From IMG/VR virus record IMGVR_UViG_3300048581_000044, positions 1 to 64,000 of that record: a DNA stretch of 64,000 bases. One strand, given 5' to 3'. The position numbers and the translations under genes were made by a program. The DNA is from a virus (lineage: Duplodnaviria; Caudoviricetes). The notes under the pieces were generated by a model, which saw only the letters and a list, made by a program, of their open reading frames with translations, was not told the origin of the DNA and did not search any database. Below, one piece after another: positions 1 through 64,000 of this stretch (the stretch's first letter is position 1; every line of letters begins with the position of its first letter).

Positions 1-876
1 GACCATACCCGAGCCCATGATGATAGCGCGAGTGACGAGATGGACCGTGGCGTCTACTTGGTCGGATGAGGCATCGTCGTTACCGGAGAAGTCTTTGAGT
101 TCCGTGCGCCATGCTTCGAGCCAGGGGGCATAGGTAGGGGAAAGGACGCGGTGCTGACGAAACCATCCTTGGACGGAACCGGCGGTTTTTAGCGTAACGC
201 TGTTAACTGCGCGAGCACCTTTGGAGGCGGTGGCGGGCATTGGGACGATTGGAATGCCTGAGGATTCTAGGGATTGGATAAGGGAAATGCCCGAGGCTTT
301 CTTTTCGATTAAGACCTCTTGCGGACGCCAGAGCTGGTAAAGGGTTTTGGCTGCGTTGACCAAACCGCCCCAATCGACACGACGGCGGAAGACATCTAGG
401 ATGAGCACGTCGAAATGATAATCACAAGGACCGACGATGGCGGGGTTTTCGCCACGATGGTAGGCTTGACAGGGGACGATTAAGGCCGTGACGCAGACGG
501 TGTGCGCGGCTTGGAGAGACGTGGAGAAAGCCGTGTCCCAAGCCTGAAGGACACAATGCCCTTGCGAGACAAAATCTCGGACGTAAGGGGACGGCATTCC
601 GAGAGCGAGTTCAGATGGAGAGAACTGAACGCCGCGGACGAGGCACTGATAAAAGGAATCAAGATCGTCGGCTAGGAAGATTGAGCCTTGGCGCGAGCCA
701 GGACGGCATTGATAAGTTGCCTCGAAGACATCGGGCGAGGAGCGTTTAATGATTAAGACTTCAGAGCGCTTTTGCTCGGACTCTGGCCAGTAAAAACCCA
801 TGCCTTTGGGATCAATGCCATAAGGCATTCGAACGCGATAGATGCGGCGAGGGGAGTCGTTGTGAGTGGAAGGCAT
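1..876 (-). CDS. terL: Terminase large subunit, C-terminal RNase H-like nuclease half (runs off the window edge; absent from the ORF track)
   Basis: Hand translation from ATG at 876 (RBS-like CAGGAAAG upstream) is open to position 1: MPSTHNDSPRRIYRVRMPYGIDPKGMGFYWPESEQKR...QAWDTAFS...VLIEKKASG...DDASSDQVDA. WDTA, IEKKASG and DxxDA are TerL nuclease motifs. Confidence 0.88.
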   Translation of the reverse strand, partial: MPSTHNDSPRRIYRVRMPYGIDPKGMGFYWPESEQKRSEVLIIKRSSPDVFEATYQCRPGSRQGSIFLADDLDSFYQCLVRGVQFSPSELALGMPSPYVRDFVSQGHCVLQAWDTAFSTSLQAAHTVCVTALIVPCQAYHRGENPAIVGPCDYHFDVLILDVFRRRVDWGGLVNAAKTLYQLWRPQEVLIEKKASGISLIQSLESSGIPIVPMPATASKGARAVNSVTLKTAGSVQGWFRQHRVLSPTYAPWLEAWRTELKDFSGNDDASSDQVDATVHLVTRAIIMGSGMV

Positions 877-901
877 TTACAGCTTTCCTGCTTGTCTGTT
901 G

Positions 902-1564
902 TCAAGCCTCAACATTTATAAGCTCTCCAGGACGATGAAGGACAAACTTGTGCTTGTAAAAGCTACCAACTTTTGTATGACCAAGTGCTAGCATTTCAGC
1001 TTTCACGCGATTTTTTGTAGCCTTCTGTGCGACTTGTTTTCCGTTTGCATCCAACCACCGAGGGTAAGGGCCTGTACGTCCTACGTACAACCAGTTAGCT
1101 GCACGATAAATCTGTCCAAAATGGTTTTGGCTTTCGTCTGCATAAGTGACAAGCGTTACAAAGCGATTGTCTGACCAAATGCGCCTAACAGAATGTGCTA
1201 ACAGAAAAGAGGCCGCGTTTTTTGGAACGTCCGGTAAGATAACCAGCCGTGTTAATGAAAGGACTTTCTTCCAGTTAAGCTTATTGACGCTCTCACAAGC
1301 GACACGCGTTGGTGGAAGCCACCACGCTACGCCCGCTAACTGCCCAGAGACACGATTGTATAGCCCATGCATATAGCAGCAAGTGTTGCTGCCTCCGTGT
1401 GCATAATGCCACTGCTTAACAAGCGCCTGACCTTCTTTTAGCGGTGCATCCGCAACAAGCCAGTCACGCTTTTGGAGCAGCAAGATCGGAATCGAACCGT
1501 CTTCCTTCTGTTGGACAACAGAAAGCTCTACCAATGAGCTATTGCTGCAAAGCCTCTTCAACAT
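902..1564 (-). CDS. mom: Mom-family (GNAT fold) adenine-modification enzyme
   Basis: Motifs WHY, LTRLVILPDVPKNAASFLL and VTYADESQNHFGQIYRAANW match the Mu Mom-like family. The start is uncertain (ATG 1564 or TTG 1483), and both overlap or precede the tRNA-like element. Confidence 0.8.
   Translation of the reverse strand: MLKRLCSNSSLVELSVVQQKEDGSIPILLLQKRDWLVADAPLKEGQALVKQWHYAHGGSNTCCYMHGLYNRVSGQLAGVAWWLPPTRVACESVNKLNWKKVLSLTRLVILPDVPKNAASFLLAHSVRRIWSDNRFVTLVTYADESQNHFGQIYRAANWLYVGRTGPYPRWLDANGKQVAQKATKNRVKAEMLALGHTKVGSFYKHKFVLHRPGELINVEA
1473..1548 (-). tRNA. tRNA-Gly-like cloverleaf with an 8-nt anticodon loop (UUGUCCAA) and a bulged T-stem; atypical tRNA or tRNA-like element
   Basis: Reverse complement reads GCAGCAA TA GCTC ATTGGTA GAGC T TTCTG TTGTCCAA CAGAA GGAA GACGG TTCGATT CCG(A)TC TTGCTGC T CCA: 7-bp acceptor stem, D arm, TTCGA loop, encoded CCA. 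U73 and G1-C72/C2-G71 are Gly-like identity elements. Confidence 0.85.
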
Positions 1565-1573
1565 TCAAACACC

Positions 1574-3259
1574 CTAGATAATGTCCCTCTCAGGCTCAGA
1601 GAAGATAAGCTTGGACTCTTCAGCAAGCGCGCTTTTTAACGCTTCTTCTGAAGGCTTTAACAATGCCTCATCCGAACCAACGTTCTCAAACCCAACAGCT
1701 TGAATCATCGAACGTGCGTCTTCGGACTTGGGGATGCCTAAACAGGCAGGATGCTCTCCACGCATCATTTCTGTAAAGACACATTCTAAGCCTTCGGGAA
1801 TCGTAACGTCCCAATACAGATAATCCGCCTTCTCGCGAATGTTAGGAAGCTCCATAACAACCCATTCGCCTGTGCGCTTGAGATGGCCATAGATGTCTTC
1901 ATCGTGCCAACGGCGGCCTGCAAAGATAAATCTCGCACCGCGCGGATCAGCGCGGCCTAAGATTTGAGAATAAAACGTATCGCGGACGCTTTTGCAGGCT
2001 TCAGCTGAGGAGGAGTTTTCCTTATCATGCAAGTCGTCCCCGATAATAATCCGCGCGTGAACGCCGGTTAGGCGCTTAGACGAAAGCCCAGCCGCAAGAT
2101 AAGAAGCATCAGGGTCGCCAGCCGCGTGCCCAGAGACAAACATCCCGCGCTCGGTGGACCAGCCACGGCCTTTGTCAGGGAGGACTTGCGGGAAAGCAGC
2201 TTTCCAGCCAGGAGCGTGTTCAACCCATTCCATAACCGCTGACATGAAGCCTTGCATAAGGGCTTCACCAGCCGAAATCCCGACGATGGTTGTGTCAGGG
2301 ACTTGGCCAAGCATGTAAGCAGGGAAGACAGTAGAGAGGAGCGCAGAGTTATGCGTGACGATGTTGTTTTCGATAACAAACAACCCAGCAGGATGATCGA
2401 TGTTGATGCAGACGGAAGGGGACTCGAATGCTTCCTGGTGAATAGACATGATCTCTAAGCTGGCGAGATCGTTGTATGTAGAGCTGCATTGCTGCACGTA
2501 CCATTTTACGCGATTGCCTCTTGGCGCATGTTTATAGAGGCAAATCTCCTCAGTCGTGCGAATGCGCCAGTCAAGGTCTACGTTTCCAAGCTTGAAGTCC
2601 TTATTATAGACCTTCCATAGGTGATTCCCATTGGCGCGGATTAAACAGCCATCGGCAAAGTTTAGACGGTAGAGGCGGCTTAAAGGCTGCTCGAACACGC
2701 CACGGACCTTAACCCAAGTCTTCCCGTCAGGGATCATCACGAAGTCAGATGTTGTAAGCGCCCCCATGCGAAGCCAACCGCGCTTGGTAAGGACTTTGGT
2801 ATCGGGGTGCAGGGCTTTGCCCGACCCTGGGCCGATTACGATTAGGAGCTTTTTGATACGAGGGTCAGAGAGGGCGAAGGCGGGGTATTGCAGGTGAGGC
2901 GGAAAGGAAAACCCACGTGCGTGATACATGAGGTTGTAGAAGGTGATTAAGCCGACCGCGTTATTAGGGATCGTGGAGGCAAGACGATACGTAGGGGCGT
3001 TGCGACCTTGGCTGATCGCGGGGGAAGCCACGCCGGGAGATAAGGCTTCGCCAGAACCATACGGAGAGGCGGCGGGGGAGGAGGCCGGGGGAGGAAGATC
3101 GTCTTCTAAACCGGAAGTTAGAAGCTTTTGACGCTCCTTTAAATCCCATTGTGCTTTGATGAAGTCAGGATCGCGTGAGCGGGGCGCAGCCTCGGAGTCG
3201 GGGCGGGCTTTGGGCGGCCGACCGCGTTTCTTTGGAAGGATTGGCAGGAGATCACGCAC
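1574..3259 (-). CDS. terL: Terminase large subunit, N-terminal ATPase half, intein-containing
   Basis: After intein removal Walker A reads IGPGSGK|S. Also Walker B IIIGDD and the coupling-motif region AGRRWHDED. The ORF stops before the nuclease domain. Confidence 0.9.
   Translation of the reverse strand: MRDLLPILPKKRGRPPKARPDSEAAPRSRDPDFIKAQWDLKERQKLLTSGLEDDLPPPASSPAASPYGSGEALSPGVASPAISQGRNAPTYRLASTIPNNAVGLITFYNLMYHARGFSFPPHLQYPAFALSDPRIKKLLIVIGPGSGKALHPDTKVLTKRGWLRMGALTTSDFVMIPDGKTWVKVRGVFEQPLSRLYRLNFADGCLIRANGNHLWKVYNKDFKLGNVDLDWRIRTTEEICLYKHAPRGNRVKWYVQQCSSTYNDLASLEIMSIHQEAFESPSVCINIDHPAGLFVIENNIVTHNSALLSTVFPAYMLGQVPDTTIVGISAGEALMQGFMSAVMEWVEHAPGWKAAFPQVLPDKGRGWSTERGMFVSGHAAGDPDASYLAAGLSSKRLTGVHARIIIGDDLHDKENSSSAEACKSVRDTFYSQILGRADPRGARFIFAGRRWHDEDIYGHLKRTGEWVVMELPNIREKADYLYWDVTIPEGLECVFTEMMRGEHPACLGIPKSEDARSMIQAVGFENVGSDEALLKPSEEALKSALAEESKLIFSEPERDII
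2348..2815 (-). mobile_element. 156-aa mini-intein with Ala1, class 3 (WCT) signature
   Basis: Starts ALHPDTKVLTKRGW immediately after GSGK and ends IVTHN|S. Block B H-L-W, block F SVCINID (Cys), block G Thr. No endonuclease motifs seen. Confidence 0.88.
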
Positions 3260-3738
3260 TATGAAACGTTCTCTTTCCAGTCTTCATCGACCTCAGCAAA
3301 GACCTCTGGCCCGAAAACAAGTTCCCCACGATAGGGAAGCTTTCCCGTTAGAGCAAGCTGATCGCCGTAATATGTGAGCGTAACGTGTGGGTGATAGTCG
3401 TCATAATCCCAAGACGCGCCTTTGTTGCAGAAGTCTATCCAGCGCAGCTCGAATTTGTTCGACGAAAAGAGCAGCACGACCGCGCCTTCGTCACCAAGTG
3501 GGGCGAGCTTTCTAACGCCATAGCCTTCAGGGATGATGACACGATTGCGTTTGGGCTTGAGATGACTCCAGTCGAACGCCTTTCGGCTGAAGGCCAAGGT
3601 AACGTGCATGTCGTCAGGAGAAAGCGGTTGCTCAAAGCCATTACGCTGTGCCCAAGCGAAGAGCGCTTTAGCGTTGAGAAGAGGACGGGAGACGTAGAGA
3701 GTTTTTGGACGGGCTTTTGCAAGCAGGGGCTTTTTCAT
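3259..3738 (-). CDS. 2H phosphoesterase, Acb1/T4 gp57B-like anti-CBASS nuclease
   Basis: Two HxT motifs (MHVTLAFS, PHVTLTY), plus TLYVSRPLLN and GASWD. ATG 3738 follows GGAGA. The stop TAG overlaps the terL GTG. Confidence 0.75.
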   Translation of the reverse strand: MKKPLLAKARPKTLYVSRPLLNAKALFAWAQRNGFEQPLSPDDMHVTLAFSRKAFDWSHLKPKRNRVIIPEGYGVRKLAPLGDEGAVVLLFSSNKFELRWIDFCNKGASWDYDDYHPHVTLTYYGDQLALTGKLPYRGELVFGPEVFAEVDEDWKENVS

Positions 3739-3739
3739 T

Positions 3740-4057
3740 TTAGTCTCCAGGACAGTGAACGCCTTCGGCACCGCTTTCAATTGCGTCTAGCGCAGCCTTA
3801 TCGAGCATCCGGTGGACAGGTGTGCTGCCGTCTTCTTCCTCTTGCGAGAGCGCACAGTCTATGGCTTGCGCAAAAACCAGCGGGTCAGTGACTTCGGGGT
3901 ATTCGAACTCGCCAGTTTCCTCGTTAAACAGCGAAAGGCTAGGATCAAACTCGATAGCGTGTGCGAGACAAGCAATGCCGATGGTGATTACAAGCCGTCC
4001 ACCAACGACTTGAACTTTAAGAGGCTCGTCTTCTGGCGAGAAGCTTACATCCAACAT
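3740..4057 (-). CDS. Hypothetical phage protein
   Basis: 105-aa acidic ORF tightly packed in the terminase operon. Confidence 0.6.
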   Translation of the reverse strand: MLDVSFSPEDEPLKVQVVGGRLVITIGIACLAHAIEFDPSLSLFNEETGEFEYPEVTDPLVFAQAIDCALSQEEEDGSTPVHRMLDKAALDAIESGAEGVHCPGD

Positions 4058-4061
4058 GTGT

Positions 4062-4154
4062 TTAGTCTCCGCGGGAATTAGTAGGGCTAGCTAAGACAGT
4101 AAATATAAGCGCTATCACAGCGACGCATACTGCGATTCCTAACCATATGGGCAT
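4062..4154 (-). CDS. 30-aa single-TM membrane peptide
   Basis: Hand translation MPIWLGIAVCVAVIALIFTVLASPTNSRGD with GGAAGG upstream. It fills the gap between two ORFs. Confidence 0.5.
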   Translation of the reverse strand: MPIWLGIAVCVAVIALIFTVLASPTNSRGD

Positions 4155-4173
4155 GTGAAGCCTTCCTCTCCAA

Positions 4174-4839
4174 CTAAACTGCGTTTTTCACCGCAGCTAG
4201 TTTACGATCTCGATCTTCGTTCCAGCTTGCCTCAATAGCAATGCCGACACAGTTTCGACGATGACCTTCCCTAGATGAAAATTCCGCATTGGCTTCCGTC
4301 TGTCGCTGAAACTGAAAATCAACAGGCAGTCCAGTACGTCGTTCAAACCATTCCGAGATAACGACGTTCATGAATAAGTGCTGCGGAGAATATAGCCACC
4401 TGAACATTTCATCAAATTGAACATCGCCAACGATGCAACGTAAATCAACATCTCGCCAATTCTGCCGTGTAAGTGAACTTCCGACTTGGTAGAGTCCATA
4501 ACCAATGTTCCGGTGTGCTTTATTGAAGATTACACTAGCGCACTCGACAGCGTATTGCTGTTGAACAGTTAGATGGGTTACACGCCGCTTTTCTGGTTTT
4601 TGGCTTAATGCCCTTCCAAAATCAGGATCATACATGTCGTCAATTTTGCGCTTAGCCTCTTGCTCAGACGCAGCAGTGCCGCATTCATACCTCGTTGGGC
4701 TGTCAGGCGCACCGTCAAACGCATCCGACCAGAACTCCCATACCTCGCCAATCGGATCGCCGTTGCCGCTTAGGCTGATGTTCCAACCGCGATAGCGGAT
4801 TGGGTTGGACTGGCTGGAGCCTGGGATGCTGTCGCTCAT
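4174..4839 (-). CDS. Two-domain protein with C-terminal Pol-beta-like nucleotidyltransferase motif
   Basis: The C-terminal half carries LYQVGSS...RDVDLR (GS...DxD). The N-terminal half resembles a separate small phage protein. Confidence 0.5.
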   Translation of the reverse strand: MSDSIPGSSQSNPIRYRGWNISLSGNGDPIGEVWEFWSDAFDGAPDSPTRYECGTAASEQEAKRKIDDMYDPDFGRALSQKPEKRRVTHLTVQQQYAVECASVIFNKAHRNIGYGLYQVGSSLTRQNWRDVDLRCIVGDVQFDEMFRWLYSPQHLFMNVVISEWFERRTGLPVDFQFQRQTEANAEFSSREGHRRNCVGIAIEASWNEDRDRKLAAVKNAV

Positions 4840-5078
4840 GCCTGTACCTCTTCAAGATAACGCCAAGCTACCACACTCGCCGCAAGGCTTTCCCCATCCC
4901 CCGGCTCATTATCTTCATCAACCGGGATGAAATCCCAATCTCCTGCTTCCATGATATTGCAAGAGAAGAAAGCTTTGGTCAGCGTCCCGTCCTTAAGCCT
5001 GATCTCAACGAGAGATTCATCCGCGGGCATTCGGGAAACAACCCAAGCGCCGTCATAGGTGATTGGAATAAAGTCCAT
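4836..5078 (-). CDS. Hypothetical phage protein
   Basis: 80-aa ORF with ATGA-type overlap to the next gene. Confidence 0.55.
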   Translation of the reverse strand: MDFIPITYDGAWVVSRMPADESLVEIRLKDGTLTKAFFSCNIMEAGDWDFIPVDEDNEPGDGESLAASVVAWRYLEEVQA

Positions 5079-5101
5079 GAGCCTTAGCCTTTATCTATTG
5101 C

Positions 5102-5380
5102 CTAGTACCATTTTCCATCAACGCCAAGAACACCGCCTGGAAAGCCTATAGAGCTTCCATGCTGTATCGGCTCTCTAGTTGTTGGCGGTTCAGGAAGCGG
5201 AAGCCAGTACGTGTAAGGTGCTTCAGGATATTGGAAATGGGCACTCGGCCATTTTGGTGAGAAGCTGTCTACTCTATAATAAGGAGCGTCTGCGTTCTGA
5301 TTAGACGCTCTCTTTTTTCCCGGACTGTAGAACAAACAAGGCGTCCCGTCCCTTGGTGCTGTCTCAATCGATTGCCACAT
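5102..5380 (-). CDS. DUF551-like phage protein
   Basis: WQSIETAPRDGT...YWLPLPEPP signature. Confidence 0.7.
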   Translation of the reverse strand: MWQSIETAPRDGTPCLFYSPGKKRASNQNADAPYYRVDSFSPKWPSAHFQYPEAPYTYWLPLPEPPTTREPIQHGSSIGFPGGVLGVDGKWY

Positions 5381-5386
5381 GAGGCT

Positions 5387-5638
5387 TTATCCTTCTACGC
5401 TAATCAAATCATCCGCCTTCTTCACCTGTTCAATCAACCCCCTCCCATAAAGCTCGATCAATCTCTTCTCACTCATCCCCCTGCCTTTATGAAACCTCAC
5501 CGCTGCAATCGTCTCAGCTTGCGCCCATAATCTCCTCTCTTTAAGCTCCCGCTGCTCTAAAATCAGCCGCTTGATTGCTTGGTGGTCTGCCTTAGACCGA
5601 GTTTCTTTCACACAAGCCAAGAGCTTAGCGTCAGCCAT
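5387..5638 (-). CDS. Hypothetical phage protein
   Basis: 83-aa basic ORF in the operon. Confidence 0.55.
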   Translation of the reverse strand: MADAKLLACVKETRSKADHQAIKRLILEQRELKERRLWAQAETIAAVRFHKGRGMSEKRLIELYGRGLIEQVKKADDLISVEG

Positions 5639-5696
5639 GATAACGAGAAACCTTAGAATGCACCCAAGTTTCTAGATAGCATGATTGGGAGGGGGT

Positions 5697-6098
5697 TTAA
5701 AGAGGGTTCTTTGGCACGCCTTCCTTAGCTTCAGACGCCTCCATTGTCTCAACAGCAGGCTCCTCAAACAGCACACAAAGCCCCGACGACTTCGGCTCAT
5801 AGCTCCAACAGGTCTCTGGCCTGTTCTCGTAATCTAGGCACCTTCCGGTCTTTTGACTCAGGTTAGGACACCAGAACCACCATGCTTCTTTTGAATCACG
5901 AAACAACGGCTTGAAAGGAAGCGTCTCGTCTGTCGAGGCGTTTCGTTTATCGATCCATGTCTGCACTTCCTCCACGGTCTTAAGTTCAGGAAGGCCGCCA
6001 TTAAGCGTAAACACGCGACAGCATTTTCCAGGCACGGGGCAGGAATCACAAAGGCTCTCCATAGCATAAAGCCTAAACACCCAACGCATAGAGTTCAA
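5697..6098 (-). CDS. YkgJ-family cysteine-cluster (Zn/Fe-chelating) protein
   Basis: CDSC...KCC...WCPNL...GRCLDYENRPETC pattern. The likely start is ATG 6062. Confidence 0.7.
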   Translation of the reverse strand: MNSMRWVFRLYAMESLCDSCPVPGKCCRVFTLNGGLPELKTVEEVQTWIDKRNASTDETLPFKPLFRDSKEAWWFWCPNLSQKTGRCLDYENRPETCWSYEPKSSGLCVLFEEPAVETMEASEAKEGVPKNPL

Positions 6099-6224
6099 GA
6101 AGGTGCAACGTTAAAAGAGGCGGCTATGGTGATAATGACAAGGGCAATGCAAAAAATGTTAAAAATTTAGCGAGGGGATAGCCCGTTTCCTCGCCTCCGT
6201 CCTTCCGTCCTCCCCGGCTACGGG

Positions 6225-6350
6225 GGGCATGGGGCTTGCGAAGGCCTAAGCCGCCAGGACAGGGGGGGGGGGGGGATTGAGCGCTGGCAAGGCGCGCGAC
6301 GTTGCAGCTGGCAAGGCGCAAGGCGCAAGGCGCAAGGCAAAGGCAAAGGC
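6225..6350. repeat. G14 homopolymer, G-tracts and tandem GCAAGGC heptamers in a divergent intergenic region
   Basis: G run at 6262-6275, then (GCAAGGC)x4 from 6311 followed by AAAGGC x2. Confidence 0.85.
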
Positions 6351-6509
6351 ATTAAGCGTGCCATAGTGATAAGCGTGTAGTGCATAAGAGGTATGCGTGT
6401 GGCGCTTAGAGATAATGAGGCATTGCGTAGCTATGGCGATAAGAGAGTGTTGCATAACGCGCGACTCTGCTTTATATAATAGAGACTGAATTGAGAGAGG
6501 AACAAGGCA

Positions 6510-6821
6510 ATGGCATTCATGCAAACGCAAATCGTATATGGCCGGTGGATCATGGTTGATGGACCTTGCGGCGTTGACGCGATCCCGTTTGACGTTGTGT
6601 ACGGCAATCCAAGCAAGAAGACCATGCATCCTACGTTTGAAGACGTAAGGGATTATACGGAGAATCGGGAAGCATGGGAGATTAGTGTGCGAGACGGTTA
6701 CGGCGCGCGTATGAGCGCTCCTGGTTATAGTGCTAACTTCGGGTCAGGCGCGGCTATGAAGGCTAAGGCAGTGGGGCTCTTGCTGCCTGATTTCAAAGTC
6801 CCGGAGCTATTCGCCGCTTGA
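6510..6821 (+). CDS. Hypothetical phage early protein (GARxSAPGY family)
   Basis: ORF with GYGARMSAPGY; purine-rich RBS upstream. Confidence 0.55.
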   Translation: MAFMQTQIVYGRWIMVDGPCGVDAIPFDVVYGNPSKKTMHPTFEDVRDYTENREAWEISVRDGYGARMSAPGYSANFGSGAAMKAKAVGLLLPDFKVPELFAA

Positions 6822-6898
6822 GTCAACGCTAATTAGGGGAGCTTGAAACGCTCCTCTTTTTGGGCAATGATAGACAATCAGGCATAAGGAAAAACGCT

Positions 6899-7609
6899 AT
6901 GACAAAGCTTTACAAGTTAACGGATCAAGAAGGTTACACACGTCGCGGTGAATCAAACAAATGCCTTTGGGGCAAGGGAGTCTCACATTCTGGGACGGGC
7001 GAGGGGGAGCTATGCAGGCCGGGACTTGTTCATGCTTATGAGCATCCGTTGCTGGCTGTGTTGCTTAACCCGATTCACGCAAATTTTTCAAACCCGCGGC
7101 TTTGGGAAGCGGAAGGCACGATTGCTAAAAGCGAGGGGCGGCTAAAATGCGGTTGTGTAACGCTCACAACGGTTAAAGAGATTGCGTTGCCGATAGTTAC
7201 GAAAGAACAACAAATCAGGTTTGCGATTCTATGCGCAAAAGCTGTTTTCACTGACGAGGCTTGGAATCTATGGGCTGATAGCTGGTTGTCAGGTAAAGAT
7301 CGTACCACTGAGGCAGCTGAGGCAGCTTGGGCAGCAGCTCGGGCAGCTAAGGCAGCTTGGGCAGCAGCTGAGGCAGCTTGGGCAGCAGCTGAGGCAGCTT
7401 GGGCAGCAGCTGAGGCAGCTTGGGCAGCTGAGGCAGTTCGGGCAGCTTGGACAGCAGCTCGGGCAGCTTGGGCAGCTCGGGCAGCTTGGACAGCAGTTCG
7501 GGCAGCTTGGGCAGCAGCTCGGGCAGCTGAGGCAGCATGGGCAGCTAAAAAATCCATTGATCTCATAACCATCGCCAAAACCGCCTGCAATTGGGAAGAA
7601 ACGCCATGA
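6899..7609 (+). CDS. Phage protein with C-terminal Ala/Trp-rich tandem repeats (AAWAAAEAA)
   Basis: Globular N-terminal half, then near-identical GCAGCTTGGGCAGCAGCT units at about 7310-7545. Confidence 0.75.
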   Translation: MTKLYKLTDQEGYTRRGESNKCLWGKGVSHSGTGEGELCRPGLVHAYEHPLLAVLLNPIHANFSNPRLWEAEGTIAKSEGRLKCGCVTLTTVKEIALPIVTKEQQIRFAILCAKAVFTDEAWNLWADSWLSGKDRTTEAAEAAWAAARAAKAAWAAAEAAWAAAEAAWAAAEAAWAAEAVRAAWTAARAAWAARAAWTAVRAAWAAARAAEAAWAAKKSIDLITIAKTACNWEETP

Positions 7610-7902
7610 ACACACCAGCTATTCGCCAGTGCTTGCACAACGCGCGGGCGATTCTCTTAACCGCCTTGATCCTGGAAGCAATCCCAGGCGGCATGTTTTT
7701 CGCCGCGGTCAATTGTATCGCAGAGCGGCTAGATAACGCCCTGCCCGTGCCGGGAGCGCTGATTACAGTCGAGCTGATTTGCCTTTACGTGCTTATCGCG
7801 ATTGCCACAGGCGCCTTGCTCGGCCTAGCGCAGGTTCTTTATCAGCTGAATCGCTTGGTTAGCGAGGCGCCTGAAAGCGAGCAAGACTCACTCTATATAT
7901 AG
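7606..7902 (+). CDS. Two-TM membrane protein
   Basis: Two hydrophobic segments; ATGA overlap with the upstream gene. Confidence 0.6.
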   Translation: MNTPAIRQCLHNARAILLTALILEAIPGGMFFAAVNCIAERLDNALPVPGALITVELICLYVLIAIATGALLGLAQVLYQLNRLVSEAPESEQDSLYI

Positions 7903-7976
7903 GGGCCTGTACAGGCGCCAAAGCCTTGACGCCTAGGCAGGGCAACCGCTACGCTCCTCCCCGGATCGCTCAAGCC

Positions 7977-8009
7977 AAAAGCCTCGCCTCGCCGCGGGGC
8001 TTTTTCTTT
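7977..8009 (+). terminator. Rho-independent terminator
   Basis: AAAAGCCTCGC-loop-GCGGGGCTTTTTCTTT. Confidence 0.75.
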
Positions 8010-8185
8010 GCCCAACCAAAGCCTTAGCAGGCGGCTTGATTTTAATCCTAGCGTTTTGGCCTCAAATCCTAGCGCCGATTTCCCATATTCCCCATTATCA
8101 GAAGCCTGGAATAGAGGCTTAAGCGGGGATTAAGAGCCTAAGCGTTAGGGCTTTGCTCCTAAAGCCGCGATTTCCCATAATCACA

Positions 8186-8311
8186 AGCAAGATTCATGCC
8201 TGTTAGCGATTCGTTCTAGGCATTGGCATGAGTCTTGCATCGCGGTCGGCTGAACAAACTGGCATGAGTCTTGCACGCCGCTAGGGCTTTGATCTTGGCA
8301 TGAGTCTTGCA
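8186..8311. promoter_or_regulatory. Array of four sigma54 (-24/-12) consensus-like boxes
   Basis: TGGCATGAGTCTTGCA at 8224, 8260 and 8296 (exact 36-bp period), plus an inverted AGGCATGAATCTTGCT at 8186-8201. Confidence 0.7.
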
Positions 8312-8350
8312 TGGACTGAGGGGCTGGAAAGCTAGGCGGCTGAAAAGGCA

Positions 8351-9184
8351 TTAAGCCTTATCCACGATCTCCGTGCCATTAAGCGTTAACGCGCCTGTCT
8401 TAGCAGCGTTCCCAATCTCTCGCACCTTGCCGCTGTCTTCCAAAGCCGCCTCGCTTGTCTCATCGGCGATCACCGCTTCGAAGCTCCCCTCAATCGCGGG
8501 GATTCCAGCCGCCGAGACTCCTTTCAGCCCTTTTGTAACGCTCGCAACGGCGCCCGCGACGATTGTGGCAAAAACATCACGCATTGCTTGTGCATTTTCA
8601 TTCTCTTGGTCATTTATGTCCAAAACCTTGCCATATTCTAACGGTGCGGTTGCTTTGAGTTTAAAAATCCCAACATTAGCTTTCACGGAGGTTAATTTTA
8701 CGTCATTTAGCTTCGTTTCGAGGCACAAAACCCTCTTGTTGGCACCAATCTTGCATGATTCGTCAAACTCGGGGTAGCGTGCGCGCCATTTCGTGATGGT
8801 TTCGGCCGTTACGCCAATGTGACCGGCGAATGCGGTTAGGGAATAATCGTTCGCCATGAATTCCGAAACCATGGTGATGTATTCGGGGCGAAAGATCGAG
8901 GGCGCCCCGACCGGGAGGACTGGGGGGAGGATGTAGGTCTTTGCGACGGGGGGTTTTGGTTTGGATTCTTTCGAATCAACCAAGGAAGCTGCGATTTCTT
9001 GAGAGGTTTGGAGGCTTGGCTTAGGGTCGAGCGAAGGAACGACTTGGAGCGGCTTAGGGAAGGTCGAGGGAGGGGGAATCATGGGCGGGAGGGGGTTTAT
9101 CATGGCGAAGGAGAGGATAAGGCGGGAGGTGGGAGGGAGGCAAGAGGGGTTATGTGAGGAGGGGGATGGTTGCAGATTAGACAC
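8351..9184 (-). CDS. terS: Terminase small subunit-like HTH protein with Pro-rich N-terminus
   Basis: GAPSIFRPEY...DYSLTAFAGHIGVTAETITKWRARYPEFDESCKIG resembles TerS HTH domains. Confidence 0.65.
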   Translation of the reverse strand: MSNLQPSPSSHNPSCLPPTSRLILSFAMINPLPPMIPPPSTFPKPLQVVPSLDPKPSLQTSQEIAASLVDSKESKPKPPVAKTYILPPVLPVGAPSIFRPEYITMVSEFMANDYSLTAFAGHIGVTAETITKWRARYPEFDESCKIGANKRVLCLETKLNDVKLTSVKANVGIFKLKATAPLEYGKVLDINDQENENAQAMRDVFATIVAGAVASVTKGLKGVSAAGIPAIEGSFEAVIADETSEAALEDSGKVREIGNAAKTGALTLNGTEIVDKA

Positions 9185-9224
9185 ATGAGGCGCATTGTCA
9201 CATTAAAAAATAAGGGCGAGAGGC

Positions 9225-9253
9225 TTGACTTGAGCGGAGAGGGTAGAGATAGT
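9225..9253 (+). promoter_or_regulatory. Putative sigma70 early promoter
   Basis: TTGACT-17 nt-GATAGT upstream of the early gene block. Confidence 0.45.
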
Positions 9254-9315
9254 GGTTATCACAAAAGAAACACGGCGCCTCGCGTGTTTGACTCAGGGAC
9301 TTAGGATTTAAGGCT

Positions 9316-10083
9316 ATGACGCGGTTTCACAAAACGGACGTTGAGCTGCATTCGGATGGTTATCGGACGGCAAATCCCGCCATTAACGTCAAGGTGCGGA
9401 GGGGATTCGGCCCGGATGTCGCGGTTATTGTCGAGAGGTTTCACTGCGATCACGAGACGGCCGAAAAGGCGTTAGGGTTCGCCTGGGACATGGCGCAAGA
9501 GGCGTTTTGGGAAGATGCGGCAGGTGAAGTAGCGGAGATTTTCCCTAACGCACATATGGAAAGCGAAGGAAGGTCGAGCGGCTGGTTGACTGTTCACGGA
9601 CTGCCGGACGTGGAAAGCTGGAACGCGATTGCAGTTATGCGCTGGGCACGGCTGGTAAAATGGTGCCGCGTGGAGATTGCATGGCTTTGCAGCGCCGAAA
9701 AGGTGTTTGAGGACATCGCAGCGAACGAATGGGCAAAGCCGGGTGCCGAGCTTTATAACTTCGTGGACACGAAAGACGGAAAGACTCAGTGCATTATTAT
9801 GAAAATGCTAGAACACACTCCTGGACCTTGGCGCTATGAACCCAAGTCAGGCACGCTCCGTAGCGAACCCGAAAACTATTGGCTTGCTACGATGGATTCC
9901 TGGGACGGCATGGTGAAGCCGCACAATGAGGCAAACGGGCGTTTGATCGCCGCCGCGCCGGAGCTGCTTGAAGCGCTCCAAAGCATTGAGGCAAACCTTA
10001 CGGGGCGTGATTGCTTTCCTGAACGTGTTGCCGACAGCCTTAGACGCTGCAAAGAAGCGATTGCCAAAGCGACGGGAGTCTGA
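9316..10083 (+). CDS. Hypothetical early protein; C-terminus has the HTPGPW...NGRLIAAAPELLEAL phage module
   Basis: AGGA RBS; recognisable C-terminal module, possibly a fusion. Confidence 0.65.
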   Translation: MTRFHKTDVELHSDGYRTANPAINVKVRRGFGPDVAVIVERFHCDHETAEKALGFAWDMAQEAFWEDAAGEVAEIFPNAHMESEGRSSGWLTVHGLPDVESWNAIAVMRWARLVKWCRVEIAWLCSAEKVFEDIAANEWAKPGAELYNFVDTKDGKTQCIIMKMLEHTPGPWRYEPKSGTLRSEPENYWLATMDSWDGMVKPHNEANGRLIAAAPELLEALQSIEANLTGRDCFPERVADSLRRCKEAIAKATGV

Positions 10084-10087
10084 GGCT

Positions 10088-10264
10088 ATGGCCCGCATCA
10101 TCGACCGAGACATCGCCTTTTATGAAGGCGACAAAGAGGAATGGAAGCGCAAGCTTCGGGAATGTGCGCCGAACCAAGAGCTTGCTTACCAAAGACGCTT
10201 ATATGCGACAGAGCGCGTGGTAATAGCTCTTGAAGCGTACAAAGAAGCACTGAAAACGCTATGA
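10088..10264 (+). CDS. Small hypothetical early protein
   Basis: ATG after GAGG; ATGA overlap with the next gene. Confidence 0.5.
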   Translation: MARIIDRDIAFYEGDKEEWKRKLRECAPNQELAYQRRLYATERVVIALEAYKEALKTL

Positions 10265-10482
10265 CGAATCATCCTCATCGTTCCGCCCGCGTCCCGGCTG
10301 GCACAAGCCTTTATGTCGTCACCACGCCGATTCGTTTCGATCCGTCTGAGCCTTGGCGAGAGGATTCGACCACGATTAGGGCGTTTAATTCGGCCCAGGC
10401 GATTCAGGCGGCAAGGTCGAGGCTTGTGCGGCTGGGGTTTGAGACGGGTTTGAGCGTGACAGCTAAAGGCATTGGGAGTTGA
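10261..10482 (+). CDS. Small hypothetical protein (MTNHPHRS N-terminus)
   Basis: ORF track entry; overlap-coupled. Confidence 0.55.
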   Translation: MTNHPHRSARVPAGTSLYVVTTPIRFDPSEPWREDSTTIRAFNSAQAIQAARSRLVRLGFETGLSVTAKGIGS

Positions 10483-10486
10483 GAAC

Positions 10487-10891
10487 ATGACAAAAGTCTT
10501 ATCTGTCGCCCGTGCCAAAGATCGCGAGGCCATGGCGTTGCTGATCGAAGAAACCGTTAAAGCGCACGGCGGAATCGCGGCACGCGTCGCTGCTGGTCTT
10601 TCTGGCCTGAGGGAGATTCGCTTAGAAATCCGAGCGGCTAACGGGCTGACTTGTGGCCTTGAGCTGGATGGTGACAGCCGCATGGACCACGGCGGGGAGT
10701 TTTGCCTGCCTTGGTTTTTACGAGGCAACGCGCGCATGTCGGATGAATTCGACCGCGTGGCTGGATCGAGCGTCAATCCGTTTCATCGTCAAAAATGTAC
10801 GGCCTTTGCGAATGGCTTTGACGATTTGTTGACAAAGATCGCGGCTGTTTTGGATTGCGTGGCAGCTGGTGAGGCGTTTGAAAAGCTTTAA
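10487..10891 (+). CDS. Hypothetical early protein
   Basis: ATG 10487 after GGAG; 134 aa. Confidence 0.6.
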   Translation: MTKVLSVARAKDREAMALLIEETVKAHGGIAARVAAGLSGLREIRLEIRAANGLTCGLELDGDSRMDHGGEFCLPWFLRGNARMSDEFDRVAGSSVNPFHRQKCTAFANGFDDLLTKIAAVLDCVAAGEAFEKL

Positions 10892-10894
10892 GCT

Positions 10895-11086
10895 ATGGCA
10901 AGCCGTCGCGACTCACTAACTCGCCCTTTGACGCACGTCGTCCAGGTCCCTATGGCGCGCGCTAACGCCGCAACGTATTGGGAAACCGTAGCAGGGTTTC
11001 ATAGCGCAAAGGCCGCAGAAGCATGGCGCGAGAGGCTTAGTGCAGTTAAGGCGAGAGTTTTAACGCTTCCGGCGCCAAGGAGATGA
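10895..11086 (+). CDS. Small hypothetical protein
   Basis: ORF track entry, tightly packed. Confidence 0.5.
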   Translation: MASRRDSLTRPLTHVVQVPMARANAATYWETVAGFHSAKAAEAWRERLSAVKARVLTLPAPRR

Positions 11087-11093
11087 AAAGCGA

Positions 11094-11279
11094 ATGTTTA
11101 AAATCTGGACACGTAGTCCCAAATCTGAAAGCCCAATCGGGAAAGGCTGGCACTATCTGCCCGGACGGCTAGTCGAATTCCAAACACGAGAGGCCGCGGA
11201 GAAGGCGTTGACAGCTTATCGCCATAGAGATTATCTTGACGCGGAGTTTATTGTTAGCGATTTGAAGCCAGAGGATTGA
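11094..11279 (+). CDS. Small hypothetical protein
   Basis: ORF track entry, tightly packed. Confidence 0.5.
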   Translation: MFKIWTRSPKSESPIGKGWHYLPGRLVEFQTREAAEKALTAYRHRDYLDAEFIVSDLKPED

Positions 11280-11310
11280 GAGCGCAATGCTTAAATCCAT
11301 GCTTATCCGC

Positions 11311-11339
11311 TTGACACCCACAGGTACTAGGTCTATATA
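11311..11339 (+). promoter_or_regulatory. Inward sigma70 promoter with its -35 inside the left IR
   Basis: TTGACA-17 nt-TATATA. Confidence 0.7.
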
Positions 11340-11388
11340 GTTGGACATAGGTCGCGCCTCGGACCGCTTCAGGGGCAGAGTGACGAAG

Positions 11389-11688
11389 ATGAAAACTCTC
11401 ACCGACATTAAGCGCCGCATCCAGTTTGGGATCGTTCTTACCTTGGTCGAGAACACCAAGCGCCCAGAACTCAACGGGCAGGCCCGCCGCGTCACCCATA
11501 CCCAGGGGAATGCCTTTACTTGGCGTCTTGTTGGAGCACCGGAAACGGAAGCCCGTAGTTGGACCTACTATGCGCCGGCCAAGACGGTCCGGATTATTGA
11601 CGCTGACACATTCAGTATGGCGTTGACCGATGCTTGGGGCCACGTCACCACCGATAGCGTCACGCTTCGCTTCACTGGGGAGGTCTAA
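11389..11688 (+). CDS. IS passenger gene 1, hypothetical
   Basis: MKTLTDIKRRIQFG...; inside the IRs. Confidence 0.65.
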   Translation: MKTLTDIKRRIQFGIVLTLVENTKRPELNGQARRVTHTQGNAFTWRLVGAPETEARSWTYYAPAKTVRIIDADTFSMALTDAWGHVTTDSVTLRFTGEV

Positions 11689-11691
11689 ACC

Positions 11692-11913
11692 ATGATTAAC
11701 CACCCCAACCGTTCGAAAAAGGCGCGTAATGAACTTGGCGTTTCGAACCTTACCGGCGTACTCAAAGGGTCCTTCCGGTTTGTAAAAAAGTTTCGCTTCC
11801 AAAGCCCTAGCGGTGAAATTGCTACAGTTTTTGCCGCTACTGAGGCTGAGGCCAGGGAGCACGTACCAGACAATTGGGACTTGTGCCGCGTTCGTCCTGA
11901 GCCGGAGGAGTGA
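11692..11913 (+). CDS. IS passenger gene 2, hypothetical (MINHPNRS N-terminus)
   Basis: GGAGG RBS; inside the IRs. Confidence 0.6.
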   Translation: MINHPNRSKKARNELGVSNLTGVLKGSFRFVKKFRFQSPSGEIATVFAATEAEAREHVPDNWDLCRVRPEPEE

Positions 11914-11916
11914 CCG

Positions 11917-12945
11917 ATGGCCCCCGACATTTTCTTGCACGCTTACCTGCCGTTTCCTAAGTCTTTGCCGCAGTTTCAGCGGCTTTTCCCGGACGATGCG
12001 GCATGCGCGACCTACCTTGAGCGCATCCGCTGGGAACACGGCTTTGTCTGTCCGCTGTGTGGAAATGCCGGGGAGCCGTTCCGTTTTGTGGCCCGTCCAG
12101 GTGTCCTGCGCTGCCGGAAATGCCGCCGTGACACGGCGCTGACCGCCGATACCGTCATGGAGCGGACCCGGACGCCGCTTTCGACGTGGTTCTGGGCAGC
12201 GTACTTGGTTGCCAGTCAGACAGCGGGCATGAGCGCCTGCGAATTTCAGCGGCAACTTGGCCTCAAGCGGTACGAGACGGCCTTCCAAATCCTTCACAAG
12301 CTCCGGGCTGGCATGGTCCGCCCCGACGCCGACAAGATCGGCAAGTCGGGGAGCAAGGACCATGTGGAGGTTGACGAAACGTGGATCGGCGGCGCGACCA
12401 AAGGCGAAGGGGCCGGAGTACACCATCAAACCCTGGTCATCGCGGCCATTGAGGTTCGTCAGCGGGAGCCGAAGGAAGGCAGCACCGCCAAGACGCGGCG
12501 CGGTGGTCGTTACGCTGGCAGGCTCAGGCTCCAAGTGGTCGAGAACCGGACGGCTAAGACCTTGTGCGGCTTTGTAGAAGGCGCAGTGCAGCCCGGCTCT
12601 ATGGTCGTCACAGATGGTTGGCGAGCTTACAACGGCCTCTCTGACCTGTACGAGCATCTTGCGGCGGCTGAGGGCGGCGAGGCTGAGGTTGCCGAAGAAT
12701 ACCTCCCTATCGTTCACTTGGTTTTCAGCAACTTGAAGGGCTGGCTTCGCGGCTGTCATCACGGTGTCAGCCCCCAGCACCTTCAAGCCTACCTGAACGA
12801 GTTCACCTTTCGCTTTAACCGGCGCTTCTACCCGTTCAACGCCTTTCGGTCCTTGCTTGGGATCGGTGGCGAGAGCGAGAGCCCGACCTATCGCGAACTT
12901 TACAGCGGGGAGTGGGAACATCCCACGGCTAGCGGTCATGGGTGA
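11917..12945 (+). CDS. IS1595-family DDE transposase with Zn ribbon
   Basis: CPLCG...CRKC, VEVDETWIGG, VVTDGWRAY, HLQAYLNEFTFRFNRR. Confidence 0.93.
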   Translation: MAPDIFLHAYLPFPKSLPQFQRLFPDDAACATYLERIRWEHGFVCPLCGNAGEPFRFVARPGVLRCRKCRRDTALTADTVMERTRTPLSTWFWAAYLVASQTAGMSACEFQRQLGLKRYETAFQILHKLRAGMVRPDADKIGKSGSKDHVEVDETWIGGATKGEGAGVHHQTLVIAAIEVRQREPKEGSTAKTRRGGRYAGRLRLQVVENRTAKTLCGFVEGAVQPGSMVVTDGWRAYNGLSDLYEHLAAAEGGEAEVAEEYLPIVHLVFSNLKGWLRGCHHGVSPQHLQAYLNEFTFRFNRRFYPFNAFRSLLGIGGESESPTYRELYSGEWEHPTASGHG

Positions 12946-12958
12946 TAACCGGATAAGC

Positions 12959-13333
12959 ATGCTTAAATCTTTAGACAAGATAGATTTAGCGCTAGTTACC
13001 GAACGCTTGGAATTCTGGGAACGGCTCAAAGGCCCCAGGCGTGGCGATTTTCTCAGACTCCCAACTGGAGAGCTTGTTGCATTCAATCGCTGGGACGATG
13101 ACCTTGAGGCGATGTTAATTCGGGCGAGAGTTCACCCTGACTGGGTTTTTCATTTGGACGACGTTCCGGTGGGATATGTTGGATCGAATAAGCTTGCGTT
13201 TAACAGCAGCAGCCTTGTAGAGACGGATGAAAAAAAGACAAATCGCTTTTGGATTTTTCATCATGGCAAGCTGAAAGTCGATACGGAGGTTGAGTTTAAG
13301 GCACCATGCCGTGTGTTTGAACTGAAAGATTAA
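12959..13333 (+). CDS. DUF4121-like hypothetical protein; IS target gene restarted from the IR-derived ATG
   Basis: MLKSLDKIDL...GPRRGDF...FWIFHH. The original ATG CTT AAA TC remains at 11287-11297. Confidence 0.6.
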   Translation: MLKSLDKIDLALVTERLEFWERLKGPRRGDFLRLPTGELVAFNRWDDDLEAMLIRARVHPDWVFHLDDVPVGYVGSNKLAFNSSSLVETDEKKTNRFWIFHHGKLKVDTEVEFKAPCRVFELKD

Positions 13334-13432
13334 AAAGGTTGACAAGCTTTAAGCGATGACTTTTTAAGCTCTCATCCCTCACCGCTTAAAACGTGTCAAT
13401 CTCGACACGACCACGGAAAAAGGAATCATGTT

Positions 13433-13717
13433 ATGCCTAAAGGCGTTTTTGATCGAAAGAAAGCAAAGAAAGCGAAAAAGGCCAAGCGCGCTTGCAAGGT
13501 TGCTGCCCACAAGCCGGAAGTTGTCGATGTTGTTCTCCCGCCGACTCCTGCCCCGACTCTCGTTCCTTCGCTCGCAAGCCAGCTCGCTATTCTGTCAGCG
13601 GCTATTACTGAAAACTTGGCGGCTGATTTGGCCAAGCTGCACGCACAGTTTATCGCCGATGCGGCCGCGGTGCGGGCAAAGGCCGAGCGTGAGTTCAAGC
13701 AGGTTTTTGGCGAATAG
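13433..13717 (+). CDS. Lys/Ala-rich hypothetical protein
   Basis: 94-aa ORF with a basic N-terminus. Confidence 0.55.
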   Translation: MPKGVFDRKKAKKAKKAKRACKVAAHKPEVVDVVLPPTPAPTLVPSLASQLAILSAAITENLAADLAKLHAQFIADAAAVRAKAEREFKQVFGE

Positions 13718-13786
13718 CTTTCGCTTGGTAAGCTTTTCAAATGAACAGGAGGCGAGCGGTAGGAGAACTGCCGCGCGTTTTATAAA

Positions 13787-13975
13787 ATGACAACTGGAAA
13801 CACAGGTCCGTTTTTCTGCCGTTTCTGTGGTAGAAAAATCGAAAAAGATACGTTTTTCTGTTCATCCTTGTGCGCACAAAATTTTGGCATAATGGCCGCA
13901 AAGAAAAACCTCTGTACCACCGCAAGCTACGAAATGGCGGTTTATCACGCCAATTTTGCGGATCATTCTTCTTAG
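13787..13975 (+). CDS. Small Zn-finger-like protein
   Basis: CRFC...FCSSLC. Confidence 0.45.
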   Translation: MTTGNTGPFFCRFCGRKIEKDTFFCSSLCAQNFGIMAAKKNLCTTASYEMAVYHANFADHSS

Positions 13976-14294
13976 CCCAAAGCCCATGCCCAAACGCCCT
14001 CGCGTTTTTAAGCTCTTCGCCGAGATGCCTTTGCACTGGGAATCACGAGGCGCTTGTCTGACGCACCCTGCCCTGACACAGCGTTTTCTAGTCGAATGGG
14101 CTGAGGCAGGTCGAAAGCTTTCAGTTATCGCGCTGTTTGATTTAAATAGGCAGATGCTTTTGCCTAATGGCGAGATCGGGGCGGCACCTGGGTTTAAGGT
14201 TCTTCGCGAGAGATTCATACAAGTGGATAAAGGACTAGCCGGGAAACTATGCGCTTCAATCTTGGAAGCTGTTAAAGCGAAGGAAGAGGCTTGA
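13956..14294 (+). CDS. Hypothetical protein
   Basis: ORF track entry in the operon. Confidence 0.5.
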   Translation: MRIILLSPKPMPKRPRVFKLFAEMPLHWESRGACLTHPALTQRFLVEWAEAGRKLSVIALFDLNRQMLLPNGEIGAAPGFKVLRERFIQVDKGLAGKLCASILEAVKAKEEA

Positions 14295-14346
14295 CAGCCA
14301 AAGCGATAGAAGCTATCTCTTTGTCTTAAATGTAAGGTAGAACGCC

Positions 14347-14586
14347 ATGGAACAAACAGAACACACGACAGGCGGCATGAAATCTGCTCTCAAGTATCTT
14401 GAACAAGGCGTAGCCTCGAATGTCGTCTTTTTAGATGACCAGCGAGAACAAAAAGCCGTTAAGGCCAAAGAGCTTGAAACCCCAAAGACTGATTCAGACG
14501 TTTGGGGCTGGCGGTTAGCTTTTGGCTTTTCGATCACCTTCTGGCTTCTTGTCGCTCTCTTTGTCTGTCGCTTTCTTCCTTTTTAA
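14347..14586 (+). CDS. C-terminally anchored membrane protein
   Basis: Hydrophobic C-terminal helix; followed by a terminator-like hairpin at 14593-14629. Confidence 0.55.
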   Translation: MEQTEHTTGGMKSALKYLEQGVASNVVFLDDQREQKAVKAKELETPKTDSDVWGWRLAFGFSITFWLLVALFVCRFLPF

Positions 14587-14656
14587 TCCGCCAAGGCGAT
14601 TCGCTTAGGAAAGAAGCCTTCGCCTTTTTCATCCCTCTAATCGAAAGCTAACGAGG

Positions 14657-15004
14657 ATGCGTAATAGGGACTTTGAAGACAATGGCCGCAATAGCGAACC
14701 GGATGACTTCCTTCCGCCCAATCCTGAAAAGCTAACTGCTCACGACCGAGCGGATGAGCTGCTTAGGCAGGAGGAAGAAAGCCGGGCGCGCTGGGAACGG
14801 GCCATGAGCGAGAAATGGGAACGCTTTCGCTATGAAAAGCGTTATAGCGTGGAAGCTGCAAAGCTGATCGCTAGTTGCCGGAGGGCGGCTAAGGAGCAGA
14901 ATGAAAAACTGATGCTCGCAGTAATGACACGGCTGTCGTTTGTCCTTTATAAGAACTGCCGGGGGATTTTTATGGAGCGGCGGGATGGGAGGGCTGAGGC
15001 ATGA
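14657..15004 (+). CDS. Hypothetical protein
   Basis: GAGG RBS; ATGA overlap. Confidence 0.55.
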   Translation: MRNRDFEDNGRNSEPDDFLPPNPEKLTAHDRADELLRQEEESRARWERAMSEKWERFRYEKRYSVEAAKLIASCRRAAKEQNEKLMLAVMTRLSFVLYKNCRGIFMERRDGRAEA

Positions 15005-15381
15005 GCGATAAGCTGGACGACCTTCACGACCTTCTGCTTTTAAATGTAGCAGAAAACGAAAGGTATGAGGAGGCAAAGGCGCTTAAGCTTGTAAAGGCTA
15101 TTAGTACGCTTAACTTCGCACCCCAAGCCGAAGAGCCTGCCTCAGTCATCACAAAGGACATTGAAACGGTTCATATCGTACTCAAGCGTGTAAATGGGCA
15201 TTTTGAGCCAATGGCACCCGTGATTGAATCCTTCCCGACGCCAGAAGCCGCCTCGACTCATAGAAGCCTGCTTGCCAAGCGGCACCAAGGCCAGACGTTC
15301 GCGGTGTTCGCGCTGGTGCAGCAGGAGACTTATCAGCCGATTGCGGTTGTTGAGACGGTGAAGGCTGGGGGAGAGTGTTAG
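15001..15381 (+). CDS. Hypothetical protein
   Basis: ORF track entry, coupled. Confidence 0.55.
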   Translation: MSDKLDDLHDLLLLNVAENERYEEAKALKLVKAISTLNFAPQAEEPASVITKDIETVHIVLKRVNGHFEPMAPVIESFPTPEAASTHRSLLAKRHQGQTFAVFALVQQETYQPIAVVETVKAGGEC

Positions 15382-15521
15382 AGCGTGGCCCGTTTCTCTC
15401 ACGACCATCGTATTCGCCTTGCTGATATCTGCCTGACAGTCATGGTGATCTTGCTTGTTGTCATTGCTGTCGGCGGTTATATGACGGCATGGCTTGATCA
15501 TTTGAGATAAGGAAGCCTATC

Positions 15522-16007
15522 GTGACTATCGAAAACTTTGAAGAAGGCGATATTTTTCACTGGCGCTGGAAAGACGAAACACGCCATTACAGTTCAGGCG
15601 TCTCTACGGCTTATTGGTGCAAGTCACGGATCGCTATTTTCAGTAGGGGTTCTCTTTGTGACACCTATTGGGGCAGTGAGGCAGAACACCCGCTCGACCT
15701 TACTGAGGTTGAGTTGGAGTTTAAAGGAAACGCTAATGAGATGAAGCGTATCCAGGCATGGGAAAAGGACTGGTATCGTTCTGAAGACATCGTGAACATG
15801 AATCATTCCAACAACTCAAATGCTCCAGTTTATTTAAAAACAGGCGCAACGCGTGACGCACAGACTATGAGAGATCATTTCGCTTACAAGATCGAACGCG
15901 CTGAAAGTGAAGCGCGCTGGGCAGTGGAGAAGGTTGAAAAATACCGTGCTGCATTAGCTGCGGTAGATCGCGGTGAGCTTGACGGTAATTTTCCAAGCTA
16001 TTCTTAA
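15522..16007 (+). CDS. Hypothetical phage protein
   Basis: 161-aa ORF after AGGAAG. Confidence 0.6.
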   Translation: MTIENFEEGDIFHWRWKDETRHYSSGVSTAYWCKSRIAIFSRGSLCDTYWGSEAEHPLDLTEVELEFKGNANEMKRIQAWEKDWYRSEDIVNMNHSNNSNAPVYLKTGATRDAQTMRDHFAYKIERAESEARWAVEKVEKYRAALAAVDRGELDGNFPSYS

Positions 16008-16026
16008 GAAGGAAAGGGTTTTACGT

Positions 16027-16272
16027 ATGTATGCTATCAGCCGTTCCTCCACCCGTTGTATCGACGGCCGCCTCATGCGCCACGATCCTCAGCCTGACGA
16101 TCCTTATCTCGAAACCGACATCGGCCAATGCCCCGACTGCAACGGCAAGGGCTGTTACCCGCCCTGCCCTGAGTGTGAAGACGGCGGCTGGGTTTTGACG
16201 CACAGCGAACACCCTCCAGCTTTTGAAGTCTGCCCAAGCTGCGGGAATCCACACAACAACCCTTGTCCTTAG
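16027..16272 (+). CDS. Small Cys-rich Zn-binding protein
   Basis: CPDC, CPEC and CPSC motifs. Confidence 0.55.
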   Translation: MYAISRSSTRCIDGRLMRHDPQPDDPYLETDIGQCPDCNGKGCYPPCPECEDGGWVLTHSEHPPAFEVCPSCGNPHNNPCP

Positions 16273-16328
16273 TTGTATTTAACAGCTTTAGCACTGTGTT
16301 ACCTAAACCACACAGTCAAAGCTGTTGA
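16269..16328. terminator. Long two-part hairpin after the early block
   Basis: TTAACAGCTTT/AAAGCTGTTGA outer arms and ACTGTG/CACAGT inner arms. Confidence 0.5.
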
Positions 16329-16423
16329 ACTCTTGGCATAGGCCCTCATCCCCCAAGCTGTTAGACTCCTCTCAGCCGCAACCGCCTCCTCAGGCGCCCC
16401 TACACGGCCGATTGGAGTCTCCC

Positions 16424-16618
16424 ATGCCAGCCGTCCCCCTTTCCAAGCTCCCCGCCTCCAGCCTCGCCGCTGTGGACGAGGCGAACCGTTTGGTCTCAGC
16501 TGACAAGCGCGTGCCTGAGCCGCCTTTGTCTTGGAAACCTGGGGATGTGAGAGCTGGCCGGATGAGCCAGGGAGTCGAAGGGATCAAGACTCGTCTGGCT
16601 GAAGCTTTACGCGATTAG
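16424..16618 (+). CDS. Small hypothetical protein
   Basis: GGAG RBS before ATG 16424. Confidence 0.4.
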   Translation: MPAVPLSKLPASSLAAVDEANRLVSADKRVPEPPLSWKPGDVRAGRMSQGVEGIKTRLAEALRD

Positions 16619-17504
16619 GGCTCACACGCTCGTAAACCCATTCCCGAAACTTGTTCTTTTCAAAAACCAGCTCAATAACAGCATTCATCCGTTTGAGGTG
16701 GGCAAGATTGCTCTTTGCCTTGAGAAGCTTTTCCAAGATGTCTGATTGAGTTGTCGGCCATAAGGTGAAATCCGTCTCAGTTAATATCTTTTCCCACGGA
16801 TCGTCTCCATAAGCACAAAGCGATTCCATACCAGCTTTAGGCTGTTTAAAGGAAGCTTTGAATTTTGCTTTCCAAAGTGCCAGCTTTGCAGACCCGCGAT
16901 TGATCTCTGTTTCCTCACCATTGAAAACATTTTTCATTATTATTTTGTAGGTAACCGCTTTAACTGTAGCTAAGAAATCGATAACTCTAGCAATGTCGTC
17001 TGTATTATTTCTAGGAAAACGTATTCCATTAGGAAATCTTCCATCAAGTCTTTTGACTTCTACAGTTTTAATCTCAGGAACAGGAGCATCCGCAGGGAAG
17101 AGTCTTTTCCATTCGGCAAACACCGTTTCGTCAAGACGTTTCTTGTTTGTTAAAAAGCTAATGAAAGCTTTCAAACGGATAGAAGGGTGAAACCATTCTT
17201 TACGAAGCTTCCCAGGACGTAAAATCGATTTAACAGCGCTGCTTCTAAATTCTCCATGCACAAGCCCTTCAAACTCTACCGGAGCTGGAACACTCAAGAG
17301 TTCCTTAAGCTCCAAAACCGATCCTACTTGCAGCATGTCCAGCCGCAGCCGCGTTCTCGAACCTGTGAAGCCTATCTTCACACAGCCGGTGTAATCTCCG
17401 GCCTCCCCTTGCACTTGGATGAAATAAACAAAGCCCTGCAAACGTGCCCGGCGTTGGAGCTGTCTGGAGCCTTCTTTCATGGCCTCGATTCCTCTATGCT
17501 GCAC
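16584..17504 (-). CDS. GIY-YIG (T5orf172/MUG113-like) nuclease domain protein
   Basis: GFVYFIQ...VKIGFT...RLDMLQVG...EGLVHGEF...EWF. Confidence 0.75.
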   Translation of the reverse strand: MQHRGIEAMKEGSRQLQRRARLQGFVYFIQVQGEAGDYTGCVKIGFTGSRTRLRLDMLQVGSVLELKELLSVPAPVEFEGLVHGEFRSSAVKSILRPGKLRKEWFHPSIRLKAFISFLTNKKRLDETVFAEWKRLFPADAPVPEIKTVEVKRLDGRFPNGIRFPRNNTDDIARVIDFLATVKAVTYKIIMKNVFNGEETEINRGSAKLALWKAKFKASFKQPKAGMESLCAYGDDPWEKILTETDFTLWPTTQSDILEKLLKAKSNLAHLKRMNAVIELVFEKNKFREWVYERVSPNRVKLQPDES

Positions 17505-17519
17505 CGCAACATTACAAAC

Positions 17520-17900
17520 ATGTAATTTTGCCTCCCTTCATGCTGATTTCGAGCCTATGGTTGTACGCTATATATATAGATTCTATAATCTAGAGTCTGA
17601 TAAATATAATATAAGAGAGACAGGGAGACCACGAAATACACCATTGCTTTTATTGGGATTTTTGAAGCGATTGCCCGGCTCCCTTATGCCTCCCTTAGCC
17701 ATTTGCTGTGCAAGGGAGGCGACTTTTATGTAAATAAATCAAGCAGTTAAGTTTTAAGGCCACACGCGTACAACCGTATAAATCCCTGAAAATTGCCTTG
17801 TAAGCCATTGAAAGTGTTCAATTTTCCAAAACGAGAAAATCCAATGAAATCAATGGGGGCAAAATGCCTCCCATTGAAATTTTATTACCAAGGGAGGCAT
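17520..17900. repeat. AT-rich non-coding region with TGCCTCCCTT iteron-like repeats (candidate origin)
   Basis: Copies at 17529, 17687 and 17865 (variant); inverted copies at 17712 and 17890; AT-rich core at about 17565-17620. Confidence 0.5.
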
Positions 17901-17914
17901 AGCAATAATGGAGC

Positions 17915-19390
17915 CTATTTGCAGCGCCGAAATACGCGCTTTTTGGTCCCATCTTCGGCACGCAACTGCACGCGCTCCCACCCCAGATGCCTGAGTACAT
18001 CGGCAATGCGCTTTTGATCCCCACGGCTGCTCTGTGCCGGGTCGATCTCAAGCACCAAGTCCATGATCTCAGCGATGCTGACATGCTCGCGCTTTTCTAA
18101 AAACCGCGCAATGGCGTCTTCGTTAACGTCTTCTTCAAAGCGCTCTTCCTGCGCTTCTTCCGCTAGGGCCACGAGATCGGGGGAATCAAGCCACCACTTT
18201 TCCCCTGAATCAAATCTCGCCTTTGCCTCAGCCCAGAGCTGATCGCGGTTAGCGCGAAGTATCTCACGATCAACAAAATGACATCGTACCGGCCAAAAGC
18301 GTCGATTTCCTGTGGTGTCTCCCAAAGTCTCAAAGCGATTCGTTGTTGAAGCAAAGATACATTGTCGGGGGAAATCCCCAACTCCCCGCCCCCATGGCGG
18401 CCGATAGCGATCAACTGTTCGACTGATGAATGCCTTTTGAGACTCCCAGCTTTTCCCGCTTAACGCTGCAAGTTCGGAAAACTCGACAATCCACCGGCCA
18501 GCAAGGCCCATGGCAGCTTCCCGGCCGCCAACATCCCTAATTTCATCGCTAAACCATTGTGATTTGACAGCTAAGATTTCTAAAGCCGTGCCTTTACCAA
18601 TCCCTTGCCTTCCTTCCAATTGCAAAAGCGAATCAGCTTTGCATCCAGGCGTCATGATTCTAGCAACACCCGATATTAGATATTTCGCCCCGATAGCCGA
18701 ATGATAAGGCGTGTTATCCGCCCCCATAATCGTGTGAAGCCATTCGTGTATGCGCGGTTGCCTGTCCCATTTGAGCGCTGTTAGATAATTGCGAATAGGA
18801 TGAATAGGGTGTTCGCGTGCGGCAGCTTGAATCGCTTCGGCAGCGACAGAAATTCCAACATCGATGTTGTTCTTTTGAAGCCATTCGGTCCAAAGCCGGT
18901 CGTCCTGATCGGTCCAAGGACGGGCTTTCCAAGCTGCGGCTTCCTGCTCTCCCACCCATGGTGGGGCCTTTAACAGAAGCACAGCCAGCGCACAGGCGTC
19001 ATATTGAAGAATGCCCCGCCATTCAGAAGCGCGGCGGAGAGGGAGGAGTGCGTTGGCTAGGAGCTTGCGAATCGGTCCCTTGGTTCCCTTGCCAGAACGA
19101 AGGAGCTGGGATTTCCAGAGCGGGGCGATGGGCGTGAGAGGGGCTGGCGCGGACGCTGGAGGCGGGGAGCTGTCTGGGGTAGTGCTGGGAGCCTGAGAGG
19201 CTGGAGCGCTGTCTGTATCTGCCGCTGTGGCGGCTGGAGGCGTCTGATCAGCCTGCTTACTAGCTACCGGGAGCGCAATAACGCTAGCCGAACCAGCCGA
19301 AACAATCGAGGAATCATTAAAATCATCATCCGCCCCTTGTACATTAACGCCGTCTCCTGCGTTAGCAGAAGCATCGTTATTTGCTGACAT
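17915..19390 (-). CDS. VapE/VirE-family P-loop helicase (SF3-like) without a primase domain
   Basis: LEGRQGIGKGT, WIVEFSEL, RPPWGR...FPRQCIFASTTN...DTTGNRRFWPV; low-complexity N-terminus. Confidence 0.85.
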   Translation of the reverse strand: MSANNDASANAGDGVNVQGADDDFNDSSIVSAGSASVIALPVASKQADQTPPAATAADTDSAPASQAPSTTPDSSPPPASAPAPLTPIAPLWKSQLLRSGKGTKGPIRKLLANALLPLRRASEWRGILQYDACALAVLLLKAPPWVGEQEAAAWKARPWTDQDDRLWTEWLQKNNIDVGISVAAEAIQAAAREHPIHPIRNYLTALKWDRQPRIHEWLHTIMGADNTPYHSAIGAKYLISGVARIMTPGCKADSLLQLEGRQGIGKGTALEILAVKSQWFSDEIRDVGGREAAMGLAGRWIVEFSELAALSGKSWESQKAFISRTVDRYRPPWGRGVGDFPRQCIFASTTNRFETLGDTTGNRRFWPVRCHFVDREILRANRDQLWAEAKARFDSGEKWWLDSPDLVALAEEAQEERFEEDVNEDAIARFLEKREHVSIAEIMDLVLEIDPAQSSRGDQKRIADVLRHLGWERVQLRAEDGTKKRVFRRCK

Positions 19391-19793
19391 GTTCCACAAC
19401 CCGGCTCTGTTAGAAGCCCTTCCCGGCTGAGGCCATGGAGCGGGGGCTTAAGGGAAAAGTGCTGTTGAATGGTTGACTGTGAAGGGTTTAGCGTGAAGGG
19501 CAAGCGGGATTTTGACGCGGGGAGGCTTTTAATTTCTTGACAGGTGGAGAGTCCTAAACAGGCGCTTTTGGTCCTGTCTTGAGAGATTTTGACTTGCATG
19601 CGCCGTGATTCCAGAGATGGGAATTTCGGCGTTTCAGTTCGGCGTCATATTGATTAGCGAGGATTTGTAGACAAAGTGATTCTAGCCTATCTGCCGTACA
19701 TGTTGCCCGTTGCAGATAAGCATTGCGCACGTCACTAAGTTCTGGAATTGTTAAGTCAGTGGGGCATTTTAAAGCAGGCATCGAAAACTCCTC

Positions 19794-20102
19794 ATGCACA
19801 CAAAGCAAACAACTAAACACGCTAATAAAAAGCCAGCCTTCAACAAGCCAGTCTCACGCCCAATCCCTTACATCGCTATTGGCCAAATCTGGAAAGAAAG
19901 CGATCCAAAGCTCTCACGTTTTGTCCAAGTAGCTGGCGTTTTTCCATCCATAAACCAAGTCGCGCTTCAAACAGTCGAGCTGATCGATGGTGTTTGGCGT
20001 GTGAAGCGTAAGGATTTTCAAAGCCGTTCGGACATGAAACGCTTTAATAATGCAAATCGTGGGTTTATGCTGGTACAGGACACTGAAGAGATTCCATTTT
20101 AA
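19794..20102 (+). CDS. Hypothetical protein
   Basis: 102-aa ORF divergent from the helicase. Confidence 0.55.
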   Translation: MHTKQTTKHANKKPAFNKPVSRPIPYIAIGQIWKESDPKLSRFVQVAGVFPSINQVALQTVELIDGVWRVKRKDFQSRSDMKRFNNANRGFMLVQDTEEIPF

Positions 20103-20112
20103 AGAAGCGGCC

Positions 20113-20304
20113 TCATTTCTCAGTTTCTGGCGCTGTCGCCATCAGTTCAATTCTTGGCTTCACACCAAGCGCCCAGCAAAATTGCGCTACAAGCTGCAAG
20201 CTGCCAGCCTCATTCACTGCTGGAGCTTTGCCGCCATAGGATTCAATTACCTGAACCATGCGGGCATATAGCTTTTCCGGCTGGCTTATTGGGCGGTCTT
20301 CCAT
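20113..20304 (-). CDS. Small hypothetical protein
   Basis: ORF track entry, resolvase-flanking block. Confidence 0.5.
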   Translation of the reverse strand: MEDRPISQPEKLYARMVQVIESYGGKAPAVNEAGSLQLVAQFCWALGVKPRIELMATAPETEK

Positions 20305-20311
20305 TGCGGCT

Positions 20312-20557
20312 TCAATTCTTCAAAGCGTTGTCGATGAACTTGCCGAGGTCGGTATCCATGTCGGCACCGTCTATGATGGCGTGTTCAATCATCTGCCCGC
20401 GAATGAATGCACGGCAGGTCTTCAGCGCAGCCCGCAGCATCTCAATCTTTTTGATCTGCTCTGCCGCCTCAGCAATCGTCGCCTGCTGTGATGGGTTTGC
20501 GAACGGCAGAATGGCGCGAAGATCATCGTATAGCGGCATGGACGGCCCTATCTGCAC
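20312..20557 (-). CDS. Small hypothetical protein
   Basis: ORF track entry, resolvase-flanking block. Confidence 0.5.
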   Translation of the reverse strand: MQIGPSMPLYDDLRAILPFANPSQQATIAEAAEQIKKIEMLRAALKTCRAFIRGQMIEHAIIDGADMDTDLGKFIDNALKN

Positions 20558-21054
20558 GGAACGGGTTGAACGTCATACGGCACATAAAGCGGGTGTTCCG
20601 GCTTCCCACTCTTGACCGTCAGTCTTAGCGCCTTCGGAACGATGGACCAACTATCCAACCATCCCAAAACGGTGCACTCCTGACCCATGTACGAGCCGTT
20701 AGCGCCCCATGCGCAGATTACCAAGCCGCCGTTCTTCGCCGCGCGCTCGCACATCCACGCTAGATGATCGTGGTTGTCCGGCCCGACCGGGTCATGGGCG
20801 CGCATCATGTCCTTCGGATCGGTGGCACGTACGGCGAACAGGTTGCCGACGTAGATGCCGCCCATGTTCCAGAGGCGCGCGAAGCCCATGCACTTTCGAA
20901 TCGTCGGATCGTCAATGTTGGCGTCTGCCGTGCTGGGGTTGAGCATGATGAACGTTGCTTCCGGCAGCGCGTCATCCCAATGCCGGGACAGCCGATAGCG
21001 GTACTTGCCATCCTCGGAGAGTGTAGCTTTGCGGTCCAGAAGTAAATCAAGCAC
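20548..21054 (-). CDS. DUF1643 family protein
   Basis: ATLSEDGKYRYRLSRHWD...FIMLNPSTADANIDDPTIRKC...GNLFAVRATDP. The likely start is GTG 21054. Confidence 0.8.
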   Translation of the reverse strand: MLDLLLDRKATLSEDGKYRYRLSRHWDDALPEATFIMLNPSTADANIDDPTIRKCMGFARLWNMGGIYVGNLFAVRATDPKDMMRAHDPVGPDNHDHLAWMCERAAKNGGLVICAWGANGSYMGQECTVLGWLDSWSIVPKALRLTVKSGKPEHPLYVPYDVQPVPCR

Positions 21055-21064
21055 GAGCCGGCCT

Positions 21065-21436
21065 CTACTGTTTGAGTGCGTCGTTTGCGATTTCGATAGC
21101 TTCGTCCAGCGGCTCCCCGGCCTCGCTATCAGCGAGATCAGCGATCTTCTGGAGCGCGCGCCGCAACTTACCGCGCTGCTCGATGATGCCATCCGTATCC
21201 AGGGGAAACGCTTCGACCTCATGAATGGCCGCGGCCCACGCATCGCGGATTGACTGTGCCGCGCTTTCCATCATGACGCGCCCGAAATGCTTCTGCTCGA
21301 TGCCGTTGGTGATCTTCACTTCGGGGAATATCTCCGGCGCATAGGTCTCAAGCATGATTGCCGTCTGCTCTAGTCCCCGCAATGATCGGATTGCGGCGAG
21401 CGCACTGGCTTCCTTGAATTTTTCCGTCACGGTCAT
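21065..21436 (-). CDS. Hypothetical protein
   Basis: AGGAG RBS; 123 aa. Confidence 0.6.
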   Translation of the reverse strand: MTVTEKFKEASALAAIRSLRGLEQTAIMLETYAPEIFPEVKITNGIEQKHFGRVMMESAAQSIRDAWAAAIHEVEAFPLDTDGIIEQRGKLRRALQKIADLADSEAGEPLDEAIEIANDALKQ

Positions 21437-21564
21437 AGAAGACTTCTCCTGAAGAAAGCGGGCGGCGGACTAAGTCCCTACCTTCTAAGGTTCCCACCGG
21501 GTGCTGGCTGCCTCGCGAGCAGTATCAGACCGCTCTTCATGTATTCGACGCAGCCTATGTACGC

Positions 21565-21582
21565 GCCGATTTTGAAATCGTC
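21565..21582. promoter_or_regulatory. Candidate res crossover site
   Basis: CGATTT-TG-AAATCG palindrome with a 2-bp centre, upstream of the resolvase. Confidence 0.4.
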
Positions 21583-21660
21583 AAGTGCCGTTCAATAATT
21601 CAGTCAATAACTGTCAGAAATGGCCTTGACGTAATCCTTGCAAAATTCTACAAGTCGCTG

Positions 21661-22344
21661 ATGCAAAGAACGGCCCAACCCCTAGAACTTGCCCCGCCGA
21701 CGCCAGCCGAGGAAGTCGGCTATTGGCGCATCTCGACCGGTCGGGATCAATTCCCGGACATGCAGATTGCCGCCATGAAGGCGCGCGGCATCCCTGACGC
21801 CAATATCTTCGGCGACGTGAAGTCTGGCCGCAAGGCGAAGCGCCCCGGCTTGGAGCGCGCCCTACGGCTCATGGCTGGCCGTCCTGGCTGGTCTCTGGTC
21901 GTATGGAAACTTGACCGGCTTGGTCGCGACACGTTGGAACTCTACCGGCTCATGCAGGAGTTTGAGGCCGAGGGCTGGAACCTCGTTAGCATGACGCAGA
22001 ACCTCGACACGAGATCGGCGATGGGAAAGGCGTTTTTCGGAATGCTGGCCGTGTTCGCACAGTTCGAGAGTGACACCACGAAAGAGCGCACGGCGGCCGG
22101 TATGGCCCAGGCCAAACTGAACGGCTCACAGGTCGGTGCAAAGTCGAAGCTGACGCCCAAGCAATTCGAGCAGGCCGAAAAGCTCTTGCTGTCGCCGCGC
22201 GGGCACCCGCTATCGGTCAACGCAATCGCGCGGCGCTTCGGGGTGTCTGCCGGAACCATTCACAACAACTTCCCGCAGTGGCGGCTTAAGACCGTCGCTG
22301 AACGCAAGCAGTGGCGGCGTGAAAACCCGCTGCCGAAACAATGA
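21661..22344 (+). CDS. Small serine recombinase (resolvase/invertase family) with C-terminal HTH
   Basis: YWRISTGRDQ (catalytic Ser), VWKLDRLGR, AQFE...ERTAAG, HTH AIARRFGVSAGTI. Confidence 0.92.
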   Translation: MQRTAQPLELAPPTPAEEVGYWRISTGRDQFPDMQIAAMKARGIPDANIFGDVKSGRKAKRPGLERALRLMAGRPGWSLVVWKLDRLGRDTLELYRLMQEFEAEGWNLVSMTQNLDTRSAMGKAFFGMLAVFAQFESDTTKERTAAGMAQAKLNGSQVGAKSKLTPKQFEQAEKLLLSPRGHPLSVNAIARRFGVSAGTIHNNFPQWRLKTVAERKQWRRENPLPKQ

Positions 22345-22355
22345 GGAGCGAAGCG

Positions 22356-22508
22356 ATGGTCTACTATGTTCCGAGAGTGTCAGCAGCTGAGTTCGATGAC
22401 CTATTGGTCGCGCTTGGCACCATGACTGAGAAAGAGCGCGAGACCCGCGCATGGGATCGCATTTTCGCCAACATGACGCGCCGCGCTCGCGGCCTGCGTC
22501 GGATTTGA
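22356..22508 (+). CDS. 50-aa hypothetical protein
   Basis: Hand translation MVYYVPRVSAAEFDDLL...; GAGGAG RBS. Confidence 0.5.
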   Translation: MVYYVPRVSAAEFDDLLVALGTMTEKERETRAWDRIFANMTRRARGLRRI

Positions 22509-22517
22509 GGAGCGGCC

Positions 22518-22736
22518 ATGAGCGACACGATGGTTATGTGGTACGGCGGCATTGGGATCATCGCTGCTATTCTCGCGATGTTTATGCAGGGCGACCGGCA
22601 TAACGGAACCTACGTGATCGAAGAAGAGGGGGTTGGGTTCACCGCGATGTTTGCCTTTGTCGCATGGCCGCTTATCGTCTTCGGTATTATTTTACTTTGT
22701 ATCGTTGCGCTACGTGAGTGCTTTCGTCACCAATAG
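22518..22736 (+). CDS. Two-TM membrane protein
   Basis: Two hydrophobic helices; GAGGAG RBS. Confidence 0.6.
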   Translation: MSDTMVMWYGGIGIIAAILAMFMQGDRHNGTYVIEEEGVGFTAMFAFVAWPLIVFGIILLCIVALRECFRHQ

Positions 22737-22870
22737 AAGAGGAGTTTGAATTGCGTCCGTCCACTGGCAACAGTGCAACATCCCGACCTGAACCAACAGG
22801 CGGCGCCGGATCATGCGGTGCACCGCACCCGGCGGGGCGCATCTATTTTACCAATTTATGAGGAGTGGCC

Positions 22871-23083
22871 ATGCTAAACGCTGATAAGATGGAAGATGCG
22901 CTACGATCAATCGAAACGTGGTCGCGCGCATATCCGCTTGCAGTTTTCCCTGAGCCAGATTTTGCGAAGGCTGAGGCATTACTTAAAGCGGGTGGCATGT
23001 CGCTAGACATCCTAAGCGCTAGCAACATGCGTCACGTCATCAGCACTGTCGGGAAGATTGCCCGTAACGGACTATCGGATTGA
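22871..23083 (+). CDS. Hypothetical phage protein
   Basis: GAGGAG RBS; WSRAYPLAVFPEPD. Confidence 0.6.
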   Translation: MLNADKMEDALRSIETWSRAYPLAVFPEPDFAKAEALLKAGGMSLDILSASNMRHVISTVGKIARNGLSD

Positions 23084-23094
23084 GGAGAGAACCA

Positions 23095-23286
23095 ATGCAG
23101 TGGTTTCTTATTTTATACGTAACCGTTTGCGTTCCATATCAAACAGAGCAGTGTGCTGGCGCCGCGCAGATGGTTCGTATTGAAATGCCGTCGCGAGAAG
23201 TCTGTGAACAAATCGCAGCAGTAAACAAAGATCACCTGCCCGAGTGTTGGGCGCAGATTATTCCCACTGCGAAGACAGAAAACTGA
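23095..23286 (+). CDS. Small exported Cys-rich protein
   Basis: Hydrophobic N-terminus and 4 Cys. Confidence 0.5.
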   Translation: MQWFLILYVTVCVPYQTEQCAGAAQMVRIEMPSREVCEQIAAVNKDHLPECWAQIIPTAKTEN

Positions 23287-23295
23287 GGAGCCGCT

Positions 23296-23967
23296 TTGAA
23301 CCTTCTCACAAACATCGTTGAGAGTAGGCCGGATAGCGTCATGCTTGCGCGCGATCCAGAAGTTTTGCGCACGATGCTAGACTTCTACGCGTGGCCAACG
23401 GCTAGAGTTCTGGACGTAACCGCCAATGAGCGTCGCATGTGGCGCGGGGTCGGGTGGCCGTCCGTGACATATGCCGACATCGACCCGCAGATGAATCCGG
23501 ACATCATCGCTGACTTTCGCGCGCTTCCGGTAGAAAACGAATCTTATGATGTGATTGTTTTTGATCCGCCACACCTTCCGGCTGCGGCATCTAGCCCGGA
23601 GTCGGATCAGGCGTTCGTCGGGCGGTTTGGGCTTGGGTATTCCCCGCACGCGGACAATATCTCAGAATACTTCGCGCCGTTCTTGGCTGAGGCTCACCGT
23701 GTGCTCACCACTGACGGGCTGGTCTTCGCGAAGCTCAAAGACTTCGTTCACAATCACGCCTACCAGTGGACGCTGACAGACTTTATTGGTGCCGTGCGGG
23801 TGCAGCCGGGATTAACAGCCTGTGATTTGATTGTGAAGCGTGATCCGAGCGCCGGGAATATGAAGTCGTCCAAGTGGCAGAAGGCGCACCATGTCCGCAA
23901 CGCACATTGTTGGTGGATAGTAGTCCGCAAAGGCCGGTGCGAATCTCGCAGACCGGAACACAGATGA
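23296..23967 (+). CDS. Amino (N6A/N4C-type) DNA methyltransferase-like protein
   Basis: VLDVT, ADFRALP, VIVFDPPH. Confidence 0.72.
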   Translation: MNLLTNIVESRPDSVMLARDPEVLRTMLDFYAWPTARVLDVTANERRMWRGVGWPSVTYADIDPQMNPDIIADFRALPVENESYDVIVFDPPHLPAAASSPESDQAFVGRFGLGYSPHADNISEYFAPFLAEAHRVLTTDGLVFAKLKDFVHNHAYQWTLTDFIGAVRVQPGLTACDLIVKRDPSAGNMKSSKWQKAHHVRNAHCWWIVVRKGRCESRRPEHR

Positions 23968-23979
23968 GGAGCACTGGCC

Positions 23980-24264
23980 GTGAGTGGACAACCTGAGCCA
24001 ACGACGATTAGCAAGGTTAGGCAAGCCCTCGTCCGTGAGGCGGACATAGAGGATCGGCTGCGCGAGCTTGCGGAGATGACCAATAGGATCAAACAGGAGT
24101 GCCAGTCACTCAGCGATGAACGGTCTGTCCTGCGCAAGGAGCGCTGGGAGATGATGAGCCGCATGGACCTGACGTCATCGGGAAACTATGGATACGAGAG
24201 GCGCACAGACGTGTTTCTGATGGAACTGGTCAAGCCAATCGTTCCACAAACACCAACAACTTGA
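23980..24264 (+). CDS. Coiled-coil hypothetical protein
   Basis: ORF track entry; GAGGAG RBS. Confidence 0.55.
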   Translation: MSGQPEPTTISKVRQALVREADIEDRLRELAEMTNRIKQECQSLSDERSVLRKERWEMMSRMDLTSSGNYGYERRTDVFLMELVKPIVPQTPTT

Positions 24265-24273
24265 GGAGTGCCC

Positions 24274-24804
24274 ATGATCTTAGCAGCGACAGGACATCGT
24301 CCTGATAAGCTTAATGGCTTTAGCGATTCAGCCTTCAACGCCTTAGTCACACTTGCCACCGCTTATCTAACACACCACAAACGAACAGTCATAGGCACAA
24401 TTGATAGCACAATCTCAGGCATGGCTCTTGGTTGGGACCAAGCTTGGGCGCAAGCGTCTTTCGACTGTGGCATTCCCTTTACGGCTGCCGTTCCTTTCTT
24501 TGGGCAAGAATCACGCTGGCCGTTAAAATCCCAAGCAGCTTATCAAGCTCTTTTATCTAAGGCTTCTAATATTGTTTATGTCTGTTCTCCTGACTATGCG
24601 GCTTGGAAAATGCAACGACGCAACGAATGGATAGTTGATCACTGTGACCGTCTTGTTGCTCTCTGGGATGGTGGGGAAACTGGCGGTACGGCAAACTGCA
24701 TCCGTTATGCACAAGAGCAAGGCCGTGAGATCGTTAATCTTTGGCCGAAGTTCGAAAAAATTAGCAAATCTGCTCAAGAGTGCTTGCTATTCCCAAAGCA
24801 ATAG
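24274..24804 (+). CDS. SLOG-superfamily YspA/DUF1273-like protein
   Basis: TGHRP, SGMALGWD, RRNEWIVDHCD, WDG...GGTANC. Confidence 0.85.
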   Translation: MILAATGHRPDKLNGFSDSAFNALVTLATAYLTHHKRTVIGTIDSTISGMALGWDQAWAQASFDCGIPFTAAVPFFGQESRWPLKSQAAYQALLSKASNIVYVCSPDYAAWKMQRRNEWIVDHCDRLVALWDGGETGGTANCIRYAQEQGREIVNLWPKFEKISKSAQECLLFPKQ

Positions 24805-24843
24805 CCTATATGGCTATTAACGAATTTCAAAACGAGGTTTCCA

Positions 24844-25311
24844 ATGACTCAAATGCTTATCGGTCAGAGCTTCACGAGATTTTCGAAAGAAGAGCTTGAG
24901 AAGTTATTCGGTGGTTGGAATAGCTGCCCGCTCAATATCGAGAAAGCCACAGCGAACGATTTTAACACGTTGCTCATGCGAGATCACGGCTTTACGGTTT
25001 TGCAGCGACAGCCTTATGTTGATGGAAAGCTTTGGATTGAGCGTCGTGAGATTGTTCCGGTTACTAGCTATCATCCAGGCACCTCTCTTCTCTCTAACGT
25101 CAAGCTCTTCGTCGCGCCTGATCTTTCGGGAATCATGGCCGTGTTTATCACGGGGTGGAGCAACGTATATAAAGACCAGCACTTTGAACCGTTCTTCTTC
25201 AAATTCCAGCAATGTTTGCATGAAGTTGAGACGGTTCAGACAGGCCGCTGCCTGACACGTTCGACTTGCAAGCTCTGCGGGTTTTCGACTGAAGTTGATT
25301 CGGGAGATTGA
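24844..25311 (+). CDS. Hypothetical protein
   Basis: GAGG RBS; 155 aa. Confidence 0.55.
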   Translation: MTQMLIGQSFTRFSKEELEKLFGGWNSCPLNIEKATANDFNTLLMRDHGFTVLQRQPYVDGKLWIERREIVPVTSYHPGTSLLSNVKLFVAPDLSGIMAVFITGWSNVYKDQHFEPFFFKFQQCLHEVETVQTGRCLTRSTCKLCGFSTEVDSGD

Positions 25312-25639
25312 TTTAATGCAAACCCGTACTCTCCGCTGGTACGAACGCTGCCAGTTACAGCTTAGTCTCAATTTCCAGCTAGTGCCGTCAAAGGACATGA
25401 GCTTAAAGGAATGGGCCTTTTCCCCATACTTCGGGATAACGAAGCCAAAGCAGCAAATCACTACGCGTTTTCAGCTACCAGAAGGTACAAGCTATTCAGT
25501 CGATACGCTTAGTGTCGGGGAAGGGCCTGATAAAAAGTTCTATTCAAATGTCTTTTGGATTCGCGGCGCCGTGCGTGTGCTTGGGCTCGATGTAGGGGCT
25601 GGGTTTTTCTGGCGTGTTAAGCAAAGTGTAAAAGTTTAA
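25295..25639 (+). CDS. Hypothetical protein
   Basis: ORF track entry. Confidence 0.45.
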   Translation: MIREIDLMQTRTLRWYERCQLQLSLNFQLVPSKDMSLKEWAFSPYFGITKPKQQITTRFQLPEGTSYSVDTLSVGEGPDKKFYSNVFWIRGAVRVLGLDVGAGFFWRVKQSVKV

Positions 25640-25652
25640 GGAGAACAAAACC

Positions 25653-26003
25653 ATGCAAGTCAAAATTATAGAAATCCGTGATGAAGCCACCTACATTGCG
25701 GCCCTCTGTGTCGATATGAACCCTGATCTAGATGACGACAGTACGCAACGCTACTACCTCCGCCGCGAAGGCTATCCCTGCAACGGCGAACCCAACATCC
25801 TAATCACCCGCCTCTCAGCTGATGGCACGCCAGCCACCAACGATCCCTATTACTGGCAAGGCCGCACATGGCCTAACGCACACCATTACATTCTCGAACA
25901 CTGGGCTGAGCTTGAAAACGGCAGCGTTGTTGATGTGTCTTATATTCTTGGTGAGACTGACACGCCTAAGATCAGCGAGCGTTTTACAGCTTCTAGCTTC
26001 TAG
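25653..26003 (+). CDS. Hypothetical phage protein
   Basis: AGGAG RBS; NDPYYW...W motif. Confidence 0.65.
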   Translation: MQVKIIEIRDEATYIAALCVDMNPDLDDDSTQRYYLRREGYPCNGEPNILITRLSADGTPATNDPYYWQGRTWPNAHHYILEHWAELENGSVVDVSYILGETDTPKISERFTASSF

Positions 26004-26021
26004 CTTCTAAGGATTTTCAAA

Positions 26022-27203
26022 ATGATCGTCTTCAAAAACCCCGGTCTTATCGACTTAGACGCCGCTTTCACAATGGGTGTCAACGCCAAGCTAACAGACA
26101 ACGCCTTTGGCTTTTTTGGAACAGGCTTAAACTACAGCGTTGGTGTGCTTCTTCGCACATGCCACGAGGTTATTATCTATCGCGGTACTGAGCGCTTTAC
26201 GCTAACAACTAAAACACTTGAATCACGAGGCAAGACTTTCCAACGTATATATCTGAACGATGCGCCTCTCGGCTTTACGACCGAACTCGGCAAGAAATGG
26301 GAACTCTGGCAAGCTTATCGGGAGCTGTACTGCAACTGCATGGACGAGAACGGGAGCGTCTTTAAAGCCGATAGCTTTGAGCCGCAAGCCGATGAAACTG
26401 CCGTCATCGTAATCGGCTCGCTTTTCGAAGACCTCTTTTCTGAAAGCGCTGAATTCATCCTCGCCACGCAGCCTATCAAAAAGCTCAAAGGCTTAGAAAT
26501 CCATCCCGGTGCAAGCCGCACGATTTTCTATCGTGGTATCGCTGTTGGACGCTTTGCCGAAAACAAAGCCCCCCTCCACACTTATAACATCACCGATTTT
26601 CTCAGTCTCACAGAAGACCGCACGGCGAAATACAACTGGGAAGTCGAGCAGTTTATCGCTAAGGCTCTACATACGGCGGATGACGAAAAGCTGATCGAAG
26701 AAACCGTTCACAGTCCCAAAGGCTCGCTTGAACGCACCATCGATCATTGCTTCCTTGGCACCACGCCCTCCCCCGTCTTCCTAGCTGTTGTCGAGCGCCT
26801 GCAGCGTACACACGCTGACGACATGAACGAGAGCGCTGTTGTTCACGCTAATGCGTATCGGCCGCTTCCTCCCATTCAATCTTTTGAACTCGGCGCCATG
26901 GAGCAGACTCAATTTGCCACAGCCGTGTGCTTTCTTGTCGATCTTGGCTACAACGTGCAAGATCACCCGATTAAATTTGTCGAATCGCTCGGGACGGGCA
27001 TTTATGGCACAGCTTCTTGTGGCGAGATCACACTAACTCGCCATGCCTTTATCACTGGAACCAGGCAGCTTGCCATCACGCTCTTAGAGGAGCACTTGCA
27101 CCTAACAACCGGCCTAAGTGACATGACTCGTGCTTTCCAGGATCGCATCTTGCACGAGCTTGTTATGCTTGGCGAACGGCGTGTTTTGGGACATGCGTTA
27201 TGA
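26022..27203 (+). CDS. GHKL (HATPase-like) domain phage protein
   Basis: FKNPG, MGVNAK, FGFFGTGL, AYRELYCNCMDENG. Confidence 0.7.
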   Translation: MIVFKNPGLIDLDAAFTMGVNAKLTDNAFGFFGTGLNYSVGVLLRTCHEVIIYRGTERFTLTTKTLESRGKTFQRIYLNDAPLGFTTELGKKWELWQAYRELYCNCMDENGSVFKADSFEPQADETAVIVIGSLFEDLFSESAEFILATQPIKKLKGLEIHPGASRTIFYRGIAVGRFAENKAPLHTYNITDFLSLTEDRTAKYNWEVEQFIAKALHTADDEKLIEETVHSPKGSLERTIDHCFLGTTPSPVFLAVVERLQRTHADDMNESAVVHANAYRPLPPIQSFELGAMEQTQFATAVCFLVDLGYNVQDHPIKFVESLGTGIYGTASCGEITLTRHAFITGTRQLAITLLEEHLHLTTGLSDMTRAFQDRILHELVMLGERRVLGHAL

Positions 27204-27388
27204 GACCTTATCTCGGCCCCATTACCCTTAGCGACGGCCGTCAGGGGCGGCTCATTTGCGACGACGTTAAAGACGCATGGCCTTTATATGCCTTGATCTT
27301 AGACAAAAACGGCAAAGAATACGGAATGCCTTTTGACGAATTTGGTAGACAAGGCACCGCAGGAATTCATATAAAAAGCTGCGATTAA
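27200..27388 (+). CDS. Small hypothetical protein
   Basis: ATGA overlap. Confidence 0.5.
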   Translation: MRPYLGPITLSDGRQGRLICDDVKDAWPLYALILDKNGKEYGMPFDEFGRQGTAGIHIKSCD

Positions 27389-27445
27389 GCCTTATCACCC
27401 ACTTGACAGCTTTCCATTCCCACTTCTAAGATGAGTCAAAATCCC

Positions 27446-27718
27446 ATGCCAAAGCTCAAGCTCACAACCGCTGATGTTCAAATCATCAAACGCCGAATCT
27501 GGAACGGGGAAACCCGTGAGGCGCTTGCGAAGGAATTTAGCATTTCGGTTAGCGAGCTTTGCAGCATTGGAGCAGGGTTTAGGTGGAAAACCGTAGCATG
27601 GCCGGATGGCTCAGATGGAGCCCTCCCGGACGCGCGTAAAGCAAAGATAGCAAGCGCGAGATTGCGCTTGAAGGCTAAGTATAAGAAGCATATGCAACAG
27701 GAATTGCACGTGCGTTAA
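27446..27718 (+). CDS. HTH DNA-binding protein
   Basis: KLTTADVQIIK...REALAKEFSISVSELCSI; TTGACA-18-TAAGAT promoter at 27403-27432. Confidence 0.6.
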   Translation: MPKLKLTTADVQIIKRRIWNGETREALAKEFSISVSELCSIGAGFRWKTVAWPDGSDGALPDARKAKIASARLRLKAKYKKHMQQELHVR

Positions 27719-27747
27719 AAGCTAACCGTTTGAGGAGACCATTTCAA

Positions 27748-28362
27748 ATGTCCGAATCCTTTCGCCTAACTCGTGAAATGCGTGTGACTCTCACAGAACG
27801 AATCCTTGCTCATCGTTTTAAAGAGCGTGAAGACGCTCTAAAATACCGTTTCGCTACACTCGCAATTGCCTGCTACAAAAAGCAGTACAACGCCAAGCAG
27901 ATCGCACTTATGGAATCCCTTCCAGAAGGCTGGCTTCATACCAATACAGGTCTCAACGTCGCTTTTGGCGAAGCCAGTGATGGCTATGCGTTCTTAAGCT
28001 TTTCGCCTGCTTCCCCTGGTGCCTACATGTCACGCGACAACGGCCATACAGAATTCCGCTTCCCACGCTGTGACAAAGGCCAGTGTCGTCTTAAACTTCC
28101 CGACAACCACGCTCTTTCGACAACGTATTTTAAGCTACACAGCCAATGGGAAGAGCTTAAGAAGGAAAGGTCAGCCCTTTACAACGAAGTCCGCGGTACG
28201 CTCGGCTCTTTCTCTGCCACAAGCACGCTGTTAGACAAATGGCCTGAAGTTGCTCCCTTCCTTAAGGGCCTCGCGCCAGTTGTCTCGAAAAACCTCCCTG
28301 CTATTGTCGTCAAAGACCTTAACAAGCGGCTTGGCTTAACGACTGTAGTCGCTACGGCCTGA
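27748..28362 (+). CDS. Nucleotide-modification-associated domain 5 (Nmad5)-like protein
   Basis: RLTREMR...ILAHRF N-terminus and TL.S...LLDKWPE C-terminus. Confidence 0.6.
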   Translation: MSESFRLTREMRVTLTERILAHRFKEREDALKYRFATLAIACYKKQYNAKQIALMESLPEGWLHTNTGLNVAFGEASDGYAFLSFSPASPGAYMSRDNGHTEFRFPRCDKGQCRLKLPDNHALSTTYFKLHSQWEELKKERSALYNEVRGTLGSFSATSTLLDKWPEVAPFLKGLAPVVSKNLPAIVVKDLNKRLGLTTVVATA

Positions 28363-28419
28363 TCCTTCTTCCCTGTACAACGCCTCTAACCCTAACCCCC
28401 TCTTCTGGAGTCCCACTCA

Positions 28420-28920
28420 ATGCCCAAAACCCTCGTCCACGTCCGCCGGTCCAAAGCCGACAAAAACCCCGTCTCTGTCTCCTTCGATTTTGGAGATTCC
28501 TTGGCTGAATCCTCTGCCAAATTCGACGGCGCGCTGGCTATCGAAAAGGTCGTTCATGGTCTTTTTCTCACTGCCGCCAAGCAGCAGCTTCGCGATTTTG
28601 TTTTCAACCTCCTCGTCCCGGCCGCTCCCAAGCCGCGTAAAGTTCGTAAGCTGAAGAAGGGCGAGCTTCCCCCGCCTGTCCACGAAGCTCCCAAGCCCCT
28701 CACACCGGCTGAGATTCAGGAACGTGTCAACGCCTGGAAGCCCACGATTCAACGTCGTAGCAAGGCCACAGTGAACAAGGTGGCAAAGCTGGTTGGGAAG
28801 CTGTCTGAAGAAGAGAAGGCGGCTTTCTTGGCGCAGCTTGGTATCACGAATGAGGCTGAGTCTGCCGATGAAGCTGAACAGCACAAGCCTATTGGTGAAA
28901 GCCAGTACGACACTGAATAG
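28420..28920 (+). CDS. Basic hypothetical protein
   Basis: GGAG RBS; 166 aa. Confidence 0.6.
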   Translation: MPKTLVHVRRSKADKNPVSVSFDFGDSLAESSAKFDGALAIEKVVHGLFLTAAKQQLRDFVFNLLVPAAPKPRKVRKLKKGELPPPVHEAPKPLTPAEIQERVNAWKPTIQRRSKATVNKVAKLVGKLSEEEKAAFLAQLGITNEAESADEAEQHKPIGESQYDTE

Positions 28921-28969
28921 CATTTCACGAAATTGCGGCGTGAATTAATACGTCGAAGTTTGAGGCTCC

Positions 28970-29050
28970 TGTTTCATAGCTCCGCCCCCACCTAGCTATG
29001 AGGCGCATGTTTCATAACTTGGGGCGGTCTCCGCCCCCAATCATTTTTTC
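28970..29050 (+). promoter_or_regulatory. Two-hairpin attenuator-like element upstream of the NYN gene
   Basis: TCATAGCT/AGCTATGA stem with loop CCGCCCCCACCT, then TTGGGGCGG-TCT-CCGCCCCCAA followed by a T-run. Confidence 0.5.
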
Positions 29051-29081
29051 ACCCATTCCTTTTCAAAGGCGCTTCCTACCC

Positions 29082-29651
29082 ATGTCTCAAACCACCACCT
29101 GTGTCCTCTCCTATCCGACCGAGCGCCTTGTTCTCTTTATCGACGGGTTTTATCTCTACAGCGCTGCGAAATCCCTTCGCCTCGATATCGATTACCGCGC
29201 TCTCCTCACCACATTCGCCCGTATCGGCCAGCTTATCCACGCCCAAAGCTATCACGCTGTTCTCGATACCCAGGACGATGAAGAAAACCCTCTCCGCCCT
29301 CTGCTCGACTGGCTTGCCTTCAATGGCTTTATCGTCAAGACGAAGCTGCGTAGGGATTTCACCGACAACACAGGTGCCTTTCGTACCAAAGCCAACGTCA
29401 GCGTTGAGATCGCTTGTGACATGCTTCAGGCAGCAGCTTACGCGGATCACCTCGTGCTATTTTCTGGCGAGAACGACCTTATCTATGCGGTCGAGGCGGT
29501 TCAAAAGCTAGGAAAGCGCGTGACGGTTGTAGCGAGTACAACGGCGCAAAACGCGCTCGTGGCGTTGGATTTAAGGAAGCAAGCCGATTGCTTCATGGAG
29601 CTTGAAGATTTGAGAAGCAAGATTGGGAAGACTGCTAACGGGAAGGTTTAA
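29082..29651 (+). CDS. NYN-domain (LabA/DUF88, PIN-like) protein
   Basis: LFIDGFYL, KANVSVEIACDM, LFSGENDL...GKRVTVV, DLRKQADCF. Confidence 0.85.
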   Translation: MSQTTTCVLSYPTERLVLFIDGFYLYSAAKSLRLDIDYRALLTTFARIGQLIHAQSYHAVLDTQDDEENPLRPLLDWLAFNGFIVKTKLRRDFTDNTGAFRTKANVSVEIACDMLQAAAYADHLVLFSGENDLIYAVEAVQKLGKRVTVVASTTAQNALVALDLRKQADCFMELEDLRSKIGKTANGKV

Positions 29652-29666
29652 GAGGAACAAGCTGTT

Positions 29667-29855
29667 ATGAAAATCGCAATAGGTCCGAAAGGTCATCAAA
29701 CAATGATCCGCGTTCTGTTTCACTACTGTGGCTCCGGAAAACGCTGGGGGCGTAGCAAGTTCGCAAATGGGTACAGCCTTAGGCTTGGTTTATTCCATAT
29801 GAGGATATGGTGGCCTCGTGGAAACGATCTCGGCAGCGACTACGCCCCAACCTGA
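29667..29855 (+). CDS. Small hypothetical protein
   Basis: ORF track entry. Confidence 0.45.
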   Translation: MKIAIGPKGHQTMIRVLFHYCGSGKRWGRSKFANGYSLRLGLFHMRIWWPRGNDLGSDYAPT

Positions 29856-29865
29856 GGAACATCTG

Positions 29866-30174
29866 ATGGACTGGGGTAGGTGTAAAAACTGTGGCGGCTA
29901 TGGTTATCTTCCACACCGTTGCGTCGAGTTTGAAGTCTGTTGCGAAGGCGAGGACACCTGGGACACGCAATACGGTGTTGATTATGAAGATGCGCTTGAA
30001 CGTTGGGCCGAACAAGATGACTGTCAAGGTGATTACACGATCATCAAAGCTGGAGAGTGCGGTGATCTTCACGTGTTAATCCGTAATGCGGCACATCCTG
30101 AAGAAGTGAAAAGGTATCACGTCATTGGTGAGACTGTGCCGCAATATCATGCTTATGCAGCAGAAAAAGTTTGA
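29866..30174 (+). CDS. Hypothetical protein with CxxC
   Basis: GAGG RBS; CKNC. Confidence 0.55.
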   Translation: MDWGRCKNCGGYGYLPHRCVEFEVCCEGEDTWDTQYGVDYEDALERWAEQDDCQGDYTIIKAGECGDLHVLIRNAAHPEEVKRYHVIGETVPQYHAYAAEKV

Positions 30175-30186
30175 GGAGTCCTTGTT

Positions 30187-31248
30187 ATGCCTGACGAAGC
30201 AACCGCTTTGATTCCCCTTCGCCTTTACGATAATTCCCGTTTAAGCGACTATAAGAAGTGTCCAAGATACTTTTTATTGCGTCATTGCTACAACTGGACT
30301 CCCACACGCAAACGCCTTCCCCTGATCTTCGGCTCAAGCTGGCACGCCGCGATGGATGTCATCTGGCGCAACTACGCCGCTCCCAAACAGCAATTCGAGC
30401 GTGTGATCGCTGAAGCCTATGCTGCCTTTATAGCAACATGGCAAGAAAACGGGATGCCGCATCCTGACGAGCTTTCGCCTGATGAGATCGATGAATACAC
30501 GCCGAGAATTCCTCAGATCGCGGAGGAAATGCTTTATAACTACATCGAGGCTCGGCAATATATCTTCAAAGACCCGACGTTCAAGCTGATCGATGTCGAA
30601 CAGCCATTTGCTGTGCCACTTGATCCTGACAATGAATCGTTATGGTATGTCGGACGGCTTGATAAGGTTTTTGAACTGCGGAATAAGGTCCTTTTTGGCG
30701 AACATAAGACGACAACTTCTTACCGCAAGAGTCCCACTGTTCCATTCCGTTCCGAATATCTCGACTCATTCAGCCTTTCTAGCCAAATTGACGGCTATCT
30801 CTACAAGCAGCTTATGGAATACGGCGACAAGGCCGGAGGCGTCTACGTTGATGCCGCTTTGGTTCACAAAACCGTTCATGACGGCTTTACGATCATCCCA
30901 ATCGATAAGAAATTCGCTCAGATCGAAGCTTGGCTTTGGACGGCGCATCAGTGGATTGCTGATATTGAACGCAATAAAGCCGTGCTGATCGAACGAAGCG
31001 CGCTTGATCTTAATTATCTAGCAGCGTTCCCGCAAAACACGGGAAGCTGTGGAAATTTTGCAGGCTGCGACTTTGCAGACATCTGCCGCGGCGTGGCGAA
31101 TCCAGCTAAGCTTGAAGAGGTTCCTATGGGATTCAAAATTGAACACTGGAGTCCTTTTGACGCCATGAAGCTTGAAGCAATTGGCTTCACACCGGATCGC
31201 GCGGGTGAGCCACCAAGGCTTAAAGAGCATTTGATTTCGGAAGGTTGA
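30187..31248 (+). CDS. PD-(D/E)XK (RecB/Cas4-like) nuclease
   Basis: YKKCPR, FGSSWH, VEQPF, GRLDKV, EHKTT, QIDGY, C-terminal Cys cluster. Confidence 0.88.
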   Translation: MPDEATALIPLRLYDNSRLSDYKKCPRYFLLRHCYNWTPTRKRLPLIFGSSWHAAMDVIWRNYAAPKQQFERVIAEAYAAFIATWQENGMPHPDELSPDEIDEYTPRIPQIAEEMLYNYIEARQYIFKDPTFKLIDVEQPFAVPLDPDNESLWYVGRLDKVFELRNKVLFGEHKTTTSYRKSPTVPFRSEYLDSFSLSSQIDGYLYKQLMEYGDKAGGVYVDAALVHKTVHDGFTIIPIDKKFAQIEAWLWTAHQWIADIERNKAVLIERSALDLNYLAAFPQNTGSCGNFAGCDFADICRGVANPAKLEEVPMGFKIEHWSPFDAMKLEAIGFTPDRAGEPPRLKEHLISEG

Positions 31249-31270
31249 ATTTTTACACAAGGCAAAAGCT

Positions 31271-31489
31271 ATGGACATTTCGCAGTGCAGGCCCGGTGTT
31301 GTCTGCCGTCATCATTCTGGGCGCGTCTACACGATCTTAGGCGTAGCAAATACAAAAAGCCTAGACTTTTCAAAATTCCCCACGATTGTTTATTATCGTG
31401 GAGCAAACGGTGAGGAATGGGCACGCCTGTTAAAGGATTTTGCTCCAAACTTTTCCGTTTTGTTTGATGGCGCAACTTTAGCTGATTGA
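31271..31489 (+). CDS. DUF1653-like protein
   Basis: HHSGRVYTILGVA...IVYY...WAR..DF. Confidence 0.6.
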   Translation: MDISQCRPGVVCRHHSGRVYTILGVANTKSLDFSKFPTIVYYRGANGEEWARLLKDFAPNFSVLFDGATLAD

Positions 31490-31501
31490 GGAAAGCCTCT
31501 C

Positions 31502-31885
31502 ATGTCTTCCAACGACACCATCCAGCAGCTTATCAGCTCCGTCATAGCGACCAAATCCCTCCCGCCCGACCCTCACCCCGAAGACCCTCGCATGGTCTCG
31601 GCTGGGGCCTTTATCAAACCCGATCTCCCGCACGACTATCTTGTCACAATCCGCTTAACGCCTAATGAATCTCCCGTCGAGACTCCTTTCACCGACCGCC
31701 ATCTAGCACTCCAGCTCTACATGGCCGCACGAATGCGCTTTAACGATTTCTCGCAAGAGCCTGAGAACTTCCTTGTACGGATTTTCTGCGACGGCGAGGA
31801 GTTTTTCAATAACAAGGACCATTCGGCAAGAGGGGCGATTATAGGATCAGGCACGCCGATAAAGTCAGACAGGCGACTGCCATGA
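31502..31885 (+). CDS. Hypothetical protein
   Basis: 127-aa ORF. Confidence 0.55.
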   Translation: MSSNDTIQQLISSVIATKSLPPDPHPEDPRMVSAGAFIKPDLPHDYLVTIRLTPNESPVETPFTDRHLALQLYMAARMRFNDFSQEPENFLVRIFCDGEEFFNNKDHSARGAIIGSGTPIKSDRRLP

Positions 31886-31973
31886 GGCGTGATTGGGAAC
31901 TGTGGGTAGCGGGTGGTTATTTAATAGCTTTGGTGATTGCTTGCCTGATCGTTGTGCTTCATGTGAGGTTCCG

Positions 31974-32330
31974 ATGAACGCCTTTCAAACTGCTGTAGAC
32001 GCCTGGATGGCAGAAATCCTCGGCCCAGAAATCTCTGCCGACAAAACCGAACGTGTTTACCGTTTTCTTGAAGAAGCTTTAGAGCTTGTTCAAGCGCTCG
32101 GCTGTTCAAAATCCGACGTTCTTAAGCTTATCGATTACACTTATAACCGCCCAGAGGGTGAACCTGCGCAAGAAGTCGGCGGGGTTATGATGACTCTTGC
32201 TGCGTTGTGTTCAGCACACGGGATCAAGCTTGATAAAGCTGCCTGGGATGAGCGACATAGATGTTGGGAGCAGCGTAAAAGAATTCGAGCTAAGCAGTTA
32301 AGCAAGCCAAAAGGCTCTCCACTTCCGTAA
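31974..32330 (+). CDS. MazG-like nucleotide pyrophosphohydrolase
   Basis: RFLEEALELVQA...QEVGGV; all-helical acidic motif. Confidence 0.7.
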   Translation: MNAFQTAVDAWMAEILGPEISADKTERVYRFLEEALELVQALGCSKSDVLKLIDYTYNRPEGEPAQEVGGVMMTLAALCSAHGIKLDKAAWDERHRCWEQRKRIRAKQLSKPKGSPLP

Positions 32331-32513
32331 GCTGTTGCGAGCTTGGCGCAGAAGCCAGCTAACCATCTTGAAGCTTTCGCTGCGGCATTTTGCAAAAGCA
32401 CCGCGCTTGATCCACGTGATTGTGCGTTGGTACAGCAGACGGATGGAAACCTCATACGTTGGCGGTTTGAGCCTAAAGAGCGCAGGTCTTCAGTAAGCTA
32501 AGGAGTTCATCTA

Positions 32514-32789
32514 ATGGAATGGCGCCGTTACGATTACAAAGACAAAGCAACTTGGCCGACTGAATCAGGCGCCTATCGTGTAATGGTAAGCGGCAATTCA
32601 GAAAGCTGCGACGGCTACACAGTTTTTGAATACCCTGACTATCCAACATGGGCCGATGTCTTTGAAGATGAAGATGACGACGGCAAGCCTTGTCTTCGAT
32701 TCAACCAAGGCCCCTATGCTGAAGAGCCCGAGACTTTCTTTGCTTATTGCGGACCGTTTGCAATACCACCGCTGCCTGAAAATCTTTAA
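32514..32789 (+). CDS. Hypothetical acidic protein
   Basis: AGGAG RBS. Confidence 0.55.
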   Translation: MEWRRYDYKDKATWPTESGAYRVMVSGNSESCDGYTVFEYPDYPTWADVFEDEDDDGKPCLRFNQGPYAEEPETFFAYCGPFAIPPLPENL

Positions 32790-32800
32790 GGATCGATTTT

Positions 32801-34015
32801 ATGGACATTATGCTTTCAGCCGAACAATCCCTCGCGCTAGACGCAATTGGCGAATGGCTGCAAAACCGTAGCAAGCCTTTCTTTATTCTTCACGGGCCCG
32901 CCGGGACCGGCAAAACCACGGTTGGAAAGTACATCGCGGCACTCCATAACGGCCCTACATATCATATGGCATTTACTGGCAAAGCCGTACAGGTCATGTG
33001 TTCCAAGGGCATGAACGCTAAAACCATCCATGGCTCTATTTATCTCCCAACAGCCGAGCGTCAAGAAGAAGCGCAAGGGCTTGAAACCGAACTTGCCCAA
33101 CTTGCGGCAAAGGAATCCAGAACCCAAGCCGACGAAAAGCGTGAACACAAAATCCGCAAGCGCTTAGAAGAGCTTTATCAGCCCGATTTCGTCCTCCGCC
33201 CCGTCTCTCCCTTTGAACGTAACGGCCTTATCATCTGTGATGAGGTCTCTATGGTCTCGGCGCGTGAAGCTAACGATCTTCTCTCTTTCGGCCTTCCTGT
33301 CCTCGTTCTTGGCGATCCTGGCCAGCTTCCCCCAATCGAAGGCCAAGGGTTTTTCAACCGCAATCCCGACTTCTTCTTGCGCGAAATCCATCGCCAAGCT
33401 CTTGAATCCCCAATCATCCGCCTCGCCATGCTTGCGCGTGAAGGCAAGCCTTTGCCTTTTGGGAAATATGGCGAGTCCTCTGTTATCCACGCCCGAGACA
33501 TCACGAAGGAAGTTGCGCTTAGGGCGACTCAAATCATCACAGGATCGAACAAGGCGCGAATCAACTTCAACAATGAAATCCGCCAGCTCCGCGGCTTCTC
33601 TAGCCGTTACCCGCTCGAAGGTGAGCAAGTGATGTGCCTTCGTAATAACAAGGCTATCGGTATCTTCAACGGCCAGACGTTCGATGTTAAGGCCGATACA
33701 GTTGACGATGATTCAAACCCTGATCTTTATATCAGGCTCTCGTTAGAGTCCGAAGGATTCCTCGACCCTAGCGTCAAAGTCCATCGCGAGTGCTTTCATG
33801 ACATCGATAAGCTCAAGTCATGGCCTTACAAGCGGCGGTCTTATGCTAATGAGTTCACATTTTCATATGCATGTACCGTGCATAAATTCCAAGGCTCGCA
33901 AACGCCTCGTGTGTTGCTTTATCCTGATTTGTTTAAGTGGGATCGGGAGAAATACGCACAACTCACGTACACAGGAATAACCAGAGCGGTTGATTCAGTG
34001 GACATCGCGCTATGA
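32801..34015 (+). CDS. SF1B Dda/RecD-like DNA helicase
   Basis: GPAGTGKTT, CDEVSMV, GDPGQLPP, YACTVHKFQGSQ, YTGITRA. Confidence 0.92.
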   Translation: MDIMLSAEQSLALDAIGEWLQNRSKPFFILHGPAGTGKTTVGKYIAALHNGPTYHMAFTGKAVQVMCSKGMNAKTIHGSIYLPTAERQEEAQGLETELAQLAAKESRTQADEKREHKIRKRLEELYQPDFVLRPVSPFERNGLIICDEVSMVSAREANDLLSFGLPVLVLGDPGQLPPIEGQGFFNRNPDFFLREIHRQALESPIIRLAMLAREGKPLPFGKYGESSVIHARDITKEVALRATQIITGSNKARINFNNEIRQLRGFSSRYPLEGEQVMCLRNNKAIGIFNGQTFDVKADTVDDDSNPDLYIRLSLESEGFLDPSVKVHRECFHDIDKLKSWPYKRRSYANEFTFSYACTVHKFQGSQTPRVLLYPDLFKWDREKYAQLTYTGITRAVDSVDIAL

Positions 34016-34386
34016 CACAGAGCCCCCGACCTTCTTACGTAAAAAAGCGTCTCGTAGTTCTTGAATCACCTTATGCTGGTGACATCGAACGCAACACTGC
34101 CTACGCGCGTGCCTGTGTGAACGACTGCGTTCATCGCGGTGAAGCTGTCCAGGTGTCACATCTTTTATACACTTTGCCCGGAATTCTAAACGACAACTCC
34201 CCAGAAGAACGCCAGCTTGGCATGGAATGCGGCTGGGCTTGGATGCGTGTCGCTGAAGCTGTTGTCGTCTATAGCGACTTTGGGATCAGTCCCGGCATGG
34301 CTTTAGGGATAACACACGCCCTAAGCCTTGGCCTGCTTATCGAATATCGAGTCCTCTCTGACAAGCTTTGGGCACCATTCAAATGA
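34012..34386 (+). CDS. Nucleoside 2-deoxyribosyltransferase-like protein
   Basis: VVLESPYAGDIERN...SHLLY...EAVVVY...ISPGM. Confidence 0.7.
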   Translation: MTQSPRPSYVKKRLVVLESPYAGDIERNTAYARACVNDCVHRGEAVQVSHLLYTLPGILNDNSPEERQLGMECGWAWMRVAEAVVVYSDFGISPGMALGITHALSLGLLIEYRVLSDKLWAPFK

Positions 34387-34625
34387 CTCCAATCGATCTT
34401 GGTACGTACAAAATGCGTAACGGCCTCACAGCCACCGTCATATCGATCTCACGTCGCGTTCCCTGTACAGACAAAACCACCGGTGCCCACGGCTTTGTAG
34501 ACATCGCTTGGGGCGTTGATAGCTTGAACAACACGCATATGTGGGACGTTGCAACTGGCGCACGGCCTCCCTGCGCAGAAGACGAAACCACCCCGCTAGA
34601 CCTTATCGAAAGGATTTCAGAATGA
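34383..34625 (+). CDS. Hypothetical protein
   Basis: ATGA overlaps. Confidence 0.55.
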   Translation: MTPIDLGTYKMRNGLTATVISISRRVPCTDKTTGAHGFVDIAWGVDSLNNTHMWDVATGARPPCAEDETTPLDLIERISE

Positions 34626-34927
34626 AAGCGAAAGCTGTCTTTACCCCGACCGACGAACAGCTCCGCCGTGCTTATACGTTAAAGCCTTTGGCACAGGCTA
34701 TTATCGATACGCGAGAAGCTGTCATACGTGCAGAGACTGTATTAATGAAGGCTAAAGCTGCTTACAAAGACGCTGCGGCGGTAAGCGTAGACGTTCAGAT
34801 TGAGACGCTGGTTTTTTCCAACGACCTTTGCAAGAATCTCGTCGCCAGCTACTGTGTTTATAGCAAAGGGGCTGACTCAGCCGAGCCCGTCTGTATCTTT
34901 TGCGGCTCCTCGCCAAAGGCTCCTTAG
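34622..34927 (+). CDS. Hypothetical protein
   Basis: ATGA overlap; C-terminal CxxC. Confidence 0.55.
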   Translation: MKAKAVFTPTDEQLRRAYTLKPLAQAIIDTREAVIRAETVLMKAKAAYKDAAAVSVDVQIETLVFSNDLCKNLVASYCVYSKGADSAEPVCIFCGSSPKAP

Positions 34928-34929
34928 CC

Positions 34930-35337
34930 ATGCCTATCCAAACACTCGAATTCATCAGCCGCGCTTTTGCGCGTGCTCATCCTAACGATCTTTTCGTCTT
35001 CGGTGATAACCTCGCACGTAATGGCTTTGGCGGACAGGCTAGGGAAATGCGTGGGGAGCCTAACGCTATCGGACTGCCAACAAAGCGCTTGCCCTCTATG
35101 CGTCCTGAAGCTTTTCTATCAGATGCCGACTTGTCTGAGATCACGCGTGTCATCGCCGTCGATTGCTTGCGCCTTATGGATCAGCTCAAGCATGGCGGCG
35201 TTGTTTTTATGTCCTCTCACGGTATTGGAACAGGCCGTGCGCGGCTTGCAGAAAAAGCGCCAAAAATCTTCATTTACTATGATGACTTTTTCGAAACCCT
35301 GCGAAAAATAGCAAAACAGGCCGCCCCTCCCTCTTGA
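34930..35337 (+). CDS. Conserved phage protein (FVFGDN...GGQA...IGLPTK; macro/SLOG-associated type)
   Basis: Recognisable motif string. Confidence 0.6.
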   Translation: MPIQTLEFISRAFARAHPNDLFVFGDNLARNGFGGQAREMRGEPNAIGLPTKRLPSMRPEAFLSDADLSEITRVIAVDCLRLMDQLKHGGVVFMSSHGIGTGRARLAEKAPKIFIYYDDFFETLRKIAKQAAPPS

Positions 35338-35390
35338 CTCAGCTGTCTATCTTTTCGTAGAACTCTCACCCCTAAGAAGACTTTTCATTT

Positions 35391-36308
35391 ATGGCAAACG
35401 CCAAAGACCTTACCACCGCTAACACCTTTCAACGCATTCTCGCAGTCGGCCTTGGCGGCGCAGGCAAGACCTCACAGCTTTTAACGCTTCCAGGAAAAGT
35501 ATTTGGCTATATTTTCGATCCGAGTGCGCTTGCCTCCTTGGCAGGCCACGATATCGAATATGCGCTTTTCCTCCCCGAGGCGGCAGAACTCGACGCCACG
35601 TTGAAAGGCTTTAATAAGAACGCAAGGCCCGACGACAAGCCGAAAGGCGCACGTGAGCCAACTGTTTATTCACGCTGGGTTGAAGACTTGAATCAACGTG
35701 AGAAAGACGGCTTTTTCAAAACAATCGACTGGCTTTATCTCGACTCTCTCACGCTGCTCAAAAGCGCCTTGATGGACCGGCAGCTTTGGATCAATAATCG
35801 CTATGGCTCTATCGAGGACCTTGGTGATTATCGTGTCACAGGCTCTAAGCTTGTCGAGGTTCTCCGTTCCGTCTTTTCTCTCCCAGTCAACATCTTCTGC
35901 ACCGGGCATTTAACATCCTATCAGGACGAAAAGACTAAAAAGATCGAAGTCCAAGTCGATCTCCCCGGCAAAGCGCGTTTAATGCTTCCCTTGTTGTGCT
36001 CAAACATCTGGGAATTCCGCGCCACCACTGAAGATGAAGAGCGTTACAACATGCTAACCCGCCCGGAAGTCCGAGGCTTCCAGAGCATCCGTTCTTCTAT
36101 TAAAGACCTCCCTCCCGTCATCGACGTGACGATCAAGGACTTCTCTCATCCCGGCGACTACGGCGTCGGTGCAATTCTCGCCGGAAAAATAACCAAAGGC
36201 ATGGCTCTTTCCGGCAATTCCAAGCCAGAACGCCCAGCCTTAAAAAAGCTCCAAACTCTCCCTGCTAGCGATTCGAGTGCCGCCAGCAAAGAGCCCTCCG
36301 CGTCCTAA
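35391..36308 (+). CDS. AAA_24/Sak4-like RecA-fold ATPase
   Basis: VGLGGAGKT, YLDSLT, TGH. Confidence 0.8.
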   Translation: MANAKDLTTANTFQRILAVGLGGAGKTSQLLTLPGKVFGYIFDPSALASLAGHDIEYALFLPEAAELDATLKGFNKNARPDDKPKGAREPTVYSRWVEDLNQREKDGFFKTIDWLYLDSLTLLKSALMDRQLWINNRYGSIEDLGDYRVTGSKLVEVLRSVFSLPVNIFCTGHLTSYQDEKTKKIEVQVDLPGKARLMLPLLCSNIWEFRATTEDEERYNMLTRPEVRGFQSIRSSIKDLPPVIDVTIKDFSHPGDYGVGAILAGKITKGMALSGNSKPERPALKKLQTLPASDSSAASKEPSAS

Positions 36309-36338
36309 CCGCACTCACTCAATCAGGAGACTCAATTC

Positions 36339-36749
36339 ATGCCTCTTATCCGTGACGACGAAAACTATGCCGATTTGGAAGACAAGACGATTTCCAAGGA
36401 AGGCGAATATCCGCTCCGTATCATCAAGGGCGAATACAAGGCGACCAAGGCCGGTGACAACCACATGATCGTGGCGACTCTCTCGGTCGAGGGCGAGGAA
36501 GGCGAAGGTGTTGCGCCGTTCCAGCATTACATGACTGTCCCGTCTGCCGATGGCAAAGGCCAGTATGACCGTATGCGCAAGCGTGATCTCGTGCGCTTCT
36601 TGGTCAAGTTTGGCGTTGATCCCAAGGCGTTTGATCCCGAAGAAGACGCGCCTCAGCTCGCCGGTCTGACAGCTACGGTGCTCGTGAAGCTCGAAAAGGG
36701 CGACGATGACGAGTTTTACCCGCGTCTGCGCCTGCCGCGCATCGCTTAA
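36339..36749 (+). CDS. DUF669-like single-stranded DNA-binding protein
   Basis: EGEYPLRIIK...KAGDNHMIV; follows the AAA_24 gene; strong RBS. Confidence 0.65.
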   Translation: MPLIRDDENYADLEDKTISKEGEYPLRIIKGEYKATKAGDNHMIVATLSVEGEEGEGVAPFQHYMTVPSADGKGQYDRMRKRDLVRFLVKFGVDPKAFDPEEDAPQLAGLTATVLVKLEKGDDDEFYPRLRLPRIA

Positions 36750-36773
36750 TCGGCGGTTTGCGGAAGGCTTTTT

Positions 36774-36825
36774 AGGGCGTCAGGGGTTTTGTGTTTGTAC
36801 ATGTTCCTCTGACGCTCTTTCTTCC
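36774..36825 (+). terminator. Hairpin terminator after the SSB gene
   Basis: AGGGCGTCAGGGG/CCTCTGACGCTCT followed by a T-rich tail. Confidence 0.55.
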
Positions 36826-36845
36826 TCCTTGGAGATCAGTTCCTC

Positions 36846-37076
36846 ATGCCAAAAGCTCTTATTTCCCGTGGCCGCGAGAAAAAGCCCATCTTAGGCAAGA
36901 ACGGCCGAGTTTTAACCGTTAAGCATCTGGCCGAAAAGGATTATCAGACTATCCACCAGTTGCCACACGGCTTTAGGCAAAAAGTCCTAAAGGCTCTTCT
37001 CGCCTGTGCGACACAGCGGTCTAAGCGTTACGGCCCCGGCTGGCACCTGAAGCTCTTGTCACAGAAGACGCTCTAA
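36846..37076 (+). CDS. Small basic protein
   Basis: ORF track entry. Confidence 0.5.
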   Translation: MPKALISRGREKKPILGKNGRVLTVKHLAEKDYQTIHQLPHGFRQKVLKALLACATQRSKRYGPGWHLKLLSQKTL

Positions 37077-37077
37077 C

Positions 37078-37656
37078 ATGGCAATCGTGCGACTGCCTCC
37101 CAAAATCGCGCCTGTCGTCGCTTCTAAGGCAGTCTCAGCGCCCACACGTTCTTTAGTTCTCCTCTCTAAGCCAGCCGCGTCTTCCCCACCTGTAGCCGCA
37201 CCTGTAGCAGCCTCTGAGACGTCTCAGCCCGCCCCTCTTCCTCCCCCGGCTCCCACTCCCGTCTCTGTCCCTCAACCGCCGCCAGCCGCTTCCGCTGCTC
37301 CTTCTGGCCCAGAAATCACGGCCGCAGCGGCTAAGAAGCTGGCCCAGATCGGCGGGGACTTCCTAGCCCTCTCTCCCGAAGCAGCCTTAGCAGCTGTCTT
37401 GGAAACACGAGAACGCCGCAGCCAGCGGCAGGTGACGATCTCGGCTACCAAGCGCAAAGCACCTAAGCCTCCCAAGGCGCTTAAATCGATCAAGGTTCCT
37501 AAAGAGCCTAAGCTGCCCAAAGCGCCAAAAGTCCCCAAGGTTCCAAAGCCCAAAAAGCGAAAAGGAAAAATCGATGAAACAAGCGAAGAAAGTCACAGTG
37601 ACACGTCGAGTAATTCGGTCGAAGCGTTCGGCGAAGAAGGTATTTCACAAGAATGA
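37078..37656 (+). CDS. Pro/Ala/Lys-rich, histone-H1-like disordered protein
   Basis: KAPKPPKALK...PKVPKVPKPKKRK. Confidence 0.55.
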   Translation: MAIVRLPPKIAPVVASKAVSAPTRSLVLLSKPAASSPPVAAPVAASETSQPAPLPPPAPTPVSVPQPPPAASAAPSGPEITAAAAKKLAQIGGDFLALSPEAALAAVLETRERRSQRQVTISATKRKAPKPPKALKSIKVPKEPKLPKAPKVPKVPKPKKRKGKIDETSEESHSDTSSNSVEAFGEEGISQE

Positions 37657-38110
37657 AGAGAAGGCTTTTTTTGAAGAAGCTCTTCAACATGTAGCACGTT
37701 CCCAAGCTGCGCTAGCCGCAAATTCTGAATCGAACAATGAGCCTGCAACACCTATAGCTATTACGCTTCCGCGTGAACAGCTCATTGCCTCCGCCAAAGA
37801 ACTCATCTGCACCGACCGCAATTACTCCTACGGCGATCCGATGGAGAACTTTGGCGTCGTAGCAGCGTTGAAGGCTACTTTCTGGAGGGCCATACAGCGT
37901 TCAAAAAACACAGCCCTTGTTGAATGGCGTCCGGCAATCCATTCGCAAAATAGCGCCTTCGGTCACGCTATCGACATGATCCTCCTCAACCTCGCGCGTC
38001 TCGCTACCTCTCCTAAGAGCGTCTACGAGAAAGATCGCTTTCTCGACTTGATTGGCTATTCCGCCCTAGCTGGAGAAATCGTTGAGCGTGTCCGCGCCGA
38101 AAAGCCCTAA
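37574..38110 (+). CDS. DUF6378-like protein
   Basis: DRNYSYGDPMENF...MILLNLAR...DLIGYSAL. Confidence 0.75.
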   Translation: MKQAKKVTVTRRVIRSKRSAKKVFHKNEEKAFFEEALQHVARSQAALAANSESNNEPATPIAITLPREQLIASAKELICTDRNYSYGDPMENFGVVAALKATFWRAIQRSKNTALVEWRPAIHSQNSAFGHAIDMILLNLARLATSPKSVYEKDRFLDLIGYSALAGEIVERVRAEKP

Positions 38111-38115
38111 CTACA

Positions 38116-38487
38116 ATGAACATCCCACATGTCAAAATCGAGCGTCGTGTCTTCCACCCGATCAACGCCTGCCCTCCACCCTTCCCTCAAGCCCATCCGC
38201 TTGTGCATTTCATTTATGTCCAAATGCTCAACGAGCGGATGTCACGAGCCGAGGTAGCGCGTAGGGCAGGCTTAGCCGTCGCTACAATGATTTCTTGGTG
38301 GAAGGCGCCAAACAAAAAAGGAAAAGGCGGCATTGCGATCCAAAATCTCGAAGCCGCCCTTGGCGTGTTTGGTTACGCTTTAAAACCCACCCCGCTCCAA
38401 GATCAAACCATCGCTCCGCCTAAGCGCAAGCGCAAAACCGGTCCTCAAAAGAATTTCACGCTTATCCCTTTGGAGAAGCTTCCTTGA
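38116..38487 (+). CDS. XRE-type HTH protein
   Basis: MSRAEVARRAGLAVATMISWW...NLEAALGVFG. Confidence 0.7.
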   Translation: MNIPHVKIERRVFHPINACPPPFPQAHPLVHFIYVQMLNERMSRAEVARRAGLAVATMISWWKAPNKKGKGGIAIQNLEAALGVFGYALKPTPLQDQTIAPPKRKRKTGPQKNFTLIPLEKLP

Positions 38488-40250
38488 CAACCGAATACGA
38501 AGACGGCTCAGACGATGCGCCTATTTGTCTCTTGGGAGAAGCACCGTCTTTTGTCGAGATGAAAGAGCACAAGCCCTTTGTCGGCCCGGCTGGTGAAATC
38601 CTCGAACGTTGTATGCACTCAGCTGGAATCCCTCGACGTAACTGTCGAATCCTAAACGTCTTCGAAACCCCAATCGTCAAGCCGAAAATCTCCAAAGGCA
38701 AAATCTTCAACCGTGACGGGGAGCTTCTCTGGGCTCCTGGCAAAGGCTTTACCGAAGCAGGCCACGCTGCCACAGCTTCCTCTCTCATGCGCCTTCGTCG
38801 CACGACTTCTAACGTTATCGTCCCTATGGGTGGGGTTGCCTTAACCCTCGCTCTCGAAGCGCGTTCGATTACAAAATGGCGTGGCTCAATTATCCCAGGC
38901 GGTGAGCAAATCAACCACCGCAAGATTGTCCCTACAATCCACCCTTCTGCTGTCCTGCAAGGCAAATATGAATACCGCTATCTCATTATCAACGACCTCA
39001 AGCGCGCCAAGCGTGAGAGCGCTTATCCTGACATCCGCCCGATCAAGCGCAATTTAATCATCGATCCCACTTATGAGCAGTGCATTTCTTTTCTCGAAAA
39101 ATGTCTAGACGCCAAGCTTGTCAACACCGACATTGAGCTTCTTCATGGGCACATGGATTGCTTCTCTCTCGCTATCGATCCCTTAGAAGCCATCTCAATC
39201 CCAATCGTCGATGCGACGTTTGAAAGCCGCTGGAGCCCAGAAGAAGAGCTTAAAATCTTCCAACTCTACGCTCAGATCATCGGCGCACCCCATATTGCTA
39301 AGGTTAACCAAAACATCACCTTCGATTTAGCGACTCTCCTTCAGCTTTACAGAATCGTCCCTCGTGGTGTTGTCCATGATCCTATGGTCGCACATTCGAT
39401 TATGTATACGACTTTGGATAAAAGCCTGGGGCTGATTTGTTCTATGCACGCCGAAGAGCCTTATTACAAGGACGACGGGCAGCTTCACGACTCCCCAACC
39501 GTGGCGGATTTTACCCGTCGCTGGGAATACAATGCGAAAGACTCTGCGATCTCGTTAGAAAGCTGGCTTGCCTTAGAACCCTCTATCGATCCAGAAGGCT
39601 ATCGTGCTACCTACGACATGACGATAAACGTTGTTTCATCGCTTATTTACATGATGGCGCATGGGATTCCTGTTAACGCTAAGGCTCTGATCGCTACACG
39701 CGAGGAAGCAAACGCACAACTAATCGCAATTGTTGAGCGCTTGAGAAAGAGCTTTAACCGACCGATTCTCACAGAGGCCCCTAAACGTGCGGCTGATAAG
39801 CGTGCGGCTATTGCGGCTAACGCTATCAACATCAACTCTCCCGCACAGCTTTGCGCTTATTTCTATGGTGAAAAAGGCTTGCGTCCTTATAAAAACATGG
39901 CAGGCGCCCCAACTGTTGATGACAAGGCACTCACGCGAATCGCTTCACGCTTCAGCTTGGAAGAAGCTCGAACACTCCAAGAATATCGCAAGATCGATAA
40001 GATCATCTCGACTTATTTGAACGTCCGCTATGACGTGGATGGAAAGCTAAGAAGCTCGTTTAATATCCGGGGAGCTTGGACAGGGCGGTTAAGTTCGTCG
40101 CAGACTGTGTTTGAGACAGGCTTGAACTTCCAAAACCTCCCGATTGTGTTCCGGCAATTTATGGAGGGGGAGGGTGTTGAGGCACATCCGCATTTGGAAG
40201 AAATTATGAAAATCCCTGAAAGCCAACTCGAATGGAATCCCGAACCATGA
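38484..40250 (+). CDS. polA: Family A DNA polymerase N-terminal half: UDG-like domain + 3'-5' exonuclease + thumb
   Basis: UDG: GEAPS, FVGPAG, HPS. Exo: NTDIE, NQNITFD, YNAKD. Ends GRLSSS...NFQNLP before motif A. Confidence 0.9.
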   Translation: MTTEYEDGSDDAPICLLGEAPSFVEMKEHKPFVGPAGEILERCMHSAGIPRRNCRILNVFETPIVKPKISKGKIFNRDGELLWAPGKGFTEAGHAATASSLMRLRRTTSNVIVPMGGVALTLALEARSITKWRGSIIPGGEQINHRKIVPTIHPSAVLQGKYEYRYLIINDLKRAKRESAYPDIRPIKRNLIIDPTYEQCISFLEKCLDAKLVNTDIELLHGHMDCFSLAIDPLEAISIPIVDATFESRWSPEEELKIFQLYAQIIGAPHIAKVNQNITFDLATLLQLYRIVPRGVVHDPMVAHSIMYTTLDKSLGLICSMHAEEPYYKDDGQLHDSPTVADFTRRWEYNAKDSAISLESWLALEPSIDPEGYRATYDMTINVVSSLIYMMAHGIPVNAKALIATREEANAQLIAIVERLRKSFNRPILTEAPKRAADKRAAIAANAININSPAQLCAYFYGEKGLRPYKNMAGAPTVDDKALTRIASRFSLEEARTLQEYRKIDKIISTYLNVRYDVDGKLRSSFNIRGAWTGRLSSSQTVFETGLNFQNLPIVFRQFMEGEGVEAHPHLEEIMKIPESQLEWNPEP

Positions 40251-40534
40251 AAACCTTTCTTATCTCTGCCCTAACTTGCTTCCCAAGCTTCAACTCCCCT
40301 ACCGAAGATATGGGCCATCGTGCAGCAATCGTTGCAGCAAATTCGCAACAAGAAGCTATCGGGATTTTTGTGCTGGATGCTTTTAAAAGCAGCCCCTGTG
40401 CAATCACTGATGTGAACGCTTCCGAGCTTGGGGATGACGGTGTTCCGGGCTTTAAGCGCGTTGTGGAAGAAGTTATGAAGCCTATCCCCCTTGAAGACGC
40501 GCATGGAGAGCTGCCAGCCGAAAGCCATTCCTAA
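40247..40534 (+). CDS. Small hypothetical protein inside the split polymerase
   Basis: ATGA overlap with the Pol-N stop; TAATG overlap with the next gene. Confidence 0.6.
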   Translation: MKTFLISALTCFPSFNSPTEDMGHRAAIVAANSQQEAIGIFVLDAFKSSPCAITDVNASELGDDGVPGFKRVVEEVMKPIPLEDAHGELPAESHS

Positions 40535-41112
40535 TGCACGACACAGCGCGCGAACTCGGCAAGCTCTTCCTCAGCCTCTACCATTCCCCCTCTTGTACAA
40601 CCATCCTCGACTTTGGCGCCATGAACATCAACGGCACCTTGCGCGACTACTGCCCACCCGGCGTGACCTATCTTGGCGTTGATCTCTCCCCCGGCCCGGA
40701 CGTTGATCTAACGCTCGACGCCTTCAATTCCCTCCGCTACCCTTCCACCCGCTACGACCTCATCCTCGCAACTTCCGTCTTTGAGCACGACGCCCTTTTC
40801 TGGAACACCTTTACCGAACTCTGTTCCCTCCTCTCGCTCCAGGGCGCCCTTTATCTCAACGTCCCCTCAGACGGCAAAGTCCACCGCCACCCGCTTGACT
40901 GCTGGCGCTTCTACCCTGACGCGGGCTTGGCGCTTCAGCGTTGGAGCGTGCTTGCAGGCTGTCCTGTGAGGCTTATTGAGAGCTTTGTTGCGAATCAAGG
41001 AGGCGAGGGCTGGAGCGATTTTGTTGCTGTCTTTTCCCCTAGCGCGCTGATGCCTAGATTGGCGAACGCTTATGGCATGAGAAATCTAACACATTACCAA
41101 ACTGGACAATGA
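40534..41112 (+). CDS. Class I SAM-dependent methyltransferase (type-11/sugar-cluster-like)
   Basis: ILDFGAMNINGTLR, GVDL..GPDVD, SVFEH, HRHPLDCWRFYPD. Confidence 0.85.
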   Translation: MHDTARELGKLFLSLYHSPSCTTILDFGAMNINGTLRDYCPPGVTYLGVDLSPGPDVDLTLDAFNSLRYPSTRYDLILATSVFEHDALFWNTFTELCSLLSLQGALYLNVPSDGKVHRHPLDCWRFYPDAGLALQRWSVLAGCPVRLIESFVANQGGEGWSDFVAVFSPSALMPRLANAYGMRNLTHYQTGQ

Positions 41113-41115
41113 TTC

Positions 41116-43005
41116 ATGCTTCTTAACTTTGACCTTTCGGGTGCCGAGTGGAACGTGGTCGCTTATCTTTCCCAAGACCCAGGGATGCAAGCTGTTGTGC
41201 GCTCTGGGAAGTCTCCCCACATTGTCACGGGGGCCAAGATCAGCGGGCTACCTGAAGACGTTGTAAAGAAAGAAGCGTCAATTATCGGCGACCTGAATGA
41301 CCCAATTCATATCTCAGAGCTTCGGCAGACAGAGCTTAAAGGACTTTTGGACGGTGCTAAGTTCCTGCCGCGCACGATGTCTATTCGTCAAGCCGGTAAG
41401 AAGTGCCTTGTAGCTGGAACAGAAGTTCTCACACCTGAAGGTTGGGTAAAGATAGAGGATGTAAAGCAAGGCGATAAAGTCCTACAATGGGATGCTGGAG
41501 AGCTTAGCTTTGTAGAGACAAGCGCTATTTATAAATATGCTCTAGCTCCAGCTGAGGAGCTTATAGCTTTAAAAGGCCGACATTTTAGCCAGACTGTGAC
41601 AGCAAACCACCGCTTGCCACTAAAGCATTTGAAAAAATACTTCTTCGAAGAATGTACCGCCGCCACACTGCCTGAAAACTGTACGTATGGCATACCGTTA
41701 TCTGGAAACCTAAACAATAAAACAAGCCTATTAAACGCCTACGAGACACGCTTACTTGTCGCTATTCAAGCAGACGGCGTTATCAACCCCTACGGACAGG
41801 TAGTGTTCAAATTTGCAAAGGAAAGAAAACGCGATAGGCTTGATAGTATTTTAAGCGCTCTCGGAATCAGCGTAACGATCACTAAGGGAAACCAGTTTCA
41901 CATCCCACGCGGTCCTATAATTGACAAGCTTGTGAAGTTGCTAACAGGTGGTTTTGTCTACGAACGTCAGGAACGCCACGCTGTAAAAACCCTTCGTCAT
42001 GGAGCGCTTTTAAAAAATTACGGCCTTTATCTTTTACAGCTTGGTATTACAGAACTACAAGCTTTTGTTAATGAGCAACAATTCTGGGACGGGCACAACC
42101 GAAATGGTGGTGCTTGCTTTCAGGCTTTTACGACAAACAAGAACAACGCTGACTGGATACAGACCATAAGTCATCTGTGTGGGTGTCGTTGTACTTTAAT
42201 AAGTCGCGAACCAACTGGGGGATTTGGAAAAAAGACTCTTCATTGGTTGAGCATTGGAAAGGCTGACACTACCACAACCTCAGTGCTAAAACGTAGTAGC
42301 GTAAAGGCCGATAGCGTTTACTGTTTGACAGTTCCAAGTGGATTCTTCATGGTTAGATATGAAAGTATCATAAGTATAAGCGGTAATAGCAATCACTCGC
42401 TGAACTACAGACTTGGTTATCGAACATTCGCACAGCGCAATGAAATGGATGAAAAGGAAGCGCAAAAGATCGTAAATCTATACCGCGGTGAACGCATCGG
42501 GTCAACTATCCGCGGTGGTGCCTACCCCGAGCTAAATCACTGGTACGACCGGATCGATGAGCAAATCCGCAAGACCCGTACCATGACAAACTGCTTTGGG
42601 CGGAAGATGTATTTCATGGGCCAAATGGGCGATGATCTCTTTCGAGAAGCCACCGCGGCCGTCCCGCAGTCAACCGTCGTGGATATCACCAATCGTGCGA
42701 TGCCTTTGATGCTTAATGACAGCTCTCCAGCTTTTGAGCCTGCGAAATTGCTCGCACAGGTTCACGATTCAACACTTATCGATTATGTCTCGATGGAATT
42801 TCACGCCATGGCGCGGTTTGTTATAAAAATGGGACTCGATTATCTTAGCCCAACGCTCGATTATGGCGAGCCTTTTAAGCTTGGCGTTGATCTTAAAGCG
42901 GGTGTTAATTGGGGCGAGAGTATGAAAAAGATAGACATGACTCCTGATGAAGATGTCATGGCTGAACGCTTAAAACTATGTTGGAAAGCTTTTAGCCTCA
43001 TGTGA
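41116..43005 (+). CDS. polA: Family A DNA polymerase C-terminal half (motifs A, B, C), intein-containing
   Basis: Motif A NFDLSGAE; spliced motif B RQAGKK|SNHSLNY; motif C QVHDS. Confidence 0.92.
   Translation: MLLNFDLSGAEWNVVAYLSQDPGMQAVVRSGKSPHIVTGAKISGLPEDVVKKEASIIGDLNDPIHISELRQTELKGLLDGAKFLPRTMSIRQAGKKCLVAGTEVLTPEGWVKIEDVKQGDKVLQWDAGELSFVETSAIYKYALAPAEELIALKGRHFSQTVTANHRLPLKHLKKYFFEECTAATLPENCTYGIPLSGNLNNKTSLLNAYETRLLVAIQADGVINPYGQVVFKFAKERKRDRLDSILSALGISVTITKGNQFHIPRGPIIDKLVKLLTGGFVYERQERHAVKTLRHGALLKNYGLYLLQLGITELQAFVNEQQFWDGHNRNGGACFQAFTTNKNNADWIQTISHLCGCRCTLISREPTGGFGKKTLHWLSIGKADTTTTSVLKRSSVKADSVYCLTVPSGFFMVRYESIISISGNSNHSLNYRLGYRTFAQRNEMDEKEAQKIVNLYRGERIGSTIRGGAYPELNHWYDRIDEQIRKTRTMTNCFGRKMYFMGQMGDDLFREATAAVPQSTVVDITNRAMPLMLNDSSPAFEPAKLLAQVHDSTLIDYVSMEFHAMARFVIKMGLDYLSPTLDYGEPFKLGVDLKAGVNWGESMKKIDMTPDEDVMAERLKLCWKAFSLM
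41404..42387 (+). mobile_element. 328-aa intein with LAGLIDADG homing endonuclease
   Basis: CLVAGTEVLTPEG...VTANH...LLVAIQADG...FWDG...YCLTVPSGFFMVR...ISGN|S. Confidence 0.9.
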
Positions 43006-43251
43006 TAGCATCTGTCACCGCCTCAAGCAGCCATTTCGTTTCGATTCGGTTGGCGCTGGCGTTGATCTGGAGAAAGGAACTGAGGGATGATCCTGGGTCA
43101 CTCATGTCATTTTCCTTCCGGTTGCGGCGCGCTCGCCAGAGCGGTCACAAACTCCTGCGCCCTGGATACCATGTCACCGACGCTGCTCATGACTTACCTC
43201 TACGTTTGTACTGCGAATATGGCTGAGGGCAACCCCCGAACAGCGCATCCA

Positions 43252-43518
43252 CTATTGCTTTTTTACAGGTTCCTGGTCAGATATTTGAGCACTGTATTGC
43301 GCCATTAGTTCAGTGTATAGATTCGTAATACCAGCCCGATTCGCGTCGGCAAGGGTGATCCTACCCACACCGTCGAGAATAATAGCAGCATCAGATCGTT
43401 TCATTTTCAGTGTAATGACCTGATCGGCTCTTGGACGCGGTTGTGGAACAAGTATATCGGCAGAAAATGCAGGTACTATGACCATCAGTATGAAGGCCAC
43501 GCAATACGCTTTTTTCAT
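43252..43518 (-). CDS. Signal-peptide protein resembling small fibre-associated chaperones
   Basis: MKKAYCVAFILMVIVPAFSA-D leader; helical C-terminus ITLKMKRSDAAIILDGVG. Confidence 0.55.
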   Translation of the reverse strand: MKKAYCVAFILMVIVPAFSADILVPQPRPRADQVITLKMKRSDAAIILDGVGRITLADANRAGITNLYTELMAQYSAQISDQEPVKKQ

Positions 43519-43796
43519 TTTGGGCATACCTCTTTCCTGCTTGGTTTCGGAAAATGGGGGAATAGAAAAAACGCGTTATACGCGCGAACTGGCTTGGAGA
43601 GTTTGCATTCCAAAACGATTTTGTACGACCCGTCCGCCGTATAATCTCGGATTTGCACAACCGAAGTTGTCAAATCTGCTGAGATGCTATCAGCAGGCAC
43701 CGCGTAAACCAGACCGGCGCTATGCTGCGGCGGCAGAGTTTCTGCACTTGCGGCAGCGCCCACGATCATTGCCGCAATTACCGCTATGATCCGCAT
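43515..43796 (-). CDS. Small exported protein
   Basis: MRIIAVIAAMIVGAAASA-E leader; 2 Cys. Confidence 0.6.
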   Translation of the reverse strand: MRIIAVIAAMIVGAAASAETLPPQHSAGLVYAVPADSISADLTTSVVQIRDYTADGSYKIVLECKLSKPVRAYNAFFLFPHFPKPSRKEVCPK

Positions 43797-43806
43797 TGAT
43801 GGCCTC

Positions 43807-44538
43807 CTAACAGGTTGTTGTTGTTCCCATATAAACGGCTTTTGTAGTGCCATCTATACAAAGCATATTTTTTCCAGTTCCAGTTGTTATCGTTGGAAAA
43901 TATATCAATTGTGTGGCTTCAATACGAATGGCGGCTGTCCCGTTCGTCCCAAAGACCAGATTTGCCGCTGAAGGTTCGCTGCGGATGAATGCGGGATTTG
44001 TATATTGTGCACTACCTGCCGCGGTGTAGAAATCTACTTCTGCATTATACCCAGAATTTGTTACATCAAGACCAACAATGGTCGCAGCGTTTGGCTTTTT
44101 AATCGTCGCGGCTACCCCAACAATGGGGGCTTCCCCAACGGACAAAGAGGCTAACATCGTATTTGCGTCAGGAGTCCATCGCACAGCAAGGGTCCCGCCG
44201 TTTGCCCCGGTTCCTGAAACAGTACCAGTATTACCTGTGCGTAATTCCACAGTGCTACCGGTACCTGTGCCCGTCCCGCGGGGAAAAGCCACCTGGATAT
44301 TGGTGGCATTAACGTTGGCGGTGCTGCCGCCTGATAGGACATATGGAAATTTCCAAATAATGGTTGTGGGTGGTGCGGTATCGCCAGTCGCATCGGCGTG
44401 AGGTCCGATGTTCCAGGTATTTGGGGACCAAACGGCGCCCACACCTGCCGCCCCGCTGGGTGTGCTACCAAAATATATCTGTGCATTTGCCGGAATAAAT
44501 AGTAGAGCAAAAATTCCGGCCACGAGTGTGCGTTTCAT
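43807..44538 (-). CDS. Fibre-like Gly/Thr-rich protein with signal peptide
   Basis: MKRTLVAGIFALLFIPANA-Q leader; FGTNGTAAIRI fibre-type motif; C-terminal Cys pair. Confidence 0.65.
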   Translation of the reverse strand: MKRTLVAGIFALLFIPANAQIYFGSTPSGAAGVGAVWSPNTWNIGPHADATGDTAPPTTIIWKFPYVLSGGSTANVNATNIQVAFPRGTGTGTGSTVELRTGNTGTVSGTGANGGTLAVRWTPDANTMLASLSVGEAPIVGVAATIKKPNAATIVGLDVTNSGYNAEVDFYTAAGSAQYTNPAFIRSEPSAANLVFGTNGTAAIRIEATQLIYFPTITTGTGKNMLCIDGTTKAVYMGTTTTC

Positions 44539-44539
44539 A

Positions 44540-46273
44540 TTAATTGCCTCCCACGTTGTCGTTCATACCCGTCACTGTGATCGTCGGTCTCGGCCATGAC
44601 CCATTGTTTGCGTCGGGAGTCAAAAACGACGAAACACCACCCACGTTAGCATCGTAGATGCGGTAGTCAACGGTGTACACTCCACCCGTTTGGATGTTTA
44701 GCGGTAGAGGAAGCGGCACAGAGACACATTTTGTTTCGCCGGGATTAACGCCAGTGGCGAGTGGAAACTCATACACTCCTGGGGATACTGTCGAGCCTGC
44801 CGCTGAAAAAACAAAAGATGCCATTACTTTCGAGTTACTGTCAGCAACGAACGCAGCGCATGCCCGAACGCTAATCTCGCCCAAAGGCGGAGTTAGCCCT
44901 AGACTGGCGGGAGAATAGGCCGAGGCATTAGCTGGCACGCGAAAGGTAACCGCTCCATATGATGTCGCGGTCTTTGGTATCGTAAGCCCACTAACGAGAT
45001 CAGCGATCAGATTTTCGCGCGCAACGAGTGAATTGTTGTTCAGCAGGAATAGTGGAAACCCTCCGCTAATTATTACTGTTCCGGCAGCCACGCCTGCCCC
45101 TGTGATTGCCTGTCCCGATTGCAGTTGACCGTAAGCTACGTCTGATGTCGACGCATGCAAGTAGTTTCCCGAGTTAGTACACCCAGAAACGTCGCCTATG
45201 CACCCCACAAATTGAGCTGTTCCTGCTATTTTTTCGCGCACAATCCCAGGAACAGCCGCAGTCGTTTGCGCGCCGATTCCTATAGTTGCAGGGTCTGCCG
45301 AAGTCGCAGAACCACGCCGCACATAAGCCTGATCGCCACTTTCAGGCACGGCAATGTAAACTTCTTGGGCGGCCCATGTTGACGGATACGCTGCAAAATA
45401 GGTCTGCTGATCACAGCGATCCTTGGACCAGTAGGGGCGGTCCGGTAAAAGCAAACAGACGCGACCAGACTTTTGATCTAGTGTAAACGCTACTGAGAAT
45501 AATGTGTTTTCAGGGATCATGGTGTCGAGAATGCCAGATAAATTTGCATCCCCCAGCAAGGCACCCGTATTATCAATGTACTCTGCGATGTAAGACGTAT
45601 TTTGTGTAACAAGATGCACCGCCGCACACGGCAGTGAAGGAGGACCGGTCCATGTTCCGTAGTTCTGACACCATGCCACAAGATCAACCGATGTTGAGGC
45701 GCTAGTTCCTGCGGTAGGCTGCAACAAAAAATCACCACTTACGTAAGTGACTAGACCGGGCAACTGTTCGATGACGTGCAAAGCATGTTGATGTGTATCA
45801 GCGTAACGCTGGCAGCTAAGTAGCCCTAGGTATGACCCGACCGCACCAGAAAAAATAGGGCTGCATGTCCCCTTTGTACTTATCGTAAGGGCGTTGCCCG
45901 CGTAGCTAGTCGTTGGCAGCGCACCATCAACTGGAGTAGACCATCCATCTGCGGCCCCCGGAAACATGCCACCAATAAACAGCGCTGTATTATTCTTAAC
46001 CCACCGCCCCGTCGCCGGAGCGTCCGCGAACGCGAGCACGGTCACGCCGTCGATGGTTGCCGTGGAGTCGGCAATTGCGTCGTAGCAGCCTGCATAACCG
46101 GTCTCTATGATGCACACGTGCTTGTACGTGCCGGTGAGCGCGGTTGCCTTTGTCATCGTGGAAAGTGACGCGCGGGTTGGATACGCGCTATCGGAATACG
46201 ACGGGTACGCCGAATTTGCCAGCGCGGCGCCAGAGAGCATCACGATAGCGGCAAGGTAACGGAGGAATTTCAT
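44540..46273 (-). CDS. Large beta-rich fibre/adhesin-like protein with signal peptide and 12 Cys
   Basis: MKFLRYLAAIVMLSGAALA-N leader; six sequentially adjacent Cys pairs. Confidence 0.65.
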   Translation of the reverse strand: MKFLRYLAAIVMLSGAALANSAYPSYSDSAYPTRASLSTMTKATALTGTYKHVCIIETGYAGCYDAIADSTATIDGVTVLAFADAPATGRWVKNNTALFIGGMFPGAADGWSTPVDGALPTTSYAGNALTISTKGTCSPIFSGAVGSYLGLLSCQRYADTHQHALHVIEQLPGLVTYVSGDFLLQPTAGTSASTSVDLVAWCQNYGTWTGPPSLPCAAVHLVTQNTSYIAEYIDNTGALLGDANLSGILDTMIPENTLFSVAFTLDQKSGRVCLLLPDRPYWSKDRCDQQTYFAAYPSTWAAQEVYIAVPESGDQAYVRRGSATSADPATIGIGAQTTAAVPGIVREKIAGTAQFVGCIGDVSGCTNSGNYLHASTSDVAYGQLQSGQAITGAGVAAGTVIISGGFPLFLLNNNSLVARENLIADLVSGLTIPKTATSYGAVTFRVPANASAYSPASLGLTPPLGEISVRACAAFVADSNSKVMASFVFSAAGSTVSPGVYEFPLATGVNPGETKCVSVPLPLPLNIQTGGVYTVDYRIYDANVGGVSSFLTPDANNGSWPRPTITVTGMNDNVGGN

Positions 46274-46373
46274 TGAAGCACCTCGTAAACATTCTGTGGA
46301 AGTAACCCGCGGTCCAATTCGCGCTGGACGCGGGCGACGATTTCAGCCTTTGTGCTCTTGCCGTCGTGGGCCA

Positions 46374-47000
46374 TCATGGAACACCCAAAACCCTGTCGAT
46401 TGTTCCGTCCATCTCAATGTCAAGAAATCCAGCACCACCAGCATCGTTCTGGTTGATAACATAAGCGACAACGGTTGTTCCATCTGATGTGATGATGCAA
46501 TAATTTGTGTCAGCGCTTATTTTTTCGATCCGTACACGCAAGACTGCGGCCGAAGACCCGAGTGCTGGCGGCGCGGTGAATGTGACGTTTCCTGCCGTGC
46601 TATCACATCTGACAATGCCATCGCTCGACTGGATTGTTTTGTTTCCAATAGAGTACGTAACTACCCTAATAGCTAGTTTAAGCGCTTTTCGTACCCAGCA
46701 ACTCGTCGTCGCCACGCCTGTAGCAGCAATATAAGGGTCTCCAGCGGTTACACCGGGCGCAGCGGCAGTGCCAGGGCAAGCAACGTTATATGGTGCATAA
46801 GATGCGCTCAAACTTGCGCTATACCAATCGTATCGAACACCGGCTACTTCGGCGCTAAGCGTTAACGAACTCGCCGCACCGAGATCAGCCATATCTTGCA
46901 AGGTGCCGATTTTTACAATTGCGCCCTGGGTTCCAGCTAGGGATGGAATCGCCCACGCAACAAAGGCAAAGGCAGCTAGCGTGAAAGCTTTTATGTTCAT
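46374..47000 (-). CDS. Fibre-module protein with signal peptide
   Basis: MNIKAFTLAAFAFVAWAIPSLA-G leader; C-terminal DSTAGNVTFTAP...RIEKISADTN tail-fibre module; 4 Cys. Confidence 0.65.
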   Translation of the reverse strand: MNIKAFTLAAFAFVAWAIPSLAGTQGAIVKIGTLQDMADLGAASSLTLSAEVAGVRYDWYSASLSASYAPYNVACPGTAAAPGVTAGDPYIAATGVATTSCWVRKALKLAIRVVTYSIGNKTIQSSDGIVRCDSTAGNVTFTAPPALGSSAAVLRVRIEKISADTNYCIITSDGTTVVAYVINQNDAGGAGFLDIEMDGTIDRVLGVP

Positions 47001-47025
47001 AACGTCCTCGACTTAGGAGCAGCTA

Positions 47026-47451
47026 TCATCCGAACTTGAAGTGGATGCGGATATAATCGACGATTACGCTGACAACGTACAAGAATCCGGTCCCGAGCAG
47101 ACCAACCACAGCCCATCCTGCGCCCTTCGCCATAGAGATATCACCGCTCAAGATATCAACCGTGGCCTTGATTGCGTCGATCTTCACGTCTTGCTCGCCA
47201 AGATGCATCTGACGGTCCTTTGTCTGGTCATCGAACCGCTTATCGTTCGCGGCGCGCTCGGCTTCGAACAGGTCCAGGATTCTCTGAAAATCCACCCGGT
47301 TGTGTTCCGAGTGATCTTTGCGGATGGTCTTTTCTTCGTCAATCTCGCGGCGGAACCCTTGCATCTCGGCAAGGATCGCGCCATTACCCGATAGAACCTC
47401 ACGCAGGCTGCTTTCGATGCGACGAAGATTTGAGTTTTCGGATTCGGTCAT
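47026..47451 (-). CDS. Coiled-coil protein with C-terminal TM (XhlA/holin-like)
   Basis: ATG 47451 in ATGA overlap; C-terminal hydrophobic helix. Confidence 0.55.
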   Translation of the reverse strand: MTESENSNLRRIESSLREVLSGNGAILAEMQGFRREIDEEKTIRKDHSEHNRVDFQRILDLFEAERAANDKRFDDQTKDRQMHLGEQDVKIDAIKATVDILSGDISMAKGAGWAVVGLLGTGFLYVVSVIVDYIRIHFKFG

Positions 47452-47753
47452 TTCGCCACTGCGGTAGGTTTGACATCGCGACACTTGGCGACGACGGTTT
47501 CGAGAAGGTCAAGCCGCTTAGCGCGCAACCGCGCCCCGGAGTCCAATAGCTTTTCGAAGTCTGCCAGTTCGGCCGCGGATTTGAGCGCGTCCAGCGTATC
47601 GGGATAGGTTGGTGCCGCGGTGACAGTATCTGGGACACATGACACTGGCGTTGGAACGTCGGCTGTTACGGTGTTAACAACAGGCTCGGATGGCTTGTCG
47701 GCACACGCGGAAAGCAAGAGGGCAAGTGTAGCCATGGCGATACATCGGTTCAT
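47448..47753 (-). CDS. Outer-membrane spanin (Rz1-like lipoprotein)
   Basis: Lipobox LLSA-C; Pro-rich TPVSCVP. Confidence 0.75.
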   Translation of the reverse strand: MNRCIAMATLALLLSACADKPSEPVVNTVTADVPTPVSCVPDTVTAAPTYPDTLDALKSAAELADFEKLLDSGARLRAKRLDLLETVVAKCRDVKPTAVAK

Positions 47754-48190
47754 CGGCTTCGATCCTCTATGATCTGTGCTCGCGCGGATATGGCCCGCTC
47801 ACATTCATTCGCTCCAGCTGGTTTGGCTGCTGCTAGAACCGCTAAGCGTGTCAGTAACGCCTCTCTTTCGGTTTGGTTCTTGGCTATAACATCGGCTAGA
47901 GCTGCCCGCAGCACGTCGCCCTGCTTCCCAAGGGCGAGAATTTTGGTATTTTGCTTTGCCACAGCAGTTTCGAGGCCGTCAACGTTCCCGTGGCACTGTC
48001 CGAGACTATCCCGTGCCGTCTTGAGCTGCGCTTTCAGCCCCGGCGCTCCCCACCAAAGAATCTGATAGCCGTTAATCTCGAACGCTTGGTAGAGCGCAAC
48101 GGGCGTGAAAATAACACCGCACAAGGCTGCGACGGCCACAACAGCAACCGCGATTTTGTTTGCTGCCCACGAGGCTATGGTTGCCCACAT
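47750..48190 (-). CDS. Inner-membrane spanin (Rz-like)
   Basis: N-terminal TM, coiled coil, C-terminal Cys. Confidence 0.7.
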   Translation of the reverse strand: MWATIASWAANKIAVAVVAVAALCGVIFTPVALYQAFEINGYQILWWGAPGLKAQLKTARDSLGQCHGNVDGLETAVAKQNTKILALGKQGDVLRAALADVIAKNQTEREALLTRLAVLAAAKPAGANECERAISARAQIIEDRSR

Positions 48191-48486
48191 TACGTCGGTC
48201 CTCCTGCCTTTACTGCCGTGTGTTTATCCCACGATCCAAAGGCCGCTGTTCCAGCAAACACGCTTGAGATTAGCCCTACAGCCCATACGGCTGAATCTGG
48301 AGAGTTAATGTACTGCGCGATGCGTACCAGCACATATGCCAAAGCAAGCCCAATCATCAACAAGCCGATAGGGCGGGCTAACACCGAGATCGCAAGCACA
48401 GTCTCCCGCAACCATTTCGTCTCAATCTGAGACGCGCTGGCATTGATTTGGAGAAACGAATTAAGGGCTTGGCCGGGATCACTCAT
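48190..48486 (-). CDS. Holin-like two-TM protein
   Basis: Two TM helices within the lysis cassette. Confidence 0.6.
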   Translation of the reverse strand: MSDPGQALNSFLQINASASQIETKWLRETVLAISVLARPIGLLMIGLALAYVLVRIAQYINSPDSAVWAVGLISSVFAGTAAFGSWDKHTAVKAGGPT

Positions 48487-48501
48487 CTCATTACCTTAGC
48501 T

Positions 48502-48765
48502 TTAAGCCGTCCAACGACCAAGCATGAAGCTACCAACAATAACCCCAAACGCGATGACAATCGCCCACGTCGGATGTTCAGAAACCCACGTCGCCTCTTT
48601 GGTCTCAAGATCAACAAGACGAAGCTGCACTGCGGTAGAGGCGCTTGCAATTTTACTAAGGACCACATTCTTCCGCATAACCAGCGCCTTCCAGTCTGCG
48701 TTCAGCTCATGGATTTCCGCATTGAGCATGGCAGCCGCAACGCCGATGTCTTGCTGAATAGTCAT
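48502..48765 (-). CDS. Small membrane-anchored protein in the lysis cassette
   Basis: Coiled coil plus C-terminal TM. Confidence 0.55.
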   Translation of the reverse strand: MTIQQDIGVAAAMLNAEIHELNADWKALVMRKNVVLSKIASASTAVQLRLVDLETKEATWVSEHPTWAIVIAFGVIVGSFMLGRWTA

Positions 48766-48778
48766 GTCGATTTCTCCT

Positions 48779-49207
48779 TCAGGACTTTAAAGCTGCGGCA
48801 ACACCAGCCGCAAGATCAGAATCTTCAAAAAACCACCCGCCACATTCGTGCGTGGCGATGGCTTTAGCAAGCGCTTCAAGCACTGGCGCATCGTCTAGCT
48901 TAAGCGGCCAGTCTGGCGCGCGATGACAAGCATCAGACACGGCCTTGATATAAGCGTCTGTGTTGTTCTCGCTTGGAGGTGCCCACCGGCCGATGATCTG
49001 GCGTATCGTGTTAAGCCCATGAAGCCGATGATAGTTACACAGCACGGTTGCAAGCGCGCGGAAGCCCCACATTGGCGACTTGAACACAGCGAAGCGTTGT
49101 TCGTCCAACTGTTCCGGCGACATTTCGTGCGGATCGGCAAGTCCCTGCCATTGAACGCCGCGTTCGAGATTTCCAGGATTAGAATTTCGCAAAGCCCTAA
49201 CCGTCAT
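48779..49207 (-). CDS. Endolysin, lysozyme-like (P5/virion muramidase type)
   Basis: RNSNPGNL, FAVF...GFRA, TIRQIIGRWAPPSENNTDAY. Confidence 0.82.
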   Translation of the reverse strand: MTVRALRNSNPGNLERGVQWQGLADPHEMSPEQLDEQRFAVFKSPMWGFRALATVLCNYHRLHGLNTIRQIIGRWAPPSENNTDAYIKAVSDACHRAPDWPLKLDDAPVLEALAKAIATHECGGWFFEDSDLAAGVAAALKS

Positions 49208-49815
49208 GACGCGCTCCTCAAGCTAATAACACTCGTGCCATTCACGCGGATCGCCAGCGTCGGGACCTGTCCTCCATTTACCGGAGCGCTAATCGCATCG
49301 ATTAGATTCACCTGCGTCGTATTCGACGACGACACACAATCGTAAACCGCTATCGTGTTTCCCGTTGCGTCATTTACAACATCACGCATCGGCCAGCACA
49401 CAAAAGGAACCAAAGAGCTGCCTAGCGTTCTCGGAACAGTAATCGAACCCGCTCCGCTAGTCGCGTTGATCACAAGCACATAGCCGTAATCAGCAGCTAC
49501 AACCACATGACCAAGTGCTACAGCTTTTTCAGGAGGCGCCGATACGGGAATAAAAACACCGTTCGTCTCATTAAAAGTCCCGACTAAAATCCAAGCTGTA
49601 TCGGCTTGGTTTCTGCATTTAAGCGTATTCGTGCTTAAATCGTGCCAATAAATCCCTGCTACGGAGGCCAGCCCTGTCGAAGCAGCTGTCGGTGCAGAAG
49701 TCCCAGCTTGAAAGGTCGAGGTAGCTTGAAAGGCAGTATTTAGGTTAGCCGCTAAAGTCGTCCCTGGGTAGGGAGGCGGAGAAGACGTTGGAAACTGCAC
49801 CTTGCCTTGACTCAT
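49204..49815 (-). CDS. Tail fibre-associated protein
   Basis: FQAGTSAP...WHDLSTNTLKCRN...WI; fibre module at the C-terminus. Confidence 0.65.
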   Translation of the reverse strand: MSQGKVQFPTSSPPPYPGTTLAANLNTAFQATSTFQAGTSAPTAASTGLASVAGIYWHDLSTNTLKCRNQADTAWILVGTFNETNGVFIPVSAPPEKAVALGHVVVAADYGYVLVINATSGAGSITVPRTLGSSLVPFVCWPMRDVVNDATGNTIAVYDCVSSSNTTQVNLIDAISAPVNGGQVPTLAIRVNGTSVISLRSAS

Positions 49816-49883
49816 GTCTTAGGCTTTCACTGTTTAAGACTGAGAACTTATAAAATCACGCAAACGCTAATTCATCAGCTCTA

Positions 49884-51725
49884 TTAAAAACCAAAGAAGG
49901 TCATTATTGCCAGCCCCGGCATTAGCCCTGTGTTAGCAAGCGATGCAAATCTGAACGTCGCAACACTTCCAGGCCCAACCAAGTTTAGCGGCGGACAGCC
50001 TACACAATTCTGTGAACCATCTTGGTTGGTACAGCTCACTGTAGCGATACCTGTCCAGGAAGTTCCAGCAGGAGACGGGCTGCTTAGCGTCACATCGATG
50101 CCATTGCCACCATTCTGTGCAATGCCTGAAACCCCAAAGGACTTAACTAATGTAATCGATCCGCCGCTGTATTGACAAATAGCAAACGCCTTTGCCGAAC
50201 ACTGATAAGCGAACACTGATTCAGGCACACCTTGCAAGATAAAAGCCGTGCCGTTGTAAATAACAGTAAAGATACTATCTGGCGGAAGCTCTGCAATAAA
50301 TAACGGAGAGCCGTTGCCATGCGTAACAGCTGTAGCCGCGAGGCTGCCAACTTTTAAAGTAACAGCCCCGGAATTGCCGAAACTAGCATTCTTCTGTACA
50401 CGGATCGGTACGCCAAGCAGCGCTGCTAGTGACGCTGGTGTGGGCGAGAGCGTTATTGCCAGAGCGTTAGACGTGCCAGTGTCAACAGCATAGTTTCCAG
50501 ACTGTTTTTGCACGTATGAGAGACTAGCTAGGCCAGAAACTGCGTTGTTTACATACGTCGTAGAGGCCAAGCCTGAAACGGCATTGTTTACATAGATTGT
50601 AGAAGCCAGACCAGAAACAGCCGCGCTTATCTGACTGTTGACGTAGCTTACAGAGGCCAGACCGCTAACAGCTGCGCTGATTTGGCTATTGACGTAGGAT
50701 ATTGAAGCCAGTCCAGAGACAGCTGCGGAAATCTGACTATTGACATACGTTGTAGAGGCCAAGCCTGAAACAGCAGCAGAAATTTGGCTATTCACGTAGC
50801 TCGTTGAAGCCAAGCCGCTGATTGCAGAAGCAACATCTTGCGTGATTCCAAATTGTGAGCTTCCAACAACGCGCCATATACCGTTAGAGGCAAGGAGCAA
50901 AACCGTTGTGCCTTGTGGAATCGTGAAAGACCCAACGCCTGTACTTGGGGAGGCGACTGTCCCAAAGATAACATCAGCGCCATTGGCCTGTGTTGTAACA
51001 ACACCCGATGTCGCAGAAGCCAGTGCAAACAGCGATCCGTTTACGAGCGCGACAACTGGAAGATTGAATGTCGTGGCGCTTGTTGCTTGTAAAAGCGTTC
51101 CAGCGTTTCCGCTAGCAAGCGTCAGCGTTCCTGAAACGTTGAACGGTTGGAGCGTGTTATTAGCCGATAGCACTGTTTGATAAGCCGTATTCGGCGCAGG
51201 AAGCGTCGAGGCCCCAGCAGCTAACGCAAACCGACAAAGCTCAAACGTTGTTTGATTGTCTGGCGCCGTTGTCGAAGCGCCAAGAGTTATCGAGTTCACC
51301 AAAGACGCATAGGCCGTGTACGGAACAAAGCTAGGATTATAATCAGGATGCCCTTGCGGCGGCCCAATCACCTGGAAAGGGTCTTGTTGGATCGCCGTCA
51401 GCTGCGCGATCAGATAAGCTGTCACGCTCCCTGAACCCGGTACGACGCTCGTGAAATCAGTCGTATAGGTCTGGGTATCAGCGTTGGATTGCGTGCCGTG
51501 TGCGCGTGCAAGCTGCCCATTGCTGAACAGCACGCCAAAGGGCGCAGGCAAAACCGACGTGAGAACCAAGCCTGTGCTCGTATAGGAAGCGCTCTGTACT
51601 GCCACCAAGCCGCTCAGGAGCGCACTCTTTGCCAACTCCGCCGTATCAGCCTCCAACATTGCACAGGCAACGTTAAAAGCCCCGGCGTTGACATATTGCT
51701 CCGGTGCGAAGTTTGGCGTCTTCAC
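49884..51725 (-). CDS. Baseplate-anchored tail fibre protein
   Basis: Follows the baseplate wedge genes; coiled-coil repeats; YAVDTGTSNAL module. Confidence 0.8.
   Translation of the reverse strand: MKTPNFAPEQYVNAGAFNVACAMLEADTAELAKSALLSGLVAVQSASYTSTGLVLTSVLPAPFGVLFSNGQLARAHGTQSNADTQTYTTDFTSVVPGSGSVTAYLIAQLTAIQQDPFQVIGPPQGHPDYNPSFVPYTAYASLVNSITLGASTTAPDNQTTFELCRFALAAGASTLPAPNTAYQTVLSANNTLQPFNVSGTLTLASGNAGTLLQATSATTFNLPVVALVNGSLFALASATSGVVTTQANGADVIFGTVASPSTGVGSFTIPQGTTVLLLASNGIWRVVGSSQFGITQDVASAISGLASTSYVNSQISAAVSGLASTTYVNSQISAAVSGLASISYVNSQISAAVSGLASVSYVNSQISAAVSGLASTIYVNNAVSGLASTTYVNNAVSGLASLSYVQKQSGNYAVDTGTSNALAITLSPTPASLAALLGVPIRVQKNASFGNSGAVTLKVGSLAATAVTHGNGSPLFIAELPPDSIFTVIYNGTAFILQGVPESVFAYQCSAKAFAICQYSGGSITLVKSFGVSGIAQNGGNGIDVTLSSPSPAGTSWTGIATVSCTNQDGSQNCVGCPPLNLVGPGSVATFRFASLANTGLMPGLAIMTFFGF
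50520..50822 (-). repeat. Tail fibre peptide repeats SGLASxxYVN(SQISAAV/NAV)
   Basis: Four 17-aa units and two 13-aa units, with divergent synonymous codons. Confidence 0.85.
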
Positions 51726-51815
51726 TAAATCAGCCTCAAAAACGATAACGTCTAGTTATGGCGGCTGATTATGCCATAATGTCCGACCGGGGGAGGATAG
51801 CAGGAAAGACCGAAT

Positions 51816-52472
51816 CTAGGCGGAAAGTGAGGGATTTAGCGTCGGATCAGTGAGGAAAAGGTCAGGCAGGCTTGGTGACGTGCTGTTGGTTGCGGCTGGG
51901 AGGCTGGTCAAGGATTCAGACTCTCCTGAAGTCAAATAAGCACCTGTCACACTTGGAGAAGCGTCAAAGAAATTGATCGTGTTTAGATACAAACCGCTTC
52001 CAGCTTTGTAAACAGCTGTGATTGGAACACCGGCAGGGCGTACACGCGCGAGACTTACCAAGAGCGCTAGAATTTGTGCGTCAGTTAAGGCGGTTATAAA
52101 GGTAAGGGAATAACCAACAGCGGGTAAGGATTCCTGTACCGTTACATCAACCTGCCAGACAGCTTTGACCCAAGCCGCAATGCCTACTGGCGTACCGCCG
52201 CCAGCTAAAACAATGTAAGCAATTCGTGTTAGATAAGCTCCATCGCTTTCGTTATTAAACCGTGGAACATTGAACAAAAGCCCCCAGATGTCCAGCCAAC
52301 CAAATCGAGCGTTCTGGAAAGCAGCGACTTGCTGGCTGATCTGATCGCTAGCACCTGTGTAACGCACCAATCCAGCCGTATTCGCGTCCAGCCACTGCGT
52401 GAAAGGAATTTGCGGGCGCAAAAACGTCTTAGGAAGGGCCGTTAGAACAGCTTGTACTTGCGCAAAGTTCAT
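51816..52472 (-). CDS. Baseplate wedge protein (gpI/gp48-like)
   Basis: WLDIWG...ESDGAYLTRI...RPAGVP; position after gpJ. Confidence 0.7.
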   Translation of the reverse strand: MNFAQVQAVLTALPKTFLRPQIPFTQWLDANTAGLVRYTGASDQISQQVAAFQNARFGWLDIWGLLFNVPRFNNESDGAYLTRIAYIVLAGGGTPVGIAAWVKAVWQVDVTVQESLPAVGYSLTFITALTDAQILALLVSLARVRPAGVPITAVYKAGSGLYLNTINFFDASPSVTGAYLTSGESESLTSLPAATNSTSPSLPDLFLTDPTLNPSLSA

Positions 52473-53653
52473 TGACTCAAGTCCATTGCTAGATTGGCAA
52501 GCAGGACGCGCCCAGATGGAGGAGGTGTTATGATAGCTAGAGGGCTGCCGCTTATGGAATTGGAAAGTGTGATCGCTAGGGAACTAAACTGTAAAGAGGC
52601 CGTGTTTGAGACAGCTGCGGCTATTTGCGCCTGTTCAGCTTTTGTACCGAAAGGAAGCGTGAAATAAGCATTCACGGCGCTGACTAACGCGCCGCTCACG
52701 AGCGCGACGTTGGCGCTAGAGACGAGTGTGCCAGAGACGCTCACGTAGGCCCAGGTTGGGGTTACGGCGTAAATGCCATAAGGCACCCCAGCGTCACGGT
52801 AACCGATAGCGCCTGATGCGTTGCTGGCACCTGAGACAGTGCCCCCAGTCAATTTGGCGCCCACAGCTGCGATCAACCCTGACGACGCAGTGCCATTGCC
52901 GTTGTCGATAAAGAGCTGCCAGCCTGCTTGTCCTGAACCTGCACCGCTTCCAGCTTCCAGCCAGGGTTCGAAACAGGTGGCGTAGGCAACCGTCTCGCTT
53001 CCATAGCTCACGCCTTGTGCAGCGTTAGCTATTGCAACTGGCGAACTCAGCCCAATCGAGGCTACAACAGCGGAGAACTCTGCCAAGGACGCCGATAAAC
53101 TTGGCGCATTAGCGCCACCAGTCGCAGCCGTAGGATTGGTAACAAAAAGCGGATAAGTCAAGCCTGAGACAATCGCTGTGATCGAATTGGCTGGAACATT
53201 TCCCGCTGCTCCAGCGATCACTGCGCTAACCGGTACGGAGATGCTGTTAGTCCCGGCTGAAAGCGTTACGGCCGTTGTCGTCTTAAACTGCACGCCGCCG
53301 TTCGTCTGAACAAACGTCCCGGCTGGAATCGTAACATTTTGAGAAGCTGGTGGCGGGGTTCCCGACGAAGCGGTTGAGAAATCAACAATCGTTGTGGCAG
53401 CTGTAGGCTGCCCAGCAAAAATCCCAAACAGCGACAACGCACTAAACACAAGCGCCTGATAAGCCAAAGCCTGTGTTTGAATCCCTTGTTGCTCAATCAC
53501 GGCCCCTTGGCTTTCAGCCATTGTTCGAATTTGAGAGCCTGGATTGTAATCCGTAAGCACCCCAGACAAAGCTGCCATTAAAGACAGCTCTTGGCTTGCG
53601 ATCTCTGCCGTAGTCGGCGGTGCCGCGATTGTGATTGTTGGTGAATCGGCCAT
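52469..53653 (-). CDS. Baseplate J/gp47-like protein
   Basis: TDYNPGSQIRT, IPAGTFV, AGAAGNVPANSIT, NPTAATGG. Confidence 0.88.
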   Translation of the reverse strand: MADSPTITIAAPPTTAEIASQELSLMAALSGVLTDYNPGSQIRTMAESQGAVIEQQGIQTQALAYQALVFSALSLFGIFAGQPTAATTIVDFSTASSGTPPPASQNVTIPAGTFVQTNGGVQFKTTTAVTLSAGTNSISVPVSAVIAGAAGNVPANSITAIVSGLTYPLFVTNPTAATGGANAPSLSASLAEFSAVVASIGLSSPVAIANAAQGVSYGSETVAYATCFEPWLEAGSGAGSGQAGWQLFIDNGNGTASSGLIAAVGAKLTGGTVSGASNASGAIGYRDAGVPYGIYAVTPTWAYVSVSGTLVSSANVALVSGALVSAVNAYFTLPFGTKAEQAQIAAAVSNTASLQFSSLAITLSNSISGSPLAIITPPPSGRVLLANLAMDLSQ

Positions 53654-53664
53654 AGGCTTTTACC

Positions 53665-55113
53665 TCAAGGAGTCGGCGAGAAAACTTCATTAACTGTGGC
53701 AGGTGTGGTGTTAAAACCGCCCGGCTGGACAGTTCCTAAGAACGAGATTTGGCCGTTGGTAAGAAGAGTTGCTTTTGCTGACAACACCGCTACGACACGC
53801 GGGTCAGAAGCCAAAGCGCTTTCCCCATATGCACCAATGTGTCCAGCTGTTTGGTTATCTTGCACGGCCCCAACTTGCGGCGGGATGCGGCTTCCGAAGA
53901 GCAGGTGGTAAATAAGCGTCCCTTGCGTTGTCTGCAAACGGCGTCCTAATGAGATCGCTAGATTCTCATAGCCAGAGATGACTTGGAAGTCTCCAGTCCA
54001 AGGAGGCATGGAGCCGTTAATCGGCCCGATGTAAATATCAGTGCCGAGATAATTTATCGTATAGGACGGAATCGTTCCAACTGCGGCAAGCTGTGTCCCC
54101 GGAGACGGAAGCACAAGCTTTGTTCCCCAGCCCGCGATCCCCGGAGAGCTGCTCATTCCAACATAGGGAGGCACAAGCGCGTTTAACGTCGCGATCTCAG
54201 GCCAACGTTCAAAGTCCCCAAGCGTTCTAGCTGCAACGCTACTGAGTGATTCGTTATTCAAAAGCGTCGTCATTTTAATCTGTGTTACGAGCGGCTGACG
54301 AAGTGAAAGCAAGAAATTAGAAATCTTAGCGGCCGTCACACTCATAACGTTACGCAGTACGGCCTGTTGCTGAAGCTGTTGCGTGTAAGGCGCTCCGGTT
54401 AGGGAATCAGCACACATGAGCATGGCAGGAAGCGTAACGACTTGGTTCCAAGTGTTTAAGGCCACAACGTTGTTAGCAAACGGCCCTGACGTGACAGACG
54501 CGAGTATTTGTGCAACCGACTGGGCGCAAAGATATTCACGATAGGCAACGTCATAGAGCTGTGTGACGTTGTTGCCTTGGTAAACACTAATGGCATTGGC
54601 AACGATTAAAAATGCAGCCGCTGTAGTGGTAGCTTCAGCGACAAGATTTGTAGCAGTCAATCCGCTTGGTGGTGTTTCATAGGCGAACACTGAAAAGAAA
54701 TCCAAAAGCCTAGGAGACGTTATAGCCGCTTCACCGTTAGTCAGTGTCGAAGCTGCGCCATAAGGCGGAAAGGGCACACGTGGTGCCAAGGCAGCGTTAG
54801 CTGTTTGATAAGCCACAAGACGATTTGTAAAAATAGCTACTGTTGCAGGATCAAGCGCTAACGGAAGCGCTTCGATTTCTTGCAAGTAAAGAATCTCTGC
54901 CGTCCAGGCATTGTTAAGGGCATAAGCGTTAACTGCCTCGATACCGTTTTCTAAAGTCGCAAGCATACTCTCTGACATGAGGGCGATTAGGCTTATAGAG
55001 GGTGTTACAACACCAGACACAGGCGTGTTAAAGGCTTCAAGCTGCGCTGTATAATAAGCGAGCGCTGTGTAGGCTGTTTGCCAGAGTGTTCCTGAATAGC
55101 CGACATAAGTCAT
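53665..55113 (-). CDS. Baseplate protein with LysM-like and gp25/GPW-like C-terminal domains
   Basis: ESLSSVAARTLGDFERWPEIATLN; GYENLAISLGRRLQT...FGSRI...DPRV. Confidence 0.7.
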   Translation of the reverse strand: MTYVGYSGTLWQTAYTALAYYTAQLEAFNTPVSGVVTPSISLIALMSESMLATLENGIEAVNAYALNNAWTAEILYLQEIEALPLALDPATVAIFTNRLVAYQTANAALAPRVPFPPYGAASTLTNGEAAITSPRLLDFFSVFAYETPPSGLTATNLVAEATTTAAAFLIVANAISVYQGNNVTQLYDVAYREYLCAQSVAQILASVTSGPFANNVVALNTWNQVVTLPAMLMCADSLTGAPYTQQLQQQAVLRNVMSVTAAKISNFLLSLRQPLVTQIKMTTLLNNESLSSVAARTLGDFERWPEIATLNALVPPYVGMSSSPGIAGWGTKLVLPSPGTQLAAVGTIPSYTINYLGTDIYIGPINGSMPPWTGDFQVISGYENLAISLGRRLQTTQGTLIYHLLFGSRIPPQVGAVQDNQTAGHIGAYGESALASDPRVVAVLSAKATLLTNGQISFLGTVQPGGFNTTPATVNEVFSPTP

Positions 55114-55883
55114 AACGTGATCCCCAGCGCTCCAGGCGTTGAGCTTTTGTAATTTGCAAGCACTGAGACATTAGAAATAGCCATAGCTGCAATTGCTTGC
55201 GGCTGCGACAACGCCAATGCCGAAAGAATAGAATCATTCGCTGTGTCGGTTTGAGGTTTCGCAACAGGGGCAATCCCAACTAGCCGAAAAGCGTATTCGA
55301 AAAGCAGCGGTCTGCGTTCGTTTTGTCTAACTACCTGCGGCCCAACAGGGACGACTTGCCAATAGCTTCCAGAGAAATAATCGTAAAACTCCATCGTATA
55401 AAGATCAGCGCTTCCGCTCTTGCGCTGCTGTGCGTTAAAATAAGCGAATTGATTCACAATGTCTTGAAGAGCTGCAATAGCTTCTAAGCCCGTGCTGCTA
55501 TAGCCATCCGTACTATGATATTGCCAGCCGGTCGTCCCTTCGATCCGATACGTGACAGGGGAGTTGCCATAAATATCAACCTCACGGTGCACACCAAATT
55601 CGCTAGGGTCTCCTGCTACGTCGTAAACATTCGACATAGCCGTGAATTCCTTAAACACTGTCGATGGTGATAAAGGAAACGTGAAAGACTGAAACGGTGT
55701 GCTTGTGTTATGCGACTCAAAAATAGAAATAGCGTAAAGGGCCGTCCGAGAATTTGGAAGCGGGATCGTCTGAAACGATTGTCCAACAACTCGCGCAGAA
55801 AGCGCAACAGTTGAACCGTTGAAGCCAATCCCAAGCTGTGTGCCAGAGGCCGCTAAGTTAAAGGGAAACCCTAAGCCTGCCAT
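55110..55883 (-). CDS. Tail/baseplate tube-initiator-like protein
   Basis: FTFPLSP, YRIEGTTG, RPLLFEY; position in the baseplate cluster. Confidence 0.55.
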   Translation of the reverse strand: MAGLGFPFNLAASGTQLGIGFNGSTVALSARVVGQSFQTIPLPNSRTALYAISIFESHNTSTPFQSFTFPLSPSTVFKEFTAMSNVYDVAGDPSEFGVHREVDIYGNSPVTYRIEGTTGWQYHSTDGYSSTGLEAIAALQDIVNQFAYFNAQQRKSGSADLYTMEFYDYFSGSYWQVVPVGPQVVRQNERRPLLFEYAFRLVGIAPVAKPQTDTANDSILSALALSQPQAIAAMAISNVSVLANYKSSTPGALGITL

Positions 55884-57745
55884 TAGATGATCTCCAAAAC
55901 AATGTCGTTTAACGAGCTTGTGGCAAAAAGGCTATTATTTATCCATTGCAGGCTGGAGATTCCCAAAGGTGTTGCTTGGGGCTGTCCTGTAAACTGCGTG
56001 ATAACACCCGAAGCAATGACTCCTCCCGTGGGAGAGATTGTAAAAAGCTCATTTTGCAAAGTCGCGACTGTTATGCGGCCCGAGGGATCAAACGTCAAAG
56101 CTGTAGGGATATAGCTTTGGAGGTTAGTTGTTACCCAGCCTGAGCCGTTGTATGTTGAAACCTCTCCGTTCTTGTTAGCAGCTAAAGCATAAGGCGCAGA
56201 GAGGTTAAAAAACTCTGTAGCACCGCTTCCTGCCGCGATGATCGTTGTAGCGACAGTGATCGGTGATATGATCGATGTTGCGTTTAAGGCTTGTAAGCTG
56301 TTTGGCCCTTGGTAATCGTTCTGTTCTGTAAGCGCACCAGCGAATAAACTGAACACACGCAGACGTGAATTAGTGCCATCAGCGATCACGTATTGGCCTT
56401 GCTGGTAAAACAATCCAACAACTGATCCTGAGAACGTAGCTGTCAGCCCTTGCGTATAAAGATAGCCGTTAGCTCCTTGAGTTCCAGCGGCAATGATGTT
56501 TCCAAGGGAATCACTCGCAAGATAAGAGGGTGTGAACGAGAGAGTCGTTGAAGCTCCAATCACCCAGGCTCCTAACGTGTATTGTAAATTAACCAACGCG
56601 CCACTTGCCCCTACAACTGCGGTAGAGGCCGTAGGTAAGAAAACCGAACTAGCTTTAGCAATCGAAAGCGGTGCGCCTAGTGCCCAGGTTGAACCTCCTA
56701 GGCTCAAAGACGTTACGGTGTTTAAGCTTGGCTGACAAGCGAGCGCTTTTGTTGCGTTAGGCGTGAGGCCAACAGCGGTTGCACCGCTAAGAGCAAGAGT
56801 TTGAGAACGCGTCAGCGAGCCGAACGTGTAGTTAAACACGCTTAGGACGTTATTGATGGAATCAGTTCCAAGTAGTGTGTTCCCGATAGAAGACCACGCT
56901 AGGGCGTTTAGACTCCCAATACCGCTTAGCGTTTGGGTTTCAGCCCAGCCGTTAAGACCATTGAGCTGCCAATACGAGATAGCTGAAACAGCAGGCGTTG
57001 CTCCAATGAAGGAAGTGTTGTTTAGAGGATTAGCCGCAAGCGCTGAAAAGCCAGAGCTTATAGTCATTGTCCCCCAACCGCCTACAGCAATAAGGCTTCC
57101 GCTGACAGCTAGACAGCTTGGCACAGGCATAGGCGTAGCGATGAGGCTACTAGTCACAACAGCGCCTGAACCTGTTCCTGAGATCGTGGCAGTGCCTATG
57201 CCGCTAGCTGTTGCTGATAACGTGTAAAGCTTATTACCTTGGCCGGACAGTGTTAGAGCCGGAGAGCCAAAGGTTCCAATTGCGACTAACCCACTCGTCC
57301 CAAGTCCAGATGACGCAAAGAGATCGGCTGTAGAGAGAACGTCATAGAGACTAAGAATGTCGATAGTTGTCGTGTTTTCAGCTAGCGTGTAGATATTTCC
57401 CGACGCATCAACAGCGTAAGGGACTGTACTAAGTGATCCGAGTCCTGTAAAAACAATGGCTGCATTTGGAGGAACATAAGCGTTAACGATCCCGCTCATG
57501 TTGTAAAGGCTAAGTGGCCCATAAAAAGGCAGAAGCCAGAGTCCGACGTTACCGCTAGGGGCTACGCCAGCAAAGCCAAGCTCTGTGCTACCTGACACTG
57601 CCGTGGTCGCAATGACGCCAGCGTTAAGCTGATAAGCGCTTGGGTGCTCCCAGGCAGGCAAAAACACCCCACTCGCCCACGCGGTTTGCAAGGTCGCTCG
57701 GATCGACGTATGTGAGTCGCTATAGCGATAGTAGCCTGAAGCCAT
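55883..57745 (-). CDS. Beta-propeller-like virion structural protein
   Basis: 620-aa Ser/Thr/Gly-rich beta-strand repeats. Confidence 0.5.
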   Translation of the reverse strand: MASGYYRYSDSHTSIRATLQTAWASGVFLPAWEHPSAYQLNAGVIATTAVSGSTELGFAGVAPSGNVGLWLLPFYGPLSLYNMSGIVNAYVPPNAAIVFTGLGSLSTVPYAVDASGNIYTLAENTTTIDILSLYDVLSTADLFASSGLGTSGLVAIGTFGSPALTLSGQGNKLYTLSATASGIGTATISGTGSGAVVTSSLIATPMPVPSCLAVSGSLIAVGGWGTMTISSGFSALAANPLNNTSFIGATPAVSAISYWQLNGLNGWAETQTLSGIGSLNALAWSSIGNTLLGTDSINNVLSVFNYTFGSLTRSQTLALSGATAVGLTPNATKALACQPSLNTVTSLSLGGSTWALGAPLSIAKASSVFLPTASTAVVGASGALVNLQYTLGAWVIGASTTLSFTPSYLASDSLGNIIAAGTQGANGYLYTQGLTATFSGSVVGLFYQQGQYVIADGTNSRLRVFSLFAGALTEQNDYQGPNSLQALNATSIISPITVATTIIAAGSGATEFFNLSAPYALAANKNGEVSTYNGSGWVTTNLQSYIPTALTFDPSGRITVATLQNELFTISPTGGVIASGVITQFTGQPQATPLGISSLQWINNSLFATSSLNDIVLEII

Positions 57746-57773
57746 AATGCGGCTAGGGTACTACAGAATCAGC

Positions 57774-58625
57774 CTAATCTGAGATACCGATAATGGTGCT
57801 GGAGATGTCTGAGGCTGAGAGATTTGTCGTCGGTGTGCCGCTGTTGGCTGTTCCAGCTTGCACAAGCTTATGCGTGTGATTATTGAACTTATCGATAAGC
57901 TTAGAGACTAGCGTTAGGAAATCGGACGGAGAACTGCCACCTTGGGTGATATTAAGCTTGTCGCCGCCAGCAAGCGCGATTGTGGCTGTTCCTGTGTTGC
58001 CAATCGATAGCGTTGTGCCGCCAATTACAATATTCAAAGCTGAAACGCCGGAGACTGCCACGCTTCCACTTGTATCAACCTCGATTGTTGTTCCGGTAGC
58101 GTGTTTGAAAAAGAAATTGAAAGGTGAAGGAGGCGCCGTGACACGTTCTGCATATGTGAAAGGAATTCGTTGCTGTGCGTTGCTTGCGTCTACTGTGTGG
58201 CGATAGGCGGTAGGGAGTGTAGTTCCCGAGGCGGCTACAATATAGCTTCCATCAGCAAACTGCTCTGCAAGATTTCCTAAGCCGTCGAGTAACCGCCAAT
58301 GCCCCGAGAAGGTGGATTCATAATCGATAAAGGGATCAGTTGGGGCTGAGCCGCTTGCCTGTGTAGCGGTCATGGCGTCCAGGCCGCTGGGGAGATAAGC
58401 CCCTAGCCAAATTCCATTACGAATGTCGCCATAAGGGAAGATGACAACTCCCCAAGAGCCGATTTGAGGTAAGGGTTTCTGTTTAACACGCACAGCGTCT
58501 GCGTAATCGAGCAGCATAAGGACATCTGCTGCAAGCTCCTGGCCGGTGGACTGAAAAAGCACACGAAGCCCACGCGGGGGGCTGAGAGCTGTGACTCGTG
58601 CTAGGGCGAAGGAGAGTCCTTGCAT
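57774..58625 (-). CDS. Baseplate central spike (gpV/gp45-like)
   Basis: N-terminal OB-like region, beta-helix repeats, C-terminal HxH (NNHTH). Confidence 0.78.
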   Translation of the reverse strand: MQGLSFALARVTALSPPRGLRVLFQSTGQELAADVLMLLDYADAVRVKQKPLPQIGSWGVVIFPYGDIRNGIWLGAYLPSGLDAMTATQASGSAPTDPFIDYESTFSGHWRLLDGLGNLAEQFADGSYIVAASGTTLPTAYRHTVDASNAQQRIPFTYAERVTAPPSPFNFFFKHATGTTIEVDTSGSVAVSGVSALNIVIGGTTLSIGNTGTATIALAGGDKLNITQGGSSPSDFLTLVSKLIDKFNNHTHKLVQAGTANSGTPTTNLSASDISSTIIGISD

Positions 58626-58638
58626 TTTTTAGTGTTCC

Positions 58639-59505
58639 TTACACCTCATCATGTGCCCAGAGCAGATACTCGTTTTCCAAGTCTTCCAGAACCGTAGGGA
58701 GTTTAAGCTCAAACGTCTCACAAAAGGTCTTGTTGGAAAGAACGCTATAAGCCGGACGCGGATTAGCCAACGTTCCAGTTCGCACGTTAGCTCCAGAAAC
58801 AGCTTCATATAAAGAAAGCGCCTTCAAAGCAAAAAAGTCTTTCCAGACAGGCTCCCAAGTCACGAGATTGTACAGTCCCCCAAGCGGCTGCTTGGACTTG
58901 TTAACAAATTCCAAAGCTTCAAACATCTTGTGTGCAATGAGGCGTGTTGAGGTTGGTGTCGTAAGCTGTTTCAAGACTTTGATCGGGTTTTCAACTGTCC
59001 CTTTGCCAGCACGATACTGCTTAATAGCGTCTAGCGATCCGCACATGTCAGCACTATCGTAAATAGAAGACAGCCGGAAGATAAAATGTTCCGGCGCCCG
59101 CAAAGCCAAAATCGCTTGTTCTCCGCAGTATTTAGAAATGCCATAGACTCCCCAAGGAACACCTGTCGAGGGTGTGAGTTTGTTAGAGCAACAGGCGTAA
59201 TCAGTAGAGAAATGAACGAACGAGGCTTGGCAATCGCGTGCCCCAAGAGCCATTTCTAACGGGGCAAGCGTGTTGAGGAGAAAAGCTTCTTCAGGATCAG
59301 CTACACACTGTTCCAAGCCATTCTTAGCCGAACAGTTAATCACGAGATCAGGGTTGTATTCTGAAACGAAACCGCGGATTTGAGGAGAATAGCTCAGGTC
59401 AAGGTCTTCCCGACTCACACCACTGACCTTATGGCCGTGCGCTCCAAACTCTTCAACAATACGCTTCCCAAGCCGTCCTTTGGCGCCAAAAACCAAAACG
59501 TGCAT
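58639..59505 (-). CDS. rmlD: dTDP-4-dehydrorhamnose reductase-like SDR
   Basis: GAKGRLG, INCSA, HFSTDY, YGISK. ATG 59505. Confidence 0.85.
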   Translation of the reverse strand: MHVLVFGAKGRLGKRIVEEFGAHGHKVSGVSREDLDLSYSPQIRGFVSEYNPDLVINCSAKNGLEQCVADPEEAFLLNTLAPLEMALGARDCQASFVHFSTDYACCSNKLTPSTGVPWGVYGISKYCGEQAILALRAPEHFIFRLSSIYDSADMCGSLDAIKQYRAGKGTVENPIKVLKQLTTPTSTRLIAHKMFEALEFVNKSKQPLGGLYNLVTWEPVWKDFFALKALSLYEAVSGANVRTGTLANPRPAYSVLSNKTFCETFELKLPTVLEDLENEYLLWAHDEV

Positions 59506-59509
59506 TTCC

Positions 59510-60067
59510 CTACTCCCAAGGCTCAGCTTCAGACAGCAACGGCGTAACGCGGTCTTTCGCCGATAGCACCACCTGCGCGCCAATCCCCATCGGCCATTGA
59601 ATCCCAATCACCGGGTCATCCCAACGCACCGCGCGTTCTAGCTCTTGGCTGTAATAAGCTGTCATGTCGTAATGAACAACCGCACCTTGCTCGAAGGCGA
59701 AAAAGCCATTAGCAAACCCAGGTGGCACCCAGACTGATTCGTTAGCCACGCCGTCGAGAACAACCCCAGCCCACGTTCCGAAATTTGGCGAACCAGCTCG
59801 TACATCAACAGAGACTTGGAAAATCTTTCCTGAAATGCAACGGAGGAGCTTACCCTGCATAGGCCGTCCAAGCTGATAATGCAGCCCTCTTAGCGTAAAC
59901 GGCACAGAGACGGAGAAATTGGACTGGACGAATTCCAAGCCAGTCGTCAAGTCCATGTATTCATTCGAACGCCTAGCGTCGAGAAAGAACCCGCGGTGGT
60001 CTCGGTAAAGGCGCTCAGGGGTAATGACTGTAACGCCGCCTGGGTGGATAAGCCTTGTGCGTAGCAT
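59510..60067 (-). CDS. rmlC: dTDP-4-dehydrorhamnose 3,5-epimerase-like cupin
   Basis: DHRGFF, LRGLHYQ, QGKL, VPPGFANGF, RWDDP.IGIQWP. ATG 60067. Confidence 0.88.
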   Translation of the reverse strand: MLRTRLIHPGGVTVITPERLYRDHRGFFLDARRSNEYMDLTTGLEFVQSNFSVSVPFTLRGLHYQLGRPMQGKLLRCISGKIFQVSVDVRAGSPNFGTWAGVVLDGVANESVWVPPGFANGFFAFEQGAVVHYDMTAYYSQELERAVRWDDPVIGIQWPMGIGAQVVLSAKDRVTPLLSEAEPWE

Positions 60068-60168
60068 TTCCCAAATCCCTCTCGCTAAGACGTTGTCTGT
60101 TGTGAGGCAATATGGTAGCAAATTCGTCCTTTGTCAAACAACGGCTATGGCTAAAAAGCGAGGAAACC

Positions 60169-61158
60169 ATGAGAGTTTTAATAGTTGGCGGCGCTGGCTT
60201 CATCGGTTCAGTGCTCGCTCCCGTGCTGCTTGCACGAGGGCATGAGGTTACGGTTTTCGACCTCTTCTGGTTTGGAGATCATCTGCCGAAAGCTGTCAAG
60301 AAGCAAAAAGTCAACGCTGGCGCGCTCAAGGCCGAAGACCTTAAGCCTTTTGACGCTGTGATTTTCCTCGCCGGGCTCTCCAACGATCCTATGGCCGATA
60401 CGGCGCCTTTCTCTAATTACGTTTTTAACGCTGCACTCCCAAGCTATCTAGCCTATATTGCACGGCAGGCAGGCGTTAAGCTTTTCATTCATGGCGGCTC
60501 GTGCTCTGTGTATGGGCGAACGGAAGAACGTGTTCGCGAAGACAGCCAGCCTCAGACTTTCTCGCCGTATGGCGTCTCTAAGCTTATCGCCGAAACAGGG
60601 ATTATCCAGCAGTATTGCCACGAGATGCGTGTCGTCCTCTTCCGCATGGGGACAGTCTGCGGCCCGAGTCCTCGAATGCGTTACGACCTTCTGCTTAACG
60701 CTATGGTCAAGGACGCAATCAAAAAACAAACCATCTCCGTCTTTGACAACATGGCCGAACGCCCAATCTTAGACATCGATAGCGCTTGCATTGCGTATGC
60801 GAATGCGCTGGAGGATAAAAAGGTCGTTGGGATTTACAATCTTCTCTCGTTCAACCTTGGCGTCTCATTTGCCGCCGATGCAGTGCAAAAACGCGTCTTT
60901 GCCAAAACGCGCACACTTCCTAAAATCGTTTATCAAGGCGGGACGGACATCCGCAGCTATTCGGTCAATGACGGTCGGGCACAGCGTGCTAACTTGTCTT
61001 TTGAGACGCTCCCAACAGCCACAATCGATAAAATCATTGATGGCGTGTTAGCTTCGACCGCTGACTTAGAGTCCTCAGCGTATCACAACATCAAACGTTT
61101 TAAGGAGTTGGTGGCGACTGAGTTCCCTGTGCTGTCAGGTACAGGTTGTCCAGCGTAA
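60169..61158 (+). CDS. NAD-dependent nucleotide-sugar epimerase/dehydratase (extended SDR)
   Basis: GGAGFIGS, FLAGLSNDP, SCSVYG, YGVSK. AGGA RBS before ATG 60169. Confidence 0.88.
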   Translation: MRVLIVGGAGFIGSVLAPVLLARGHEVTVFDLFWFGDHLPKAVKKQKVNAGALKAEDLKPFDAVIFLAGLSNDPMADTAPFSNYVFNAALPSYLAYIARQAGVKLFIHGGSCSVYGRTEERVREDSQPQTFSPYGVSKLIAETGIIQQYCHEMRVVLFRMGTVCGPSPRMRYDLLLNAMVKDAIKKQTISVFDNMAERPILDIDSACIAYANALEDKKVVGIYNLLSFNLGVSFAADAVQKRVFAKTRTLPKIVYQGGTDIRSYSVNDGRAQRANLSFETLPTATIDKIIDGVLASTADLESSAYHNIKRFKELVATEFPVLSGTGCPA

Positions 61159-62698
61159 TCATTTGCTCTGCAAACTTATTAGAGGGGAGTGCTTTTAGGA
61201 AGTCGCCTGATCCAGATGGCAGTCCGACTTTGTACTCCCCTCCTATACGCTGTGCGTTTCCAATGTGCATGTTGAAGAGTACGCCAGTTGTGCTTGAATC
61301 GTTATAGATAGCTGAAGGCAGCCCGCGCGTAAGCGTCAGATGCGTCATCGAAGGGCCGCCAAAGACATAATGGTTCGTAACGCCTTCGATATAAAAATCC
61401 CACAGCACTCCGTCTCGATAAGGTGCGTAGCTAAAGCGCGTTCCGATCTCAATATCAGGCCGCAGCCACGTCGAGACATCCGCTTTAGCCATAAGAGGCA
61501 TGGCTTCGTAATAGCCGCAAAGCTGCCCAAGCACAGTCGCCATGACTTCTGGCAGTGTCGCATTTTTACCTGTTTGCTGCGCAATCTGCCCTGTAATATC
61601 AGCAAACCACGAGATCGTCTGCATCCATGGCCGATAACCATAACGTGTTACTGACGCCCAATCTATTCCAGCTTCATAATTGAAAATGTATTGGCGTAGG
61701 TTTGAATTTGAATCGCCATTCTGCCCCATAAGCCATGTGGGGTTTATAGTGTAGAAATTATAGACTTCTGATTCTGAGAAAGAAATGTGTGAGCTTATAA
61801 AGCCAACACCTTCAAGATCGAAATTAGGAAGCTTCTGCCACGCTGATGTATCGATAGAATCAAATGACGGAAGGCTGCTTTTTATAGAGGTCACAAGTTG
61901 AGGCAAAGGATTTAGGCGTGCAATAACGGCCGGTGTAGCGGTGACAGACGCGCCTAAGCCAACTGTTGCGAAAGCTGTTCCACCTGATAGGGCGCTAAAA
62001 GTATTAGGCGCTGTTGTGGTGACGAAGAATTCGTAAAAGGGAAACGGAAAAATCGCACGGTATTTTGCCATCCAGGCACCGTTGATCCCTAGAAAATAGT
62101 CTGAGTACGGCACGTAGACTTTGAACTTGTCAAAGCGTGTCGCATAGAGATTCTTGAATGCTACTTTAGCCTTCTTGTACGAAATAGAAGTATCCTTAAA
62201 AACACCTTCCGTCATGATCGTATCATACCATGTCTTCCCCATCACGTCAGGTTCACCTGATAGCAAACCCGCAGCGTTTCCACCCTGTAAAAGCGCCCCC
62301 GTTGCTGTTAGGACCCATAGTGTGTAATAGTCTTCCATCATAAAATAGTACGCAATATCAGGGCCGGTTATGGTGATTGTACGCACGACTGATTTTTCAG
62401 GCTGCCATACCTGCCCTTCTTCAACTAACGAGATAAAGCCAAGCATTGTGACTGCTGATTTATCGGCGCGTTGCATCCCGATAACAACAAGTGACATAGG
62501 GGTTAGAATTTGAGCGGCTGATAAGCCGTTACCAAAAACAGTCGGCGCGAGAACAATTTTAAAGCTCCCAACGTCCTCTTTGAGCCTTTTGTTCGTAATG
62601 ACTTCCAAGACAGCCGCACCCGAAAACGAATAAGGCCCGCCCTCAAACGGGTAAATATCCACTGTACAAAAATCAAAAGCCGTACCGTTAGGACTCAT
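61100..62698 (-). CDS. Baseplate hub protein (gp44/gpD-like)
   Basis: Located between tape measure and spike; LRPDIEIG..., FYIEGVTNHY...THLTLTRG. Confidence 0.7.
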   Translation of the reverse strand: MSPNGTAFDFCTVDIYPFEGGPYSFSGAAVLEVITNKRLKEDVGSFKIVLAPTVFGNGLSAAQILTPMSLVVIGMQRADKSAVTMLGFISLVEEGQVWQPEKSVVRTITITGPDIAYYFMMEDYYTLWVLTATGALLQGGNAAGLLSGEPDVMGKTWYDTIMTEGVFKDTSISYKKAKVAFKNLYATRFDKFKVYVPYSDYFLGINGAWMAKYRAIFPFPFYEFFVTTTAPNTFSALSGGTAFATVGLGASVTATPAVIARLNPLPQLVTSIKSSLPSFDSIDTSAWQKLPNFDLEGVGFISSHISFSESEVYNFYTINPTWLMGQNGDSNSNLRQYIFNYEAGIDWASVTRYGYRPWMQTISWFADITGQIAQQTGKNATLPEVMATVLGQLCGYYEAMPLMAKADVSTWLRPDIEIGTRFSYAPYRDGVLWDFYIEGVTNHYVFGGPSMTHLTLTRGLPSAIYNDSSTTGVLFNMHIGNAQRIGGEYKVGLPSGSGDFLKALPSNKFAEQMITLDNLYLTAQGTQSPPTP

Positions 62699-64000
62699 GG
62701 CCGCGGTCTTTCAAGCGGACTCCAGCCAGGAGTGCTATAACCGCGGCGGCTGCTAGTATCTGCCCAAAGGGCCGAAAAGCCTTTAGCCGCCTTGGTCATT
62801 CCATCAATAGCAGACGTTAAGCCTTTGATCGCTGTCTCAGCAGCAGGAATAAGCGTGTGAATAGCAGCATTAGCTTCCGTCAAATCACCTGTGGCCTTTT
62901 CCGCATAAGCGCGATTAGCGCCTACTGGCAAATTAAGCGGCAGAGGCTGTGTGCCCATGCCAAGGCTTTGTCTGAAAATATCAGCGCCTGTTGCCAAGTT
63001 CCCGCTTACGCTTCTTAGTGCGCCGGGATATCTACCCCAGTTTGCACTATTAATCTGCATCATGCCAAAGTCATCGCTATTGTATTTGTCGTTATGCACA
63101 AAGCCAACATTGGGATTGATCTTAGAGACTAAACCTTCTCCGTGCTTTTCGCTTTCCTTTGCTGCTATAGCAGCCAAAGAAAGAGGGTCTGTCTCGCTAA
63201 ACAAACCAGCACGCGCAAATTCAGGCGCGAGATCAGGCGCCATTCCTGCTTTAAGCAGCATGTCTTTGTATTTGTCTAGCCCTATAGATTTGTCAAACTT
63301 TCCAGAACCAGGAGCTATGCCAAAGTTCTTCTTATAAATTTCAGCAACTGATTTTCCATAGGCTACGTTTACTTCACGCCCAGGCCCTTTGCCTCCGCCA
63401 TTATAACGCGCAAAAGCAGCCTCAATGCCTTTAGGCAGCCAACTATATGATCGTGTTGTATCTTGCGTAGCACCTGTAAGACCGGACAATATGCCCGGTT
63501 TCATATCACTATTGCCACCTGTTATGGAGTTTACAAAAGGATCAAGTATCTCAAAGGCGCGCTCTTTATTGGATTGCATAAAGGCAGAAGTGAGAATTCC
63601 CACTGCTATTGGGTAGCGTTCAGCTTGCGCAGCTTTTACAGCTTGTGCGATTACAATGTCGCGCATCTCAGGAGAAGCCGCGTTATAATTCTCTTCACCA
63701 ATAAAGGCTTTTACATCTTTGGCCGACTTTAAATTACCAAAGCGACCAATTTGTGAGAGCAACGCTGTAAGAAGTGATGGATGTGCTGTGACATTAGAAA
63801 GCGTCTCTGTCATGCCTTGCTGTGTAGCAAGCGTTGAAGCGCCGGTTAGCCCTCCAGGCGTTCCAGTCATAGCATTTTGGCGTAGCATGGCGGCAATTGC
63901 AGCAGGGGAAGCCCCTAAGCTGTCAGACTTGGCGATTGTTTCAAGCGAGCCTTGCATGGACTCAAGTACTTTAGAACTGTCGAGTCCTTTAACATTTGCT
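62695..64000 (-). CDS. C-terminal part of tape-measure-like protein with lytic transglycosylase domain (5' end outside the window)
   Basis: The frame stays open upstream of ATG 63957 to the window edge; AAKES...DFGMMQIN...NLATGADIF SLT-like motifs. Confidence 0.7.
   Translation of the reverse strand, partial: ANVKGLDSSKVLESMQGSLETIAKSDSLGASPAAIAAMLRQNAMTGTPGGLTGASTLATQQGMTETLSNVTAHPSLLTALLSQIGRFGNLKSAKDVKAFIGEENYNAASPEMRDIVIAQAVKAAQAERYPIAVGILTSAFMQSNKERAFEILDPFVNSITGGNSDMKPGILSGLTGATQDTTRSYSWLPKGIEAAFARYNGGGKGPGREVNVAYGKSVAEIYKKNFGIAPGSGKFDKSIGLDKYKDMLLKAGMAPDLAPEFARAGLFSETDPLSLAAIAAKESEKHGEGLVSKINPNVGFVHNDKYNSDDFGMMQINSANWGRYPGALRSVSGNLATGADIFRQSLGMGTQPLPLNLPVGANRAYAEKATGDLTEANAAIHTLIPAAETAIKGLTSAIDGMTKAAKGFSALWADTSSRRGYSTPGWSPLERPRP

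Follow-up and report, generated by a model that had tools for sequence, protein, structure and literature searches.

We examined a 64,000-nucleotide stretch of DNA (the window) from an uncultured tailed phage of peat. At the left-hand end of the window, the large terminase subunit (TerL) is encoded by two separate genes. Both were called as terminase large subunit by PHROG and Pfam, and a Mom-family gene lies between them. Read along the minus strand, the locus contains the following features:

3780..3259, minus strand: Acb1-like (anti-CBASS) gene, directly upstream of the TerL N-half gene
3259..1574, minus strand: TerL N-half gene, 561 aa, with a GTG start and a TAG stop at 1576-1574
2815..2348, minus strand: putative P-loop mini-intein, 156 aa, inside the Walker A loop of the N-half
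1768..1577, minus strand: C-terminal tail of the N-half, 64 aa, residues 498-561
1573-1565, minus strand: spacer of 9 nt between the N-half and Mom genes
1564..902, minus strand: Mom-family gene (Pfam PF25680, PHROG), a 220-aa ORF, the cargo between the TerL halves
1548..1473, minus strand: tRNA-like element within the first 30 codons of the Mom ORF
901-877, minus strand: spacer of 25 nt between the Mom and C-half genes, with AGGAAAG as the C-half ribosome-binding site
876..1, minus strand: TerL C-half gene with an ATG at 876, the first 292 of 389 residues

The GTG start of the N-half overlaps the stop codon of the Acb1-like gene as TAGTG. A first-pass annotation of the same DNA had given the N-half stop, the C-half start, and both spacer lengths exactly, and the ribosome-binding site and ATG that it had assigned to the C-half are confirmed. 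An Acb1-like gene lies upstream of the N-half in several relatives, directly adjoining it in four. At the window edge the C-half is truncated by the end of the record, and the gene can be completed: the remaining 97 residues lie at the opposite end of the 89-kb record (L002 5000..4707, which is G000:C1:88844-89137), and the two record ends join into an intact C-half ORF that is on record as P0007 (373 aa).

The two TerL halves and the P-loop intein

The N-half comprises a basic, proline-rich N-terminal extension, a RecA-like ATPase core, and the 64-aa tail, and it matches phrog_38 with an E value of 6e-32. Its Walker A motif (GPGSGK|S, read across the intein), Walker B motif (GDDLHD), and GRRW coupling motif are invariant in the 10 N-halves aligned. 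The C-half, which matches PF17289 with 26.7 bits against a cut-off of 22.6, comprises the last strand of the ATPase domain (YGIDP..GFYWP, FYWPES lying at residues 28-33), the lid helices (FEATYQCRPG region), an RNase H-like nuclease carrying AWDT, IEKKASG, and DQVDA, and a C-terminal Cys4 motif. All of 29 C-halves keep AWDT, the glutamate of IEKKASG, and DQVDA unchanged, and among the split forms the catalytic residues are invariant in both halves.

The mini-intein, which the first-pass annotation had missed at 2815..2348, is inserted after the Walker A lysine, with its boundaries set by comparison with intein-free relatives; L004, L005, L007, and L020 are intein-free. Class 3 inteins are marked by a non-nucleophilic residue 1, a Trp(B:12)-Cys(F:4)-Thr(G:5) triad, and a C-terminal HN followed by a +1 nucleophile. 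The corresponding residues here would be Ala1, NHLW (Trp B:12), SVCINI (Cys F:4), and THN followed by Ser+1, with the blocks assigned by eye, and we take the element to be of the class 3 type and predict that it splices. At the same P-loop site the N-half of L003 has an intein with LAGLIDADG, and the 752-aa N-half of the P0018 contig gives weak homing-endonuclease matches.

The last strand of the N-half ends in the conserved C.F(T/N)(E/D), beyond which the tail begins. The tail had been described as divergent-looking; in L031, which is among the closest relatives, it is kept from its start (TEM.RGE.P) to its final RDII-stop, and approximately the first 30 residues are also held in common with L020. 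Other relatives have tails of 1-50 aa, those of L004 and L007 being 1-4 residues long. These alignments indicate that the tail is native to the sub-lineage.

The break falls within the ATPase domain

The PDB sequence search was too weak for mapping the break, which we located instead by structure comparison using an AlphaFold model of the unsplit relative L005 (pLDDT 88, rising above 95 around the strands of the break region). Residues 20-331 of the model correspond to solved ATPase domains (P74-26: Z 19.0, rmsd 2.6 Å, 217 aligned), and the part from residue 331 onward corresponds to solved nuclease domains (G20c: Z 16.2). The best solved match to the whole model is the PhiV-1 TerL, 8dgc_E (Z 24.1, 449 aligned), with an rmsd of 16.6 Å that is high because the relative placement of the two domains differs. 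On this model the break lies between the β-strands at 243-252 and 281-290, ≈55 residues upstream of the ATPase/nuclease boundary, which places it within the ATPase domain and not, as first thought, in the inter-domain region. Mom does lie between the TerL halves, but the expected clean division into an ATPase and a nuclease gene does not hold, since a break upstream of the boundary leaves the C-half with the last ATPase strand and the lid as well as the nuclease.

As the first-pass annotation had suggested, we predicted the structure of the heterodimer, with the halves of L020 standing in for the window's chains (N-core 73% and C-half 61% identical). The two halves are predicted to pair through the strands that flank the break, N-half residues 298-304 with C-half residues 18-27, and C-half residues 41-68 would contact P-loop residues 115-120. 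Runs agreed in at least 87% of contacts with a partner pLDDT of at least 67. The ipSAE was 0.80 compared with 0.39 for the best control; 58 of 80 solved complexes attain that mark, as do 2 of 110 mismatched pairs. The score may echo single-chain TerL structures already known to the predictor, and both the model of L005 and that of the complex lean on known one-chain TerL folds.

The split is clade-wide and its cargo varies

Among the best 120 homologues of the C-half, 114 are stand-alone proteins (273-414 aa) and 6 are fused (617-670 aa); the family numbers roughly 2,000 members at E ≤ 1e-10, and clustering at 50% left ≈20 stand-alone, 22 fused, and 5 intermediate representatives. The window falls in a 54-row, all-split clade with a support of 99, and fused forms occur in three to four places in the tree. 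Genomic context was checked for 15 split relatives, and the other split calls were read from the length of the called protein. None of these 15, nor the window, encodes a single polypeptide with both TerL domains; in the window the N-half stops at 1574-1576 and a new start follows at 876. By these comparisons, the split appears old and clade-wide.

The first-pass annotation had envisaged related phages with the same break and different cargo, and such phages exist. At the same point, 8 of the 15 relatives carry unrelated cargo of 0.3-5.9 kb, including L006 (3.1 kb), L007 (5.9 kb, partly on the opposite strand), L021, L023, L024, L031, and L032. The gap of L021 holds a DNA methyltransferase (N6_N4 MTase) and a small ORF; further cargo among the relatives includes genes of other methyltransferase-like and glycosyltransferase types, a DnaJ-domain protein, and a small ORF of unknown kind. 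In the remaining seven the halves abut: L003 (TAATG overlap), L008 (ATGA overlap), L020, L022, L025, L029, and the P0018 contig. The two closest relatives, L031 and L032 (C-halves 70% and 66% identical), have a small ORF in the gap in place of Mom. The proposal that the split makes mom hard to lose is not supported by this survey, with a split that predates Mom, 7 of 15 relatives free of cargo, and L031 and L032 carrying something else. The pattern indicates instead that Mom did not cause the split and is a recent passenger in a pre-existing gap.

A tblastn search of 50,697 GenBank phages returned distant relatives only, with at most 36% identity over partial matches, so no cultured relative is known; the one match that we inspected, DSL-LC04, has a single 489-aa TerL. 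Three relatives come from MAGs labelled Acidiphilium, Alphaproteobacteria, and Pseudomonadota, and the binning of phage contigs is weak evidence of host.

Mom and its tRNA-like element

The cargo gene scores as a Mom-family member (PF25680, 96.4 bits against a cut-off of 27.1; phrog_1384, E 6e-31), with a GC content of 45-50% compared with 55-58% in the TerL halves. A search of IMG/VR turned up one close Mom relative only, L026 (65% identity), which lies outside any TerL gap and has no tRNA. The tRNA-like element gives an Rfam tRNA match at 1548..1477 and combines an acceptor stem of 7 bp (G1:C72, C2:G71) with canonical D and T loops; its anticodon loop, UUGUCCAA, is 8 nt long, and U73-CCA is encoded. 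Direct and inverted repeats flanking the cassette do not exceed chance-length matches, and the cassette thus shows no transposon-like signature.

A promoter scan scored no better than shuffled sequence, and the sole terminator-like match in the cassette, a weak one, coincides with the D-arm of the tRNA-like element (1540..1524). Because the genes share one strand with tight spacers, and neither spacer flanking Mom has a promoter- or terminator-like site, co-expression of Mom with the packaging genes is plausible.

Discussion

Taken together, we consider it highly probable that TerL is made here from two cistrons, and the idea of a two-chain TerL raised by the first-pass annotation fits what we see: two ORFs, and nothing to suggest that RNA or protein is spliced across the gap. 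The N-half would provide the RecA-like ATPase core, becoming active only once the P-loop intein has spliced out, and the C-half would supply the final β-strand, the ATPase lid, and the whole nuclease domain. We infer that the two chains most likely come together as a single TerL protomer, in which the last strand of the N-half pairs antiparallel with the first strand of the C-half. The C-half lid would close over the P-loop of the N-half, and the ATP site would therefore be built from both chains. In cargo-free relatives, low-level frameshifting may also yield some fused chain. The split would have opened up, within an essential late operon, a junction between genes that has apparently taken up and swapped accessory genes repeatedly, and Mom is probably transcribed together with the packaging genes.

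The two-chain TerL could, in addition, be a working design instead of an accident that the phage puts up with, one in which the ATP site is complete only once the C-half, with its lid and nuclease, has docked, the supply of C-half can thereby set motor activity, the gap is a protected late slot for DNA-modification or counter-defence genes (here Mom with its own tRNA-Gly-like glycine carrier), and separation of the chains weakens recognition by Avs sensors. We regard this set of proposals as speculative and improbable.

We think it quite improbable, too, that the split itself was selected, either to lock in counter-defence cargo or to hide TerL from Avs-type sensors. DNA-modification genes do occupy the gap in at least two lineages (Mom here, the N6_N4 MTase in L021), the Acb1-like gene at or near the N-half in several relatives suggests that the neighbourhood houses counter-defence genes, and, among solved folds, the nearest is that of the PhiV-1 TerL in complex with Avs3. 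However, about half of the split relatives are free of cargo, the closest relatives already differ in what they carry, and the predicted heterodimer would restore an ordinary TerL fold. KpAvs2, moreover, is predicted to bind the ATPase domain alone (PMC11564622), with no obvious dependence on chain continuity.

That the Mom cassette is spliced out as a group I or II intron, or is lost from the RNA in some other way, to give one TerL chain is suggested by the frequency with which group I introns cut the TerL genes of other phages, such as the Jug phages (PMC12880540), and by the lower GC content of the cassette relative to the TerL coding sequence. Nevertheless, an Rfam 15 scan of positions 1-4000 returned the tRNA match and no group I or II intron even at E ≤ 10, in agreement with the first-pass reading, which had spotted no group I intron core. 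Some relatives have overlapping stop and start codons at the same break, which leaves no room for an intron, and others have 3-6 kb of cargo that includes opposite-strand genes. Each half has a start codon, the C-half has its own ribosome-binding site, and L031 conserves the N-half tail at the protein level. An RNA-library contig, which may be carried-over DNA, covers 797-947 (151 nt) and bridges the unspliced Mom/C-half junction; skipped joints across the gap were not seen in the parts covered, runs X4, X5, and X6 covering short pieces only. The intron reading is largely refuted, and we judge it very improbable.

The source is a linear metagenome-assembled record whose contig end cuts the C-half, but an assembly chimera or a decaying, nonfunctional terminase is scarcely credible given a 31.9-kb contig that continues through position 1, a contig from an independent peat study that covers 1263-1851 and bridges the Mom/N-half junction with no differences, the joining of the record ends into the intact ORF of P0007, the intact catalytic motifs, and the same architecture in more than 100 protein clusters from many samples (most judged by protein length). 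Equally far-fetched is a joining of the halves by ribosomal frameshifting or bypassing or by split-intein trans-splicing: a Streptomyces phage, Hau3, has its terminase read across 7-10-nt gaps by ribosomes that hop them to make one chain (PMC10732093), and the cargo-free relatives show -1/+2 overlapping ORFs, but the gap here is 0.7 kb with a translated gene inside, and a split intein is excluded by the 1-4-residue N-half tails of L004 and L007 and by C-half N termini that have no HN-Cys/Ser/Thr junction.

The two-cistron TerL shares its fold, its motifs, and its place beside the portal gene with one-chain TerLs (PhiV-1 8dgc, D6E, P74-26/G20c, T4 gp17); it differs from them in being two genes and in that the ATPase lid and last strand go with the nuclease. 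Herpesvirus pUL15 is likewise encoded with its terminase ATPase and nuclease sequence parted by unrelated genes, which its two exons flank, and is set apart by mRNA splicing that yields one protein. In phages, TerL genes cut up by group I introns or by genes for homing endonucleases, such as those of the Jug phages (PMC12880540), resemble the window in having coding sequence in pieces with foreign genes between, whereas the window has no intron RNA, its pieces are independent cistrons, and its relatives can be insert-free with overlapping codons. A TerL intein is known from cyanophage Mic1 (PMC7156551), and the N-half likewise has one, in its P-loop; that intein, however, is a separate, extra interruption, predicted to be removed at the protein level without bridging the gene split. 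Hau3 is comparable in that an essential terminase ORF is broken in a viable phage, its gaps being a few nucleotides instead of 0.7 kb with a gene. In a limited search of the full-text literature, the only fragmented TerLs that we found were due to introns, inteins, or bypassing, and no two-cistron form came up.

TerL is the standard marker with which tailed phages are found, classified, and judged for completeness, and a large clade of environmental phages whose TerL genes are half-size, and at times 6 kb apart, will be mis-annotated or taken for broken. A natural break inside the ATPase domain shows what parts of the packaging motor can be provided in trans, and the split TerL offers a ready-made system for studies of how the lid works and how the motor is assembled. 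Within an essential late operon, the gap serves as a variable cargo site, and since it has held anti-restriction genes (Mom, a DNA methyltransferase) near a conserved Acb1-like gene, it should be a useful place to seek new counter-defence genes.

The TerL locus and its assembly

The Acb1-like gene, the TerL N-half (the ORF with the ATPase core), Mom and the TerL C-half all lie on the minus strand, and the coordinates and 9- and 25-nt spacers given in the first-pass annotation proved exact.

Features at the start of the window
3780..3259, minus: Acb1-like (anti-CBASS) gene; its stop overlaps the TerL N-half GTG start (TAGTG)
3259..1574, minus: TerL N-half ORF, 561 aa, GTG start; large terminase, ATPase part (PHROGs and Pfam)
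between 1574 and 1564, minus: 9-nt spacer, N-half to Mom
1564..902, minus: Mom ORF, 220 aa (PF25680, 96 bits)
1473-1548, minus: tRNA-like element within the first 30 codons of Mom; ARAGORN finds it too, and it scores 31.8 bits with the Rfam tRNA model (cut-off 29)
between Mom and C-half, minus: 25-nt spacer containing AGGAAAG
ATG at 876 to off the record at base 1, minus: TerL C-half ORF; large terminase, nuclease part (PHROGs and Pfam)

The window covers the opening 64 kb of an 89,137-bp IMG/VR virus record (G000). The final 97 residues of the C-half lie at the far end of that record, followed by the portal gene, and the joined protein of 373 aa is P0007 on the record; the record is therefore circularly permuted and the C-half gene whole. 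The phage comes from peat metagenomes, in which window base 1 is crossed by a 31.9-kb contig from a run that may be the source sample. Another study's contig spans 1263-1851 with zero differences, joining Mom, spacer, tail and ATPase core, and a metatranscriptome library supplied a 151-nt contig over 797-947, joining Mom, spacer and the C-half start; because DNA may have been carried over, this RNA-library contig is weak evidence against splicing. No skipped joints across the stretch were reported among the matching contigs. The two-gene TerL is real.

No sign that an intron or split intein rejoins the halves

Rfam found no group I or group II intron in window 1-4000, even at E ≤ 10. In the relative L003, whose C-half is 65% identical, the break falls at the same place and the halves overlap as TAATG; L008 has the same break with an ATGA overlap, and in L020, L022, L025, L029 and the contig encoding P0018 the halves overlap or are spaced by ≤10 nt, again at the same break. 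Abutting halves leave no room for an intron, which is our strongest argument against intron splicing of TerL. The same break recurs around gaps of 3.1 kb (L006) and 5.9 kb (L007), where some cargo genes are on the opposite strand. A split intein is excluded by N-half tails of down to 1-4 residues among relatives. There is no intron, no split intein and no bypass.

In the window, 64 residues follow C.FTE in the N-half. This tail had been described as divergent-looking, but it is not junk: L031, the nearest relative (C-half 70% identical), has a tail with the same opening, TEM.RGE.P..LGI, and both end RDII-stop. The L020 tail shares about its first 30 residues with that of the window.

TerL is broken inside the ATPase domain

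In the AlphaFold model of an unsplit relative, L005 (654 aa, pLDDT 88), the break falls between strands 243-252 and 281-290, where the local pLDDT exceeds 95. Solved ATPase domains match model residues 20-331 (P74-26: Z 19.0, rmsd 2.6 Å, 217 aligned; T4 gp17: Z 18.8), and solved nuclease domains match from residue 331-333 (G20c: Z 16.2). These alignments fix the domain boundary and so place the natural break about 55 residues ahead of it; FYWPES, which had been assigned to the inter-domain region, lies outside it. The description of separate ATPase and nuclease genes is only approximate: besides the nuclease, the C-half gene encodes the lid helices and the final strand of the ATPase domain.

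As a stand-in for the window's chains, the two halves of intein-free L020 were co-folded with alignments. They gave an ipSAE of 0.80 against 0.39 for the best control; among solved complexes 58 of 80 reach this mark, among mismatched pairs 2 of 110. Contact agreement between runs was at least 87%, and partner pLDDT at least 67. In the predicted pair, N-half 298-304 runs antiparallel to C-half 18-27, and C-half 41-68 contacts the P-loop (115-120). Since one-chain TerL structures have been solved, the prediction may pass because those structures are already known to the predictor; it shows that the modeled halves resemble a cut TerL and is not proof of binding. In split forms neither half shows any change at its catalytic residues, an argument that both halves are used. 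The core proposal of a two-chain TerL holds.

Four cysteines (C..C, C, C) are invariant in the final ~50 residues of all 29 aligned C-halves (G000:C1:88844-89137; P0007 ~325-360), probably forming a zinc-binding tail.

The split is old and widespread

A search with the L003 C-half, admitting proteins of 214-683 aa, returned 165 matches at E ≤ 1e-10; among the best 120, 114 are 273-414 aa long and only 6 are 617-670 aa. A profile search of 50%-identity cluster representatives found 63 proteins at E ≤ 1e-30, whose near-full matches comprise ~20 stand-alone forms, 22 fused forms and 5 with intermediate N-terminal extensions. In a FastTree phylogeny of 124 C-half regions, the window sits in an entirely split 54-row clade (support 99), and fused forms occur at three or four places. 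One fused group (L011 at 3061-5106, P0105, P0113 and P0116) is nested among split forms, and its linker exceeds those of L005 and other fused forms by ~40 residues, which would fit a re-fusion of two ORFs. The two-gene terminase is old and widespread, broken inside the ATPase domain, with a gap that collects accessory genes; a limited literature search turned up no description of TerL organised as two genes with a cargo gap.

Two distant TerLs, L018 (2239-3491) and L019 (6771-8007), are 23-27% identical to that of the window and also consist of two overlapping ORFs (ATGA in L018, 20 nt in L019) broken at the equivalent point, suggesting that the site was cut on more than one occasion.

The gap is a cargo site and Mom a passenger

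Among 15 split relatives viewed in context, 8 carry cargo in the gap and 7 none.

Cargo between the TerL halves of relatives
L006: SAM-methyltransferase-like gene, GT9-like and GT34-like glycosyltransferases, SLOG-family gene
L007: 571-aa DUF4214 protein, GP88-like gene, CxxCxxCC gene, GT9-like gene, methyltransferases
L021: N6_N4 DNA methyltransferase and small ORF
L023: four unknown ORFs
L024: DnaJ-domain protein and three unknowns
L031, L032: small ORF, ~100 aa

A small-ORF family (~90-125 aa, 30-35% identical) recurs at L021 7711-8001, L023 5607-5945, L031 308-685 and L032 2-265, directly upstream of the C-half at three of these four loci and after the N-half in L023; the two members scanned (L021, L023) have no Pfam match, and the family is absent from the window. 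The flanks are steadier than the cargo: an Acb1-like gene upstream of the N-half, then, after the C-half, the portal and a ~1,270-aa GT2 protein. The Acb1-like gene is present in the window and four relatives (L021, L022, L024, L025); it adjoins the N-half directly except in L024, where an N6_N4 methyltransferase intervenes. Variation of cargo at a pre-existing break indicates that the split came first and cargo traffic after. Mom is a recent passenger, and in the closest relatives its place is taken by other cargo. This does not fit the proposal that mom is difficult to lose because of the split. The cassette has a GC content of 45-50%, against 55-58% in the TerL halves, and no flanking repeats were found around it in the window.

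The TerL and Mom genes are closely spaced on one strand, and in a scan neither of the spacers next to Mom showed a promoter- or terminator-like site. The sole terminator-like match in the cassette is the D-arm of the tRNA-like element; Mom is likely co-transcribed with the late packaging genes. Its acceptor stem begins G1:C72, C2:G71, the U73-CCA end is encoded, and the 8-nt loop reads UUGUCCAA, with UCC and one additional G; these look like tRNA-Gly identity features. Translation of Mom must start within the element or ahead of it, since no in-frame start codon separates the element from the conserved Mom core. L026, the Mom relative closest to this one, lacks the tRNA. Mu Mom takes glycine from Gly-tRNA-Gly (PMC13219725). 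Late expression would suit Mom, since its substrate is double-stranded DNA that has already been replicated, and Mu makes it as a late product (PMC13219725).

Nothing in this analysis supported the idea that TerL evades Avs sensors. Among solved structures, PhiV-1 TerL bound to Avs3 matches the TerL fold best, and the ATPase domain alone is the predicted binding partner of KpAvs2 (PMC11564622). Overall, the two-chain core of the first-pass annotation survives and its adaptive explanations do not.

Other interrupted genes in the same phage

Further interruptions in the same genome
2815..2348, minus: class-3-type mini-intein, 156 aa, in the TerL P-loop after the Walker A lysine (Ala1, Trp B:12, Cys F:4, THN/Ser)
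L002 (far end of G000) 1873-4710 = G000:C1:86010-88847, minus: portal protein, 945 aa (555-704 aa in most relatives)
38484-43005, plus: family A DNA polymerase, encoded by two ORFs that flank a 100-aa ORF and a methyltransferase-like gene

L003 has an intein at the same TerL site with a LAGLIDADG homing endonuclease, and the 752-aa N-half on the P0018 contig gives weak homing-endonuclease matches; no other relatives have inteins there. The portal is ~370 residues longer than those of relatives, and the insert, which opens CHRADTEVLTKEGW and closes ..SGN/S, looks like an intein; the 959-aa portal of the P0018 contig has a faint LAGLIDADG match. The first polymerase ORF holds UDG, exonuclease and PolA profile positions 16-133, and the second PolA positions 214-381 and a Hint domain. 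Besides the split TerL, this phage has in its DNA polymerase another essential gene whose pieces are separated by cargo.

Follow-up and report, generated by a model that had tools for sequence, protein, structure and literature searches.

A tRNA-Gly-like element embedded at the 5′ end of a phage mom gene, a candidate private glycyl donor for DNA modification

A cloverleaf inside the mom reading frame

The window, by which we mean the whole stretch of 64,000 nucleotides analysed here, comes from a lytic-type 89-kb phage in which the two halves of the large terminase subunit are separated by a small cassette, formed by a mom gene and a tRNA-like element that lies within it (Table 1). The ATPase half ends 7 nt ahead of the mom ATG. 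The terminase relatives carry neither the tRNA nor mom at the split site, and the cassette can therefore be regarded as cargo at this position. A previous sequence-only reading of this DNA had proposed a switch that times DNA modification to packaging; the only tie to packaging is this location between the terminase halves, which is not common to relatives. An att-site or integrative element was also considered and rejected, given that no repeats flank the cassette and no integrase adjoins it, terminase halves being found on both sides. A scan for promoters and terminators gave nothing specific to the tRNA-mom cassette.

Table 1. Features of the tRNA-mom cassette and its neighbours (positions in the window)
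Feature	Position	Strand	Remarks
Terminase large subunit, N-terminal (ATPase) half	1574..3259	minus	Upstream neighbour; tblastn against the contiguous TerL of L006 and L127-L130
Intein-like insertion, 156 aa, in the Walker A motif of the ATPase half	2348-2815	minus	Pfam Intein_splicing at just 11.7 bits
SD-like GGGTG	1574-1570	minus	Before the mom ATG
mom ORF, 220 aa	902..1564	minus	Pfam Mom PF25680; ATG at 1564-1562
tRNA-Gly-like element, mom-embedded, 76 nt	1473..1548	minus	ARAGORN, Rfam, own covariance model R1
Acceptor stem of the element	1548-1542 / 1483-1477	minus
Anticodon loop, 8 nt, UUGUCCAA	1511..1518	minus	C35 = 1514, C36 = 1513
Bulged A between T-stem positions 63 and 64	1486	minus	Alignment and T-stem pairing
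In-frame TTG, codon 28, in the 3′ acceptor strand	1481..1483	minus	Without SD; not kept in relatives
Discriminator U (U73); encoded CCA	1476; 1475-1473	minus
Mom core (Pfam match)	1010-1462	minus	From residue 35
Terminase large subunit, C-terminal (nuclease) half	1..876	minus	Downstream neighbour; Pfam Terminase_6C 6.2e-6

The protein encoded in the cassette can be assigned to the Mom family by its profile, its fold and its essential residues. The match to PF25680 (E 2.4e-27, 96.4 bits) exceeds the Pfam cut-off of 27.1 bits, the fold is GNAT-like, and the essential Arg and Ser are present as R106 and S119, the counterparts of R111 and S124 of Mu Mom, both of them invariant in the alignment with the Mu protein. 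A profile search of the PDB matched the Mom structure 8bv8_A (6.8e-8), while a single-sequence search of the PDB with the window Mom gave no match. The best Foldseek match of the AF2 model was again 8bv8 (E 5e-10, TM 0.61-0.66), with residues 1-26 modelled at a pLDDT below 50.

As first proposed, the mom frame runs uninterrupted from the ATG at 1564 through the tRNA into Mom. The start codon had been described as locked inside the fold, when it actually lies 16 nt upstream of the cloverleaf. A single in-frame TTG had also been named as alternative start: the one at codon 28 does exist, and it is the only canonical start (ATG, GTG or TTG) close to the conserved L-x-K-x-D-W N-terminus of Mom, and further in-frame TTGs occur at codons 2 and 11. 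The record's own annotation gives a product of 156 aa that starts at codon 65. There is no usable Mom start downstream of the tRNA, and because of this the excision of the tRNA would take away the start of Mom. Given this nested position, one transcript should be able to undergo either tRNA processing or translation into Mom, but not both.

The element spans nt 17-92 of the 663-nt mom ORF, that is, codons 6-31, and it is the sole tRNA detected by ARAGORN across the 89-kb genome. Both detectors applied report the CCA-ending cloverleaf that had been noticed in the orientation of the Mom ORF, ARAGORN with a 4-base anticodon (gtcc) and Rfam RF00005 through a match at 1477..1548 (minus strand) of 31.8 bits and E 9.5e-4, over a gathering score of 29 bits. 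The window copy reaches 83.9 bits with R1, a covariance model built in this analysis, the minimum free energy fold of its 161-nt context retains the cloverleaf, and covariation in relatives backs all four helices. The tRNA-Gly identity set of bacteria, as defined for the GlyRS of E. coli, consists of G1-C72, C2-G71, G3-C70, U73, C35 and C36. The window copy has all of these except the third pair, which is A3-U70. The peculiarities of the initial description are all present too, from the bulged A to the 8-nt anticodon loop and its alternative fold as a 7-bp stem with a GUCC tetraloop, and the element accordingly lacks the 7-nt anticodon loop with U33 and the continuous 5-bp T stem of a canonical decoding tRNA.

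Both the RNA fold and the reading frame are conserved

A tRNA-like motif of this kind in a mom gene is not without precedent. In the ssrA genomic islands of Dehalococcoides, a 76-bp tRNA-Gly-like “pseudo-tRNA” was reported to lie within the initial 150 bp of a gene homologous to mom; its copies share it, annotation pipelines assign it a wrong label, and no function was proposed (McMurdie et al. 2011, BMC Genomics 12:287, PMC3146451). The mom-embedded element was thus already described in 2011, and the window copy, a tRNA-Gly-like fold of about 76 nt on the mom strand and within the opening 150 bp of the gene, belongs to that kind by position, length and fold. The likeness is one of description, and the settings differ: in one case a bacterium of the Chloroflexi whose integrative islands encode a Mom of 270 aa, in the other a lytic-type 89-kb phage with terminase halves and an 8-nt anticodon loop.

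Sixteen further loci with distinct sequences have this element at the 5′ end of their mom genes, with its phase relative to the codons unchanged. The gene neighbourhoods of the loci that carry it all differ, which indicates that tRNA and mom move as a unit. The peptide derived from the tRNA is N-terminal in 14 of the 120 best Mom homologues, and among loci chosen by Mom core motifs only, the element occurs in 3/33 from IMG/VR and 7/80 from metagenomes. At 50% identity, the tRNA-derived peptide is present in 111 protein clusters. No fewer than 54 of these are Mom proteins, 39 with the peptide on the N-terminal side of the core, 7 with it on the C-terminal side and 8 more by Pfam, and 29 of the remainder are fragments shorter than 90 aa. 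In one locus (L141), and in no fewer than 7 protein clusters, the element sits at the 3′ end of mom, and its association with the gene thus does not depend on the start codon. About 90% of the close Mom relatives, Ralstonia phage C22 among them, do not have it. It is absent from the mom loci of the cultured phages Mu, C22, SplendidRed, BC-6, EniLVp02 and Darwin, and from those of four bacterial genomes or MAGs. Searches at the DNA level were negative as well: neither IMG/VR nor the metagenome collection contained a match to exact or degenerate patterns for this tRNA, the 118 places matched by a 14-mer from the anticodon arm were chance matches with none in a tRNA context, and blastn of the region found nothing among cultured phages. 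tRNA finders overlook about half of the embedded elements.

In an alignment of 11 sequences, 92.5% of the cells at paired positions are indeed paired, and double changes are seen in 14 of the 21 pairs, a level that none of 500 shuffles equalled. The acceptor and T stems are 100% paired, with compensatory changes around the bulged A, which is itself invariant in these 11 sequences and occupies the same place in all the other aligned members of the family. Across the family, G1-C72, C2-G71, the near-invariant G3-C70 (10/11), C35, the near-invariant C36, A37, the bulge and the CCA are kept, and the discriminator is U73 in 7 of the 11 and A73 in the others; the drifting features are U33 (C33 or G33 in some members), the length of the anticodon loop, the GG of the D loop and the T-loop sequence. 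Conservation is independent of codon position, C35 being invariant and C2 kept though both fall on third codon positions. These patterns strongly suggest that the stems and the Gly nucleotides are under selection at the RNA level.

The reading frame is maintained in parallel. No stops are present in the mom frame in 11/11 loci, a figure that owes something to ascertainment, since these loci were found through proteins that span the ORF. The test was repeated with 9 unbiased loci, chosen by the Mom core motif and the covariance model, and the frame into Mom is open in all nine, with an ATG or GTG 7-16 nt upstream in 8/9, often overlapping the upstream stop. Every 5′-embedded locus has an ATG 7-22 nt ahead of the acceptor stem; a Mom protein that starts from an independent downstream ATG, an arrangement that would speak for a tRNA gene merely abutting mom, is not what the relatives show. 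Many diverged phage mom genes have thus retained the RNA fold together with an open frame across it. The length of the anticodon loop is not conserved, with 8 nt in 7 members and 7 nt in 10. The 8-nt loop is always accompanied by a D region one nt shorter, and the length of the element is solely 76 or 73 nt, reached through four different indel architectures. This constancy implies that the longer loop offsets the shortened D region and mom stays in frame, and the comparison indicates that the 8-nt loop arose from an insertion that restores the frame and is not a quadruplet anticodon.

A putative glycyl-donor tRNA and its alternatives

What could be the role of a tRNA-Gly inside the gene of a DNA-modifying enzyme? 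For Mu Mom, and for Mu Mom only, it has been established that Gly-tRNA(Gly) is the glycyl donor for modification of N6-dA in dsDNA, and that the product rearranges to 6-NcmdA; all isoacceptors work, and the acceptor end is probably the part that is read (Silva et al. 2026, Nat Commun 17:4787, PMC13219725). The window Mom shares with the Mu protein (PDB 8bv8) the PF25680 domain, the fold and both essential residues at about 23% identity, whereas the mom locus of Mu is without a tRNA gene and its enzyme uses host isoacceptors. We propose, with a probability of roughly 0.6, that the cassette at 902-1564 is a two-in-one gene, which would encode a Mom enzyme and, within its first 31 codons, a private and non-decoding tRNA-Gly that serves as its glycyl donor. 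RNase P and 3′ nucleases would cut part of the transcripts to release a free 76-nt RNA with its encoded CCA, and the host GlyRS would charge it, given the kept G1-C72, C2-G71, U73 and C35-C36. The bulged T stem and the abnormal anticodon loop would keep this RNA off EF-Tu and the ribosome, so that Mom would draw on a private pool of Gly-tRNA to glycylate the N6 of adenine in DNA, with a rearrangement to 6-NcmdA as in Mu. Since the ATG precedes the tRNA by 16 nt and no start follows, each transcript would yield either Mom or a donor tRNA, and this choice would also cap the amount of a potentially toxic enzyme.

The closest analogy for such a non-proteogenic role is found in Staphylococcus aureus, where separate cellular genes encode tRNA-Gly molecules with normal cloverleaves that are substrates of the normal GlyRS, bind EF-Tu poorly through a T stem weakened by A-U pairs, and serve the GNAT-fold aminoacyl-transferases FmhB, FemA and FemB outside translation (Rietmeyer et al. 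2020/21, PMC7826273). The affinity for EF-Tu is set by the first three T-stem pairs (PMC7826273), and the conserved bulge falls within pairs 49-65, 50-64 and 51-63, and by analogy it may lower this affinity. The phage RNA differs in that it has a bulged T stem and resides in the ORF of its own enzyme, and its evasion of EF-Tu is putative. The excision, the charging and the use by Mom are likewise presumed from the sequence and from these analogies.

Several observations count against the donor reading. Mu Mom works with host tRNA-Gly and most close relatives do without the element, so it is not required for the chemistry. The window copy has A3-U70 in place of G3-C70, and the D and T loops are degenerate in many relatives, which could impair RNase P or GlyRS. 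A donor role alone also leaves unexplained why the RNA is placed inside the ORF rather than beside it.

A purely cis-acting tRNA mimic is a rival that we consider unlikely. Here the fold would control only the synthesis of Mom and never carry glycine, whether by hindering the ribosome, by letting RNase P cut the start codon off the message, or through binding of Mom to the mRNA that encodes it, in the way of ThrRS, which binds a tRNA-like translational operator in E. coli thrS. Both that operator and the Mu mom hairpin illustrate that an RNA structure at or near the mRNA start can govern the translation of a tRNA-binding protein (thrS) or of Mom itself (Mu, where control is exerted through Com and the hairpin). 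Because the ATG is so close to the acceptor stem in all 5′-embedded loci, initiation must melt the fold, and processing would remove the sole start; moreover, Mu mom is described in PMC3378877 as toxic and tightly controlled, and Com is annotated as a translational regulator. The thrS and Mu structures belong to untranslated leaders and are hairpins or mimics of only part of a tRNA, whereas the window has a complete, CCA-ending cloverleaf in coding sequence with synthetase identity elements. A simple blocking structure would need neither identity nucleotides nor CCA, and both are conserved here even at synonymous codon positions. No significant sequestering fold was found over the ATG region (z = 0.70), and the elements at the 3′ end of mom do not fit with control of initiation. 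The tRNA-mimic switch originally proposed therefore stands only in part: the overlap is real and conserved and there is no downstream start, which makes mutual exclusion a reasonable expectation, while the conserved nucleotides of the GlyRS identity set and the CCA, the use of Gly-tRNA(Gly) by Mom and the 3′-end cases favour a donor role over a pure timing switch. Cis-acting control is compatible with the donor model as a secondary effect.

It is very unlikely that we are dealing with an ordinary translation tRNA-Gly, or with a decoy or replacement against host anticodon nucleases as once suggested, that lies beside mom by chance. Phages often carry tRNAs, and the CCA and most of the Gly identity elements are intact, but this is the only tRNA of the genome, its family shows C33 or G33, 8-nt loops and a bulged T stem, often without the D-loop GG or a canonical T-loop sequence, and the fusion is specific to mom, as seen in the composition of the 111 clusters.

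A quadruplet-decoding, +1 frameshift-suppressor tRNA, with GUCC reading GGAC/GGAU, was the other function suggested at the outset, and it now appears highly improbable. Suppressor tRNAs with 8-nt anticodon loops are known, such as those of the sufD and SufB2 types, and the window copy resembles them in the extra nucleotide in the loop of a Gly- or Pro-type tRNA, with U at 33, an A after the four bases and a 4-base anticodon called by ARAGORN. Unlike theirs, this extra base is not conserved in relatives, whose loops of 7 or 8 nt vary freely in their 5′ bases, and it co-varies with a deletion in the D region, as expected for upkeep of the overlapping frame. The bulge lies in the EF-Tu contact region, the ORFs of the phage contain 97 in-frame GGA-C/T sites, and near the cassette no gene was seen that needs such a shift.

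Finally, a decaying tRNA gene or att-site remnant that adjoins mom by accident, with a coincidental open frame, is scarcely credible: compared with a canonical tRNA the window copy carries two extra single bases, its Rfam score is low, and 25 open codons in a row are not an uncommon chance outcome, but the element covaries strongly over many diverged lineages, its “defects” are either conserved (the bulge) or compensated (the loop), and full-length tRNA-like copies sit inside phage operons.

A more far-reaching version of the donor model may be entertained, with considerable doubt. Mom in this clade could be orthogonal to translation, reading the A-bulged T arm of its own tRNA and taking glycine only from a pool invisible to EF-Tu. 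The gene would then be self-limiting, giving either enzyme or co-substrate, with the competition on each transcript between the ribosome, starting 16 nt upstream, and RNase P fixing the ratio of modifier to donor, and with the frame forcing compensated indels and hence the 8-nt loop.

Meaning for phage DNA modification

At a practical level, gene callers truncate or mis-start the mom genes that have an embedded tRNA. The cassette is also a rare case of a gene for a structured RNA that is conserved together with a protein reading frame of the same strand, where the effect of the overlap on tRNA architecture is visible as compensated indels. The glycine donor of Mom was identified between 2023 and 2026, in work which assumes that phages scavenge the Gly-tRNA of their hosts. 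The existence of widespread mom genes with a deformed tRNA-Gly of their own raises the questions of how Mom competes with EF-Tu for Gly-tRNA, how the toxicity of Mom is limited, and which parts of the tRNA are read by the enzyme, and a natural and compact two-component cassette makes these questions testable.

The tRNA-Gly-like element within mom

The sequence-only reading placed a complete tRNA-like cloverleaf in the 5′ end of mom, within a frame open from the ATG, and ARAGORN, Rfam and Pfam bear this out in all essentials. The element, which is the single tRNA of the entire 89,137-bp viral contig, reaches 31.8 bits with the Rfam tRNA model (gathering score 29; span 1548-1477) and shows G1-C72, C2-G71, A3-U70, U8, A14, G18-G19 and a TTCGA T loop, followed by a discriminator U and a CCA encoded in the DNA. 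Its anticodon loop has 8 nt (UUGUCCAA), and the 3′ strand of its T stem carries a bulged A.

Features of the terminase-mom region in the window
Feature	Coordinates	Strand	Remarks
Large terminase, nuclease half	876-1	-	Downstream of mom; Pfam Terminase_6C
mom ORF, 220 aa	1564-902	-	Open from ATG through tRNA into Mom domain
tRNA-Gly-like element	1548-1473	-	ARAGORN call, four-base anticodon gtcc
Large terminase, ATPase half	3259-1574	-	Upstream of mom
Acb1 anti-CBASS phosphodiesterase gene	3259-3780	-	Immediately upstream of terminase; Pfam PF23474, E 5.9e-37

The mom ATG precedes position 1 of the tRNA by 16 nt, the tRNA occupies codons 6-31, and the Pfam Mom match (PF25680, E 2.4e-27) begins at residue 35, with no ATG, GTG or TTG between the tRNA end and the conserved Mom region. 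The TTG at codon 28, in the 3′ acceptor strand and without a Shine-Dalgarno, had been taken as the only other start; it is the sole candidate near the Mom region, and further in-frame TTGs occur at codons 2 and 11. Starting at the ATG of codon 65 was expected to remove the conserved WHY motif, and P0003, the 156-aa version of this product in a public protein collection (902-1372, minus strand), which begins at that codon, lacks the N-terminal stretch conserved in the Mom domain; gene callers mis-start this mom because of the embedded tRNA. The AlphaFold model has pLDDT values under 50 in residues 1-26 and of about 90 in the Mom core. R106 and S119 align with R111 and S124 of Mu Mom, both essential residues being kept, and the Mu Mom structure (PDB 8bv8) is matched by the family profile and is also the best structural match of the model.

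Elements of this kind had already been described: a 2011 report found a 76-bp tRNA-Gly-like “pseudo-tRNA”, to which no function was given, inside the initial 150 bp of the mom homologue carried by Dehalococcoides ssrA islands (PMC3146451), likewise embedded at the 5′ end of the gene. In the literature searched, we found neither a functional link of the embedded element to Gly-tRNA-dependent Mom, nor its conserved T-stem bulge, nor a frame-compensation account of its 8-nt loop.

Co-conservation of the fold and the reading frame

The cloverleaf covaries across the loci of Mom homologues. In an alignment of 11 elements, the basis of all pairing, covariation and invariance figures, 92.5% of cells are paired and both partners have changed in 14 of the 21 pairs, values attained by none of 500 shuffles (slid controls, 40-48%). 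The acceptor stem is 100% paired, as is the T stem around its bulge. G1, C2, U8, A9, G10, C35, the bulged A and the C74-C75-A76 (CCA) end are invariant, among others, and G3-C70 (A3-U70 in the window itself), C36, A37 and G38 nearly so, while the bases 5′ of the anticodon, loop length, the D-loop GG, the T-loop sequence and position 33 (U33 to C or G in some members) are free to vary. Column entropy is the same across the three codon positions (0.62, 0.81, 0.76) and invariant sites such as C2 and C35 fall on third codon positions, so that what is conserved is the RNA and not the peptide.

All 16 of the 5′-embedded elements, 76 or 73 nt long, occupy a single codon phase: G1 is the middle base of either TGC or CGC. 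Expressed as the lengths of the position 8-26 region, the anticodon loop and the variable region, their four architectures (19/7/4, 18/8/4, 16/7/4 and 17/7/3) all sum to 30 or 27. The 8-nt loop is not kept in homologues: the loop has 7 or 8 nt, tied to the length of the D region, which is always one nt shorter where the loop has 8, window included. The extra base is best read as a compensation that holds mom in frame. In a set of nine loci picked independently of ORF calls, all nine keep the frame open between the tRNA and the Mom core; eight have an ATG or GTG 7-16 nt upstream of the tRNA, often overlapping the stop of the preceding gene (ATGA or TGATG), and an alternative start behind the tRNA is absent in most loci. 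Mom translation therefore runs through the tRNA sequence, and the comparison shows RNA fold and ORF to be co-conserved.

Distribution of the tRNA-mom unit and its insertion site

The nearest cultured relative of the window Mom, from Ralstonia phage C22 (60% identity), is encoded without a tRNA and starts 9 codons ahead of the conserved D-W. A search of 5.8 billion proteins yielded 605 close Moms, and in 14 of the best 120 the tRNA-encoded peptide aligns with an N-terminal extension (consensus ..DS..V..P..Q.G.GGS.PTS, in which GGSIP comes from translation of the T loop). For all Moms with this extension, the underlying DNA contains a tRNA-Gly-like sequence; ARAGORN detects only roughly half of these. 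When a covariance model built from the 11 elements was run on Mom loci picked solely by Mom core motifs, the element turned up in 3 of 33 IMG/VR loci (the window, L165 and L141) and 7 of 80 metagenome loci, and in none from cultured phages, including Mu, or from four bacterial genomes or MAGs.

Searched on its own, the peptide profile retrieved 111 clusters (50% identity), at least 54 of them Mom (peptide N-terminal in 39, C-terminal in 7, and 8 more via Pfam), with 29 others being fragments under 90 aa. The C-terminal arrangement, seen in at least seven protein clusters, is illustrated by L141, where a tRNA-Gly-like element with anticodon GCC (L141:2339-2413; 56 bits with the covariance model) occupies the 3′ end of mom, whose ORF, in the same phase, enters it and terminates within the T loop. 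By sequence comparison, the element is linked specifically with mom, at either gene end. The neighbours of embedded-element mom vary by locus (DnaB, SNF2 helicase, Dam, sigma factor, small ORFs), and tRNA-bearing proteins cluster on the Mom tree (7 changes versus 13.4 in shuffles), where the window Mom groups with the database proteins P0001 and P0002 (98% support); RNA and enzyme therefore travel together. About 28 longer peptide-bearing proteins, including P0125, are not recognisable as Mom, one of them homing-endonuclease-like with AP2 and HNH_3 domains, and ORFs may read through such elements in non-mom contexts as well.

Among related IMG/VR phages, the terminase is one contiguous gene in L006 and L127-L130, is split at the same point as in the window without cargo in L004 and L126, and is split by unrelated cargo of 3.1 kb in L005 and at least 5.9 kb in L125. 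Neither tRNA nor mom occurs at the split point in any of these nine; the cassette that unites them, which has no flanking repeats in the window, is therefore cargo inserted in a hotspot within an essential gene. An Acb1 homologue occupies the corresponding place in L004. The terminase Walker A motif holds a 156-aa insertion (GPGSGK / A...THN / S; window 2348-2815, minus strand), missing from L005 and L006 and bigger in L004, which looks like a mini-intein beginning with Ala (Pfam Intein_splicing just 11.7 bits, E 0.22). The nuclease ORF runs off the contig start and continues in frame in the last ~300 bases of the full viral contig, with ~90 residues that resemble the C-terminal end of its homologue in L004 (LP.DW.PE ... 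DPY.GTC.RC.HDG), which makes the “linear” record look like a full circle opened within the nuclease gene.

A possible glycine donor for Mom

Mu Mom moves glycine from Gly-tRNA(Gly) onto N6 of adenine in dsDNA, where an on-base rearrangement yields 6-NcmdA; it accepts all three E. coli isoacceptors, not Gly-tRNA(Ala), and probably reads the acceptor end (Silva et al., Nat Commun 2026, PMC13219725; preprint 2023). The text of that study makes no mention of mom loci with tRNA genes. Across the aligned elements, Gly identity nucleotides are largely conserved, and the embedded RNA appears to keep the bacterial GlyRS identity set with a ready-made CCA end, the features lost or deformed being apparently those on which EF-Tu and the ribosome depend. 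T-stem pairs 49-65, 50-64 and 51-63 govern the affinity for EF-Tu (PMC7826273), and the conserved bulge, between positions 63 and 64, falls within this contact. In S. aureus, “non-proteogenic” tRNA-Gly species serving GNAT-fold Fem transferases have a weak T stem (PMC7826273).

A purely cis-acting switch, where the fold only governs Mom synthesis, does not explain all, as it leaves aside the conserved anticodon C35-C36, the CCA end and 3′-embedded copies such as that of L141. A loop length that varies and is compensated, together with 97 in-frame GGA-C/T sites in ORFs of the phage itself, contradicts quadruplet decoding by an 8-nt-loop tRNA. The covariation of the element and its context contradict a decaying tRNA gene, or the remnant of an att site, beside mom.

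We favour instead a private glycine donor: RNase P and 3′ trimming would release the element from the transcript, host GlyRS would glycylate it, EF-Tu would ignore it and Mom would use the charged RNA. Because processing would remove the start along with codons up to 31, each transcript would give either enzyme or donor. The exclusion between processing and translation, which the sequence-only reading took as the main function, would thus survive as a consequence, and this partition could also restrain the toxic Mom.

Follow-up and report, generated by a model that had tools for sequence, protein, structure and literature searches.

An uncultured 89-kb phage from peat carries its only DNA polymerase in two pieces that are translated separately, and two genes unrelated to it lie in between. 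Most probably (we put it at about 0.8) this is a two-chain replicative polymerase of family A that was split once, whose junction has been gathering accessory genes and whose second chain bears an intein to be spliced out. The window, i.e. the whole stretch of 64,000 nucleotides that was analyzed, contains the following features of this locus:

38484..40250, plus strand: Pol-N chain, open reading frame of 588 aa comprising a UDG-like domain, a 3'-5' exonuclease and the family A polymerase from its N-terminal side as far as the strand before motif A (Pfam: UDG 1.3e-16; DNA_pol_A 1.3e-12, profile 16-133; DNA_pol_A_exo1 6.4e-5)
38502..38993, plus strand: UDG-like (family 4-like) domain, aa 7-170, GEAPS ... 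HPS (Pfam PF03167, 9.4e-18)
39246..39548, plus strand: match to a 3'-5' exonuclease domain, aa 255-355 (PF01612, 6.4e-5, just below the cut-off)
40176..40250, plus strand: non-polymerase tail of Pol-N, 24 aa (VEAHPH...NPEP), derived from the insert
40247..40534, plus strand: ORF95, first cargo gene, small acidic protein (ATGA overlap with the Pol-N stop)
40534..41112, plus strand: second cargo gene, predicted class I SAM-dependent methyltransferase, 192 aa (Methyltransf_23, PHROG 32762)
41116..43005, plus strand: Pol-C precursor, open reading frame of 629 aa with motif A, intein and motifs B and C (DNA_pol_A and Hint_2)
41116..41403, plus strand: Pol-C extein 1, aa 1-96, with the motif A strand DLSGAEW and RQAGKK (first half of motif B)
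41404..42387, plus strand: intein of 328 aa within motif B, GC 0.434 (Hint_2 match)
42388..43005, plus strand: Pol-C extein 2, aa 425-629, with SNHSLNY.LGY (remainder of motif B) and QVHDS (motif C)

The order of the four genes, the ATGA and TAATG overlaps and the frame shared by methyltransferase and Pol-C were already described in the original prediction, and all hold at every coordinate. The stop codon TAA of ORF95 overlaps the methyltransferase ATG at 40534, and an alternative ORF95 start (ATG at 40232) gives a form of 100 aa with a pI of 4.6. The motif NFQNLP is found about 40 codons upstream of the Pol-N stop, the methyltransferase stop TGA occupies 41110-41112 and the ATG of Pol-C follows in frame at 41116 (CAA TGA TTC ATG). 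In the alignment with unsplit relatives homology breaks off after ...FRQFMEGEG (nt 40175) and resumes with (M)LLNFDLSGAEW (nt 41116), so that an insert of about 940 nt including the last 24 residues of Pol-N is not part of the polymerase. Neither split nor unsplit relatives have anything that corresponds to this tail, and in most relatives the N-half stops 2-6 codons past the break. Pol-C starts exactly at motif A, and its extein parts align with relatives starting at residue 1. The Pfam profile DNA_pol_A (PF00476) is covered piecewise, namely at positions 16-133 in Pol-N (1.3e-12), at 154-205 in residues 1-53 of Pol-C (extein 1) and at 214-381 in Pol-C (4.5e-15; extein 2 2.5e-11), and both main pieces pass the cut-off. 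The junction between methyltransferase and Pol-C is bridged with identical sequence by contigs of two other studies, that between Pol-N and ORF95 by one contig only, which is possibly the source assembly. The Shine-Dalgarno sequence before Pol-C is weak here (TGGAC), so Pol-C is perhaps translated only when coupled to the methyltransferase gene upstream.

Homologues of Pol-N are abundant (708 sequences), and the best 120 of these 708 all have the length of an N-half (442-621 aa). Down to about 37% identity to Pol-N all relatives are split at the identical residue (62 distinct sequences; 160 related loci were inspected), while more distant relatives and three named phages are unsplit and show a bridge of 6 aa at the position of the break. 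On a tree of 113 sequences the 62 split forms require one change of state and all lie to one side of a single branch; none of 500 label shuffles gave a value as low as that observed, and the branch has a support of 86, which is moderate and comes from FastTree alone. A strong Shine-Dalgarno sequence with ATG, GTG or TTG is found immediately upstream of Pol-C in several relatives (loci L005, L013, L026, L035 and others). Together with the ATG of the C-half at the homology boundary in the present locus and the clade-wide split this speaks for a polymerase encoded by two genes. Since the break recurs in 62 distinct relatives it is not due to chance, and its inheritance across a large phage group therefore indicates a working arrangement and not a broken gene.

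The opposite interpretation, a pseudogene produced by a recent insertion in a phage that uses the polymerase of its host, could appeal to a cargo that is unique to the present lineage and to the GC content of the methyltransferase gene (0.572, unlike its flanks and compared with 0.522 for the genome). We regard it as extremely improbable, as the break is ancient and common to all those split sequences, both halves are intact open reading frames that remain adjacent, co-oriented and coupled, and the replication module around them (Dda-like helicase, Sak4, exonuclease) is intact as well. All family A motifs are present (DLSGAE; RQAGKK, interrupted by the intein and continued as SNHSLNYRLGY; QVHDS), with motif B being complete only once the intein is removed, and the Asp/Glu of motif A, Lys/Tyr of motif B and His-Asp of motif C are conserved among 46 distinct Pol-C proteins from split loci. 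A further PolA, PolB or DnaE was not found in the phage record, which is about 95% complete. The settled two-chain PolA postulated in the original prediction is thus borne out by the extent of the split down to about 37% identity, by the separate Pol-C starts of several relatives, by the retained catalytic motifs and by its being the only polymerase found in this record.

It has also been asked for phage polymerases whether such an interruption is removed from the RNA. A self-splicing group I or group II intron carrying open reading frames would restore a single mRNA from the insert of about 940 nt, and group I introns do occur at no fewer than three sites in phage PolA genes, known examples being SPO1, Bastille, the T7-like phages phiI/W31, Pf-WMP3 and phiL7 (PMC3428280). 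Like the present insert they interrupt conserved polymerase regions and carry open reading frames. Those introns, however, are spliced ribozymes with HNH endonuclease genes, whereas the present gap is wholly coding with no ribozyme detected. Rfam gave no match at E<=1 in 38000-43500, in agreement with the earlier statement that no group I intron core had been noticed, nor in the corresponding loci of eight relatives. As the insert is 100% coding there is no space for a ribozyme core. The in-frame stop shortly past the break is compatible with either model, but gaps of 171-233 nt, the shortest among the relatives, are each taken up by one open reading frame, gap sequences are unrelated between sub-clades, and the Pol-C genes of relatives are preceded by strong Shine-Dalgarno sequences and starts. 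In one locus (L038) the halves overlap without any insert; it is the sole cargo-free split locus, possibly owing to a single-base sequencing error. An intron is therefore very unlikely.

Rejoining at the protein level has a precedent in fractured genes, which are broken in place with order and orientation kept and with foreign open reading frames providing stop and start (Dassa et al. 2009, PMC2677866). In phages such genes are known in which split inteins surround an inserted gene, and the model of endonuclease-mediated breaking explicitly lets intein-less genes fracture as well (PMC2677866). Inteins do occur in the present polymerase family, but neither an N- or C-intein fragment nor a junction Cys/Ser/Thr is found at the break, Pol-N of most relatives ends 2-6 residues past it, and the gap contains no recognisable homing endonuclease; its cargo of methyltransferase and ORF95 is also unlike that of fractured genes. 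Fusion by recoding (frameshift or read-through of the single UGA between the in-frame methyltransferase and Pol-C genes) meets with the difficulty that 865 nt and two complete genes separate the halves and that read-through would join the methyltransferase, not Pol-N, to Pol-C. The read-through fusion considered in the original prediction was not upheld, because relatives differ both in their cargo and in the frame that it has with respect to Pol-C; the shared frame is thus a one-in-three coincidence. Both routes to a single chain, split intein and recoding, are taken together hardly credible.

A predicted structure places the break at a point that is consistent with a two-chain polymerase. 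In the AF2 model of an unsplit relative (L044; pLDDT 88.7 overall, 97 in the relevant block) strand 542-543 precedes and the motif A strand 548-554 follows the turn 544-547 to which the break maps. In this model it sits in a four-residue β-hairpin turn of the palm just ahead of the motif A strand. Such a turn would tolerate a break of the chain, and this may explain the identical break point in MEP401, a cultured OM43 phage that is unrelated. A split PolA has been published for MEP401 and MEP402 (Zobellviridae), and the authors left undecided whether it reflects an intron, a possibility they raised, or a true split (PMC10580990). As in the present phage it consists of two adjacent co-oriented open reading frames with a small one between them, and the MEP401 break (OP830906) is located at the same site: gp13 ends with ...LFLSRYGE before its stop (C-terminal end ...NLQNFDGEIKTLFLSRYGE), and gp15 begins with MILNADAKALEW at motif A. 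Nevertheless, BLASTP reveals no significant similarity between the MEP401 N-half and Pol-N, and the MEP401 enzyme has neither UDG-like domain nor intein, its cargo being one 77-aa open reading frame unrelated to ORF95.

Replicative polymerases broken in the palm and encoded by two genes are also known from family B, i.e. gp43 of Aeh1 and the polymerase of PhiKZ. In T4-like phages the halves lie 2-3 kb apart with a homing endonuclease gene possible between them (PMC2677866), and the two chains of PhiKZ (gp82 and gp50) constitute a stable active 1:1 complex (PMC13648687). The present PolA, a predicted enzyme, belongs to another polymerase family and is broken elsewhere, and its halves lie closer together than those of PhiKZ, which are not neighbours.

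The gaps of about 50 distinct split loci contain tightly coupled plus-strand open reading frames of varying content. In most loci at least 90% of the gap is coding on the plus strand and stops and starts overlap or nearly abut, so the tight translational coupling initially noticed in one locus is a general property. In almost all split relatives one small open reading frame or more is retained in this slot, and its contents elsewhere comprise lysozymes, peptidases, MazG-like genes and small acidic proteins. Neither ORF95 nor the methyltransferase, however, occurs there in any of these approximately 50 loci. Because these two are absent from relatives, which have lysis or nucleotide genes instead, the slot resembles a hot-spot of accessory genes.

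ORF95 has no homologue in the 160 related loci and no family match in Pfam, PHROG or NCBIfam; the leads from Atlas are weak (YdfE_N 0.87; DUF4288-like fold with TM about 0.6). For the second cargo gene profile matches (PHROG 32762 1.8e-13; Pfam Methyltransf_23 1.8e-5, below the cut-off with 25 vs 27 bits) and an AF2 model with a Rossmann methyltransferase fold (pLDDT 84.8), whose top Foldseek matches are all SAM methyltransferases, point to a class I SAM-dependent methyltransferase. Its 307 homologues belong mostly to Methyltransf_11 (PF08241) with 45-55% identity, many of them on bacterial contigs of Mb size. The best fold matches are the TDP-sugar C-methyltransferases MtmC, KijD1 and TcaB9 and natural-product O-methyltransferases, though these are weak (TM 0.5-0.65, 12-20% identity). 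The enzyme is predicted to be of the small-molecule or sugar type and not to belong to a DNA methyltransferase family. The phage also carries a Mom-like gene, nucleotide-sugar enzymes and dTDP-sugar genes.

Whether ORF95, the methyltransferase or both are part of the replisome, as accessory subunits of the polymerase or as modifiers of nucleotides or DNA during synthesis, deserves consideration, since all four genes are tightly coupled, almost all split relatives have some small open reading frame in the slot and a Mom-like gene and nucleotide-sugar enzymes are available in this phage. Such a role is unlikely, as there is no universal cargo family among the split loci and neither ORF95 nor MEP401 gp14 nor the other small open reading frames resemble the F1 profile. 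Moreover, the genes in many slots encode lysis enzymes (GH25, Peptidase_M15), which have no connection with replication, the closest relative with known context (L110, 53% identity) has only one unrelated 59-aa open reading frame there, and the methyltransferase family is a bacterial one and not that of DNA methyltransferases.

Three properties of the two chains had been overlooked before, i.e. the 328-aa intein, the consequent need of Pol-C for protein splicing and the UDG-like domain of Pol-N. The latter matches the UDG superfamily in Pfam with 65 bits (cut-off 24.3) but stays below the curated cut-off for family 4 (NCBIfam UDG_fam4 53.8 bits, 1.9e-14, vs 125.3), so this N-terminal domain is termed UDG-like with putative activity. 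It is conserved across the clade, and precomputed domains reveal the exonuclease in most Pol-N relatives.

The boundaries of the intein are fixed by intein-less relatives, in which extein-1 position 96 is directly contiguous with extein-2 position 1, and by homologous inteins at the same site in three loci (L059, L066, L067); in a further one (L149) a homologous intein is found at a second site of the same polymerase. It begins with Cys1 (CLVAGTEV), contains TANH as block B, has an endonuclease-like region in its centre and ends with ...SISGN before Ser at position +1. By sequence it therefore appears to be a class 1 intein (Cys1, TxxH, Asn followed by Ser, precise insertion) except for the penultimate His of block G (HN), which is absent, Gly-Asn being found here and in the four homologues. 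A minority of active inteins lacks this His, and hence the Gly-Asn end does not preclude splicing. For LAGLIDADG no Pfam match was obtained in the intein at E<=1, and a motif LLVAIQADG was recognised by eye only. Similar inteins are those of phage primases and RNRs (tblastn) and in the PDB the AceL NrdHF intein (9e-4). The endonuclease-containing inteins of mycobacteriophage primase, of phage RNR and of Lak phages are about 26-28% identical to the Pol-C intein along some 320-380 residues, i.e. most of its length. They also share Hint blocks at both ends, Cys1 and terminal Asn with the Pol-C intein, which differs from them in its host protein (motif B of PolA) and in ending with Gly-Asn instead of His-Asn.

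We infer that Pol-N and Pol-C assemble non-covalently into the single family A replicative polymerase of this phage. Besides its UDG-like domain Pol-N would supply the exonuclease for proofreading, the thumb and the beginning of the palm, and Pol-C the strand with motif A, the fingers with motif B, and motif C after the intein has been spliced out of motif B, a step that should precede any activity. The four genes are presumably located on one transcript and coupled by their stops and starts. The break probably goes back to a single event in the common ancestor of a large clade of uncultured phages. A frameshift may have caused it, or else a mobile gene that inserted itself and brought along a stop and a start. 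Since then the junction would have behaved like an intergenic region that gains and loses accessory genes, and which here holds ORF95 and a putative bacterial-type small-molecule or sugar SAM methyltransferase.

Two-gene phage polymerases are usually left as intron-or-split in genome papers, and comparative data settle this for one large clade. The locus represents a defined case for how essential genes survive breakage, and the junction before motif A offers a natural, evolution-tested split site for the engineering of two-piece family A polymerases. To become active, the present polymerase would have to go through two steps after translation, removal of the intein and association of the two chains to a heterodimer. 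More tentatively, and with the odds against it, the hairpin turn before motif A might be a recurrent and structurally licensed fracture point of PolA, used in at least two lineages whose N-halves show no recognisable similarity, with the junction as a privileged slot for expression. In that case translation of a gene between the halves would keep pace with that of the replicase, it would be understandable why lysis, nucleotide and modification genes replace one another so rapidly at this position, and a sugar-type methyltransferase, perhaps together with the dTDP-sugar genes of the phage, would be tied to the timing of replication.

The window makes up the first 64 kb of a record that consists of a single contig of 89,137 bp (completeness about 95%, CheckV) and encodes a contractile-tailed phage with baseplate genes. 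The phage is contained in public runs from peat, permafrost and bioreactor metagenomes; none of the runs listed is an RNA dataset. The genome-collection scan hit nothing but contigs of phage size that had been binned into MAGs unrelated to one another, and so gives no indication of the host. Its family A DNA polymerase (PolA) is encoded in two halves, Pol-N and Pol-C, and just upstream of Pol-N a plus-strand replication module comprises an exonuclease, a Dda-like helicase, a nucleoside 2-deoxyribosyltransferase and a Sak4-like annealing protein. A further PolA, PolB or DnaE was not found in the record, at its completeness of about 95%.

Features of the polymerase locus and of related regions in the window
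34012-34386: nucleoside 2-deoxyribosyltransferase-like gene of the replication module (PHROG 355, 5e-25)
38484-40250: Pol-N, 588 aa
38502-38993: UDG-like domain (GEAPS ... HPS) at the N-terminus of Pol-N (Pfam, 9.4e-18)
40247 (ATG in an ATGA overlap) to 40534: ORF95
40534 (TAATG overlap) to the TGA at 41110-41112: SAM methyltransferase
41116-43005: Pol-C, 629 aa, in the same frame as the methyltransferase
41404-42387: intein, residues 97-424 of Pol-C (GC 0.434 versus 0.522 for the genome)
58639-61158: nucleotide-sugar enzyme genes in the tail region (PHROG 540 matches)

Every feature that the original prediction had listed for a split PolA with an embedded methyltransferase operon is present at the locus, but the intein in Pol-C and the UDG-like domain in Pol-N had been overlooked. 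The DNA_pol_A profile (Pfam) is matched by Pol-N at positions 16-133, by residues 1-53 of Pol-C at 154-205 and by the last 205 residues of Pol-C at 214-381. In alignments to unsplit relatives, homology breaks off after ...FRQFMEGEG and resumes at (M)LLNFDLSGAEW. The insert thus measures about 940 nt (40176-41115) and includes the codons for the final 24 residues of Pol-N. In one run a 50-kb contig spans the whole polymerase locus with zero differences; it may be the source assembly. Across the methyltransferase/Pol-C junction, short contigs of two further studies are identical to the window. Deletion joints were not seen in contigs from the sequencing runs, where stretches of runs X4-X6 without contig cover are uninformative.

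For L044, an unsplit relative of 864 aa, AlphaFold (mean pLDDT 88.7, 97 in the relevant block) models bridge residues 544-547 as a turn that links a short strand (542-543) to the motif A strand (548-554), which ends in the invariant Asp554. Because the bridge is modelled as a turn before the motif A strand, the chain is predicted to be cut at the turn of a palm hairpin. In the OM43 phage MEP401 the PolA is cut at the same point: gp13 ends with ...NLQNFDGEIKTLFLSRYGE and a stop codon, and a 77-aa ORF separates it from gp15, whose first residues are MILNADAKALEW. BLASTP similarity between the N-halves of MEP401 and the window is not significant. The paper on MEP401 described the split of its polymerase and left two readings, an intron or a split gene, side by side (PMC10580990). 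“DNA polymerase part II” of LUZ24 was rejected as a further same-site split; it is differently partitioned.

Three other readings of the gap, as an intron, as the site of a split intein or as the mark of a wrecked gene, were rejected. Rfam detected a ribozyme (E<=1) neither in 38000-43500 of the window nor in the loci of eight relatives; no group I intron core had been spotted in the original prediction. Over about 50 distinct split loci the gap extends from 171 to 2660 nt, and in most of them at least 90% of it is coding on the plus strand, with ORF junctions typically from -11 to +14 nt; each of the shortest gaps is filled by one ORF. In several relatives Pol-C has independent start signals, a textbook ribosome-binding site and a start codon directly before it (GAGGAGGAG-N7-GTG in the locus L005, with similar signals in L013, L026 and L035). 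At the Pol-N/Pol-C junction there is no space for intein fragments. The residues of motifs A, B and C are kept across 46 distinct split Pol-C proteins and the split is inherited in 62 distinct forms, so that the arrangement is indeed a settled one, as had been supposed from its tight coupling. The proposed fusion by UGA read-through is not supported: the frame common to methyltransferase and Pol-C is conserved nowhere else and is most probably a coincidence.

With Pol-N as query, 708 homologues were retrieved from 5.8 billion proteins, and the best 120 of them (38-62% identity) all have the length of an N-half (442-621 aa). A single-sequence Pol-N scan of viral contigs gave zero matches; the loci came from alignment-based scans, run over collections of viral, metagenome and genome sequences, and about 160 of them were analysed by script. 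Relatives at 53-56% identity are represented by three loci only (L110 and L004 with the full gap, L088 without downstream sequence), and the closest protein matches (P0002-P0057, 48-62% identity) were compared at the protein level. Among the roughly 160 loci, those with a Pol-N identity of at least about 37% are split at exactly the break residue of the window. Their Pol-N mostly ends 2-6 codons past F(K/R)xF(L/I)V.D, and Pol-C starts with x(L/I)xEFD(K/L)AGAEW. More distant relatives, three named phages among them (Desulfofustis phage LS06-2018-MD01, Microcystis phage Mel-JY34 and isolate ctMlz233), possess a single ORF with a 6-residue bridge. FastTree, run on 113 distinct Pol-N sequences, places the 62 split forms on one side of a single branch (support 86), which corresponds to one state change; none of 500 label shuffles was as low. 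The phylogeny is consistent with, rather than strong proof of, a single origin of the split.

One split relative, L038 (IMGVR_UViG_3300038379_000584, 8562-8640), is the only one free of cargo. Its halves overlap, with Pol-N ending in ...FLVPDAIRTN before the stop and the ATG of Pol-C lying inside GATGCA (MQSVLIEVDL), and removal of one base restores a normal unsplit bridge. It forms a long branch close to the base of the split group and could equally be a proto-split form, a programmed frameshift or a sequencing or assembly error.

The content of the slot between the halves varies between sub-clades (about 50 distinct split loci). In 14 loci it includes acidic proteins of one family, about 72 aa long; elsewhere there are GH25 muramidases (Pfam, 2e-29), Peptidase_M15_4, MazG-like proteins, a ThyX-like ORF, holin-like membrane proteins and many singletons; GH25, PG_binding and Peptidase_M15_4 are the sole Pfam families among the small gap ORFs of relatives. 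The tight junctions seen in the window are general, but its cargo is not: tblastn of all fetched loci detected no relatives of ORF95 or the methyltransferase, and in L110, the closest relative with context (53% identity), the slot holds a single unrelated 59-aa ORF. A universal third subunit in the slot was dropped as an idea because the small-ORF profile F1 showed no similarity in hhalign to ORF95, MEP401 gp14 or seven other gap ORFs.

The loci with the acidic family belong to one sub-clade (L005, L011-L019, L021, L092, L095, L101, L121, L137). Members of the family have about 69-83 aa, a pI of 4.1-5.1, an acidic C-terminal tail and no Pfam family, and could be lineage-specific polymerase partners. 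Slot ORFs of three other loci (L007:5570-5917, L010:8827-9216, L132:2818-3078) share a C-x2-G-H ... C-x2-C motif without a Pfam match. The motif is reminiscent of small phage HNH/zinc-ribbon nucleases, and the ORFs may be what is left of a mobile gene that would originally have broken the polymerase.

The intein starts with CLVAGTEV, has TANH as block B, ends with ...SISGN followed by Ser and interrupts motif B (RQAGKK / intein / SNHSLNYRLGY); relatives that lack it all have the flanking residues directly side by side. It matches Hint_2 and a solved NrdHF intein, and tblastn found similar inteins in phage primases, ribonucleotide reductases and Lak phages. Homologues at the same site occur in three unsplit polymerases (L059, L066, L067), all ending in Gly-Asn before Ser. 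A further homologue (27% identity) in the unsplit polymerase L149 (7525-8451, metagenome contig LDZT01007394.1) also ends in ...TGN before S. It occupies a different site, GKG/C...GN/SNMQNLP, within the conserved QNLP motif and about 18 residues before the break site. Because its flanks resemble those of the motif-B site (GKK/.../SNHS), the sequences suggest ectopic transposition to a look-alike target. The UDG-like domain of Pol-N scores below the NCBIfam cut-off for family-4 UDG and is kept throughout the clade, in split and unsplit polymerases alike; it might serve in uracil sensing, DNA binding or repair.

ORF95 belongs to no family (NCBIfam blank), and its leads in the Atlas are weak, with all scores below 0.9. 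The methyltransferase (GC 0.572) is likewise blank in NCBIfam; homologues of 45-55% identity lie on megabase bacterial contigs and carry Methyltransf_11, and a 92%-identical homologue (P0124) is among the proteins found. A scan with the methyltransferase returned only two distant viral loci, neither at a polymerase break. Its model has a class I methyltransferase fold (pLDDT 84.8), with TDP-sugar C-methyltransferases and natural-product O-methyltransferases as best, weak structural matches. A functional link to the nucleotide-sugar genes of the phage at 58.6-61.2 kb is a possible lead from this model, nothing more. The nucleoside 2-deoxyribosyltransferase-like gene and a Mom-like gene are hints of modified DNA in the phage.

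The four genes of the locus are probably co-transcribed, since a promoter and terminator scan of 38484-43005 gave nothing above shuffled expectation, and they would be translationally coupled. The intein would be spliced out of Pol-C, and Pol-N may then assemble non-covalently with spliced Pol-C, completing the palm sheet. Such assembly has precedents in the split PolB of PhiKZ, an active 1:1 complex (PMC13648687), and the split gp43 of T4-like phages (cited in PMC2677866). A speculative origin of the split, after the Dassa model, is a frameshift or an invading mobile gene that supplied stop and start. Split phage polymerases with intervening ORFs, including a PolA broken at exactly the site of the window, are already known, and inteins have been described from phage replication proteins too. 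What is new is the definition of a large uncultured clade by the split, the break site common to this clade and an unrelated lineage, the polymerase junction as a hot-spot of gene turnover, and the presence of a UDG-like fusion, a chain break and a motif-B intein in one and the same enzyme.
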